DNA of 64,000 nt, taken from Pelomyxa schiedti (Eukaryota; Protista; Evosea). Positions 1 to 64,000 of this stretch are shown here, one piece after another. The DNA lies in NCBI GenBank assembly GCA_020536535.1, contig JAHLWZ010000871.1, forward strand, positions 1-64,000. The letters run 5' to 3'. The notes under the pieces were generated by a model. The model made no database searches. It was not told the DNA's origin and was given only the letters and a program-made list of their open reading frames with translations. Numbering within the stretch: position 1 is the stretch's first letter; each line of letters begins with the position of its first letter. A program made the position numbers and the translations under genes.

Positions 1-117
1 GTTTATTGTTATGTTACGCACCAGATCTTCGGCTGGTGGTGTGCTCATTCGATCCGGGGTCGCGTGTTTATTTTGTTGTTTTTTTTCCCCTTTTCGTGCG
101 GGCTACGCACCACCCTT
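1..117 (-). repeat. Perfect inverted copy of 2475-2591 (5' region, first exon and intron start of the PH-SH3 gene); runs off the left edge
   Basis: 1-117 is the exact reverse complement of 2475-2591; the ATG at 48-46 corresponds to ATG 2544-2546 (MSTPPAEDL then gtgcgt donor). Confidence 0.97.
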
Positions 118-750
118 CGGCGTCATCACAAAAATCACCATGTGTGATAATAGAAATGCGTATTTTGGGGATAAGTTTAAATAACTGCTTGCAAGTTTCC
201 TCCACTTGAGCACGCACCTTAAAAATATTAAAGAAAACCCACCGAAGTTTGGGGAAAAAAAAAGAAAAAAGGAATTTCAAGTACTTCTTCAAGATAGCAA
301 TACATTGACCCAGTGGTGTCAAAAGAGACTGACATAGAACGTAAGAAGGGTAATAACGGTAGCGAAAGGAAGTTGCTTACAACAAACGTCAACGCCGTTG
401 GAGGGGTCGGCATCCAAAAAGCTGGCAACCATTTCGTCCCTCTTTGTCCTCTGCGACGTAGAAAGAAGGTGGTCGTCAGGGCACGCGGCCATCGTGGCCT
501 TGGGCATCGCAGTTGGTTTAGTTACGTCAGCAGCAGCGGATTTCGTCGCGGCGTCAGTTTCGACGGTCGGCGTTGTGGTCGAAGTTGACGGCGATGCCGT
601 TGGCGCGGGAGACGTCGCTGTAGAAGAATCTCCGGGAGCGGACGCGATAGTAGGCAGCGTAGATCCGTCGGCTGCTGTAGGGGGCGTAGCGGCCGTAGTT
701 GCCGTAGATCTCGTGTCGCCTGGCTTCTTGCCCGCTCCCTTCTTCTTCAT
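68..750 (-). pseudogene. von Willebrand factor A (VWA) domain gene, C-terminally truncated at the inverted-repeat junction
   Basis: Exons 750-381, 328-285, 217-~118 give an Ala/Thr-rich N-terminus, then VDVCFSFDTTGSMYCYLEEVRAQV...IPKIRISIITHGDFCDD (MIDAS DxTxS). The frame then enters the repeat and stops at 70-68. Confidence 0.8.
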
Positions 751-1005
751 GTGTCGTTTTTTCGGTTTTTGGTTGTTTTGTGAGTCCTTTCATAGAAGTT
801 CCCGCATTCTCACTCCTTTCCAATTCCAGACACTGACAACTGCAAATCGGAGATACTGAGGGTGTCTCCTTCCCCGGTCCACTCCCTCGTAGGATCCTCT
901 TTCCGTGCTTAGGTAACTGTCCTACAGTCTCAGGAATCCTAGAGCCTCCGGGTTTTGGGTGAACACCTTTCCGGGAACGAGAAAATAACAAAAAAAAACC
1001 CCCCA

Positions 1006-2265
1006 ATGAGTGCCTTTTCGGCCGAAGTTAGGCGGCACTTCCCTGCTCTTTCGCGCCCTTGCGTCTTCTTCGACAACCCAGCAGGTACGCAGGTGCCGCG
1101 CCACACCATCGACGGCATCACCCGCTACCTCGTCGACACCAACGCCAACCACGGCGGCGTGTTCGCCACCTCTGTCGCCAGCGACGCCTCGGTCCGCCGC
1201 GCGCGCCAGGCCGCGGCCGACTTCCTCAACGCGCCGTCGGCCGACGACATCGTCCTGGGGCCCAACATGACGACGCTGACCTACCGCCTCGCCCGCGAGC
1301 TCGCCGCCCTCGTGTCCCCCGGCGACGCCGTCGTCGCCACGCGCCTGGACCACGACGCCAACGTCAGCCCGTGGGCGGCGCTGGCGGCCGAGCGCGGCGC
1401 CCGCCTGGTCCTGGTGCCCTTCGACCCCGCCACGGGCCTGCTCGACATGGGCGAGATGCGCCGCGTGTGCCGGGCGCTGCGCCCCCGCATCGTCGCGGTC
1501 GGCTACGCCTCCAACTCGCTGGGGACCGTCAACCCCGTCGCGGAGGTCGTCGCGGCCGCGCGGGAGGCCGGCGCCGTCACGTGGGTCGACGCCGTGCAGT
1601 GGGCGCCGCACGGGCCCATCGACGTGCAGGCCCTGGGCTGCGACTTCCTCGTGTGCTCGGCGTACAAGTTCTTCGGGCCGCACGTCGGCGTGCTGTGGGG
1701 CCGGCGCGAGCTGCTGGGCGGCCTGGCCATGGCGCACAAGGTCAGGCCCGCGTCCAGCGACCCGCCCGAGAAGTTCGAGACCGGGACCAACAACTACGAG
1801 GGCATATCGGGCCTCGGGGGCGCCTTTGAGTACCTCAGGTGGGTGGGGCAGACCTTCGGGGCCGAGTTCGCGCCGCAGCTCACGCAGTTCACTGGGGACA
1901 GGCTGCTGTTCAAGCAGGCGATGCTCGCCATCAGGAAGCACGAGACCGCGCTGTGCAGCGAAATCCTGGCCATGCTCAAGTCGGTCAAGGGAGTTCGCGT
2001 GTATGGCCCGGAGGACCCAAGCTTACGCGTTCCCACATTCTCGTTCACGATGGAGGGGAAGTCATCGCTGCAGGTGGCACGGCAGCTGGCAGATAGGGGG
2101 ATTTATGTGTGGTCTGGGAACTTCTATGCCCCTGGTGTTACGGAGGCACTTGGACTGGAGACTGAGGATACTGGGCTTGTTCGCGTTGGGGCTGTGCACT
2201 ACAACACATTGGAGGAAGTCAGGCAACTTGGGGTTGCTCTTTCCGCTATTTCCGGTTCCTCCTAG
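1006..2265 (+). CDS. Cysteine desulfurase-like aminotransferase class V (VC1184/TIGR01976-type), intronless
   Basis: FDNPAGTQVP, NANHGG, LDHDANVSPW, VDAVQWAPH, PLP-lysine motif CSAYKFFGPH, FETGT; GNFYA replaces the SufS/IscS catalytic-Cys loop. 419 aa from ATG 1006. Confidence 0.92.
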   Translation: MSAFSAEVRRHFPALSRPCVFFDNPAGTQVPRHTIDGITRYLVDTNANHGGVFATSVASDASVRRARQAAADFLNAPSADDIVLGPNMTTLTYRLARELAALVSPGDAVVATRLDHDANVSPWAALAAERGARLVLVPFDPATGLLDMGEMRRVCRALRPRIVAVGYASNSLGTVNPVAEVVAAAREAGAVTWVDAVQWAPHGPIDVQALGCDFLVCSAYKFFGPHVGVLWGRRELLGGLAMAHKVRPASSDPPEKFETGTNNYEGISGLGGAFEYLRWVGQTFGAEFAPQLTQFTGDRLLFKQAMLAIRKHETALCSEILAMLKSVKGVRVYGPEDPSLRVPTFSFTMEGKSSLQVARQLADRGIYVWSGNFYAPGVTEALGLETEDTGLVRVGAVHYNTLEEVRQLGVALSAISGSS

Positions 2266-2543
2266 TAGTAGAATTCTTTAGGATTCCGCATAATGCCAAC
2301 AGGACACGACCATACAAGTTCTTGTTTTCCTCCTTGTTTGGTTTAATTTGCTTTGTTATTGAGAACCTAAGTCAGAGCATCTCACACTTCCTGATGTATT
2401 TTGGTTGGTGTTACCGTTCGCGAAAAAAAACCGCTAAGGGAAAAAAAAAATCAAAAAATTATAAACCAGAAACAAAGGGTGGTGCGTAGCCCGCACGAAA
2501 AGGGGAAAAAAAACAACAAAATAAACACGCGACCCCGGATCGA

Positions 2544-3616
2544 ATGAGCACACCACCAGCCGAAGATCTGGTGCGTAACATAACAATAAACAAACACGTA
2601 CCCATGCACTACTTGCGTGGGCAACACACCGCTTTTTCTTTTTGCGTTTCGTCGTTTTTGAGTTCGTAGTTGTGTGGGTATTGTGTGTTGGGCTTTTTTT
2701 TTCCCCCCCGTCTAGTACTAACAAACAACCCCCATTCATTAGATCGTGAAAGGCTGGCTTGTAAAACTAGGCGCTATCCACAAAACGTGGAAAAAAAGGT
2801 GGTTCACCAACACGGCCTCTGAGCCATACATACTAGCCTACTACACAGATGAAACTTGTCGAGTGAAGAAGGTTACACAAATTACTTTCGTAATTGGCTC
2901 TTTGCCAACGTTCTCTTTGGCAGGGCCAAGTATCACTTCGAGAGGTTTATTCATTTAGAATTACTGTGGAGAACAAGGACAAGGGCGATAAGCAACGAAC
3001 GCAAATCTCTCTATCCACTCACGATAGGGATTGGAAAATGCGTGCTGACGGGGATAAGGCTGGGGAGCTCTGGACGGCTGGGTAAGACAATATCATACAG
3101 AATTTTGTGCAGTTTATAATTTTGCATTCCAGAATCAATAAGTTGATGCAACAGGTGGTAAAAGAACGCAAAAAACCAGATGACCCCAAGCCGGCTGGTG
3201 CAACCACTACCACTCCTGCTACCACAACTTCTACACCTTCAACAACATCAACAACTCCAGCCACAACTACACCCACACCAGCACCGCCAACAGAGTTATA
3301 TGCTACTGCTATAGCCTCGTACACATCCACAAATTCTGTATGTAATTTATGTGTTTACTGTTTGTTTATCACTTCCTCTCTTTTTTTTGTCCTATGTGTT
3401 ATTTTTTTCCCTTCGACGCTAACCAGACGCAGAATGAATTGTCTTTCCAGCGTGGTGACAGGCTCAAAATTATTGATAAAGAGGACCAAGACGGTTGGTG
3501 GGCTGCAGAATTCAATGGCCAAAGAGGGTACGCTCTTAAAAACGTTATTTTCTCCGTCGAATTTACAACAAAATAGGTGGGTTTCCTCTTTTTATGTCAC
3601 ATTGGATACCAAGTAG
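2544..3616 (+). CDS. PH domain + Thr-rich linker + SH3 domain adaptor (spliced)
   Basis: VKGWLVKLGAIHKTWKKRWF...LAYY (PH); ATAIASY...NELSFQRGDRLKII...DGWWAAEFNGQRGWVSSFYV (SH3); GT-AG introns. Confidence 0.88.
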
Positions 3617-3730
3617 TGGGTTGGGTTGTATAACATTGAAAAACAAAAACAAGTAAATATTTTTGTTCCTTGTCCAAACACAAATTTGTCTTTCCAAAAC
3701 GTGTCTATTTTAAATTTCTGGGTAAGTGAC

Positions 3731-4676
3731 TCACGGGTTATTTTGTGCTGTATGCGCACAATCCGCAAATGCACGGACGGTCCAGGGTGCGGTCGAGGAA
3801 TCACGCCAAAAATGAGACACCGCACAGTATCCCGGAGTATCTTCAACAGGCTTCCCTGCAAGTTTCTCTGAAATGGACTGGAATCCATATCTTGGTTGAA
3901 GTGAGTACAAGAGGCCAGGGGTACAAAAAGTTACCCATGGGTGACAAGTATCAGGCAGGGAGCCGGCGGCTTGGATAATAGTGCATCAACTGTGTCCTTG
4001 AATCGCTGCCAGAACACCGGTCTGGCTTCAGGGTAGGTAGGAAAGTCATGTACAGACACATATGTGGTATCCACAAGCCGTGTAGGGTCAGCCGGAAGTG
4101 CCGGCAAACCACATTCGGAAATTACACTTGACATGATTGCAGGAACCTGCACCACTGGAAGCATTCTAGGTTGACAGGTGAATTCATATCCCTCACGCAA
4201 GCCCTCCGCCAATCCATTCTCTATACGTATAGGAATTCCCAGTTTAGCCGCGATTGGTGATGCAGTCTTGAGAGAATAAGTAATACGAAGCAACCATGGC
4301 CGCAAACATTCACATATTAATTTCACGCTTTATTCCACTGGCAGTCCCACCCTCCCACAATCCAGGTAGGTACCTGTATCGTGCGGAGAAAAGGGGAGCA
4401 CAAAATAGCGGCGGCGGCAGGGGTCGCGTCCGCCCCCCCTTCGGGGTATCCTACGGCTATGCCCAGGCCCCCAGTGATCGACTGGGAGGCTATGCGGGCG
4501 CCAGTGGCGTGGGCCAGAAGCATGCCTGAGTACGTGAGAGGGGGGTCGTGCCTCGTGTCTGCGTGGGTGTCGGGCCACGTCGGGTCCACGTAGTCCTGCC
4601 TCTCTCCGTGCCTAACTACCCACACCTCGTGGACCTCGCATCCCGTTCCTGTTTGTGCTGGAGTGTGTGACTTCAT
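3731..4676 (-). CDS. Histidine phosphatase / phosphoglycerate mutase family protein
   Basis: WVVRHGERQD, DPPLT, CSPFLRTIQTA, IENGLAE, LILVTHG; spliced; stop at 3733-3731. Confidence 0.9.
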
Positions 4677-5144
4677 TTTACTGTTCGTTGTTGTGTTGTG
4701 TCGCGGGGTACTGGACTTTGGACCTCTGGAGGCTTAAAGGGCAGGGGAAACGGTTCCCAGAAACCTGCAACTTTTTCTTTTTCCGTCATCCCCTGTACAC
4801 AGTGTACTACTTGGACAATTTCTCTTCTGCACATAAAAGCTCAGGGCACTGTCCCTCACAAGTATTACCAAAGAGCAACGCCTCAGCTTGCTTTGGAAAG
4901 TCTCCGTTTGGTTTTTCATGTCAGGTGATAGACCTCGCCATCGTTTTGTGGGCTCACAGCCAAAAGTTTGGAACCAAACGGGAAACGCCTCTCTGGGAAA
5001 CAATTTTGTTTGTTGTGACTATGTTTTCCAAGTGGCGGGTGTTGACAGCCACCACATCACAACAAACAAAATTTTTTTTTGTCAAAGCAACGGTGGAAGG
5101 TGGGTGTTTGGTGTTTAGACAGCCTTGACAGACACTCAAATCAT

Positions 5145-5927
5145 TTACTTCAGAGGGATAAACCGAGAGCTGTGGGTGGCTATTGGAACGAATCAGTAAA
5201 TCAAAATACATAACACAAAAAGAGGGGTAATACGGACCTCCAATTCCAGGTCGGCCGTGGCGGACGGGCTTGTATGTGATGGAGAACTCACCAAGGTAGT
5301 GGCCAATCATCTCAGGCTTGATTTCGACCTGGTTGAAGGTTTTGCCGTTGTGAACGCCAACAACGCTGCCAATCATTCCTGGCAGAATGACCTTATCGCG
5401 GCAATGTGTGTTGATGCATTTGGGCTTCTCGCCTACTGCCAAATGCAGTTTCTAAGATTTGTAAGGAAGAACTTAGAGAATATATTAGGGAGGCACTATT
5501 AAGGACATATATAAATAATAAAAGTCTGGTAATACTTACAGAATTGTGAAGTTTCTTGCTGAGTTGAATGTGTTTGTGCTTAACACCGCGGGTGCGGGAG
5601 CGGCGTTGTCGTGCATTGAGAAGTTGGTAAACAGCGGATTCTTTCATTTCCAAGAGGTGCTCAAGGTCCACCCCTCTGAATTCGAATTTCTTGAAGGACC
5701 TCTTCTTGAGCTCACGCGCTTCGCGTGACTAACCACATGGAAAAAGGTCAGATAACTAGCAACGTAAAAACAGGAAAATCGAACGTAACAAAAAAAAAAA
5801 AAAACGCGTAAATACGAGGGGAAAAGAAAAAAAAAAGAGAGAGATGTACTTCGGCTTCGGTCATAGGGACAGCTGCGGCGGTTTCGGTGGCGGCAGGCGC
5901 CTCAGATGCAGGTGTCGTGTCTGTCAT
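5145..5927 (-). CDS. RPS15: 40S ribosomal protein S15 (uS19)
   Basis: [18 protein letters not shown]...[61 protein letters not shown]; 3 introns. Confidence 0.97.
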
Positions 5928-6043
5928 TTTCCTATCGTGCGAAAATAGGCGAGGTGCTGTGGGCACGCGACGGAAAAATACGCTACGAGGGCTGGCGGAA
6001 ATTTAAACAGGAAGAGATCCAAAGGGGAGAAAAAAAAAGGGTA

Positions 6044-6298
6044 GAACTCTGACGCAATTTCACACTTGTTCTTCGTTTTAGCCCTTTAGACTTAGACGTT
6101 TCGATTAGAACTGTTGAAGTTCAAGTGGGGGTTCTGCTAAGTGCAAGTGTGAACTTTCCAACAGAGCGTGTAAGTCTTGTTCGGTTAATATCTTTCTGTT
6201 TGGGCAGCTGAACAATGGATTTTCGGTTTTCCCGTTGATCAGCGGTGGCATGTTTCGCCATCAGAAACGTAACCATTTCAAATGGTTCAGACGAGTTC
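6044..6298 (+). ncRNA. Candidate structured RNA or structured 5' leader, family unassigned
   Basis: Nested helices: 6044-6049/6293-6298, 6059-6068/6144-6153 (10 bp), 6078-6082/6136-6140, 6108-6112/6118-6122, 6177-6186/6206-6215, 6244-6249/6257-6262, 6271-6276/6282-6287. Confidence 0.35.
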
Positions 6299-6335
6299 CT
6301 TTCCGTTAGAAACCAAAATTACAAACAAAATACCC

Positions 6336-7310
6336 ATGTCTACTGGTCAGTGCCTCCACCAACATCGCAGGAACACGGGTACCCAACAAGAACAAGGAGA
6401 ATGCGAACTGAGCTTGGAAATGCTTGTTCCTGCTGGATTCTACGAGAATTTCTGGTGGAGCCAAGAGGACAACATGTGGATACCAAGGAAAAGGAACGCC
6501 CCCGACAGAATTATGGAGGGTCTTTTTCTTGGAGATGAGGAGGACGCTTTCGACCATGAAGTATGCCCATTGTAGCTCACTTTTCTTTTTATAACTGTAG
6601 GAAAAGGTTTTGGATGAATTGGACATAACACACGTGCTTTCAGTCATGGAAATCGATGATATGGATACCCACCTTTCCCATTTTGATCCGTCTGTAATTG
6701 TCAAAGCAATATCGTGTGTATATCCTCCCATATTCAATACAGAGAAAAACAAGTTATCCTTCTTGAATAACTCGAGGTTGTAAACAGAATTCCGGATATG
6801 CCTACAGCAGACTTGTCACAGTATTTTGACAAGGCCATTACCTTTATAGGACAGGCGATACGCGGAGGTGGGAATGTGCTAGTTCACTGTGTATGGGGAA
6901 TGAGCCGAAGTGCTACCGTTGTGATTGCCTACATAATGTATACTCTCGGGGTTGGATTCCACACCGCTCTGAGGTGTGTTCAGCTATGCCGGCCAATTGT
7001 ATTCCCGAACCTGGGGTTTGCCAAGCAATTGGTGAAGTTTGGAAACCGGAGGAGAGTAACAAACCTCCGAATTTCAACAGAAACTATCACAACGATTGCG
7101 GCACCAGAGGAACCCATAAGTTTGTACTATTCCGGAGTAGCTCTGCCCCACTACGACAACCAGACTCAGTTCACTCTCACAAAGCAGGATTGCACCAACA
7201 ATCATCCCACAATCTCCAACCAACACATCGCGGCGGCATCGTCCTCTGCACCAGAGGCCTCGAACCGCCAACAAAATTCTCCTCCAACCAACGACTCTGT
7301 GCACTGCTGA
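6336..7310 (+). CDS. Dual-specificity protein phosphatase
   Basis: RIMEGLFLGD, ITHVLSV, IPDMPTADLSQYFDKAITFI, catalytic VLVHCVWGMSRSATVVIAYIM, PNLGF. Confidence 0.93.
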
Positions 7311-7454
7311 GACAGGTATTTTGTACTAGTTAATTTTGTCAATTTTGAGCTTCAAAATGATAAATTATGTTTTCGTTTCGTTCCTTTTTCCGGTAAAACC
7401 CACCGTTTCAACAGCCAGTGTACAAAAAAACCGAGTCTTTTTTTTTTCCTTCTC

Positions 7455-8950
7455 CTAACTTTTGTTGGTTGGGCTTCGGCGCTGTTCTGTTGGCGTTGGT
7501 GGCGAATCTACACGGCGGAGGGACGACGCCAGCGTCGGGGCAGCTCTCGTGGCCGCGGTCGTAGTTGCTACGAGGCTCGCTGCCGTTGTTGGGGCGGCTC
7601 TCGTGTCGGTTGTCGTTGTTGACGACAACGGAGTTGGCGGCGCAGGCGTCGGCGACGGAGTCGGCGTTGTGGTGTTGATGGCGGAGGTCGTTGACGCGGC
7701 GACGATTTCGTTGAATCTGGGAAGAACCGGCGGCTGGGATGCGGATTGTGGGATGGTGGTGGGCGTGGTGGTTGTGTAGAAGTCACGCCGAGTGTACAAA
7801 GTACTGGGCGTTTGAAATCGCTGAATTTGTTGCGGTGGTTGTTGTTGTTGTTGTTGCTGGAGCAGCTTGAGTTGGAAGTGTTCTTCATCCATCAAGTTGT
7901 TGTATTCTACTTCTTCATCTTGTTCTTCCTCTGCTTCGTTGGGGAGTTGGTGTGGTGGGGGATGATAAAGCGGCGGAGGGGGTGTGAAGAGAACCGGCTG
8001 TGGTGGGGGAAACAGTAGGGAGCTAGGGGGTGTGGACAGTATTACCGGCAGTGGAACTTTCACTTGATGCGGGGAAAGCGGGGGTGGAGCCAAAATTCCA
8101 GTGGTTTCCGGTGAGGGTTGTTGTGGCTCGGAACTGGGCTTCGGCCGCTTTTGTGCCTTGTGGTGGCTTGTGGACTTGGAGGAAATTAGCCGGTGCTGAC
8201 TATAAACTGTTGTAAAGGTAAGTGTGATTTCCAATTAACCTTTGTTACTCACATTTTGTCTTATGCATGCGGGATAGTAAGTCGAAAGTTGAAGACCTTG
8301 GAGGGGGATTACAGAGTCCAGTGACTACCAGTGTGATGCTGGAATTTATGTGATCTCTAAGTGGAGTTAGTATTATGTCCACATACTAGTAAAAATCTAG
8401 CAATACCTGGATGAACTGCAATTTGATCGACAACTATCAAATGTAAACATCTCAGAGTCATCATCCATGACTTGTGGAACGAGATCACTGGAAGTTGACA
8501 CTGTTATCAGAGGAACTTTGAATGTAGAACATCGCGAACACGTAAGTGGCTCTTTTTCCATGTTAAGATTTCAGAAGCTACATCCTGCAAACCGTTTGAG
8601 TCGGGCGGACAGCATATGGAATTTATTCCAGCATTGTAAACCATTTCGTCAGTAATACGATTAGCTGCCCTCCAACCAGCAAGGAAGATTACAGACACCT
8701 AAGGTTTAAAAAAAAAAAACCAAAAAATGAATTAGACAACACTGTATCCAACCAGAAAATCAAAATAACACACCGAGAAAGGCTGGTTTCGAAATATCTT
8801 GTATGCTGACAATACCACAACTACAGGCTGCTGTACCGTTGGTGTACCCGGCACACTCCCGTTTCTTGGTCTGTTGATATCCCCGGTCGTATTACGACTG
8901 TTGCCACTACTCCTGCCAGTCCCTTTTGCCCTTCCTGCTGACGGCCGCAT
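7455..8950 (-). CDS. Hypothetical protein with a Cys/His-containing domain and a long Pro/Gln/Thr-rich tail (possible transcription regulator)
   Basis: Spliced frames read CSRC...FTFDSCRSNCSSSRDH followed by a polyP/polyQ/Thr-rich tail; no family recognised. Confidence 0.55.
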
Positions 8951-9649
8951 GTAGAAACACAGCGCAAAAGAGGTTTATTTATTTGTTTGTTGCTATGTGG
9001 TTTTTTGTGTGTGCTTTTGTGGTTGTGTCTATTGGCCTTCGTGCTGCGCCGGAATGTACTTTCACTTGCGGTGCTTGATTATGTCACAGGGTTTTTTCCC
9101 ATTCACCTAAAGGAGGAGCTTCCTAAAGGGCTCTAGATACTGCCTGTTTAGTTGTAAGTTCGTGATGAGTCCACGTAACCAAGCAGGAAGACGATCTTGA
9201 CTGTTTTGGGATGTTGCCTGATCTAGTACTAGATCCCATTACGATTTTCCTGTAATGCCAAATCACAATTGTGCGGCGCCAAAACACGCAACTGTGGCTA
9301 TCGATTTTCACTTGCAGGACATCTTCTTCTTGCCTTTTATCTCAACCCCCATGTCCTCTACTTTCTGTGGGATTGATGACACACGGGAAAAGCCCCGCAG
9401 TTTTACGCGGGGTGAAAGCTGTGCAATTTTCGAAGCAGACCTTAACTAGACTCCTCTTTTGGACAGGTATTTGCTCGGGGAAGAGAATAGAATGAGACGC
9501 CACTCCCATGCAAGACCATTAACTAGTAATAAAAAAACTTTTGGTTCGTTTTTGGAAAAACGGTATCTTATTGTGGCAAAAGGAGGAAGCAGCTGCAATA
9601 ATCAAAGTGCCTTTCACACTCAACTTTGAATGGCAGGGCTTTGTTACTG

Positions 9650-11028
9650 TTATGAACTGTTGCCAGTGTTGAGGTGGTCAAACATCCCGTTGGCCGAAAA
9701 ATCACTGTCATCAACGGGGTCCGGCTCAACAGGTGGGGGTAGTGGCTTCAGAACAACTTCAAGGAACTTTCTCAGCACTTGGAGGCCATATATGACAGCC
9801 GCGACCATTTCGTACAGGAAGAGTGGCCGGTGGGCAGAGTCCAAGCCTAAGAGGTGTTGGGGAGTACAAAGAACTTTTGGAATGTATACCGTGGTACGCT
9901 ACAACAACATATAGAAGGAGCCCTACATGTAAGAATGATGTAAGAAGCGCTGTTGCTGTCAATATCCACTCATGGCCTGCATTGGTTGAAGAATCAATAA
10001 AACGGGATTAATACAAAGGGTCACACTCTCAAATCGTGATGCCTTGTGTGTACCAGGTGAACCGGAGGGCTGTTTGGGTTTTGGTTTTCCAACTGCAGCA
10101 AAGCAGCACACTAAAGTTTGCCACAGTATCTGAAGGGTATACATGAAAAGTAAGAGAGCAATCACGTGAGAGGCCATGGAGTCCGCAAATCCGAGAAAAT
10201 GAGACGGAAGTAAGACAATGATGGAACTGCTTGTCATAAGCACATCCCACAATATATTTGTGCGGCGTAGTTCCAGGAATCTCTCGATTTTCATGGGGTC
10301 CCCATTGATATGGAGTACGAGGCCATTTATCACAGCTACGACAGACGCAAGTAAAACCCAAGCCACGAAATAGGTTATGATCTCAGCAACTTCCTGAATC
10401 AAGTTAACTTTGCAAAAACTGTCAGGGCTCATACTAAGAGACTTTGGGTTTGTGCAGAAAGTACAAGGTTTTTCGCTCGTGTCCGCGTCCTATCTATCCA
10501 TACCATAAGCCCCAGAAGACAAGTACCAATTACTTCAACGCGGTAAGTACAGTGAAAGCGTGTAAAGCATGTAACACACAGGCAGCTGAAAGCATAACAG
10601 TTGTAGAACTTGACATTTGGTAAAGCTGCACAAGGGTGGATGGAATTCCAGAATAGCCGTAGAAAGAATACACGATGTGCATTTTGTCCTCGTGGGCTGC
10701 TAGAAGCAACACTACCACTGTTACAAACGCCGCAGCAGAAATACCCAAGTGAATTGAAGCTCTGCGCTTTTCGTAGTAGTACTTGCGGCGTCGCCACTCC
10801 ACGCATCGTTCCTTTTTAGAGTTTATTATTACATAATAATAAGAAAGTGCTTAAAAAGCAAGCATCAAACTCCAAAAGCCCAGCACCGAAATAGGAACCA
10901 AAACACGAATGAAAAGTACTCACTGCAACGGGAGAAACTCTCAACTCGTTTTCCAACTTGGCGAGCTCCACAGCGGCTTGCTGTTGAGCCATAGCCTCAC
11001 ATTCCTTCATACTTAGCTTCCTTCGCAT
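9650..11028 (-). CDS. Hypothetical multi-pass membrane protein
   Basis: Several consecutive exons with long hydrophobic segments after a charged helical N-terminus (MRRKLSMKECEAM...). Confidence 0.6.
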
Positions 11029-11320
11029 TTGTGTCGCTTTCCCGGTCCTAGGTACCGCACGGCGATGTCTCCTTTTTTTTGTTGTTTCTTTTTCTTCCTT
11101 GCCTTGTTGTTTCAGCTTGGTTTTCCTTGTTTTTCGGAGTCCAGAGATCACCTCCCTAACCACGTACTCTCAGTCTCAATCATTGAGCTCTGATGGTACT
11201 AGACTACTCTCTCTCCCATATCCCACATTTCCAGTCCTGTAGAAGGAGGTCCTTGCTTCCTGAAGGGAGGAACTTCCGGGAGGATCTGATGGTCCTTTTT
11301 TTATTGTTTCGCTTTTTTTT

Positions 11321-14300
11321 ATGCTACGGCTAGGGTTCCACCAGCAGATTCTTCGACACTTGTTACCAACAAATGTGTGCGTAGTAGACACCATTCCCAG
11401 ATCTCCCACATCTGCCGCCTCTGGCGATAATGACGACGACTGCGTTGTCGTAGATCCGCACCCACACTCCAGCACCGACACCACCTCCACTTCTACGATG
11501 TGTTGCGATTCCGGCGACTTTGGCACTCGCAATGCCTCTACCACCTCGTCCTCGGCATATTCACTCCAAACCGATGTTGAAGGAGAAGGGGAAGATGACT
11601 GGGGAAATTGCTTGCTGGTTGTTGGCAGAGGATTGAGGTGCGATAGGGTAGTGGCTTCCTTTTTGCGAATTTGTGCTGATCAGCACTCTGCTATTCATCG
11701 GCGCCCTAGTGTGAGTATGACCAGTGCATCCGGCGCAAGCTCAAGCCCCATCATTCCTGCGGACGTGGTTGTGGGACAAACGACGCCACCAACTGCCAGT
11801 GCTTTGGCGACACCCCAACAAAATGCGACGTCGTCGTCCCCTGTTTTGGGTGATTCACCTCTGCTTCCAATTGCAGATAGCATGACAGGACGCGGCCTTG
11901 TGTTCGTGCTGGGTGTCAAGAAGTATGAACAGCTTTTCCTGGTGGAGGATTGTGCTAGAGCGGCGGCGTACCCTCTACCTGGTGTCTTGGATTACTTGCC
12001 AAATGAGAGAAGCGGAAAAACACTCCTTCCCGTAATTGTTGACTCAGAGACTTCTCCTGCTGAGAGGTATTTCCTTTTGTTTGGTGATTTCTGTGAATGA
12101 TTCCCAAGTCTGGTGAAGAGCTACCATGTACTCCCATGGAGGGGTATTTATAGTTTCTAATCGAATTCTCATTGTGGATTTGCTGAGTAAAAAATTACCC
12201 ACCAATTGGGTTACTGGTTTTGTTGTACTCAATGCTGAGAGGTTATTTCTTTAACAGCCTCAACCATCATATAATGCTCCTAAGGATCGCCACCGACTCT
12301 AGTGAAGCATTCATCTTGAGATACTACAGACAACACAACAAAGTTGGCTTCATAAGCGCATTTTCTGAAGCGGCCAACACATTGAGAGGTGGGTTTGCCA
12401 AAGTGGAAAAACTGATGAGGTTATTATTTGTGAAGAAGCTCTACCTCTGGCCAAGGTGTTAGAATTTGTGTACCTGGAACCTCTCACAAAGCATAATCTC
12501 AGGTTTCGAGTTGAAGTGCAATCAGATTTAGATAGTCACACACCTCAAGTGTTTAACATAAATATCCCTCTTACTGAGTCTATGAAGAAGATACAAACAT
12601 CGTTACTTGGAGTCATTAAAGCTTGTATTAAGGAGTTGGCCCAAAGTCATCATGTAACAATAAGCATACTTTTGAGGCAGTTAAATACCTTTGCTTCAGC
12701 TTGATGATGAAACGAATGTTGAAAATACTCTATTTGCTGGATTTACACAGCATCTCCATGCTCAACTTGACACTATGTGGGGAAAACTTAGCTCAAAAGC
12801 GAAGCAGCTTCTTGGCGACTTGATAGCACTCCATAAACTCCTTACTCACCACCTTCTGCATTCAAATTGCGTCGACTTCTTGGACTACCTTGAAACACTA
12901 AGGACAACACAATTCTCTGCCGAGTCAGGCTGGGTATTCCTTGAGCAGGCCAATACACTATTTGCAGTAAGTAATCTGCCAAACGGATTGTTTCAATTCC
13001 CACTCTCGATAGGAAGCAAGAAAACGTGTCTACTTAAAGAACTCTGCAGCAGAAGTAGTAGAAGTTCTGGAAGAAAATCCAAAATGGGAGATCCTGAAAC
13101 AAGTATTAACTGAGATTATTCAGACCAGTACCGGAACACAGAGTAAATTCTTTAATTTACTAAGTTGCTAAGTTGCCTTGTGATGATTGTTGTAAAGTCA
13201 TTGGTTTAAGTATGAGTGATCTTAATGGTCACAATGACAAAAACCCTTACTCATCTGAAGGCGAATATCAAATCTGATAATTTTTTTCCAAAGCACTTAT
13301 ATATTAAGATACTAGTCAACAAGGATGCATTCTGGTTCTAGTGAACGACGAGCGTACCTGTTACAGTCTCCAGAAATGCCTGCACTTAGGTGCCAAAGGT
13401 TACCTACAGGAAGCTTACAAGCACTACCTTCATAATAAAGAAAATCGAAGCTCTCTCGTAAAAAGTACCTTTGGCGTGTAATGTAAGATTGGATACTCAA
13501 CTATTCTTATTGCACAGCTCCCAACCTCCAATACCAAGATAAGTGGTATAAGCACAAGCCAAAGCCTGCAAAGACTGTAAAAACTGCAAAACAGAATTCA
13601 AAGGAACTTTCCAGTGGGTCTGCTAAAAAGACCCCAAGCAAAAGGCCTCCTGCCAGTAAGGTTAAAAAAACACCAGCATCCAAAAAACCGGCAGGAAAGA
13701 GAAGGAGAAAATCTGATCCCCTCACCATACCTCCTCAAACTGGTAGAGCCATTGAAGTCATCACCTCAACATCGACCAATACTACTGCCACCACATCAAT
13801 GAGTACTCATAGTTCACCCCTTGCAACCCACATTCCTGCAGACACCTCTACATCAACAAGCCCAACAGCCCAGACCTCACTTAAAGCACTTAAATCAGAC
13901 TCTGCTCCAGTCGGCAATGATTTGGACTATGTATGGAACTTTAGTTCTGAATTTGGCATCGTGACACCCCCATATGTACTTATACACCCAATGTGGGAGT
14001 GTGGCCGCTTATTGGATGAACTCAAACCCAACTACATTGTTCTCTATGACCCTGATGTCTCTCTGGTCAGGCAAATTGAGGTTTTTTTGAATTTACACCC
14101 GATTTTTCACTAAGTTTTCTGCACAAGATCTTTAAGGCTGAGAATGTTGGGACTCCTGTAAGTGTTTATTTCATGTGTTATGAGGTACTTGCGGGTACAC
14201 ACTTTTCCTGCATTCTAAGAGAGGGTAGGACTCGGTTGAGAAGCAAAAGTATATGACTTCACTGAAAAAAGAGGCCGAATCATTTGAAGCACTCATCAAA

Positions 14301-15472
14301 GAGAAAGCAGTACACAACAAACTTTTAGTATTTTCCTTGTGATATTGGTTTTAGACTATGATCATACCGGCAGACCGAGATGGTTGCTCTACAATAGCGG
14401 TGGACGATCCCGCCATTGCTAGAATCGTACAGCCACCACAGTACAACCAAAGGCATGGAGGAAAACTTCTTATTACCCCATCGTCAGACCGGAAGGTGAA
14501 ACTTCAAGCTCCCTTGAGATTGCAAACATTTTTGTTCTAGGTTATTGTAGATCTACGGGAGTTTCGGAGTAGTTTGCCATCTATGCTTCATGCAAGAGGA
14601 ATGACGGTAATACCAGGTAGTTTGTTATTACGAGTCGAAAAACGTCTAATTTTCCCCAGCCCACCTGGAGGTTGGGGACTACATTCTTTCTCCAAGTCTT
14701 TGTGTTGAGCGAAAGAGTCTCTCTGACTTGATTGGTTCCTTTAAATCTGGCCGATTGTAAACCATATGTCTGTCCTACTGTAAACTAATTGTTTTGGGAA
14801 GATACACTCAGGTTGAGTCAATGTGCCGAATGTATACCAATCCCCTCCTTCTTATTGAGTGGAGCACTTCGGAGGAATTTCGGTTGCAGGTAGTTATAAC
14901 AAATTGAATAACTTTGAGACCGGTTTTCAGGCAGAAGACAAATCTGATACTGTACAACCAACAAGCGTAACAAGCAAGGTATCTCTCCCTGCCTTTTTTT
15001 TTGTATACTATGATGACATTTTCAAAGTTGACAGTTCTTACTATGCATTTCCCTAAATTGAGGCTTATATGGTCACAGAATCCACAAATTTCCGCAGAAA
15101 TATTTGATTCCATGAAGGTGACGCTGACTGTTCACTTATCCCTTAATTCTTTAATGTACTTGAAATTAGGATGGGCAACCAGAACCCGATCTTGCTGGTA
15201 TAAAAACCTCGGAAAGTGCTGAAGTGGAAGGCGGGGTCACATTTGAAGCAAGAGAATTCTTGTCTAGACTACCATTTGTAAGGGAAAAGAACGTGCAGGT
15301 ACTACTTGCCCCGGCAACCGGAAATACAGACAACACCACACCCACCTCAACAAATAATGACCTCTCACTCCTCAAAATATGCAACATGTCACCACAAGAA
15401 CTTGAGCAACTCCTCCTCATTGGGCCGACTGCAGCCTCCCAGCTTCACGAATTTATCCATCACTCCCTCTGA
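11321..15472 (+). CDS. ERCC4: DNA repair endonuclease XPF (ERCC4/Rad1)
   Basis: [78 protein letters not shown]...[28 protein letters not shown]-terminal HhH region. Confidence 0.96.
13173..13264 (+). ncRNA. Intronic box C/D guide RNA, predicted dual guide for U12 snRNA 2'-O-methylation
   Basis: In the unusually long XPF intron 13143-13308: terminal stem TTGCCT/AGGCGA, box C GTGATGA 13180-13186, D' ATGA 13212-13215, C' ATGACAA 13234-13240, box D CTGA 13255-13258; both antisense elements complement the U12 5' end. Confidence 0.85.
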
Positions 15473-15543
15473 TAACAAACACTTCAACACACAGAACCCA
15501 AACGCAATGAATCGCAAAAAGAACATTCATTGAATCATTCTTT

Positions 15544-18500
15544 CTACACTTTATTCAACAACAAACATACACCCTGGAGTATCCAAATACTGGGGTGTGT
15601 TGAGGTAGGCAGGTTTGCTTCAAACACCAGGCCCTCACCAGACTTGTTTCTTCTGGATTGATTTACATAGACTGGGGTCTGTAGAGTTCCGCGGGTGTGT
15701 CTGTGGCGTTTTTGTGTTGGAATGATGTGAATTACAGGCATGTCAGTCACTGGGTTGCCTTTCCTGGAGAGTTGGTTTGGTTGGGATGTGTTTAGTTTGT
15801 TTAGAAGGTTACTGTTGGAATGCAAGGCAGCAGTGGACCAGGTCCCAGGATGCACCTTCAAGACAGAGGCCGTGGATGTAACAGCCTACTGTGGGGGGGT
15901 CGCGGATTGATGCAGGGTCCACAATGTTGGTTACCTTTGGAAGTAGTTAGAATAGCTGGGAAATGAGGGAGGGTGCGAGAACCTGGCATTCAAGGTAGGT
16001 TTGATCTAGAGGCCAGGACATTTGCCTTGCGGTAGTTTGGAGTACAGATGTTAGATAGGCCTCGGGTACATGCAGACCTGCCAGCCACATGACTTTCGGT
16101 TCAGCCTGTATCCAGGATAGATACTGCTTATGCCGCCGTTTGAAATGAACCTGGGGATTTGTCATTCCGGGTGGCCGAAGCGGTTATGTCCACTTACCAA
16201 CCAATCAGGTAAACTGCTTAATGTAGATGGAGCCAGTGCTTGCCAGATTGATGGAACAGAGCCAATGAAGAGGCTGAAGAACATTGCTTCCAATTCTCTA
16301 TCCATTTGCTGATCTCCTGCAAGCGCTCTTTCCAATTTTTCAAGTGACTACGAATTCTTAGAGCAAAACAGTATTGTAGGATTATACTTTCTTCATGCAT
16401 GTTATGAGACAATTCCAGTACTCCAACTCTTGCAAAAGTACTACTTGAGCTGGAGAGAGGATTCCTTGCTCAGTGGGCGTTCCCAAACGTAGTGCCTTTT
16501 CTATCGAAGCAATATCGAAAGGTTTGGGTACTTCTGCAGCTATCTCCTTTAATAGACTTTTAACCACAGTCTCTTGTGTATCGCTATTGTGTGTTGCTCC
16601 TCCGAGACGGGGTTGCATTTCCAGCAGACTGGACCACATCTAATAGAGGAAAAGTTTGAATTTTGTACTGGAACGAATGTTATACTTGTTTCACAGCGTT
16701 TTTGTGATATGCCAGATCGGCATTTTGATGCAGTCCAACAACAGAAGGGCTGGTAACGAGGGAGAGAGAACTGATCGACTCCATGAGGGCAGAAAAATCG
16801 CCGGTTGGTAAGCTGTATGCTTCGCCTCCAGTAGAAAAGAAGTGGAAAGGCTGGAAGGAATCGAAAAGGAAATCGCCCATATACTCTTCGAGGTAAGTCT
16901 TTAGTACTCGACGATCATAACTGTCAGTTACGCGACCCCCATACACAACGTCACCAATAAGATAGTGCAAGGCCTCCCATGGAACACTTTTTTTCCGTGC
17001 CTGATGTATTGTTGGGTATCGATTAGCTTAACAAAAACATTCAATAAATTGCACACCAGGTGGACTTGCGAAAGTTGGGAGGACATTACGGAACAAGATA
17101 CATTGAAATCAGACTCATTAAAATCATAGTGTAAATTCCAGCCAATGGAGCCATATTTCTGACGCTCTTGTACAACGGAATGGAAAAATGCCAGCACATA
17201 CACTAGCTGGAGATACTGTGGATGTGGACACAACTTAGCCTCTGGAGTCAATTTGTAAAATAGGTTCCGCATGTTCAATGAGAGTCCACTAGGAGGCTCT
17301 GTTACAACCTGCGGGGAAAAAACACAGTCAATATGTGGCATGTAGGGAAAGCCAACCTTCAGTGATCGCTGTAGAATTCCAATAGGAAATGACGGAGTGG
17401 GTTCAGTTGTAAGCCACAGCCGGAAGTTTTCGTGTGGGTGCTCAAGCTTAGCCAAAATTTTATTGAGCACAGGAAGCCAACTGGGTAAAAGGTGGCAGTT
17501 TTGTAATACAACCCAATTGCCTTGACTTATTGCAATTTCTAAAAGCTTGGCCGCGGGATTTCCTTGATCTTGGCCCAGTGCAAATGGCTGTAGCGAAAAA
17601 TAAGATGACGAAGAATGATTGAGAACTACTTTGACTTTCGAACTTAAACCCAAACTTTCCCCAAGCTTGAAAATGTCACTCAGTGGGTCAGATCCAGGGC
17701 TCAGTACACATATCACAGGAGTGGTGGGTGAACTTTGGGTAAAGATAAATTGGAATGATGTAGCAGGGGGCTGTAACAAATGGTCAAAGAGGACAAAAAT
17801 TAATGGGTTTTGCCTGAACAAACTTCTCTCCAAGTTCTGTGACAATAAAGTTTCTCATAACAAACCAGACCCTATCAATACGGAAAGTTCTAACCAGAAG
17901 CAGCATGTAAAATTGATATTTGTGAGGGATATCTTCAAGAGATAACGTGCCAATAGAGAACGGAGGGCAGCTGTCCTCTGGTCTCTCCAGGCCAAGCCAC
18001 AATTTCCATCCTGACTCATCTTTTTGTATTTGCTGAACAATATCACGGAAGTCATTTGATAATGTTGATAAGTAAAAAAGATCACGATAAATCTGATCAG
18101 AGAGCCAAATGAAAGGCTTCCCAGCACCACTTCCAAGATTTGGATTTCCCCGAAGGAAAAAATCCAGCAATGGCTGCTCAATCAAGCCCTCCCCCTAAGG
18201 GTTGTTACATTAGATCAGAATTGTTCCTTGTCATGGTTTTTTTGTGGGGTCACCTTCAGAATCCCAATGCAAATTTGAAAGGCAAAGGTGAGTTTATCCT
18301 TTTCGAAAAGACTCATGCAAGTCCAAGTATAGACCTGCCCGGTAAGTGTACTTACTATCCCTTCCAAGCGCTGTTGGAGGTTGGTTTCCTTCTCAATTGC
18401 TGCCACTCCTGAAGGAGGCAACAACTTACCACTTTGATTCAAACTTGATTTATAGATCTTTGAAAAATGAGTGGCAAATTAGAATGTCTGTAGTACCTCA

Positions 18501-21500
18501 AGAAAGGCTCTCAAGGAATATTCATACATTGGATTTACAAAGGACAGAGTGGAGACAACAAAGAAGAGAACTGACCCACGTTTGGCTACTGGTAGATACC
18601 TAAAAAGGATGAGAGAAAAGTTGCCAAGTTTTCTCCATTACTGTTCTCTGCTATTTTCCAGCTTTTCAGAGGTTTCCTGTGCAGACACAAGTTTTTCAGA
18701 TATATCCTGTGCTTTTCGTTTCGTCCGCTCAAGTGTTTGTATCAAATCTTCGTTGTCCAGAATCAGCCCTTCAGAAGAACTTAGTTCAGATAGCAATGTG
18801 TCTTCACATTGCTTGAGGTGGATTTCACTCTCGTGCTTGAGCCTGCACGAGCATGAGGAATCTTGGCCGAGAAATTAAACAAAACCTCATCAAATTTGCC
18901 CTCTCAGTTTCCAAAGTAGGGTGTTCGTGGGAGACAACTAGACTCAGTAACTGATCTTGCAGACCTTGTTGGGTGACATTGAAGTTGATGACCAGCAGTT
19001 TTACAAATATGTTTGGACTGAATTTTGGGTTGGTAAGCTTTGATGTCATGTACAATCTAATCAGGAAGTTGAGTATGTTCCTGTATCACAGTATCTGGAT
19101 ACCTGAACTTATCATTCCACTGAATCTCTTTGCCACAGAGGTTGATCACTTTATGAGTCCCAGTACTCTTGATATTTTTGCTCAGTACGGGATTTAAAAT
19201 TGGATCTATTGTCTCATCAATGTCTTCAATTAACATGGGCAACCCAAGGGAAATAGCAAGTTCAAGTTGTCTTGTGAAATCGGTATCATCAAATGTTCTA
19301 ACAATCAATTTTTCTTTGGCCTTTTTTTGCGTTAGTGGAAAAGGAGCATCACTTGCATGCCTCTTTCTTTTTAATCCATTGGTTTGCTTGCATTTGTGGG
19401 TCGATACAAAGGGGGACATGGTAGCTGGAGACTGTAAAAATGGCATTTTGAATGGACAAGTCATCTGGGGGAAGATCTTGCGTTAACCACTCGTGGACTT
19501 GCACCTTTCCATCTTAGTGTTTTCTATGTACAATGAAAATACCTCATTAGATAAAACGGTTTCCAACTTAAAAGGAGAACTAATTGGAATGTGGCGATTG
19601 AGCAAGTCAGATTTCCAGACTGTAAAGATCATTTTCATTCGATACTCAAAACTGTTTGTATGAGTTCAAGTTGAAGAGTATGAAACGCACTTAAATGGAG
19701 CTGTATAACTCAAAAATGATGCAGCAAGAAGGCAATCTCCAGCAACTAAGGGTCTTTTTTGGGATAGAAGAGATAAATCTGTGGTCCACCTTGATTGTTC
19801 ACTTCGAAAACCTTTCGTTTCTCAGGGAAAGAAGTGAGCACATTGGGAGAACCTGATATAAGCTGTTTTGCTGCAGAGAGTCGTCTCTCCATTACCTCGG
19901 CTTGCTCTTTGAGACTCTTTTGTTCCGCTGTTTTCTGCTGGTAATCTTTGTCGAGAGCTTCAAGCTATTTTTTTATTTTTATTACTCTCAGTGAGAAAAA
20001 AATTGTTGCATACTTGAGATACAAGACTCTTCATTTTAAAGACAATCTCTTCAAGATCTTGCTTATTTTGCTGTTGCAAGTCTTGGGCTTTCCTGACTGC
20101 AATTTGTTTAGGTTTTACTTTTTTTGCAACATTTGTGTAGTGCAGTATTGCTTCCACCCAAGTTAATAAACCAACAGCAGCAGATGAAATTGACTTAAAG
20201 TTTTATAAAAATATCAGTCAGTACACTGCATAAATTACCTGCATCATTTTCACAGACAAATCAGATTTTCTAAGTATATCACTGACACCTTTCACTTGCT
20301 TGTCAGTAAGAGTATCCGCATTAATAGCAATCAGATCATGAAGAAAATTTGGACTGGCCATGAGAGCTCTGGCTGACTTCCAAGACACTTTCACACCTTT
20401 CAACCAACTAAATAGCTTTCAGTCTAGTTTTGGAGGAAAGTTGAGGAGACCAGATGCACTCGCAAAGTGATTGAACAGGCATTGGTGGGGTGGGGAAAGA
20501 TCTAATCTCGGTAATTTCTTCCCTCCTCAAATTCCGCAGGTATGTATGTGCTTGGTCTAATTCTGGTTGAACCACTTGTAATTCCTGGGTTGCCTCATCC
20601 TAAAATTTGTAGTCAGCTTGATTTCGATATAACTCCAGTGGTAATGAACCATTTTTACTGATATTTGTTGTGCAAGATCTTGTAACTCAATTTCTTTTTG
20701 CTTAGATAGTTCCTGCGCCTCCTTCACACTTGTTTTTTTCTCAGCTATATGTATCAGCAACTTGTTGCAGACCTTAGGAGAAATGAATTCGTTTTACACG
20801 AAATAACCTTGTGTTAAAAACCTCTGTTTGAGTGTCGATTTGCGTTTTTTGTAGTTCCAGTTGAGAGTTTAGAATTTCAACTTGGCTCCCAGCTTCTGTG
20901 AGTTTTTTTAGACCAGTTTCAAGTCTTTTAGTTTGGTCATCAATGTATTTGTATGTTTCCTTTACTTTATCTGAAAACGAGTTACAAAAAATATGAAAAT
21001 GTTGTGAGAGTAACCTTTATAGATATTTAAGAAATCAATAAAATTATTGGGCGTTATGTAAATGGGCCTTCTCATTTGGTGTTCATATTGCTCTGAATGC
21101 TTTAAAGCATCCAAATGCACAAACACCATGTGATCCACGATCGAATGCTGAAGTTCTGCATTAAATCCCAGGTCAGTGTTAGCCAGTGCCACACTCCTCA
21201 AAGCCTCATTTGGCCATGGGTGAAACCAATTAATGCAAGTATTACTTATTAGCCCAGGGAAACTTTGACAGTGCATGTGCAAAGATTCACTTGCAGGAGA
21301 CATGCACAATATAACATGTAGATTATCACGGCACCTAAATACCAATTGGTGAAAACGCCATGCAGTATAAAACCACCTCTCGGTGAATAGGGTCCAGCAG
21401 TTTTCTCGATTACTGAGCACCTTATTGCGTGCCACCTCCTCTCTCATTTCTTGTGCAATGTGCTCCTTTTCGTCATCAGCAAACAAAGACGGGACGAGTC

Positions 21501-24500
21501 CACAAGTGAGGATGTTGTTTATTGCTTCCAAGAAGCTTTCTTTTATCAAGTGCTCGTCAGTGAAGAGAAACACTGTTGGTTTATTCTCTAGACCCAGCTG
21601 CCGATACAAATCTTTTAGAGTTTCGTGAAACTGATCATCTTTTGCACAGTAAGTTTCCTGTGAATAAAAAAATCTCTACCTCCATAGTTTCTCGTTAATG
21701 TGGGCTCAAAAACAGCGAATCCAGTTGAAAAAGCTGCTATTCTGTTGCATTTAGTGGCTGAGTGGATTATATTAGACAACCTTGCTAAAGTGCGCTTTCC
21801 ACTGCCTGGTAATCCAATTAGAAAAGCATGGCTCCGAGGTCGTTGAATGATGCGTAATATTCTTGCAATGTGCTCAATTGTGTAGTGATTAAGTACTAAG
21901 TTCACGTTGCTTCTGCCTGTATGACAACATTGCTCCCTGTAGAAGGTGATAGTCTCCTCCAGTTGCTCCTTTACAGAAGGTGAGACTTGAGAAGTTCCTT
22001 GTTGTACGAACCTTGGCAGAAGCGAAAGTTCCAATATCTTCATAATTAAGAGTATCGATTTGAAATGTAGTTCGATAAGAAAAGTCTCCAAATAAACTTG
22101 GCTCTGCAATGGCATATGAAAGGTGCTGAGGAAAGAACTGCTGCAACAACTCATGTATCTTCAAAAGCACCAAATTGGTATCAGTAGAAGAGACCATTCT
22201 ATCACAAAACACCCTCAAGCATTCGTTTCTCCATAACCGGATCATCTGGCCAACTGTATCAACCTGGACTGTGTTAGTGGGATGTTGGTGTATTGGAGTT
22301 TCAGTTAGGCCTCAACTTTATCACACTTTGACAAGCACAAGCCTTCAAACAGGCGACTTAAGTCCCGAAGGTTGAAAGTGTAGTGGAACTTCGATGGAGT
22401 TGGGGGAAGGGATTGGCATATATAATTAAACAGGGTCAGTGTGATATCGGTCAGCGTTCCACTGGCCTGAAAAAGAAATTAGAGATCGATGTAATGGGAA
22501 AAAATAACTTCTTTAATACTGGGACTGAAAGATGCCAAGTGCTCTCTCAATATAGACCAGTAGATCAACTTTAAATTTGTTCGTGATGGTGAAGACACAT
22601 AAAACACATTGAACAGAGATAGAAGCCTTGAGTCAATGGACACTCTACCCCCACCAGGCATTCCCATAGTAGCTACAAATTGAACCTTCCGAAATTTCTT
22701 CCAGGCTAAGTCCTATCCCACAGTAAGGCAGAAGAGAAAATAAAGAACTTTGTACCCCTGTCCAATCATAGAGCCCCCCTCGCTCGAGTAGTAGTCTCAA
22801 TAAAGCCATAGGTTGTTGTGTTCCATACTGATCCACTGAAGGCATATTTAAGTCTTCCAAACATATGATAAGTGTTCTTCCAGCTGGTGGTTGATACAGT
22901 CCAGCACCACACCTTTCAGTATTATCCTCCAGGGCTTGCTGTAAAGTGAAACTTGAAGAACTTGAGTAGGCAGCTCACAAGGAATAAATACCTGCTGGTT
23001 TTACTGGACATATTCAAGTAGAGAGTTGTGTATTCCTCTGTATTCAGTTTTTCTAGAAAGGCTTGTACGATAGCTGTTTTGGCAGTTCCAGATACCCCAA
23101 CGAATAAAATCGGTTTCTTGATTACCTCTATGCACGATTTAAGAATCCAAGTGTACCGCACTGTGTCACTTGTTGGGACAAGAACTTGGTGGAACTGTGA
23201 AGTGGAATAAGAAACTAGCCAAGATTAAAACTATTTGCCTTTGTAGAAGGTGCCACACTTAAGGGGGCCACCTTAGTGGCCCAAGGAACCCACTGTCTCT
23301 CTCTTTCAGAAAATGAATACTCGAAGAGAGTGGGAAGGGCCCCAGGAAGGGATCCCACACCACTATCTCCAGTTGAAATTACCTACATGGAGCATTGGTC
23401 TCTTTACAACATGAAAAGGTAATTACAGGTAACCCTGACAAAGTCTTTAAGAATTTATCAAATGATTCTCTGCTCCCTTCAAGCAAAGTGCTGCCAAAAG
23501 ACCACGTCATACAAAAAATAAATTGGGTTTCCAAAACTCCAAGATCTATCAAGTCTTCTGATATGTCTCTCTTACAGCTTTTTAATAGTGGTTGTAACAT
23601 GTGATTTGTCTAATACCTGACACAAAACGGTATCAAGCTGTGCACACAACTGTTTCACAAAATAAAGAGGACACACAGAAATACAGAACTGTAATCTTTG
23701 GGAGGGAGTGCCATCTCCCTGGTCTCCGTCAAATATAAAGTTCATCATTCTGGGGACATATTTCTCAAACAATACAGTGAGTCCTTTTTGCTCGTGGGAG
23801 CTCTTCTCTTTTATCCACCTATTCACTTTCAAAATTAAGTTAGAAAAATAGGTATCTACTTAAAGAAGAATGGTCTGAATCCTAGATTTTGAGCAGAGAC
23901 ATAAACCATTCCGCATCGACTAACGGTTGCTGGTGAGGCAAATTCCAGATTTGTAACTTCGAAAATGAGAGCACAATGAGGTTGCATTCTGTTTACAAGT
24001 TTTGGAAATGGGGGGATAAAAAGCTCAGTACCTAATGCACTCTCCATTGGGGAGGGTTAACTGCTTGGAGTCATCCATTACTGAGTTCATATCTTCAACC
24101 CATTTGGGGTCTACATCTCCATCAAGTACAATGTACTTGAGTGTTTTCTTTTCCTTCTTTTGGGGTGCGTTTGCTTTTCGAAAAAGTGAAGAAAGTATTC
24201 CATTGTTCCACTGCAAAAAATAAGGTCCATGATGGGGAGGATGCTCACCTGACGGGTGTTTGGATCCATCCAACCATATAGCTCTTTTACACTTTGCGCT
24301 TTTGGATTGAGGACAAATAACTTGGTTGGGGATCCGATCTGAATAAAGATATTACTGTGACGCAAACTTGAACTACAGCATACGGCCGCTAGAGCACTTT
24401 GAAGTGTTTCAATGATTACCGTCTTGCCACTGAGTGTGGGGCCCACAACCATAACACAGTGTCTTGCCATCAATGTTTCATAGAGTTGCACTACTTTATT

Positions 24501-27500
24501 AACTTGCTCTGGGACTACTTGGTAGTTCTTTTCTTTTAGAACATCTTCAACATGTTCTCGAAAAGTTTTTTGCAACTCTACAACTTGTGTGACACCAGGA
24601 AATATGTCATTCAAGATTCCCTATACGTTGGTAAGAAGTTGTGTACCTGTGTTTTACACAAACCTGAAAGATGGAAATGTCAGAGAACACAAACTTTGGG
24701 AGGTTCATGCCTCTTATGGCTTTTATCATCACTACATCTTCCTCTTGGGAAGGACACCTGCCAGTGGAAAACTGATGAGTCAAAATCTCTTTAGAAGAGG
24801 AGAAAGAAAAGGTAGCCACCCCCTCTTCAGATTTCCTGCCATCATTAGAGCAGATTTGAGTGCACGCAATCCCCAGTCATAATGTTTTTGTTTTGTCAAT
24901 TGCTGTTTGGCTAACTCATAAAGTGCACAAATTTTTTTAGCAAGAGTCCTGGCACTAGAAAACCCGAAGCTGAATAACATAACCTCAGCAATAAGTTCCA
25001 TATCAGGAACGGCCATAACAACAGGTCTAAACAATGCCTGTGCTTGTTATAACTTAGCAACCTAGTCATGTTCACACCTTTAGGTTATCTGGCAACTCAG
25101 TCCGGCCTGAATATGTTGGATTCGAGGTGACAAAGATCTAATTGGTTGGTGGGAACTCATAGATGCCACAAAACATACTCCACATTTGCTATCTAGATTG
25201 AGCTCTTTGCCAAAAAATTGAAATTTTGTTTGAGAAGCTCTCAAGGCTTGTTGAATAGTGCTGACTTGAATTGATATCACAGAGAGTACCTATTGGTGCA
25301 TTACAAGTGAGCTGCTTCAGGAATATTACTACCTCCGGTTTTATGCGATTGAATTCGTCAAAGCAGGCCCACCCACCACACTGTACCAGACCAGAAAGTA
25401 GACGGGCAGTAGTGGAGTAATCAACCCCTTCACCACAGTTGTAAACCTTGCACAAAAGACCCAATGACTTAGCCAAATCCTTCACAGTTTCCTTTAATAA
25501 AGTGGTGAGGCCATGGTCAAATCAGGGTGTGCACACAGTCTTGCCAGTTCCAGCAGGCCCAGCAGGAGCACCTCCAAGTTTATGGGTGTGCGCTTGTGTC
25601 AAAGTCAAAATACACCTCTCTGTGAGTGGGGTAATAACCAATCTACCACTCAACCCAAGATACTCATATCCATAATGGAATACACCAGAACACTGTTGGA
25701 TTACAACATCTTCGACAGAAGTATCCCTGTATGGAAATTAAACTGGTGGTGATGGAAGAATTAAACCAGTAAAATCGCAGCTGGCTTTCCCACTCGAACT
25801 GACTAAGTGAGAAGATGCTACCTCGAACCAAGGATTCCACGACATCCTCTTGGTGAACGCCAATGATAATCAATGAATTTATAATGCTTCTTGTTATGGG
25901 GGGAAGATCCTGGCGGACCAAACCAACAAGAAACTGGAGGTGATCATGCATTCTATTACTGAGCTTTTTGAATGCGTTCTTATCAGAGCTGAGCTAAATT
26001 TGATCTGTTAGTAATTTTCACAGCTTGAACAAAGAACTTGGTGAAAAGTATCTTCAGTATTCCACGTCCACCATATTTGGGCAGCAACGAGGATGGACAT
26101 AGCGGGGAAAGACCCGATCCAGGAAGAAAAAGGCATAGTAGCATGGTAGAATACTGTTTCTTTTGTTAAAGCACGCAGAGTCTACTAATTGTGAAATAGG
26201 TTGAGAGTTCCATGTTAACATGTTACATATTTCATTTCTGATTCCACAGATTGCATCCACACTTCAACTGGACCCCCTAACGGGAATTGTCTACGAAATT
26301 TTACTTGTTCACACTCTGAAGATATCATGCCTGCTACAATTTTTGATTGCTGTGTACTGTTAACCCTAATATGTGAAATAAGTACAGACAAAAAAAGGGT
26401 TAATATTTACACAAGAGTTTGTATATTCCCAAATAATTGAATCATATGTGTCTGTAGTGCACTTAGATCAGAGCTTCCCAGGATTGCCAGTAGTTCATCA
26501 TCACTAATGAAATAAAATCTTGAAAAAGCTTGACGCTTTGTCTCAAGGTATTCAGACAGTGCACACTGGCAAGTTTGGAGGGAAACATGCAAATTTTTCA
26601 GTAGCTCAGCACGCCCTGAGTCTTGGCATGCCTGAGGTCATAATGAGTGTTTTCTGAAAATGAAAAGCCTGTGTACCTGAAGAACGAGAGTGTTAGAACC
26701 AATTTCAGACATCATTGTTTTAAATGTCTTGTCGATGTAGCTGAATTGCTCTGACTCCACTGGAAGCCTTTCCCGAATATCCTCATTTGAAAGGAATATA
26801 TTTTCCAGGTACAGCCATTTCTTTTGCACAATCATCCACTCTTGGGTAACCTTGGATTGCATTGGCATCAGCAAATTTTGGAGAATGAAATAACCTCTTC
26901 CACCAGTGCTAATTGCTTTTCCCATTTTTGGATTTTTTCTAAAAAGGAAGAAGCATAGCGAGAAACAGCCATTGCTTGTAATGTCATCTGGTTATCTTCA
27001 ATCAGGGACTGAATGTCATCAATTCCCTTTAATAGCAGATTTGTCTTCTCTCCATTGGTGAGCTTTATAAGTTCAAACTGCATTGTCTTCCACGAAGTGG
27101 AAATTGACTGAAGAGTCTTTCCAAATGAGTCTTCATGATTGGCAGTCTCAACCACATCAGAGATTCTTTCTGTAAACTGTTCCAAGTCCAACGATAGAAC
27201 CGTACCAAGTGTAAACTCATCATTGGTATGCAAGAAGAGGTAACCAGTGATCTTTTATGTACACATCAAGTTAATACGGGGACAAAATGGGGATGACAGG
27301 CCTCTTTAATTTTGTCCCAATGCCTTGGTTGTAGGGAGTCACTTTTCAACCATTTCAAAAGTGAAACCGATTCCCTAAAAGTATTAATTCGTTGTACCAG
27401 CAGTTTTGACGGGTATATGGACTGCAGGGGCTTGGGGAGTCTATTGGTTTTGTTGATGAACCCATCAATTCCACCAACAAGGACATCAATATCTACTTTA

Positions 27501-30500
27501 CTCCACGGAATTGACAACCAATTTGCACGACAATCCTAATGAGGAAATCAGCACACTGGTTTTTGTGATCAAACATACCTTAAAAGAAGTGTACAGTTGG
27601 AACACTGTATCCAGGCTCGATAGAGAATCTTGTAAGGCTATTAAGTCAGGGTAAATGGTGATTGGGAGGTTCAGAAGTTTTTCTGCTTGGATCAAGTTAT
27701 CCCGAATTGCACAGTACCTAGTTTGCATTAGCAAGTGCATATCAATGGCAAGCAATTCACACTTTTTTGCTATCTGCTTAAATTTATTCAAGCACGTAAC
27801 AGCAGAGTCGAGTGTAAGTTCTACATTTGTGGGCCCAGATTTTTGGTATTTGAGGGTCAAGTGTTGAAGTTTGACTTGGAACTGCTCAATCTTTGGTGTA
27901 TTTTACTTAAACCAAGGAGAAAAGTTGAAACTGCCTGCCTGCTTGTGGGTAATGTCAACAAACTGGCCTTTTACAGGAGTAATACCAGCTTCAATTTTCT
28001 TGAGGTCATGCAATATATTGGACCATCTTTTTTTTTGGTTTGTTTTCCTCCCTCCATGTTCACCACTGAGTGTTTACCTTATAAAAACTTGCTTTACAAG
28101 AGAAGACTCTTCTTCAGGTACGGGTATGTGATATTGAGTGAGGATTTTGTACTGATGCAAAATTGTATTGTATCTTGACTCAATAGAAATTGTTTGACCA
28201 CGGATCTACTTGGAGTCAGATATATCAATATTTGTGGTAGTCAATGCACACATTTTCCAAGACAGAGAGGACCCCCTTGAGTTCTTCTAGAGATGTTGCG
28301 GGAGACCTTGGTATTTGTTGTTCCATGCTAGTCATGGTATCAGAGAAGGCATGTAGGTCATCTGTAGCTGCCTGATGTGAAGTATTTCCTTCAGCTGAAG
28401 TCAGAAACTTCAGTTAATATCAAAAGTCAAACCATATGCAAGTATCCAGGATGTAACTTCTGCTTTGATGCATGTGGACAGTGGTTCCACGGCGATACTT
28501 ACAAAACCAATTTCAATCACCAATGGAAGCTGACTGATCTCTTCAAGGAGTGTTCTATAGGTATCAAGCTGATTGTCCAACTCAGGTAAGGAACCATGTG
28601 TTGTAAAAAAGTTCTGGACAGTAGTTTTCTAAAAAAATAAATAAAGTGATAATATAGAGTAAATGATTTACTCTATCTGTTGTCCAAAGAGGCTGGTATT
28701 TCGACCAGGATGAGATCTCCTGACTAATATCTGTCAGTGTTTGTTGCACACTGGCCTTCAGTCCTAAGAGGGTTCCTGCAATCTTTTGGCTTTCGTGTCA
28801 TTGAATATTGTCGAGAAATTTGATAAGTACTTGGGGAGAATTAGTTATTTCTGCAAAAAAAGTCACCGGAGGTGCACTGGAGATAGCTTGGGGTGAACAA
28901 CCAGAATTCCATCTAACCTCGCCATTAGGAAAAGATCGAAAGATTCCTCCTCATACCTAACAAAGTGCTTGGGGCATCCAATCACATCATTGATGGTAGC
29001 TGTGAGATATTGGGCCATCACCTCCATGGATGGATTTGTAATAATATCAGGTGGATTTAAGGAAAGGTCTGTGTGGAAAAGAGGAGGAAAAGCTTCTGTA
29101 GAGTGATGCTGCTTGCAAGTCTGAGAACGGAATAGGAAATTATGCAATATGTGAAGGTTTTCCAGAACGAGCTTTCAAAGTTCGATTAGGAATTTTTCTT
29201 CACAAAAAAGCCACACCTTAGTTAAACTGTTGTACAGTCTTGCTTCCCACAAGTCGTAATACTTTCCAATGTGAGGACAGTGCAATGTTGGTGTAGGGAT
29301 TTGTGGTGACATAATATGCTCAATATTCACAAGAATATTAGTCATTGAGTTATATTTGTGCACCAATTCCTGAACTACTTGCTTGTAAAATTGTTGCTGC
29401 TGGTTGTAAAAATCCTAGATGTTGATTTTTAGGAGTTACATTGGTGATCAAAGGTGTACCTGTACTCTATAAGACACTGCAGTGGGAGTCTTCACCACCA
29501 CTGCTGTGGCAATTTGCTCCACGATATCTTGAAGAGTTCCTGCCGCATTTCTCACTAACTTGAGAGTCTCTTCAAATTTAAACAGGTTCTTTGTCTAGTT
29601 ACTGAATAGTGTAACGCCAAATAATACATACTGCAGAAAAGTTCCTGAGAAAAGTATTTACACCCAAAGAATTCCAATTAAGGGATTCAAAGCCAGGTTG
29701 GAGGAGCAAAGAAAGGTTGTTGAGGGATTGTGATAACACCAATTGTTCATCACTGGTTATTTGTGAAACCACTTGTCTATAATGACACAGAGTATAATTT
29801 AGTTCTGATGACAACTTGTAGTAGCCATCCTCCTGTAGCTGCTGAGACAGTTTTTGAAATGAATGATGAGCAAATACATTAATGGCAATATTTACAGCAG
29901 AAGTAGGTATCTCAAAGCCAAGTGTTTGAAATACTTTTGCGTCATGTATGAGTGACGCTATCTCAGTGTTGAAGTGTACATAAGGGTGTTTGTCATTCAT
30001 CGCCAAAATTGGATGTCCATTGAAAGTAACCCTGTACAATTCATCCACACGGGAAACCCATTTTTTAAACAACTAAAACTAAATAAGGGGACCAGTTTTA
30101 GCAATAGGAAATAAGAGTAAAACATTTTGTTCATATGCTCTCATCTCTTTTCCCAGTGTGAGATAGATGTTCATTGTCTGCGCTCCAGTCTCAGAGCACA
30201 ACAGGCCTAGAGAGTATTTACCATAAAAAGATTATCACCTCAGCCTCTTACTATTATTCTCTGCTGTTTGCATCTTAAGTACAGTTTTTTTCAAGGGCTC
30301 GAAAAGTGCTTGTGACCAAATTACAGAACCAGACGATGGTGTTTGATTTCTTCCAATTGGAGGGTTGTTCTTATGCTGGTAAAAAGTATGCCGAACCTAG
30401 TGCACATTCAAAATGGTGAATATCCAGAAAATAATACTTTTTCCACTTCAGCTTTAAAGCACTCTAAAGCATTTGGATACTTGGTCAGTAACTGCTGGTG

Positions 30501-32871
30501 TATAGATGGCCTGAGAGATTAAGTAAGATCGAAGTGTTTTATAAGGAGTTGCACCTTGTGGAAATAGTTTTATATGTCTGCAGCAAGTCAAAGGCAACTT
30601 CAGCCCTATGAAGATTTCGGAAGCTACAATCAATTATATTTGCTATAGCCTCATCAATCTAGAACATGATAGAAGTTGAAAAGTCATCATGGGGAATAAG
30701 TACTTGGCTACAGATAGCGAAGAAATGAGAAAGGTCATTCTGCCAGGTGTTGCAAAACTCCTTATCAAAGACATCATAAGTGACACTTCCCAACTTAGCA
30801 AGCAGGGTATTCAGATGTCTCTTGATCCTATCAATAGGTTGAGTTTCTCCCATAATTCCTACACTCATGTGAGACAGCAAAGCAGTGGCGTAATACCTTT
30901 CAAGGGATATAGGTTGCCATATTCCTCAGTGATTTTAACAATCTTACTGAGGTCACAACATCGTTCATATATATAGTCCATCTGCATGTGTAAGAGAAAT
31001 TTTGATATTAAGTATGATCTACGTGTTCAAACATATCCATTGGAGCAACTAGCCAGGCAGTCAATGATGTTTGTGTTTCCTGAACAATTTTAGGTTCAAA
31101 ACATCCCAAGAGATGTCATACATGTCTCCATTTTTCAAGAATACTTTTTGCTTTTGAAGTTTTATTCCAAGCTTCTGTATCTTGAAATAGGGCAGGGAGC
31201 ATCAGACTGTTCTTCACATGTTCCTCTATATCCCAGCAAACCTTCCGTATCAGGGCAAGAATATTTTCTTCTTTGTGATAATAGCTTTGTGCTTTCAAAA
31301 AAATAGCTTTTTTGAGGAAACAACTACTACCTTGACATGGTCCAGGTAACCTTCAGTGTGGCAAGAACACCTTGAAGAACTTCTGGGGTCATAAATCCAA
31401 GCTCCAAAGAAAAATAGCGTTGGAATGGAGAAAGAAGGGTAACATTATCCTAGTAAAAAATTAGAATAAAGTAAAATATAAAGATAACATAGGTACATGA
31501 GCCAATTTAGACTGCAAGGAAAGATTGTCAAGCTGTGTGTAAAATGAAGAATACAATGGGGAGCCAGCTTCCTTCACTACCTTGATAATGGTTTGGACCT
31601 AAAACTATTAGCTATTAATCACTGAACAGGGGTACTTACAGCTTCTGAATTCAATTGAGTCGAGGCACTCTTTAGGTCTCTGCATCTTCTTCGCCAAAAG
31701 TTGATTTCAAAGGTAGTTCCCTGAGATAGTATTTTAATAGATACATTTTCCCAATATATACCTGGCCTGCTGAGTGCGTTTCATCGCATTCTAACAGTTG
31801 GTGCATGGTAGAAAGCCATTGTGTCATACAATTTTCAATTTTCGGAATCACCTTTTTTTGGTGTGTATTCAATTTTAGAGTCGAAGGTACCTCAGTCTTA
31901 TTGGCAGTAGGTTGTGTGTTACTGATAGAAACAGTAGGAAATGAAAAGTTACTTTTCACCCCAGAAGTAAGAGACAGTTCAGTGGGTGGATGGTGATTTC
32001 TTTGTTGGGAACCTATTATAGGATCTTGAGTTGTAACAGCAATGTTATGTTGATCTACTCAACATATTTGGGGACTTGAAAGTAGTGGTCCATATGTTCT
32101 TCCAACAATTGTCAGCAGTGATGGAAGGAGATATCTTGCCACTGAACCGTAACCAAAGTGTTCTGACATTGTAGAATTCATCCCTGAATTGTCTGAGCCA
32201 CCATCACATGGTTGTTTGTTGTAATTTTCATGGATTTTGCCTTCAAAATCCGCCATTTTTTTTTTTTAAATATTGTGGGGAAGTCTGATATCATACACAC
32301 TTTCACTGCCAGGCAAAAAGTTCTTCAGCTCAGAAACAATGCCACAATCAGTGAGTTTCACCAAATAGGCAGCCACACAAGCCAAAGAGCAGGCCCCAGT
32401 CCCTCCCATAAGTCCCTCATCTGGTTGGCAGCTGCTACTGTCCCATAATCCCCCCTGTGGCCCGTTCCAACTCACCAATTTCACAATTATATCGTCGTGA
32501 GCCTCACCCTCAGCCCTGCGGGGGGCCAACTGCCTCCTCCCACAATCGTCTTTCCAGTACACCACCACAAAGTCTCCCCTCCTTGAGCACGGCGAGGTCC
32601 CAACCTGGGTCCCGGCACAGCCTCGCCCCCTCGACGATGCCGTCGTCGTGTCCGGCGAACCCATAATCATGCCACGCAGGTACGCGGCCAACCTGGGGTC
32701 GTTCCTGACTACGTCCTCGCGGCGGTCCACTGCTGTGGTTTTGTTGTTGGTGCTGTTGCTGGCATTAGGCTCCGCCGTCTGGCCCCCAAAGAGGCACAAC
32801 GTCAATTGGGCCGTGGCCCATCGGATGGCCGCTGTCTCCAGTGCCACCTCGTCGCGTTTGCTGGGCCTCAT
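15544..32871 (-). CDS. DNAH10: Axonemal dynein heavy chain, DNAH10-like (inner arm I1/f alpha), many introns
   Basis: AAA1 GPAGTGKTE and [24 protein letters not shown]2 [11 protein letters not shown]3 [11 protein letters not shown]4 [45 protein letters not shown]-terminal [11 protein letters not shown] typical of DNAH10. Start codon and orthology are less certain than the family call. Confidence 0.9.
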
Positions 32872-33559
32872 CGTATTTCGGTTTCCGGAAAATGCTTTCT
32901 TCCCTTACGAGAAAAATGCTGATCAAAAAAAACGAGAGTGTTAAGAACTCGCAGAGGCGTAACCCAAAACACCAAACGTATTGGGGTTTTTTTTTCCACT
33001 TGGAAGAGAGTTCAGTGCTTTGGGGGATATGTTGTGGGGTGTGTGGGTGTTCCTTGGCCGCAGCTTTTTCGATCGAAAGCTGTTGCTGATTGGGCTGGGA
33101 ACGGCAACTTGCAAAACCCCCAGCCACCTCCACATCCCCCAATTCATTCATTGATTTGGCTGCTTTCTTTGCTTGCTTGCTTGCTTGCTGGCTTTGCGTT
33201 GATGTTGGGGTGTGGGGGTGTTTAATGGCCGCGGCCTGCTTTTTTTTTTGTTTTTCGTTTCATCAGTTTCTGCTAGAAAGAAGTGTGTTTTGTGTTTGGC
33301 GGGGTGCACCAACTTGGGAAGTGCTCCAGGACCTGTTGTTTACAAAAACGTGTGAGGCTTGAAAATCAACTTCTCGAGTGGTAAATTGGCTATTGTCACC
33401 CGCACCGAACTCCCGCTCTTAAGTATACTATACCCACAATTTACTCAAGCCTTGCCACTATTCACAATAGATACTACACACTCGGCCAAGCCGCTTGGGC
33501 TGGCTCTGGGGCATTCAAGATTTTACTTTGTGAAATGAAGTGGTGGACACCAATGTTGT

Positions 33560-34718
33560 AGGTGCTAACCAAAACTTCCTGGTGGAGACGTCACTATTTG
33601 ACGAACCCATGTGCCGGAATTGGACCTTGCTCAGACCACTTTTCCAAGGGTTATTATTGTCCAAGAGGACACAGGGCAAATGCGCACACTACAGCAACTT
33701 CATCACAACCTAATTTGTGCTGGTTATCACCACTCAACCGGTCACAGTCTCTGGTTTGCTAGAAGACACATACGACGTGCGATGTGATCTACATAAATGA
33801 CACAACAAAACCAGTGAGGACAGGGAGATTCCTTCCGGGTTGCACATCTTCAAACGCCTTTGTGGAAGGTGGCCTCCTGTTCCAAATGAGCGCCTACAAC
33901 AAGAAAATGCATGTGACTGAGGAGTCCTGGCGCCCACATCCTCACTTTGAAGGATTGGGAAAGGAGTTGATTTTGTGCAATAGATTAAGGAGACTGTCAC
34001 AAGAAAACATTCATTTGGTGGTTTTTTGGGTTGTTGCCTGCTGTGTTGGGTGGTGATGCTGAAAATGGAGAATTCCAGGGATAATTCCCTCCGAATTCCT
34101 GCACGCAATATTGAATCGCCTCCCGAAATTCCTTGTATATACAACATACTCTACAGCATGCACAAGCTTATGGGATGGTGTGGGGTGCCGTTTGGGGTTG
34201 CTTCCAACGAGGACTGGTTGGTGGAATGTTCTGATACAGAATTGTTCATATGGAAAGTTGCGGAAACAGAAGGTGGTGGAGGCAAAAGGGTGTTGGCTCC
34301 GGCATCTGTGTGCCATGTTGATACCGACGGGGATTCGCCATCACAAGGGCTTTTCCTCCATTCTTCCTGCAAAACCATCAAAGAGTTACACAATTCCTTA
34401 TGTGGAGTACAGTTGTGTCTGGGAGTTGTTTGTGCTGGCCACTTCACACTGCTTTAGGCTGGGAACAACTCACAGCACTCACACTGTGCTTCACAACAGG
34501 CTCCTCCTCTCCATCTCCGCGGGTTTGTGTTCATTGAGGTCATATGTCCACTCCCTCAGTTACCAAGGATATTGTCCCTAGGTGGATTCAACTTTATGTA
34601 GTACAGAATCACATTACTGAACAATGTGTACTATGTTACCAAGTTCCTGGAGCCTCATAGTGAAGGTTCCAATTGCTGTTTCTTGTGCTTCCACACAGGA
34701 CAAAGAATGAAGTCATAA
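33560..34718 (+). pseudogene. Degenerate coding-like region of an unknown family
   Basis: Overlapping protein-like fragments in different frames (e.g. VASNEDWLVECSDTELFIWKV) broken by stops; I could not build a clean spliced model. Boundaries approximate. Confidence 0.3.
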
Positions 34719-35120
34719 CCCATTGGCACTAATTGAGTTTAATGGCATCTGTATCCCAAAAAAACAATTGGCCAAGCTTCTTGCTCCAATTCAATTGAAA
34801 ACCGCATTTTTTTTTTTCACAAGTGACATGTGAAGGTTGCGAGTAGATAGTGACAGGCGCCAACTTGGGTGCGCAGCGTGCTGGTTGGTTGGTTGGTTGG
34901 GGTTGGTGAGGAATTGCAATAACGCAAGTGGATGGGGTCCCAACGCCTCGCTTCCCAACCAAGAAACACTTCAGGAAATGTCTCTACAACCTGGCAAAAA
35001 AATTTTCGTAACCGCCAGGAAAAAAAGAAAAACACAAAGATCTGCACAAGCTACGAAACAAACGTCGGCTCGACGCAAGCACAGCAGGAGATCTCGGAGA
35101 ATACTAGACAAACAAAGAAA

Positions 35121-36250
35121 ATGCCCAAGCCAGTAGTGGTGAAGACGAAACTCGCTGACGACGTCCGACGCTTTTCTTTGGAAAGCGGAGACTTTCCCAG
35201 TTAATTTCCGCCAGTACCTCATTTGAATGCACAACAACAGTTCGCTAACTGTGGGTTTTGTTTTTTTTTTTCCCCTTTTTTTCTCCCGCACCAGATTTGG
35301 TTGGGACGTTGCAGAAATTGTACCCAAATGTGAATATATGTATGCAGTATACTGACGACGAAGGAGACCTGGTTACCATCACCTCATCAGAGGAGTTCAA
35401 CGAGGCATTGAATATAGCTGCAAGGGCGGAGCCAAGAATCCTTAGGCTCAATCTTGTTGTTGTTGAACCTGGACAGTTTGTGAACATGCTCTCCTAACCT
35501 TGTGTTGTTCTTGTAACTGACTTGCAAGTAGGAAACCAACAATCTTCTCCAAGCCCTCTGAGCCAGCGCTTCCCACTGCCGCTGCTCCGGCAATTTCTGC
35601 CCCGGTTGTCCCCCGTGTTGCCTCGCTGGATGCCATTCAGGAAAAGATTGTTGAAAAGCTGACTGAACTACACACTATTCCTGGTGCGCTTCTTTTTTAA
35701 TAGAGACACCCTAATTCCAAAAGAGCCTGATACCAAGATTATTCCGACTACTGCCGCATATTCAAAGGAAATAGCCCAGCGATGTGCCTTGGTTTCACAA
35801 GAATTACCACGCTACACCGAAAATGTTTCCTTACTTTTCCTTACCCACAGTTAACTTTGTTACCTCAGCTCTCAAACGAAATTGCAGCCCAGTGCAAACG
35901 ACTTTGCGCGGAGCTTGTGAACTCTCACACGTCTAGTTTAACAAAGCTTGTGGATGAAACCAACACTCTTTCTCATGATATTAGCAGTTCCTGTGCCGCT
36001 ACATCCTCAATGGTTTGAATCCCTTGTATCAGCATTTGTACTCACCTTCCCACAGACAACTGAATCTACGAGGCTTTCTGGTACTACCACACAGGAGACA
36101 ACTTCAACAGTGGAATCGGCGCAGTTGGCTGCCCAGATGAACCTGCATGCTGCGCAAATCGAAGCCAAGTGCAAGCAGCTTGCCGCTGATACCAATACCG
36201 CATGTGAGGACATTTCCCACGACATTGCAAAGATGATCATGAACCTGTAA
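35121..36250 (+). CDS. PB1-domain protein with a C-terminal amphipathic helical repeat region
   Basis: VVVKTKLADDVRRF (conserved Lys) plus OPCA motif YTDDEGDLVTITSSEEF, i.e. type I/II PB1. Confidence 0.85.
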
Positions 36251-36643
36251 TTTTATGGTAACCCCACACCTACTGGGCTCTTTATTCTTTAATGGCGCAA
36301 TGAAGTTATTTCGTGTTTGCTTTCTCTTGAATTCGTCTTCTGCAAGCCACCAACGAACAACACAATAAAGAAGTCGAGCACTTTGTTGGACTTGGATGTG
36401 CTTTGGTTTTCATTAATCTCCCCTGGTTGTATCCATGCGAGAACCAGCTGTGCCACGCACACAGACGAACCTTTGACTCAGGGCCTTCCTGTCAAACAAC
36501 AAACAATCCAAGTTCTGAACCCAGGCAACTCTTTTCGCCAAAATGGCCCAGAGGTTGGCCTTGTTGATTCGCAGTTCCACCGTTTCGAATGGCACCTCTG
36601 AGATCAATTTCGTTTTTTTTTCCTCAGCTTGGTGGTGTGGGTG

Positions 36644-38678
36644 ATGGGGAAGAAAACGACGACACGGAGCGGGAAGGCGCTCAACCCTACGGATGCATAT
36701 AGGAAGGAACAGCGTAAGAAGGAGATCAAGAAGGTTCATCTTTGCAACTGGTGTTTTTTTTTTTTTTTCCCCTCGCGTCTGTGCGTTGTTCCCGTTTTAT
36801 GGCTTAACTTTTTCCCCCTCGCATTTTTTAGAATAAGAAAGAGAGGCAACGTGTTAGAACTGAGGCTGTGTTGAAAAAAGACCCCAATTCCGTGCTCCAA
36901 CAAATTAAAAAGTTGGAAGACTTGGAGAAGGTGGGCAAACTGGACAAACGCAAGAAATTGAAGAAAAAGGCTTTGTCTGACATGTACAACAAAGTTGTAG
37001 ATGTTACCAAGGTTTTTTCCTTATGTTAAATATGTTTCTCACTTTTTTTTTGGTTTCAGGTTGCTCCTGATGCTACAGAGACTCCAGACCCGTATGTGCA
37101 ATCTGTTCTTGTAATACAAATTAGTCACTTTTTTTAAAAAAGGGAATCCCAACATCCTGAACTGCAAATGTTATACCCAAACCCTGCCTCATCCATTTAT
37201 TATCACCCTACCTATAATCCATATGGAGCACCCCCACCAGGGGCTCCAGAGATCAAATGTAGGTATTCACACCTACTGTAACCTCTCTAATAAATCGAAG
37301 TGCCTATGGTTCTTCCAGTAGGTGTCCTTCCAGTACTGCCTGTTGCACCAAATCAAATTGAAAACAGTAACTCGTTCCATGATAAAAAATACCTCACCTT
37401 TTAGCACCAGGCAACTCTGATGAAGTTGAAACTCCATCCAGCACAGTCTCCACTGCATCGACAACATGCACGACAACAACTAGTACATCAAGCACATCAA
37501 CTCTCTCTAGTACATCAACTAACTCCAGCACATCACAGAAAGAAAGTCCCCAAACTAAGTATAATTTTATGGAAAGTATTTATCATTGACCTTTAAACAG
37601 GCCCTCAGGCTTACTTCCAACACCAAACACCCCATCATCCCCAAGCACCAGTTCCAGTAGTACTAACAGTAACGCCAACAAGGAAGTCACTCCTGTACTC
37701 AGCCCTCCTGGCCCTCCTCCAGGTCCACCACCTGGCCCACCCTTGATCTTACTCCCACAACCCGTCATTCCTTCTCCAACCTCGCGGGTTCCAGGAATGC
37801 CTCCCGGAATAGGTCTTCTTCCACCTGTTCTTGTTCCACCACCTTCATCTCAACCACTGTACTTTCCACCTGGAGCGCTACCAGGATTCAAAGCACCTCC
37901 ACCACCACCTCCAGGCCTGCCACCCGCACTTGCAGCGCGACTGCAAGCTGAACAGTCAGGTACTCTTTCAATTGTCTTGGTACCAACAAGTAACAAACAA
38001 TTAGGGTTTCCTACAAACCAGCTTCCTCCACGTTTCCCACCAGGATTCCCACTAAATCAACCCCCACCAGGTCACCTCATGTTTCGAGCACAACTCCCAC
38101 CCCCAGTTGCACACCCTCTTCCTCCAGCTGTTGCAAATGGCCTTATTAACCCTGCTACTGCCGCTGCAGCCATTGCCACAGCTGCAGCTATCACAAACTC
38201 AATCTCATCTGGTGAGTTGCCCTTCAAGGTTTTCCCCTGTATATTAACTTGCCCTAGGAAACGTACCACCCCCGCGAACACCCATAACTCCCACTGTGCA
38301 GTTACCCCAACGCCAAGGTAAGAACCCTTTATTCCCCCATTCCTACTTGACAGTTGATAAGGTCCTACAATGGGCCCCAAGCCATCCCCCCAAACTGTCT
38401 ATAAACACGCCGCTTCAAGTAACTTCCCAGCACTCCACCTTATTTCCCAACTAATGTGCCAACAACAAACAACAGCCGACGAAGAACCCATTGCAGAGCA
38501 CCTAATTCCGCCGGCGCTTCGCCTCAAAAGAGCCAAGCCACCGATCGCCTCAGGGGGGCCAACCAAGACCCCCCGCATCAAAACGGCCGCCACAACGGCC
38601 AACACAGCCGCCAACATGACCGCCGACGCCGCCTACGAGTCTTTCATGGCCGACATGCGCTCCCTTGGTGCTGTATAG
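36644..38678 (+). CDS. WBP11: WW domain-binding protein 11 (splicing factor)
   Basis: [67 protein letters not shown], C-terminal AYESFMADMRSLGAV. Confidence 0.92.
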
Positions 38679-38974
38679 CTACAGCCATCACTAACAAGCT
38701 GAAAACAAGCAAATTCCCTCACTCGTGCATCAACCTTATTCTTCGAAAACAATCAAGGACCAAGTTGTTTGTGCACCTGACGAAGGACCGCAGGCACTGA
38801 CATGGGAGAATAAAATGAACACCAAGAACTTGGGCCTGTTCATCGAGTGGGTGACACAGAGTTATGTGTCGTCCCAATTGTTCTGGGAGTGACTACGCGC
38901 AAAACGCAAAATAGTGACCAAGACATGAAAAACAACAGTCAGCATTACAAAAACCATAATACTGAACGAGAATC

Positions 38975-40411
38975 ATGTCTGCAACCCCTATGGTAGCTGC
39001 AACGTACTGCGCACGTGACTTCGCATCGGCAGCGGCGCGCCTCCTCTGTGCAGTTGCAACAGTGACGTGGCCCCGATCTGGCTCTGGAAACTTCGCGATG
39101 TCGCCGGCGGGCGTCCTCCAGGTCCTCGCCGTCCTTCTCAACGCGGCCTCGCCCGGCTCCACGACCGAGCGCGAGCTCGCCTCCTTGCTCGGCAGCGTGG
39201 GCGCGTCGCGGCGCGACGTCACCAAGTTGGTCTCATCGCTGCTGGCGGGCGACGAGTCTCGGGCCCTGGTTTTCACGAGCGCAGTTGCAATGTGGTCATC
39301 CGGTGGAGTTTCTGGAGATCTGGCCGGGATTCTTGGGCGAGAGTTCCACGCGGAGGTGGTTGGGCATATGGCGAGCTCGGCGGCCGAAGTGAACGAGTGG
39401 GCGTCGAGGGCCACTTGTGGGAAGATATCCGCCGTGATTTCGCAGCTTCCTGCGTCGTGCGACGAGCCGGGAGCGGTTCTGGTGGCTGGCGCGGTGCATT
39501 TCAAGGGCAGCTTCACTGCTCCGTTCGATGCCGGGCTCACTCAAGAGGCTGACTTTTGCATTGTGGGAGGAGGAGGAGGAGGGGGAGAGTCTGAGTCTGC
39601 TGTGGAGGTGGAAATGATGGCGAAGCGGGCTGCTTTCTTCTACACGTGAGACATTGCCTACTACTGGCTTTTTCCTGTGTGGCTAACTTCTTGGTTGTTT
39701 TTTTTTTAGCAAGCAAGACCTGTATGAAGCTGTTCAATTGCAATATGGACACGATGGCCGCTTTGTGAGGTACTTGTCAGCCTGTTTTTCAATGTGCACT
39801 TATGTGTTTAAAAGCTACGTCATTCTACCTTCGAAGTCTTCTGATGTTCGTGCAATAACTGGAGCTGTTTTCACAAATTGGGAAGAGTTTCTTGGCCGTT
39901 TTGGGTGAGTTGCTTTCTTCTAGTCACATTCTGTATGAGTAACAAATAATCAGAGCATCACCCACACCTGGAACCTTGAAGATGCCAAAATTTACTGTAG
40001 AACAGTCCCTGCCTCTGCGTGATGTACTTTCACATTTCGGAGCACCCACACCCTTCACCCACAATGCCGAGTTTGGAGGTATTACACCCCTTTTTCTCAT
40101 CTCATACCCCTAAACTCCACCCTAACGCTGAGTATGCAGAGTTGAACCATGGAAGGCCTGCTTGGGTCACTGAGATGCAACAGAAAACATTCCTCAAAGT
40201 GGACGAGCAAGGAGCCGAGGCAGCAGCCGTTACAGTTGCAGTGGTGACGTCAATCGCCCTTCTGCCTCATGACGGGGAGTTCTACATGGAAGTGAACAGG
40301 CCGTTCTTGTTTGTCATTGGATTCCGCCACCGCTCTGAAGTCACTGGTGACGTGGAGGCCGTTATTCCCATTTTCGTTTCTGCAATCAACAACCCGGCAA
40401 CAACACCCTGA
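38975..40411 (+). CDS. Serpin (serine protease inhibitor family)
   Basis: NFAMSPAG, EVNEWASRATCGKI, AVHFKGSFTAPF, YVILP, MPKFTVE, hinge/RCL VDEQGAEAAAVT, VNRPFLFVI. Confidence 0.92.
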
Positions 40412-40494
40412 CTATTAGAAGAACAAAAAAAAAAGTTTTTAAACAAAGACTGTCTGTTATTTACTTTTTGAGCCAAAAGGCCCTTGTTTTGGTT

Positions 40495-42388
40495 TCAGTC
40501 TTCCTTGTCATCTTCCTTGTCATCAACATCTTCCATAGAGGCCACTTCTTTGTCAAACTGCCGTATGGAACTGAAGGGTAAAACCATAATACACAGGGAA
40601 AGGAGCATTATGCCAAGTACCACGAAAATGGCACACAGACCACGCCCAGGTCCCATTCCTATCAGCCGCGGGAGCACACTTCCAGGCTTTAGGATACCAC
40701 AAAAGATTGAGCCACCACTGCATTCGCCAGAGAAAGCAGGCTCAAACACATATTCAGCCAGAGGTCCGGCAGTTGCGTATGCGAGAGGAAGGGATGCAGT
40801 AGACAAACACATGCTGACAGACATAACTTTCCCTTGAATATCATTCTCGACTTTGGCCCTTAGAACTCGATTGACGCAAGCTCCTATGAGAGGATCAAGT
40901 AGGAAGTACAACTAGTATTTGGTTAAAATGAAATTGACTTAGAAATGATTTACAAAGCCAATAGAGCCAATTAATACTGGCCGTACGTCAAATACGGCAC
41001 TTAGCATAGTGAAGCCTTGAAGAGCAAGGGCTAGAAGACACACCCACACTGCATGTCTGGGAGTTCCAAGTACAGCTACAGCAATGCCACCAACTAGTAC
41101 ACCACTTCCAGCAAAGCTGCTAGTATAACCAAGAATATCAGTTGTAGTGACTGTCAAGAGCAGGGGTGGCATTAGCTCAGAAATGTAGCCTGAGAAAGAT
41201 TACACAGGATAGCATTGGAATTCCTTCGTACCACAAACAAAGTTGTCAAATGCAAAAACGAATGTCATGACCAGGAGAGCGGGGTGCTGCCATAAGTATT
41301 TAAAGCCAAACATCATCTCCTGTATTGCACCACCACTCTTAGCTTCCTTTCCTGCTTTAGTCTCCTTAACTGGTGGGAAGGAAACAAGAAATAAAGGAAA
41401 AACACCAAATGACCAACTTATAATAGCACAACAATACAAATCACATATAAACAACATGGAAGAGAAACAATCTAAAGCCAAAGACGAACCCATAACCATA
41501 GTAGAAAGAATTAGATGGATTTGGGAAAAAGTTGGGAGCTACTCACGTTAGAACATCGAGCCAGAGCATCCAATGCAATGGTACATCAAAGCTCATGAGA
41601 AATCCAGCAAGAGCAGGTGCGAGTAACTGCGTAACTCCACTTGCTATCTGTTCTATGCCCAAGGCACGATCGCGATATTGCTTTGGCACAAGTTGGTCAA
41701 AAGATGCAGATGCAGCTGGTTACAATTAGTTCCCCTCGCTCCCTCTATTACTCTTACCAGGATATTGAAATTCTCCACATATCTATAGAAATTTAGAGGA
41801 GTGGAACTCAACCATCCTCCCAGGATACTTACGGCAGCCCACAGAGCTGCCACATAGATGTGGCGAAGTCGTAGATGTGAGAAAGTGGCTATGATGGCTA
41901 TACTTAAGGAACTAAACATTGATAAGGTATCTGATGTTGCCATAATAACCCTGTTTGAGTGATTAGTTCAATTTCCTACAAAACAAAGTGAATGGAAAAA
42001 CCGTCTATCAAATCGGTCTGCCACCACCTACAGGATTCGTTTTTGGAGGGAAAAAAAGGGACAAAATACCCCAGCGATCGGGCTAAGTATTAGACCAGGG
42101 AGCACCATCAAAAGACTTGTCACTGGTAACAATCAAAAAAAATGTACCCAAACCAAAATGAAAAAACATACTAGAATAGAGTGTTATGGAGTTGGTCATC
42201 TGTAGGATTTTCACAGCCAGCACGAACTCGCACGTCATACTGCCGAACCAGGACACAAGCTGACCCGACGTAACAGCAATATACGGCCCGCACGTAGACA
42301 CAAACAACTTAGATCTCCCAATCCACGTTGTGTCTGCTTCTGGCTTCTCCATTACCGTCTTCTCACGACACGCAGCCGCCGTTGACAT
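40495..42388 (-). CDS. MFS transporter, MefA/DHA3 (macrolide efflux)-like
   Basis: GQLVSWFGS, SPIAGVVADRFDR motif A, LLAPALAG, GFKYLW, QGKVMS, AGPLAEYVFEP...IGMGPGRG; multiple TM segments; spliced. Confidence 0.88.
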
Positions 42389-42673
42389 TCCCCTAAAAAG
42401 ATCTTTCCGGAAATGATGAGTTGGAGCAGTGTAAAGAGCTTTGGAGTGTTTTGTAGGCTTGTGAGGGCACAATGGGGCCTGAGCATCCCATTATCGTGGA
42501 CTTTTACCTTTTTCCAACTCTCCGTGGGTTGCGACTGAATTTAGGATGAAAGTTCAAGGCCAAGGGTGCCTTTTTTGCATTTTTTCTAGAAACACATCCT
42601 GATTCACGTCTTCTCGTAACACAAACCAGGAAAAACCCTCAATAAACGAAACAATCCAACAAAAAAAAAAAAA

Positions 42674-44885
42674 ATGCAAAGTGATGCAGTGACTACGTCG
42701 TCACCGTTGAAAGCCAGCAGTGCGGTGTCCCGCAAGATCAAAGACAAGGACAAGGAAAAAGACGATGGTGCACTGCAGGGTCCCGTGGTTGACATGTCGA
42801 ACCAACAGCTCGGTGTCATTCCCCCTGCTACTTGGTTGCACACTTCTTGCACAAAATTGGACAGTTTGTACTTTTTTTTTTTTTTGAACAAAAAAATTAA
42901 GAACCAAAAATCCTGTTTTGGTTGACTTTGGTACTAGTTTCTGGCAACGCTTTGAAAGTTCTGTCCTACGATATAAGAAACTTATCCAACCTTGTTGAAT
43001 TGAACTGTGAGTCTTATTGTTCCGTCTTCTCTTAAGTACTAAATATATTACAGGTTCACATAATAGCTTGACATCAATTCCTGTCGTTGTATGTCACCAC
43101 TCAAAACTAACTCACCTGGACTGTATGCTGCTTATCTTCCCACATTCTCATCTCACGTATTGCAGGCAGCAGCAACTTGTTGACTGCAATTCCATTTCTG
43201 ATAAGAAATCTCAATTCTTTGACATCCCTTGATTGTATGGATAAACGCAATGTTTTTGCGGGCTTTAATTGTTGCAGTATCATGCAATTGCATTACTACA
43301 TTGCCGGATGAAATTGGATGTCTCTCCACTTTGAACACTCTTTCTTGTACTTGTCTGTGGGGTGTGGAAATGTCTAACTGCTTAAACAGTGGCTAAGAAT
43401 AAGTTAACGATTATCCCCTCCGCTATTGGCAGCCTATCTCAGCTGAAACTTCTGAACTGTGGGAAATTTCCATTTTGTTTCTCTTTCTAATATGAATATA
43501 GTGAGCTGGAATAAGTTGACTGGGTTCCCACCCGACCTTTGCAAACTCAGCAACCTGCGGGATTTATTACGTGAGCCACTTCCGCTCCCTAATTTATCCT
43601 GACATAAAAAAGTTTCGGATAACCAGTTAAACTCAATTCCACGAGAATTGCACAATTTGACCCAAACAAAAGTTCACAGTATGCTCTTTCCCCGAGTTAT
43701 TATGTTAAACAAGGAAATAATATGGGCACAGTCTCCCATGATTTCTCTGGTACCACACCCCCAGAAATTTTCGAATATCCAAGGTGGATAACCTTAGGCC
43801 GTATGCACCTCTTGCCTTTGGTTTTTTTTTTACAAATGCACAAAGAGGGTGACAGTCAGTTTCAAACTCCACTGGGCGGAACATCAACACAGAAACTAGG
43901 CGGTCCCCCACTAATTGTGAGTTTATGACACATTGAATTCCAAATTCCCTAACCAAATCGCAAGAAACGGAATCCTAAGCAGCTGTCTCTCGTTCTCATC
44001 AAACCTGATGCCGTTGAGCGTGAGCTGATTGGGGAAATCCTTATGAGGCTTGAGCGAAAAGGCCTCACGATCCGTGCAATGAAAATGGTCTTCTGCACAG
44101 CAGAACAAGCACGAGAGCACTACGCCCAGCACACCGAGAGGCCGTTCTTCCCAAGCCTCCTCAAGTTCGTCACCAGCGCTCCACTCGTGGCGATGGTCCT
44201 GGAAGGCAACAACGCTATATCTATGATCCGCACCCTCGTTGGTGCCACGGACTGCTGTGCCGCAGCACCAGGAACAATACGAGGGGACTTTGGATCATCA
44301 AAAGGAGCCAACCTCATTCACGCCTCCGACAGCCTGGAAGCGGCGCAACGGGAGATACCAATCTGGTTCCCTGAAGGAATTCTGGACTGGAGGCGTGCCG
44401 ATCAGGACTGGCTGGAGACTGACCTGTTGCGTCGTTCTTCTGTCAACCTGGCATCATTCTTGGTGAGGCCCAAATCACCCACAGAGACTGATCCGCCAGC
44501 TCCCCGGCCATCATCTTTGGCTGAAACCCCACCCATAATCACCGAAGAGGAAAAAGCAGAAGCCCCACCTGGAGAGGAAACAAAAGCTGAAGAGGAACCA
44601 AAGGAGTCTATTGTGGAGCAGAATCAGGAAGGTACAGATACCACAATCACAACCACACCTACACCTACACAACCAGAAAATGCGGCCAACACACAGGATG
44701 AGGGAGAATCAAACTCAACATCATCAACAATAGACGCATCATCCCCCATAACAGAACAAGAAACACCACCAATCACCAGCTGTACAGTATCCACAACACC
44801 TGACACAACACCAACAGAGGAAGACAATGGAGGGTGCCAATCACCACCCCCACAACCACTTGAAGTCACCACAACTGCATTTTAA
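42674..44885 (+). CDS. Leucine-rich repeat - nucleoside diphosphate kinase fusion with an acidic Thr/Pro tail
   Basis: About 8 SHOC2-like 23-aa LRRs spliced in frame to LVLIKPDAVERELIGEI...HY..H.ERPFF...PGTIRGDFG...NLIHASDS; no separate ATG before the NDK domain. Confidence 0.85.
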
Positions 44886-45383
44886 TGCACAATGTGAAAA
44901 AGAAAAACTTTTGGTGGGATTTTATGGGTGCATGTGGCAAAACGTGTAGGATGGGATAGGTTTTGGGATTTGCTCTTCAGCAGAAGAGCAGAGACTGACT
45001 TGCTATTCTTTTTCTTCCTCTGATGGTGTCTGTGAAGATGTTCCTGAAGAGATATCTGTGTGAGCAAGTCATTTCTGTTTGGTACTGGTTGGGGGATCCA
45101 CCCCTTCATCCCTACGGGATCAATCCGAGATTGGAAGAAACCATGGTGGGCGCACCCTCTAGACTGAGGACCCATCCTGGCACAGACCGCCGACTACTAC
45201 GCCAGGAACTGCTTCCTGGAGCCTTTGCAGCTGAGACAGTCTGTCTTTGCCACGGTAGGACATCCAGGTGATTGAGCTCACCATGTATGAGAAAAGAACG
45301 CGGAGAAAGAGATCGTGTTCAGGAGACACAAAGAAAAACCAGATAGCAGATCAAAAATACAATAAAAAAAAAAAACGAAGGTG

Positions 45384-45493
45384 ATGGCAGGCGTGCCGCC
45401 GGAAGAAACAGCTCCTACCGCAACTCCCCAACAAGAACCACAGGGAGAGACCACACCGACTACTGCTGCGCAGGCAGCCCAATTCGTGACGTA

Positions 45494-45524
<31 letters not shown>

Positions 45525-46070
45525 CTGCCTTTTAGTTGCGTGAACGTCGTCACATTTTTTAGGAGACAGGATGTGCTAGATATTTTTCACCAAGTCGAGA
45601 AGGAAATCATCGATCTCCGTGGCGACTTTTCTCGCTTTGTCCAAGCTGACAGGGAGATAAGGCGCTCAGACGAGACGCAACGAAATAGAGATAGGCAGGA
45701 CTGGGAAAGTGCCCTAGCTACTCTTGCTGCAGCCCAGCAGCAACGTGATACGCGCCTGGAGAACCTTTTATGCACCGTTTCGAATAGATTGGATGCCATT
45801 GAAGCTGCTCAGAGGTCGCCCCCAGTGTGTATAGCCGCGCCGGTTCCGGTGTATGCGATACCTTCCAAAAACCACGAGCCTAACAAAAACAACACAAAAC
45901 AACCAAGTGCAGTGGCGTCTGGGACGCGATTAAGGCGAAAGCGCAAGATACTATTAGCAGTATGTGCAGTTCTAGGTGGCTTCAGCTTTTTTTGGATGAT
46001 GGCAACAGACATTGCAAACTGGGTTAGCCCCCACGGCCACAACACCGTGCCCTGCTCTTCTACCTCCTGA
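45384..46070 (+). CDS. Hypothetical coiled-coil protein with a C-terminal TM helix (tail-anchored-like)
   Basis: Coiled-coil-like segment, then RRKRK followed by ILLAVCAVLGGFSFFWMMA and a short tail; probably one T-rich intron. Confidence 0.6.
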
Positions 46071-46618
46071 ACTTTCTGAGGGTTCCTATTTTGTGAAAAT
46101 TTGTCAAATTTTGTGGAAATTGTGCATAGTCACAAAGGAAGAATTTCCTCTTTGTGCTTACAACATCCTTTTATTGGTTGACGCGCTTGTTTGGTTGTTA
46201 CAGATGGTGAAAGCCCAACGGGGGATGGTATTTCACTCAGAGAAAGGGGGAAGCTTCGAGTTTGTCCATGGCATCAGGAACACTTGGCTGGTCTGGTTCG
46301 CGAACACTTCATAATAAGGCAGGGTTGTTAAGGTAAAACACCTAGAACCGACTCTCGCTTGAAGCTGGCTCTCTAACTGTAAGACGAACCCTTATGGGTG
46401 TCAAAAGCGAAGTCGGTAAAGCGAACAAAGATCGTTCTCTCTCATTTTCTATAACTTCTAATCCTTTAGGATAGTTCTAAACTGTGCGTGGAGATGTCAC
46501 GGCGACTGCAGCTGATAGAACTAGTTCAAATATAGCCGATTTGATCCAGTTTGGGTGAGTCTGATTCAGGTCTGCTGGAGGTGGGTTCTGAAACATAACC
46601 TGTTGTTGTTCTTCACAG

Positions 46619-47090
46619 AGGAAGCAAATCGATATCGATGGGAGGGCCTGTTCTCTGGAAATTCTAGACACAGCCGGAACAGAGAACTTCACAGCAATGC
46701 GTGACCTGTACGTGAAGAACGGCCACGGCTTCGTACTAGTTTCGGCCACACTCTAAGGGCAGTTTTCCCAAGTCTTAAGCGACGAAATAGTGGCCTATTT
46801 CTTCCATCGTTCAAATTTACGTCCTTACCTGCGATGAAGAGAAGTTAAGGGAGCAACGAGTAGAAGTGTTGGTTTGCCGGTGTCTGGAGAGGTATACCTC
46901 TCCTACCACAGTCAACTCAGAGCCGCTCTCCCATCAAAATCAATCAAACGATCTCCACCAAAACAACTTTTGATCTGTTAAGCGGCTGTGGTCTTCTCGG
47001 TGTAAACAAGCCGTGCACGAAATACCACAAAAACCGACACAACCAACAAAGGGAGCGAGCAGGTGCCGTTTGTTGGTGGTGAAATTTTGA
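46619..47090 (+). pseudogene. Rap/Ras small GTPase pseudogene fragment
   Basis: [41 protein letters not shown] then TAA at 46754-46756; no recognisable G1 or G4 box; a frameshifted C-terminal-like remnant follows. Confidence 0.75.
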
Positions 47091-47098
47091 GTCAGAAT

Positions 47099-50000
47099 AT
47101 GAAGGAATGCCCTCTTTTGCACGCCACAAGTGAAATCGTCACTGCTTGTGTCATAGGAGTTGATTTCTCTGGTGGGACCTTTCTTTTCATTGTTTTCAAG
47201 TTTTTCCAGAAAAACCTACCATCAATAAAGGGAATCCAGTGGGAACTGAGGGAACTAAAAGTATAGCTGCATGCCTGAAAGAGAACAAGTCAATCCTATA
47301 TCTTAAGCTCTCTGGTATTTGGGAATTGGGGTGAACAACAATTAACACGAACAAAAGAGAACTTCATCAACCCTGATGGAGCTCATTTTTTGGCACAATC
47401 TCTTGCTGTAAATAAAACTCTCAAATCACTGGACCTATCATGTATGGAAGGGAGTGGCTGGGGGAAAAAAAGTCAACATATTTCCCACTAGGCAATCACC
47501 TACTGCCACAAGGCACAAGGGAAATCTCTGTTGCACTCGCGAGCAACACCAGTGTTAGCACAGTGTCACTTGCTAGTAAGTGGTGTATCTATCTTTAGTG
47601 TCCCGTTAATAACACAAAGATAATGAAATTGGGAGCATGGGGGCAATGTGGATATCTGAGTGCATCAGAGGAAACTCCACAATAACTGACCTGGATGTCT
47701 CTGGTATACTACTTATTCACACTGATGATTGCTTATGGTATGTTTTGAAAGGGAACCATTTTGGATCTCAGGGAGTCACTGATCTCTGTGAGGGTCTGAA
47801 AGTAAATTCATCTATAAGGAGGCTGAACTTAGCCAGTATATCCAAAACTTTCTCTGCAGCAATAACAGTCGTAAAGGAAATGAGATTGGAGTTGAAGGTG
47901 CTTCTCTAATTTCTGATTTACTTCAAAGAGCAGGACACATCCATGAAATTGATCTATCAGGTTCTCCCCTTTTTTTTTTTTTACTTTTTCCCTTTCTTTA
48001 TCTATTAATTCCCACAAAGGAAACAACCTTGGTTCAGAAGGGATTTGCCACATATTCCAAGCCAGGAGTTTTTCTGCTGTCTCTTCCATTGATATATCAC
48101 GTATCGTAATTTAAAATCGTCCAACCCCTTGTGACAAAATACAGAGAATGATATTGGCACTGAAGGTGTAAGAGCTCTTTCATCTTACTTGAAGGCTGGC
48201 TCCCTTGTAAACTCTCTCAATATGTCAGGTGTGGTAGTTTACTGATCAACTTCGACCAAGTGACAATATGCTAAGGGAATGAACTGAATGTTGATAGTTT
48301 GGGATTGATAACAGAGTGTCTAAAAGAAGAGAGCTCGATAACTTCAATCAATCTAGCTAGTCAGTATTCCTTTTTGCCTGAAATCATAGTGTTTTAATAA
48401 TCTCCCTAGAATGCAACATTTCAACTGGGTTTCCGCTCATAGCTGATGCTCTTAAAGTGAACACATCCCTCAGATCTTTGAATTTATCAGGTCTCTTTGT
48501 TCCATCCCTGTAACCTTTTGTACTGACGATTGTCTCAGCAAATAGAATTGGTGCTGAAGGAGCCCTTGTCCTTAGTGGTTGCCTCCAATTTAACTCTACT
48601 TTGACTTCTCTTAACATTGCAGGTTTTTTTTCCGTTTTGCATTATTGAACCTAAATCTTCTCTTAACTCTAGAGTCACAGTTGGCTGCGAAAGGCACTTT
48701 ATTCTTCTCACATTACCTTCGGAAAAATTCTTCATTGTTATATTTGGATCTAACAGGTATTTAAAAACAGTCTCTGCTTTGAATCAACCCATTTTCCAAC
48801 TCAAGATAACGGGATCGATGACGATGCTGCACCTTTTTTGGCAGACGCCTTGAAGGTGAACTCCACTTTGTCAAGCCTTGATCTTTCAGGTATGAATGAG
48901 TCCAGAATGAAATGACGACACTAACATTTGTAGGAAACATCCTTAAAATAGAAGGTGCAAGAACACTTTCTATTGCTCTTAAAGAAAATCGAGGCGTGAC
49001 CTATCTTTCCTTAAAAAGTGAGTAAAATAACCGATATTTGCCATTGCTAAGCTGAAACAACCAAGGGAATAAAATCGGGCCACTTGGTGCCCAGTGCATA
49101 TCCGAGTGTTTGAAGGTCAATAACAGTTTGGAAACTCTTATTCTCGCAGGTTACCTGCCAAAAAAAAAATGAAGTTTGTTTACCTTTACCCTAGGAAATA
49201 AAATAAACTCAGCTGGCACACTAAGTCTGTGTGAAGGATTGAGCCTGAACACATCCCTAACTTTTCTTGATTTAACTCGTATCATCACCCAATAATTCAA
49301 TAGCACCTAATAAGTCACAATATTCCAAAGGGAATGGGATTGGGGATGAAGGTCTTGTTGCCTTTAGCACTTACGTCAAATCCACCAAGTCCCTGGTTTC
49401 ATTCAATTTATCTGGAAATGGCTTAAATTACAAAGCTATTCATGAAATTAGCAGTGCACTACAGTGTAATCAGTCAATAGTATCCACCACCTTCTCAGGT
49501 AACCAGAAACCATTTGCCGTGATGAGAAAGCTTACTTACTCTAACAGAAACACATTTTCCAAGAGAGGCAATAATTTTTATGATTAACACTCTGCACATG
49601 AACAAGCTTCTTTCCAAGATAGATTTGTCATGTTGTTCCACCAATGGTTATTTGACTAACCCTGTTCTGACCAGGGAATGAATTTGGAAGTGAGGAAACT
49701 GGGACCATTTTCTCTGCCCTTTCTCAATCCCCAGGGATCCCAATTGCTTTAACTACTTTCACCAACAAGTTTGACACACTGGGGAATATTGTACATTCCC
49801 TTGAGGAGTCCAAGTTCGTTACACTGGCACCTGGAGTATGTCACCTTTTCATTACCATTGCATGTCAATATCTGCGTGTATCTTCGAAGAACAATTCTAC
49901 AGCAGCAGCTCATTTCCTCTGTGAAGGTATCTTAATGGCTGTTGAGGCGCGACACCTCGACTTGGCCTTCCATACCTTTCGACATTGCTTTATTGGACAA

Positions 50001-53000
50001 ATTGAAAACGGTGAACCTATCTCATCATCGGTGGCGGCAATGTTAGAACCAATCATATTAGAGGCATCTCAGTTTCCAGAGAACCAACCAGACGTCATTC
50101 TATCTATTCTTTTCAACACTTTAGATTTGAGTGTGAAAAGGATAAAAGGGACATTCTTTCAACAACTCATTGTCACTCTATCCAAGGCGAGCTTGTTTAT
50201 TGCAGTGCAAGCCTTGTTGAGGTGTTTACTGCGCATAAACCACCATGACATTCCTGAACTACTGTGCCTCGTCGCCATGAAAAATATATTCACAGGACGG
50301 AATTTAGACCTTTCAAGATTACAAGTTGGATCCTAATACTAGTAAACATTTAAAAGAAAAAAAAAAACAAAAAAACAAACGCCGGAAACAATACATATGA
50401 AAACCCTTCAGTGTTTCCCTTGTAACATTTCTCTAGCTTTCCAGGATACCAGAGGAACTGTGCCAACTAGAGTGTTCTTGTCTTGATCTTCGGTTCAACT
50501 TTCTTGAGGAACTGCCACAGGCACTCAGCAACATCAATGATGTTCTTCTGGAGGGCAACCCACTGACCAAAATACTGGATACAATACAACACCTTCCCTG
50601 GAGTGAATTTCGCCTCTATGTCAAGTACAATGAACTCCCCATTCACTGGAAATATAGGAAAGTCCTCGTTGTTGGAGAACCTGAGGCAGGAAAAACGACT
50701 CTCTTGGAATGTTTGGAATCCAAAAAATCCACTGTGGATGTCAGCAAGTCTAGAATGGCCACAGATGGTGTGGCAATGCACAGGCCGTTTTCTTTACGCA
50801 AAAAGTCACAGCTGAAGTGGACTGCCTGGGATTTGGGTGGTCAAGATGTTTTGCATTCCTCTCATCAGTTTTTCCTGTGTAAGACATACTTTTTCCCTCC
50901 TTTATCCTGACTGGTCACTTTTTATGCAGGCAGCAATTCCATTTTTATGATTGTTTTTGACATTGCCAAGGCTGGTCGTGATGATGCCACTTTCAGTGTT
51001 TCTTATCAAACCATCAAATACTGGATATCCACTATTATGGTGTTGAAGCCATCGCAAGAACCACCCACCATCATCCTTATTGGCACGCACTATGACCTTT
51101 GCTTGCATGTAGAAGCAGTAGTGCAGGCTCTTTTATCGCAATTCAACAGGCAAACATTCCACAGCATCTTTGTGGTGAGTTTAAAAACTGGGAAGGGACT
51201 CTTTTACAAGAACAGAGAGTGGCACCTTAGTCGCAAAAAGACTGTATCGGACTTGATTGCAGAGTTAGAGGTTGTAGGCACAAGCAACTCCTTTGGGAGT
51301 GTACCTCTAAGCTGGGCAAAACTGGCTGACTCACTGGAGGAAGCTAGAGTGAGAACTAAGATCATGCAGCAACGTGAATACCTGGAGATGTCATCAAGCT
51401 CCGGAGTATCTCCTGAACACTTACCACTATGCACTCGCTTCCTTTGTGACTCTGGAGTTATTCTATTCTTTGGTGAAGTGAACACACTGAAAGAAAAGGC
51501 AATTCACTTTGCCTCATTGCCTTCCACTACACCAACAGAGACAAGCAGAGTAGACTTGCACGAACTGTTTGTACTGGACCCCTCTTGGCTATCTACTGTA
51601 TTACAGACCTTGATCACGATTTCCAATAGGGACAAATTTGTAAGAGAAGGCATGCTGAATGCGAGTGATATACCCCACGTACTTGCAGGTTTTGCCAGGG
51701 AAATGCATGCTGCCATCTTAGAGTTACTTCAGCGCTTTGAGATTGCCCATGTTCTGGAGGACAATCGTATTCTTGTTCCCTGTTTACTTCCTTTAGCACC
51801 ACAACCAATGGCTTTCGCATTGCAACCCGGAAAACCAGCATTAGAACATGGTAGAAGATACCAGTTCGCCTTCCTACCTGTAGGGTTTTTCTCTCGTCTC
51901 ATGGCTCGCATGCTAAGTATTCCTTCTGTAAATATAGTGTCAATTTCCAAATTCCGTCTGGTGATCTCACAGCAAACGAAAGATGGGATAATTCAAGAAG
52001 CCTTTGCAACCTATGAAGAAAAAGCCTCCCGCTTGGACTTTCGCGTCAAGATCTTTGAGGGGGTTGATCACTCTCACCCTCTTTTAGCCAACAATTTGTT
52101 GCTTCTCATTTTGCTTGACATAGTAGCAGCTCTCCTTAAAACTTTTTACCACAGGCAGATGGGAGACCAGCAAGTTACTCAGTTTGTTCCATGTGTTCAT
52201 TGTCTCATGACAAGTCCTCAAACACCAGAGAATGAAGTATACTACTTTCCTCTTGACGACTGCATACTATCGATGAAATCCGGTACCCATGTTATGTACT
52301 GTCGGCAGCTTGCATTGCCAAGTAAATGTATTCGTGTGTTGCATCTTGCCCCAGACATCGCCATGGTGGGTCTCACATCAATTCCTGCCAATGAAATTTC
52401 TTTTGGTCATACAAAAAGTCACAGTGATTCCCCTCACACAGAGTCTTCACCCAGTATCTCTGAACATGATAATGTTGGAGTAGGAGTTTCTGGCAGTGTC
52501 CGGATGGGAATCCTGAACAATATTCCTGTTGCAGTGAAGGAGCCACATAGTTATAACTCGAGTAGTTTGGGTGAATTTCTGTACGAAGCTCACATTATGA
52601 CAACAATACCCCCACACCCAAATATTGTGCGGTTCTTTGGAGTCTGCAGTGTTCCTCCATGTATTCTTCTCATTATGGAGTTCATATTCCCTGCAACCCT
52701 TTCTCCCTCAATGTGGGGCCATTTTGATGGGAACCTCAAATCATCCGATCTTGATCACTTCTTACAAGCAGTGTGGGGTAGTCAGAAACGCAATACAGAT
52801 ACTGATGTTGTATCTCTCCTTCTGCCCTGTGAACTGCGGCAACGAATTCTTTATGATGTGGCTGCAGGAATGAATCACCTCCATTCTCTTGTGCCACCGC
52901 TTCTCCACCGCGATTTGCATGCCGGAAATATTATGATATGTTCTCTGGACTGGAAAGCGCCCTCTCCTGTTGCTAAGGTAAACTATGAATCCTTTGTTGC

Positions 53001-56000
53001 CTTCTCTAAAGTGTTGTATTCAGGTGACCGATTTTGGTCTATCAGAACGATTGTTTGTTGCCAAAACAGCCGGGATGCAGGAACGGCTCGAGGTTTTTCC
53101 ACCTGAACTTCATGCTGGAAAGCCTTACGGCCTTCCTGCAGACGTATGGAGTTTTGGAACAGCTTGTTTTTTGCTCTTCAGTCCTCCTCTGGCAACTCCT
53201 TACGACTTTCTGCTAGCTAATCCTAAATTTGCAACAATCCCCAGAGGGACTGAACTTGCATCTTTGAAACGCTCTGAAGTTCGGCAAGGGCTTATTTCAG
53301 GGGAGGTTTTACCAAGGCCACCTGAGCAGTGCCCAAATTGGGCCTCTCAATTAATGTCCATATGTTGGAGTCATGAGCCGGAGCAAAGGCCCACCTTCTC
53401 TTGGTTGACTTCCAACGATAGCAGCCCTCTTCTTGCTGGGTTAAAAGAGGCCTGTCCCTTCCTGGGTTCTACACACAACGGACCCTATTTTGCGGAGTAC
53501 TCTAATTCTATGCCAGAAACAATACCATCTTCACCAAAACCACTTTACTTCGTAAGTGGCGAAAATAACTTAAATCGAGCCTCAGCATACCGCTGCACGC
53601 AACAGGCAAATCTCCGAGCTGTTGGAGGGGACTCATTAGTTATTGTGAATTGCCGGAAGATAATTTCCTGTGCTTCTCAGTGGTGGTGTGGTTGCAATAA
53701 TGGAAATATCGTAGTTCTTCAACCTGAATCTCTTCCAGAAGTAGCATCAAGCTCCACTGCCGATACAGAATTTAGAATCATCAGAAGGCGTTGGCGGGCT
53801 CACATTGGACAGCAATCAGAAGTTACAGCTTTGTTATATCTACCACAATCCGAGTGTGTACTCAGTGGCTCTTCCGGTGGGGAAGTTAAATTCTGGAATT
53901 CGATCACTTTTGAGCATCAAGGCAGCATTTTGGCCTCCCATGAGCAAGCAAGCATTTTGGTGTTGGCTATTGCACCCCAGACACAACAGATATGGGTTGG
54001 GGACTCACGTGGTGTGGCAAGTGTGTGGAATCTCTCCGAAACTTCCCTTGGGATGTCTATGTCAATGGTTTGGTCCACAAGGATTAGCCACAATTTTCAC
54101 CACCACAGCTCCCCTCTATCACCCCATTCATCGTCTAGTATCACCCCAGCATCTTCTTCAGCCGTTTTCAGTAAAACCCTACCATTTCACAGATCCCGCT
54201 ACAGTCCCATAGTGGACATATCCCCTCTTCACGACCGTGTTGTAATCGCTACTGCTGAAGTTATTACTGTGTATACAATGGACAAATTTTCACCAATGGC
54301 GCATTTGGAGGGAACCGATCTGGCACATCAATCATTAACTTGTTTAACATGTGTAAGTTCAAATGGGCCAGCTGCATCACAGCAAAGTATTTGGGCAGGA
54401 ACTTCACGTGGAGTCATCATTGCATGGGATGGCAACTTCAATATGAAAAATTCTGTCCAAGTTCACGACCGAACTGTAAATGGTATTATAACTGACCCGA
54501 CTTTCAATTTGGTGTGGAGTTGTTCTTTTGACGGGAAGGCAGTTGCTTTTGACTACACGACCTTTGCACCTATTCACGAGGTCGTGGTATCAAAAGAAGA
54601 GGTACATGCAATCGCTGTCACACAATACTGCTTTCCTGAGCAGCGGATTTCTAGTAAATCCTGGCTTGCAACCATTTCCCATGATGACCTTGTTAAATTC
54701 TGGCAACGCACTGATAACCAATCCCGCTTTCCAAGTACCCCTGGTATAAACAATCCTCTTTACAAAACCATTCACCATTTTTTGCAGACAAGCAACTGGC
54801 TGCTTCTGTCTTCCGTCGAGCTGTTCGGTCGAGAGTATTCCAACATAACAGAAGAAAGTTTCAAGCTGACCCAAACGAATTGCTCTTGTTATTGAGGCTT
54901 CAAGGGAACCCTTTAGTTTACGGGCAAGACTTCGAGTTTGTTGGAAGAATAGAAAACGTAGTTTACCTCTTCCTCTTACATCACTAAATTTCATATCAGA
55001 CCTATGACAGTCCTCTCTTTTTAGCGTCATTCACATTCCCCTCTGATACCAATTCGCCAGAAGAGAGACAGGTAATGTTTTCAATAGCTGTAGTTCCTGA
55101 AGATCATCTATTCTCTGCACATGATTTGGACGTCATTGAGAAAAAACTTTTCAGAGGTTACTTCACCTTCTTTTCCCGGCCCTTCTCATTTCCCATATAG
55201 TAGTGGAAAGAGCAAAAAATGAAAATGGTTCAGTACCACAACAATACCAATAAAAAATTTACGTGTAACAGATGTTCTTCACAACATCGACCGTCATCCC
55301 TCTATCTTCCCTCTGTTTACCTCTTTCTTTGTTAAACTTCCTGCTTCAGTAAGTGCAACCCACAGTTCCTTTACCATTTTCTTCCTTTGAAACCACTCAT
55401 AACAGATATTCCATGACAGTGAATCTCTGTACCGCAAACAAGCAGCCCAAGGATTGCACTTCCATTTGTGTGTATACCCAAGCTATGACTGCACACTCGC
55501 GACTGTGATATCTGCATGCACCAAGACAAAAGCTGGCCTTCCTTTTTCCTCTGGATGTGCAGTTGTCCCTGCCGTCTCAGTGAATCTTGTCAACCGGATA
55601 GTGAGCAGTTTGGTGTCAGCACTAAATCACATGCAGACTCACTTTCTAGTGCACGCTGACATACAACCTAGCAACGTTCTACTTTCTGAAAACGGTTCCT
55701 TTCTTTTCTTGGCCAAATCACACTAACAAGTACCTTCAAAGGAACGCGGGTTCTACTCACTGGATTTGGGCATTCCCGATTCATGAGAGGGAACGGTACA
55801 ACCGTTGGCCCATGGTGCGGCTCTGCTTTTTGGTGCCCACAAAATTCCATCATTCCGCCAGAGGTAGGAAACTGTTTATGCCTCGTGAGTAAACTTATGA
55901 CCCCAATTAAGGTAAAGGAGCAGCTCCGAACCCTTACAGATCCTCATAGAAGTTTGGTGAACTTCAGTAAAGCAGACGAATTCTCCGTAGGAGTTACAGT

Positions 56001-56282
56001 TCTGCACCTCATGACAGCCATGGTAATGAACCTCGGTTTATTTCTAATTCTAAATATCTACTATTCCAAAAAAAAAAGGTTCTTCCACCCCAAGAGTCTG
56101 AAGAAGTAATGCAGAGCGCTACAGGAAGCTACAATTTTGATACAATAGGAAATAAGCTACTACCTGCCCAAATATTCTCCCGCGACCTCACTGAAATTGT
56201 TCTTCTAATGGCAAGCATAAACCCCATGGAACGGCCGCATATAAGCAGCAGTCTGATTGACATAGTAGAGGGTCTCACGTGA
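47099..56282 (+). CDS. Roco protein: RI-type LRRs - Roc GTPase - COR - TKL kinase - WD40 - PINK1/PEAK-like pseudokinase
   Basis: About 20 28-aa LRRs; Roc VVGEPEAGKTT, ATDG, WDLGGQ, HQFFL, IGTHYD; COR LDPSWL, ILVPCLLP, FLPVGFFSRL; kinase VAVKE, HRDLHAGN, DFG, DVWSFG; WD40 repeats; second kinase fold HADIQPSN...TGFG...PPE...SKADEFSVG. Confidence 0.9.
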
Positions 56283-56526
56283 TTATTACAACATACGGGA
56301 CAACAAGCACAACCGAAACCGCAATCACATAACACTATAACACCAATTCTGCTGCACCACTCCAGCAGCTTAAGTGCTGTTTGTTGGTGTGGTTTGTAGT
56401 TTCCATTAAGACATTACCCTTCACTTTGGTGGCCATTTGTACTTTTTTTTTTCGGTTTTTCTAGCTTCTAAATGTTTGTGAAGATTAAACAGCGTCCATA
56501 ACTTTTTATTAATTGCTCACAAACAT

Positions 56527-57449
56527 TTAGCTATAGTAATCCAAATAAGCCTTGGCTTGCTCGAGTTGTTGCACAAATTCATAGAACTGACGGAGGTCCA
56601 TCTCTATGGAGAAGTAAGGAGTCACACTTACGCATACATAGGAAAGTATACCCATATGAACATTCTCTTTTACATCATTTCCCTTGTCAAGTACAAGTTT
56701 CACTTGCATGAACGTTGACCCAACTTTGTCTCTTTGTGAATTGGCAGTGGTTACTGAGGAGAGAAGTTTAGGGGGAAAACCGGGGTGTAATGTTAAGGGT
56801 AGCGATTCTAACCTCCAAACCGCCACTTCAGATCAACCAAGTTATTGATGGTGAGGGTTTGACCATAAATTGATCGAGACATGGACACAAAGTTGGATTT
56901 CCACTTCTGAATAGCAATGTCAGCAATCTCCTCAGGAACACCTAAGTTGAAGGTAAGGTGAAATGTTGTTCTCAGCTCTTTTGGAATGAACTGGGGGAAT
57001 CAAACCAAAATTTAGTAAGTCTTCCTTCAAGTGAGCAGGAGGTAGATTGACACGCAGTGCCTCCTTAAAAAAATACAAACTGCCACTCACAATTCCCCTC
57101 ACAAGTACTGGACTCAAGCCACTGCTTCCAGCAAATCGTGCAATATCCTCGTTCATATCTGCAGACTTTTTGTTTTGTATTGGTTCATTGACTGCTTATT
57201 ATAACAACATTCTTTTCCCACTTATAAATGACATTCGTGAATAATGTTGGCAACAAGCCGTGACGAAGAACATTGGGGGAAAACAAAATGAGAAAAAAAA
57301 GAAAAAAAAAACCGCACTTGTTGTGCCAAAATGCCCATTATGAGATCAAAACAAGCACCGGCTTGGTCGACGGTCAACTGTTTCAAGTTCTCGATGTCTG
57401 TGCTCAGCTGTTCATCCGGTGCTCGTGGGCTGAAATGAAAGTGCGACAT
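56527..57449 (-). CDS. COMMD7: COMM domain-containing protein 7
   Basis: FFKEALRVNL...LKEDLLNFG, QTLTINNLVDLKWRFGVTTANS...KVGSTFMQVKLVLDKG...VHMEMDLRQFYEFVQQLEQAKA. Confidence 0.92.
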
Positions 57450-57714
57450 TGTTTTTTGTTTTTGTTTTCAGGATCTTAAGACCCGAACCGTCAATCACAG
57501 GCACCTCTGAGGGAGATCTCCTCAGTTCTGACCTCCGAAAGGACACCTTGTTGTCGAGGAGGTTTGAGTCTCAGGTGTGATGGGTATGATGATCTGAGAG
57601 TGACGGAAAGTGCGATGATGCACATCAAATCCAGGAAAGTGACAAGTTCCGTTTCCAAAGAAAAGTCTTGGGCTGATCACGGAAGCAGATCGTATTGGGG
57701 TGCTGGGGGGGAGG

Positions 57715-60598
57715 ATGGTGATAGCCGTTGGTCTATTGAATCTTGCTTTTCCTGAGTTACTAAACCATTGCCAGGTCTTGCAGTATTGTCTTTGCTGTGT
57801 GGCTCCATTGCCCTCAAGGGTGACGACTTATTACTTCAGGCAAGTGTCTCCACCCTTTGGTTTTTTGCCTCTCGTTTTTGCCAAATTCTGCTTCTGCCTT
57901 TTTTAAAACAAAAACAGGCACTTGACGCTGCCTATGTCGAATTGAGAGCTGAGGGACTGTGGCACGAATATGGAGATCAATATTCACAGGCACGCATTGC
58001 CTTCTGTGCAATTTCCTTTTTCATGATGCCCTTTTTGCTAAATTGAGGCTCACAATGTAAAACTGTAGGACTGTGAGGCTATTCCTTCCTCATTCCCATA
58101 CCCTGATCCTTCTGATGACGGTCCTGCAATTTTGTGGGACAATGTAACCAACACTTATGTCGAGAAGCTGGGAACCTTTGGCACTATTTTAAAGGAAGGT
58201 GTTGCGCATGTCGGCACCTTCGAAACTGTTTATATCGTTCCGGCATTGATTGAAAGGCACCCAGCCATTGAGATAAATGAAAGCTAATCAGATCGCCAGA
58301 ATTGCTCAACATTATAACACAACAATATCCATTGTACAAGTAGATGGGGACCCGTTTGATTTACTGGACAATGGGTCCATTGATTGTACTTTATCCCCAC
58401 TTCTTCGACATCCTCACAGTGCACAGTGACTGACGGCAATATTGCTGTTGCTGGTATGCATGGTGATTCTCGTCGCTCTAAAAACTGGCAAGCTGGGTGT
58501 GATATATACGTTTCGTACTTCTACTTGATGTCCAGCAAGGTGGGACCGCAGTTCGCGGATTATAAGTCTTTTGTCACTTATCTGCATGAACAATTGATGA
58601 TGTGCGAACCAATTGTGGTTTGTAGTGACCTCTCTCTCAAGGGTCAGAAGTGATCCGACTGTTTTTACAGGGGTGCGCCCAACTTCCAATTCTTGCTCAA
58701 GTTCTTACTGTTACGTTTCCTGGAATTGGGATTCGAGAATTCTCACCCTCCTGCTTTGACTACATGAATTCAACTGATGAGTTTGTCATTGCATTTGGTG
58801 ATCTTGGGACTGCGGTATGTCCTCACACCTGATTGTGTCAGGATAAGTCACCACTCGTTTGAAGGCGGTATGGTCTGGTACATATGCCTACAAATCTGAT
58901 ATGGTAGCTCCTGGCTCTTATTTCCTTCGCAGAGAGGTACCACAGGAGAGGAAGGTGAATGTGTCCTATATTCCTCAAGATTGGGAGATTGGGAACGAGC
59001 AACTGGCTCAGTTATTCGAAGCTGGGCTGATGGATGTTGTTTTGTCTGGTTATAGATCTGCTGTGTTTGCCTACTGGAAAATTCCTTGGTTTTCTTTTAC
59101 TGTATGACACCCCTCAACCGAAATATTGCTTATCACTCTACCTCGCAGGATTGCCTTCCACAAGCTGGGTTTGACATTAATCCTCTTCAAGGTACATATT
59201 ATTTCTTGTTGCTGTAAGGTCTTACCTTATTTTGAAGAGTACACGGGAGTTGCAAAGAGGGTTCTCGATTCGTCTAAGATTCGTGTCGGGGTTTTACAGT
59301 GGGATGCACTTCCAATGATAAATACAACTGACCCTAGAAGTGCTCGTGGAGTAATTCCAGCAATAGAGAAATACATATTTAGTTGGTATATATTATGTTC
59401 CTTCACTTTTGCGGATGAAATTTAGTTGTCTCGAAGGTTATCAAATCAGTTTACACTTCCTGGGATTAACATTGAATATGCAACATTTTCCTCCTCTGAT
59501 CTTGCATTCCAAGCTCTAGAAAGAGGCGAAATAGATTGTACATCACCCTATCCTCCCCATCCTTCACATAACTTCATGGACAGGCACATCAATGTACTTC
59601 ACCAGTGGCTCCAGTGTCACACTTTCAGATGGAAAACAGTATATCGTCAACAAAGGTGCAATTCCCATCTTCTTTCAAGAACAAAATCCCAACAACCAAA
59701 CAAGCTTTTAGGGCTTCTTGCTCTACCCTTGGAATAGTCCTTGACTTTGTTGTCGATTCTAAAAGTGGGATTTCAAGTGTGGACGAGCTGGTTGATCATC
59801 TCACAGCTGCACCTAATAAAAAGGTTTTTGGTTGGTCACACGTGGGCCATTAACTCTAATTGCCAGATTGGGTTACAATCAGCCGAATTGTTGGATTTGG
59901 TTACGAGTTGGACTTTGAAAAATGTCTTGTTCACCCCGGTCTATGGAACTGTGTCCGAGTTATTTGACCAGCTCTTTTCTCCTACGGCTAATGTAGCAGC
60001 ATTGCTACTGACTCTCCCCTATGATGTATGTATCCAACCCTCAACAAACTGCCCTCCTTCCCTTCCCAAAACGTGAACAGGTTCCTGAGACTTACATCGG
60101 TCAGTACACCAATTTTGATAGCGCGTTGTTGGTACCCAACAGTGCCTTCTTTAGATTTGACAAATCGTATTGTATTGTTTCTGGTGGTCCCTACACTCTT
60201 CTCACACGCCACAATAGCATGTGGAGATCACGAGTGGGAACCACAGCTTGGTGAGGAATGTGAGGTTGAAGTGGAGGGCTGCCAGGAATGCGTATGCATG
60301 ACTGATTACAAACAAGCAGTTGACAGTCCCGTATGTGCGAGCGATGGTACTTCCCCATTTTACCTTCTTTCAATAACACACTGTGTCAGCCCCCCTTTTG
60401 TCTACAACAGCGCTTCTTGGGCTAGTTTTGGGTGGATTTTTCCTTATCCTGATCGTCGCTGGGGTTGCTGTTTTTATCCTGGTTTTCCCCCAGTGCCGTA
60501 AGAAATGGATGAGGGAAGGGGTACTCAGAGCCAGGCGCTCAACCATGTACACAAGGCGAAGTGCAGGAGTCTCCATGGCTCCATTGGTAAACAGTTGA
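57715..60598 (+). CDS. Single-pass membrane protein with periplasmic-binding-protein (PBP2)-like ectodomains and a Cys-rich juxtamembrane module
   Basis: Signal peptide MVIAVGLAVLSLLCGSIAL; two related modules (ILKEGVAHVG / VLDSSKIRVG; FDLLDNG / FQALERGEID); CGD...GEECE..GCQEC.C; TM LLGLVLGGFFLILIVAGVAVFILVF; tail of about 35 aa. Confidence 0.65.
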
Positions 60599-60738
60599 AC
60601 TCCCCTCTCTGCACCCAGGAACCAAAGCCCTCGGCCTACAATCCTCACAAATTTTTGTTTGTTAATTACGACATGGAATTTTATGCATTTTTTTTCCTTT
60701 TTGATTCTAAAACGGAGTGCTAGAACACCACCGAGATA

Positions 60739-62880
60739 CTACACACGAACCACAACAATCACTACATTGTGTAGTGGGGGAGAGGAAAGGAGTGGGAGAA
60801 CGAGGGAGGAGGGGTGTGCTGATGATGGCGGGATAGCATGCACAAACTGTGATTGCTGTGATTGCCGGTATTGTTGTGATCCTGCATGTTGCTGCTGTAG
60901 GTGTGGAGCTGTGTGCCTTGGTGGCGGTGCTGAGTGATGCAACGGCGACGGTTGTGGTGGTGATACAACCCGGTGGGATTGACCCCGTTGTTGCATCAGG
61001 GGAACAGCTGGCTGTATGGTGTGTGTATTGCGGAACCCAAGAGATACTTGTTGAGGTGATGGTGGTGGTGGTTCCTGGCGTGGTCTTAGTTGTTGCACTT
61101 ATGTGTGCACAACAGGGTGATGAGGTGGTGAAGAGGTTCCCCTTGGTGCTGTCGGGTAGCTGTTTGGGAGAGATTGCGTCGGCTTATGATACTGCTGTTG
61201 CTGGCGGTTCTGGCACATCCCTTGATAAAGTTGTTGCAGCAACTGTGATTGAACCTGGGGTGCATCAGCAGCTCCCTGCTGCTGTACCACATGTGTGTAA
61301 GTGCAAGGTAGTAGTGGTGATGACAGTGGGCCGTGCTGCTATCCTTGGAACTGGCAAAGTGTTGAGGGCCTGTGTTTGTGCTCGTGGCTGTTGTTGTTGG
61401 GGTTGGGGTTGCTGGGTCCGCTGCTGGTGTTGTTGTGGTTGCTGTTGCTGTTGCTGCTGACGGCTGTGTCTATGGTGGTTGTGGTGGAGGTTCCAACTGT
61501 GGTCTTCTTGACCATGCTGTTCAGGCTGAGAGTCAGCAGTGTAAGACGCAACCATACACTGGTGTTGTCTTCTTGCTTGTTTCTGAAGTCTGGGACTATA
61601 TTCGGTTCCTTGCTCCTCCTCCATGCTTTGCTCTGCTGTCCTTTTGGAGTAGCTGAGCTTGATCTGATGAGTGTTGCTTCTGGTGCCAACCACCTTGGTT
61701 ATAATGTGTCCTGGGCATGACTCAGCCGAAGTTGTTTTCAAGATTATCTGGGAGCTGCCTGGATTGGACAGGAAACAGTGGTGGTCAGTGATTCCAGAGA
61801 ACTTCAGAAAAGAAACGCTTTTTGGGGTTTCAGGGACTTCCAAGTGAGCAGGGTACCTTGAGATATGAAGAAGAGGAAGAGTAAGTAAAAATCGGGCTTA
61901 TTTTTCTTTGAGGGGGTGAATTGAACAAACAACATACTTCAAGATAAAGGCATTTTTCATCAAGTGATCCTTCTCAATGGCAGACTGCATTTCCGGAATG
62001 AACTGCTCCATTATGTCAATTCTAGTTTTCTTTGTCTGCTCATTGTAAAATCGGGACAGCAGCCCAAAGTGCCCATCAACTTCAGACTTTCCATGCTTTG
62101 CTGCCCACAAATGCCAGGAAAGGCAGCAGTTCAACTTCTGAGGGAGATGGCAAAGGAATAGGTCTGCCACCTCATAGTTGTCAAAGTGCGGGCCTTTGTC
62201 TGTGAAGAGCTTGATGTCAGAGATCCCCTGAAACTCGTCAAGGTGGTCTTGTATCACAGATGTCACACGTATCTGTTTGTCTTTCACTGTGTTTTAAACA
62301 TGATACCTCACATTTACAAAGTGTTGTGACTGAGAGGTGTTGCTGCCCTCTTGTGGTGGCAGTGTTGTTGTTGGACATACCTTTCTGTTTCTCAATAAAC
62401 TCCCTCACAAGGGATATCTTGGAGTCATCCAAGATTCTTGCTGTTTCGGTTTGTTTAGAACCATCAGGGTGATGCATCACATGATGGTGATCATCCCGAT
62501 GGGCAACCGTTCTATTCCCTGCCTCTTGAGAGTGGGAATTCAGGAATTCAATAAGCAGTGGTCTTGTCTGAGAAACCAAAGGTGTTTCTCTTTTTGGACA
62601 TCCAGGGTTTGCAACCTCTGTGTTGTTTTCTCTTCTCTGAAAAGAATGGCTGCTGATGCAGAGATTGTGTCATTTCAAAGTCCTCCGTGGGATGTGACCA
62701 ACAATGCGCACTAGTGTGCAAGCCACTTGGTGGTCATGTCTGGCTTTGGCACTGGTGTGCTCCTCAGCGATGTTCTTGAACATCAATTGAAGCTGTCCCA
62801 TGCCAATCCCATCAGAAGGAGATGTGGGGAATTTGATTGTTGACATCAAGGCATTTTGTCCTTGAATGTCTCCCCCTGGA
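60739..62880 (-). mobile_element. Decayed DNA transposon, Sola(2)-like transposase remnant with a Gln/Asn-rich downstream region
   Basis: KLFTDKGPHFDN...WHLWAAKHGKSEVDGHFG and GITDHHCF motifs; N-terminal FLNSHSQEAGNRTV; in-frame TGA at 62672-62670; first catalytic-Asp region not seen; no TIRs found. Boundaries approximate. Confidence 0.65.
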
Positions 62881-63350
62881 GGAAGAAGAAGAAATCAATG
62901 TTAAAACTATGATGAAATAATCCAACCACACACAGGGCCGATTTGAATGTGTGTATATATGTACGTTGTATGTTTTGGGTAGACATAGTAGTAACCTAAA
63001 TACAACACACGACACACAACAGTGGGGCCATCATTATAGAATACCCAACAAATAAACAACACTGTTTAGTGTCTGCAACGTCTTCCGACGTTGAAGACCC
63101 TGCTGCAGCAAAAAAGATTGCATTCCTTGTGGTTGATGTTTTGTGCGAGACACTCCTTCACTTGTGCGTGAAAACGTTCCATGTCCGCGCTGTTGTTACG
63201 TCCGCAATCGATTCGATCACCTCTTATTCTTTGAATTTGATGTGCACCGAGCTAATCGAATCTGTTGTTGATTAGCAGGAAAACCTAAACGATGGTTTTT
63301 TCGCAAAAATCACACAGGCACAGAAAACCCCCAAAGCTTCTTCCTCAGTC

Positions 63351-64000
63351 ATGCAAAACACCCGTAGCAACACAGAATTCTGGCTGGAGACATGCACCAG
63401 CACAATGGACGTAGCCAAAAGCCGAATCGACGACGGCACACTGACAGGCCCTTGTGCGCTCATCTGCTCCCGAGAGCAGACCCAGGGCCGGGGCACATCC
63501 GGGCGTACATGGTCCTCCGTGTCTGGAAACTTACACCTCACAGTTGCAATCAGTAGAGAAAGCATCCTCCGGCCGGCACCAAACCAACCAGCGAGGGAAT
63601 TCCAGCTGCCACTTGTGACAGCTGTGGCTATGCACAGAGTGATATGCATGTGCCCTTTGGTGGAGGTCACGCCAGGAGGGGGTGGCTGCGATTCTGCTGC
63701 CACTGAGGGTGGTGCTGCAGTGTTTGTGAAATGGCCAAATGACATTTTGATAGGCGGGGAGAAGGTTGCTGGGGTGCTGATTGAATCGCACAAGGGTTAC
63801 TATCTAGTTGGAATTGGGGTAAATGTTGAAACTGCTCCACCTGTGAAAGATGGGGGCAGAAAGAGCACTTGCCTGAGAGCTCATGCCAGAACCGATACTG
63901 GTGGTATTATAACTGCTGAGCGACTGGCTCGCTCTTTATATGATCACTTGGTGGCCGCAATTATTGAATCCCCGTTTGACCAAGACCAGATTTTGAAGGA
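63351..64000 (+). CDS. Biotin--protein ligase (BirA/BPL catalytic domain), truncated by the window end
   Basis: CTSTMD, EQTQGRGTSGRTWSSVSGNL, VKWPNDILIGGEKVAGVLIE, VGIGVNV. Absent from the ORF track because no stop lies in the window. Confidence 0.92.
   Translation, partial: MQNTRSNTEFWLETCTSTMDVAKSRIDDGTLTGPCALICSREQTQGRGTSGRTWSSVSGNLHLTVAISRESILRPAPNQPAREFQLPLVTAVAMHRVICMCPLVEVTPGGGGCDSAATEGGAAVFVKWPNDILIGGEKVAGVLIESHKGYYLVGIGVNVETAPPVKDGGRKSTCLRAHARTDTGGIITAERLARSLYDHLVAAIIESPFDQDQILK

Follow-up and report, generated by a model that had tools for sequence, protein, structure and literature searches.

A candidate intron-encoded box C/D guide RNA for two positions of U12 snRNA in Pelomyxa schiedti

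We describe a ~92-nt element, located at positions 13173-13264 (forward strand) of a 64,000-nt stretch of DNA from the amoeba Pelomyxa schiedti (hereafter, the window), which we consider, with a probability of about 80%, to be a box C/D guide RNA that is encoded in an intron and dedicated to U12 snRNA. The element combines a full C/D layout with a predicted fold, and its two guides are complementary to the 5' region of the host U12. Collectively, the comparisons presented below support the U12-directed C/D guide put forward in the original prediction, and from them we infer expression, processing, RNP assembly and both U12 methylations.

Host intron and architecture of the putative guide RNA

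The element resides in an intron of the expressed DNA-repair gene XPF (ERCC4), at 13143-13308 on the forward strand (GT..AG). Local introns measure 40-56 nt, and nine introns of XPF for which there is RNA support measure 41-56 nt; at 166 nt, the intron holding the element is ~3.5 times the local norm, somewhat more than the factor of about three that had been estimated originally. Its boundaries are supported by the end of an RNA contig, an open frame and XPF matches on both sides. Specifically, RNA contig X4 record 6, from which the XPF intron at 12967-13012 is spliced out, covers the upstream exon (13013-13142, forward strand) and stops at 13142, and the frame remains open across the junction 13142|13309 into the downstream exon (13309-13475, forward strand, 3' end approximate). 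The identity of the host gene was established through matches to PDB sequences, with the exons searched singly: the upstream exon matches residues 251-355 of human XPF (E = 1.9e-11), and the downstream exon matches residues 405-440, weakly but exclusively (E = 0.13). A Pfam search with ten mechanical open reading frames (ORFs) of the host gene gave no match, and a scan for bacterial promoters and terminators, irrelevant to a eukaryotic host, returned nothing. The available Pelomyxa schiedti RNA runs consist of poly(A)-type single-cell transcriptome contigs, none of which spans 13143-13970.

All elements of the putative RNA lie on the strand of the host gene. A 7-bp terminal stem, present in both the minimum free energy (MFE) and the centroid folds, is formed by UUGCCUU (13173-13179) and AAGGCGA (13258-13264), and encloses the C box GUGAUGA (13180-13186), the 13-nt D' guide TCATTGGTTTAAG (13198-13210), the D' box AUGA (13212-13215), a variant of CUGA that sets A8 of U12 at the +5 position, and, upstream of the D box CUGA (13255-13258), the 10-nt D guide CCTTACTCAT (13245-13254). 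The D guide, at 10 bp, is as short as a working guide can be. The D' and C' boxes are joined by a predicted internal hairpin (13216-13232; GUGAUC and GGUCAC, 6 bp between 13216-13221 and 13227-13232 in the MFE fold, with a 5-nt loop). The C' box, AAUGA (13233-13237), is degenerate and its assignment is tentative; read as the hexamer CAAUGA (13232-13237), whose first base, C13232, belongs to the hairpin, it agrees with UGAUGA in 4 of 6 bases. The predicted fold of 13173-13264 has an energy of -24.5 kcal/mol (z = -2.7). The coordinates and sequences originally given for this layout were all correct, and the layout is complete as claimed (stem, C, D', C' and D), with the reservation that D' is a variant and C' degenerate.

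Among the features that define the class, 13173-13264 has a RUGAUGA C box, a CUGA D box and a predicted terminal stem, along with antisense elements of at least 10 nt that end 1-2 nt upstream of the D and D' boxes and whose fifth base faces the expected target nucleotide. None of the Rfam snoRNA and scaRNA families, including SCARNA17 and SCARNA21, reaches its gathering threshold in a scan of the window; the best permissive match is to a generic C/D family, snoZ221_snoR21b (13175-13262; 19 bits, cut-off 44, E = 2.7). The Cajal-body localisation signal of scaRNAs, which has been defined in animals only, takes the form of a long wobble stem of GU/UG repeats, and no GU-repeat tract is present in 13173-13264. 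Accordingly, we refer to the element as a U12-directed C/D guide rather than as a scaRNA.

Complementarity to U12 snRNA and a second locus with a predicted A8 guide

Two U12 genes were identified in the genome, one at C475:61363-61517 (Rfam RF00007, 58.2 bits, cut-off 53) and the other at C859:7899-8035 (41 bits). The 5' 27 nt of U12 are near-identical to the RF00007 consensus, and the Sm site, AAUUUUUGA, is present. Position 12, which is U in animals and plants, is C in the Pelomyxa RNA. A CCCAYAAT element located at about -61 to -52 is common to the genes for U12, U11, U6atac, U2, U4, U5 and U6, and its equal spacing in U2 supports the +1 position of U12 and, with it, the numbering used here.

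The 19-mer expected by the original prediction in the host U12, CTTAAACCAATGAGTAAGG, occurs in both genes at nt 5-23 with 0 mismatches. On this sequence, the two proposed pairings hold over their entire length: the D' guide forms 13/13 Watson-Crick pairs with nt 5-17, T13207 (+5) being opposite A8, and the D guide forms 10/10 Watson-Crick pairs with nt 14-23, C13250 (+5) being opposite G18. Together, the guides cover 19 consecutive nt of U12, and the two duplexes would overlap at nt 14-17. Genome-wide, the D' 13-mer is confined to the two U12 genes and two C/D-like loci. A8 and G18 sit in stem-loop I of U12, adjoining the branch-site-recognition sequence. The methylated U12 sites given originally are confirmed by a review table, which lists Am8, Gm18 and Gm22 for human U12 (PMC7960923). 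We also considered an antisense U12 pseudogene and ruled it out, given that the guides stand in reverse order relative to an antisense copy, with boxes between them.

The second C/D-like locus, C942 (L043, about 1457-1579), carries GTGATGA, a guide, T and CTGA, again with A8 at +5; its CUGA occupies the same position relative to the guide as the D' box AUGA of the window RNA. The guide displays 16/16 complementarity to U12 nt 5-20, 3 nt longer than that of the window RNA, and the sequence common to the two loci is limited to a 21-nt guide-plus-box core. At C942, there is no clear C' box and no significant fold (z = +0.5), and the neighbouring ORFs have no match in Pfam. Splice-signal counting, tried as a strand test around this locus, was dropped as it proved to be miscalibrated on XPF. 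When strict patterns were used to look for additional G18 guides and for a G22 guide, the matches were no more numerous than expected by chance, and none of them had a C box. A metagenome scan for TGATGA...A8-guide...NTGA yielded 19 matches, all unrelated and mostly coding (a protein-coding family of marine origin, a group from the rumen, and singletons). SNORD14, searched for in the genome as a reference intronic snoRNA, had no match.

C942 retains the A8 guide only, the strict search revealed no other G18 guide, and the D guide of the window RNA is minimal, at 10 bp. These observations would fit a real C/D RNA in which only the D' guide, for A8, is functional and the D match is non-functional, a relic or directed at another target. 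We consider this unlikely, however, as the D guide finds a perfect, in-register 10-mer on the very 155-nt RNA that the D' guide matches, with a chance expectation of 1.5e-4, and points at a position whose human counterpart is a known Nm site.

Target specificity and chance expectation

Rival rRNA and snRNA sites were sought, as had been proposed originally, in an assembled set consisting of SSU rRNA, the whole rDNA contig, U2, U4, U5, U6, U6atac, U11 and U12. The LSU rRNA family search of the genome recovered just an 80-nt fragment on contig C571, and LSU was located through its sarcin-ricin loop on C544; this contig is jumbled, with inverted duplications, and both strands of it were therefore scanned in full. 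No better sense-strand site was found in the set. For the D' guide, U12 is the sole target with 13 Watson-Crick pairs, the next best having 7, and for the D guide, U12 is the best gap-free, GU-free target.

The D guide also finds a 14-bp match (12 Watson-Crick and 2 GU pairs) at GGGTAGGGGTTTTT on C544, and both the jumbled LSU assembly and a target set without U1, 5S rRNA, U4atac, tRNAs and mRNAs leave some room for an ordinary rRNA snoRNA, or a guide for another RNA, with incidental complementarity to U12. Yet, the C544 match was rejected, lying antisense to all LSU model hits that surround it, and the best rRNA match of the D' guide amounts to 7 Watson-Crick pairs. Neither the tiling of 19 contiguous nt of U12 by the two guides nor the longer U12 complementarity of the C942 paralogue fits such an RNA, and we judge this explanation to be very improbable.

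Bare C/D layouts occur 3 times in 128 kb (both strands of the window), which extrapolates to ~2,500 genome-wide; the two others in the window, serving as a negative control, have no comparable targets. The chance expectation of a perfect in-register match to U12 is 2.4e-6 for a 13-mer and 1.5e-4 for a 10-mer. The contention that two guides would hardly land on known U12 sites by chance could thus be quantified, the chance expectation for both being on U12 in register amounting to ~4e-10 per candidate and ~1e-6 genome-wide. A chance origin of the layout and both U12 matches is excluded.

These figures also bear on whether the intron yields a stable RNA at all or merely contains C/D-like motifs, for example, left by a decayed snoRNA or arranged by chance. 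The intron has a degenerate C' box, no coverage in the poly(A)-type contigs and no match to an Rfam family at or above the cut-off, all of which would be compatible with such motifs; against this stand the intact boxes, terminal stem, hairpin and two perfect guides, the size of the intron and the genome-wide joint chance given above, and 23/23 perfect guide positions are not expected in a decayed gene. We regard the absence of a stable RNA as just as improbable as an rRNA-directed guide. Least probable of all is a U12 chaperone or antisense clamp on nt 5-23, acting, for example, in snRNP maturation rather than in methylation, for although the guides jointly cover the whole functional 5' region of U12, with their overlap at nt 14-17, and the C/D RNAs U3 and U14 provide precedents for non-methylating roles, a clamp would not require both duplexes to be placed precisely at +5 on nucleotides methylated in human U12.

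The minor spliceosome of Pelomyxa schiedti

U11 and U6atac were found in the genome above their Rfam cut-offs, so that, of the minor-spliceosome snRNAs suggested for an Rfam check, U12, U11 and U6atac are accounted for, whereas a search for U4atac (RF00618) found none. Similarly, PDCD7/59K (PF16021) was not found in the genome, both results being uninformative given the fragmented, intron-rich assembly. The U12-type (AT-AC-type) intron motif had 12 matches, compared to 1 in the control. The three snRNA genes, the promoter element that they share and the U12-type introns bear out the expectation that this protist keeps a U12-type spliceosome, and the minor spliceosome is native to P. schiedti. 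Given that 90 minor introns in P. schiedti have already been published (PMC10639083), retained minor splicing in this organism is not new. Our results add confirmation at the level of RNA genes that Pelomyxa keeps the minor spliceosome, which has been reported lost in its relatives Mastigamoeba and Entamoeba.

Discussion

The features described above are consistent with a simple course of action for a U12-directed C/D guide. The RNA would be transcribed within the XPF pre-mRNA. After splicing, debranching of the intron and trimming by exonucleases would free it, with the C/D kink-turn, the terminal stem and the core proteins Snu13, Nop56, Nop58 and fibrillarin shielding it from further degradation. 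Each guide would then pair with the 5' region of U12 in turn, the D' guide with nt 5-17 and the D guide with nt 14-23; owing to the overlap at nt 14-17, the two duplexes cannot form simultaneously on one U12 molecule. Fibrillarin would methylate the 2'-OH of the nucleotide opposite the fifth base of the guide, counted upstream from the box, producing Am8 and Gm18.

Known C/D guides for U12 include human scaRNA17 and the elongated human SCARNA21 (PMC4914119), and others have been predicted in Arabidopsis (PMC8583080); the Pelomyxa RNA would therefore be a new member of an existing class. Human scaRNA17 (mgU12-22/U4-8) differs from it in targeting G22 of U12, as opposed to A8 and G18, and in using its second guide for U4, whereas both Pelomyxa guides are on U12; the Rfam comparison detected no sequence similarity between the two RNAs. 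As Tycowski et al. are said to have described in 2004, scaRNA17 is also longer, capped and independently transcribed, with a double C/D domain. In the elongated SCARNA21, which is regarded as a guide dedicated to the minor spliceosome, the D' antisense element is predicted to act on the U12 residue adjoining psi19, i.e., G18 (PMC4914119). SCARNA21 is, however, a composite C/D-H/ACA RNA that also serves pseudouridylation of U12 and U6atac, and its second C/D guide has a predicted target in 28S rRNA, in contrast to the simple 92-nt C/D RNA of Pelomyxa with both guides on U12.

Two guides on one snRNA are likewise found in scaRNA2 (mgU2-25/61) and scaRNA9 (mgU2-19/30) (PMC7960923, PMC2811027). 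As in Pelomyxa, their targets lie in the 5' functional region of an snRNA that reads the branch site. Unlike the Pelomyxa RNA, scaRNA2 and scaRNA9 are much longer vertebrate RNAs, partly independently transcribed and directed at U2, the major-spliceosome counterpart of U12. Among non-animal RNAs, the FIB2-associated C/D snoRNAs of Arabidopsis resemble that of Pelomyxa in being predicted antisense to the minor-spliceosome RNAs U12 and U6atac (PMC8583080).

Am8 and Gm18 of human U12 were listed without a guide in a 2021 review (PMC7960923), and a guide for Gm18 had been predicted on SCARNA21 in 2016 (PMC4914119). That a C/D RNA of a protist is aimed at exactly A8 and G18 suggests that these modifications are ancient and under selection. 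The broader proposition, i.e., that this is the first U12 Am8 guide identified in any organism and that an ancient methylation pattern is installed by one dedicated RNA, stands in our estimation at even odds. If true, the methylation pattern of the branch-site region of U12 would be at least as old as the ancestor that Amoebozoa share with animals, and in Pelomyxa it would be set by one RNA serving only the minor spliceosome, with a second locus for an A8 guide as backup.

The arrangement provides a search image for the missing Am8 guide elsewhere, namely, an element antisense to U12 nt 5-17 followed by a D or D' box. For U12, a rare RNA whose modifications have no known function, the Pelomyxa RNA may also offer a small, genetically separable handle on the role of ribose methylation.

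A predicted box C/D RNA in an XPF intron

The predicted guide RNA occupies positions 13173-13264 of the plus strand, inside an intron (13143-13308) of the gene for XPF (ERCC4), which lies on the same strand. Upstream, the exon frame at 12691-12966 corresponds to residues 251-355 of human XPF (E = 1.9e-11), and the sole PDB match of the post-intron exon (13311-13478), human XPF residues 405-440, is weak (E = 0.13) and colinear. These searches used unjoined exons; continuity of the frame, which is open through 13013-13142 (phase 1) and resumes from 13309, was checked arithmetically and by inspection of the sequence. In an RNA contig from the single-cell transcriptome, the source of all RNA runs used here, 12967-13012 is spliced out and the match ends at 13142, followed by four letters that do not extend into the intron; 13143-13970 is without coverage. 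Because the nine RNA-supported XPF introns measure only 41-56 nt, the 166-nt host intron is about 3.5 times the norm of this gene, bearing out the original description of it as oversized. Further downstream, one XPF intron (14975-15033, plus strand) shows two junctions between two RNA runs, 14975 to 15025 (skipping 49 nt) and 14976 to 15033 (skipping 56 nt), a sign that splice sites here are used alternatively or imprecisely. XPF is abutted, in its 3' part, by the 3' end of a convergent minus-strand gene (15582-16640); RNA supports four introns in that gene, 40-49 nt long and appearing as CT..AC on the plus strand.

Read from the sequence, the candidate has a complete, textbook box C/D layout, at the positions originally proposed. 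The 5' half of the terminal stem (UUGCCUU, 13173-13179) is followed by the C box (GUGAUGA, 13180-13186) and a 25-nt spacer whose 3' end is the D' guide (TCATTGGTTTAAG, 13198-13210) plus one unpaired T. The D' box (AUGA, 13212-13215) precedes a 6-bp internal hairpin (GUGAUC/GGUCAC, 13216-13232), seen both by reading and by folding, and a tentatively assigned, degenerate C' box (AAUGA, 13233-13237). The spacer 5' of the D box (CUGA, 13255-13258) is closed by the D guide (CCTTACTCAT, 13245-13254), and the 3' half of the stem runs up to 13264. Minimum free energy and centroid structures agree on a terminal stem of 7 bp and on the internal hairpin; the folding energy is -24.5 kcal/mol, whereas shuffled sequences average -16.2 (z = -2.7). 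None of the curated Rfam families is matched at its cut-off by this RNA. Since it lacks the animal-type Cajal-body signal, we do not name it a scaRNA.

Both predicted guides match U12

We searched the genome of Pelomyxa schiedti (52,367,397 bases in 5,337 contigs; the published single-cell assembly comprises 52.4 Mb in 5337 scaffolds, PMC8887013). One U12 gene (C475:61363-61517) scores 58.2 bits with the Rfam U12 model (RF00007; cut-off 53), and a second (C859:7899-8035; L002:1501-1637) scores 41 bits, below the cut-off. In the latter, the 5' functional region and the promoter element are identical but the 3' stem-loop is much shorter; it may be a variant or decaying copy. The guides had led to the prediction that host U12 would contain CUUAAAC[C/U]AAUGAGUAAGG; in both U12 genes nt 5-23 read CTTAAACCAATGAGTAAGG, without a mismatch. 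The D' guide forms 13 of 13 Watson-Crick pairs with U12 nt 5-17, placing T13207, the fifth base upstream of the D' box, opposite A8, whereas the D guide forms 10 of 10 pairs with nt 14-23, placing C13250 opposite G18. The two proposed aims, A8 and G18, are thus matched in register. The U12 numbering, taken from the Rfam alignment, is supported by the promoter motif CCCAYAAT, which occupies -61 to -54 in U12a and has precisely this position in a U2 gene too.

Alternative targets and chance

Rival targets were sought in register for both guides in SSU rRNA, both strands of the entire rDNA contig C544 (which includes the 5.8S gene and every LSU piece), U2, U4, U5, U6, U6atac, U11 and U12. Within this set, neither guide has a better target on the sense strand of rRNA. 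U12 stands alone as a match to the D' guide, with 13 Watson-Crick pairs against 7 for the runner-up. For the D guide, the sole duplex longer than that with U12 is a 14-bp one with two GU pairs on C544; this site is on the strand opposite to every LSU model match around it and is therefore antisense to rRNA.

At intron base composition, the expected numbers of perfect in-register U12 matches are 2.4e-6 (13-mer) and 1.5e-4 (10-mer). Bare layouts (RTGATGA followed after 45-140 nt by CTGA, with a stem of 4 bp or more) number three in the 128 kb of both window strands, extrapolating to ~2,500 genome-wide, and the joint chance expectation is therefore ~1e-6. The other two (27157-27223 and 24680-24732, both minus strand, 4-5 bp stems) lack a convincing target among rRNA and snRNAs, probably arose by chance and served as negative controls. 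Nor is the RNA an antisense U12 pseudogene, because the guide order is reversed relative to an antisense copy and boxes separate the guides. We put the probability that it is a genuine U12-directed C/D guide, judged in silico, at about 80%.

The SSU rRNA gene (C59:18787-23349) spans 4.5 kb, on a different contig from C544 and with no LSU downstream. C544 (L025-L027) holds jumbled LSU pieces with inverted duplications, including two sarcin-ricin loops facing each other (9503 and 11563), probably a chimeric amplification or assembly artefact. An isolated 80-nt fragment (C571:12722-12801, minus strand; LSU model positions 24-103, 86.8 bits) lies within a 78-kb contig, far from rDNA.

A second candidate A8-guide locus

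Genome-wide there are four copies of the 13-mer complementary to the D' guide, one in each U12 gene, one in the window RNA and one at C942:34726-34738. The last lies in a second C/D-like locus (C942 about 34674-34815; L043:1449-1590, plus strand), where the guide strand reads GTGATGA, 37 nt, a guide pairing 16 of 16 with U12 nt 5-20, T and CTGA, again with A8 at +5. The sole stretch common to both loci is a 21-nt core, TCATTGGTTTAAGT[A/C]TGAGT, so the guide was kept while the remainder diverged; the CTGA in this core supports the window AUGA as the D' position. The three extra paired bases of the C942 guide are likewise complementary to U12. Another CTGA lies 57 nt downstream, and a bulged terminal stem is possible with sequence preceding the C box. 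The C942 RNA is less canonical than the window RNA: it lacks a clear C' box, its fold is not significant, and no target of its second guide was found among rRNA and snRNAs. About 900 nt away, L043:514-595 (minus strand; C942 about 33739-33820) holds a weak SNORD5-like or SNORD38-like C/D candidate (GGUGAUGA ... CUGA; 21.5 bits, E = 5.6, below cut-off).

The minor spliceosome of P. schiedti

The guide pair had suggested that this amoeba retains a U12-type spliceosome, and the genome agrees. Besides U12, both U11 (67.5 bits) and U6atac (62.7 bits) exceed their Rfam cut-offs; the genome search did not find U4atac or the 59K protein, negatives that are uninformative in this fragmented, intron-rich assembly. 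CCCAYAAT stands upstream of all snRNA classes, including U12, U11 and U6atac, so the minor snRNA genes are native rather than contamination. As a proximal element at about -61 to -52 it recurs in a U1-independent set (U2, U4, U5, U6, U6atac, U11, U12; L001, L002, L006, L014, L028-L030, L032-L035, L037-L039) and probably acts as this amoeba's snRNA promoter (PSE), serving Pol II and Pol III snRNA genes. The U12-type intron pattern (RTATCCTT, 5-35 nt, TCCTTAAC) has 12 genome matches compared with 1 for the reversed control, an excess in agreement with the 90 published minor introns of P. schiedti (PMC10639083). Ten of the 12 begin with AT and are of AT-AC (ATATCCTT) type. All 12 loci (e.g., L045-L048) are short, with 24-34 nt between the 5' splice-site and branch-site boxes; the AT-AC loci are probably mis-modelled in the published annotation, which has just GT-AG, GC-AG and one GT-GG intron. 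Unlike P. schiedti, Mastigamoeba balamuthi and Entamoeba are reported to have lost the minor spliceosome (PMC8136499).

Relation to known U12 guides

Human U12 carries Am8, Gm18, Gm22, psi19 and psi28 (PMC7960923), including all three methylations named in the original description. A 2021 review table gives a C/D guide for Gm22 alone, scaRNA17, leaving Am8 and Gm18 blank (PMC7960923). For the elongated C/D-H/ACA SCARNA21, the prediction of Jorjani et al. is that its D' element targets the U12 residue adjoining psi19, i.e., G18 (PMC4914119). In Arabidopsis, fibrillarin-co-precipitating C/D snoRNAs have predicted targets in U12 and U6atac (PMC8583080). Given these examples, C/D guides for U12 are already known as a kind. 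A metagenome pattern scan for related guide RNAs returned unrelated sequences only. What is new is an amoebozoan member of compact form with both predicted guides on U12, together with an explicit predicted Am8 guide and a second candidate A8-guide locus.
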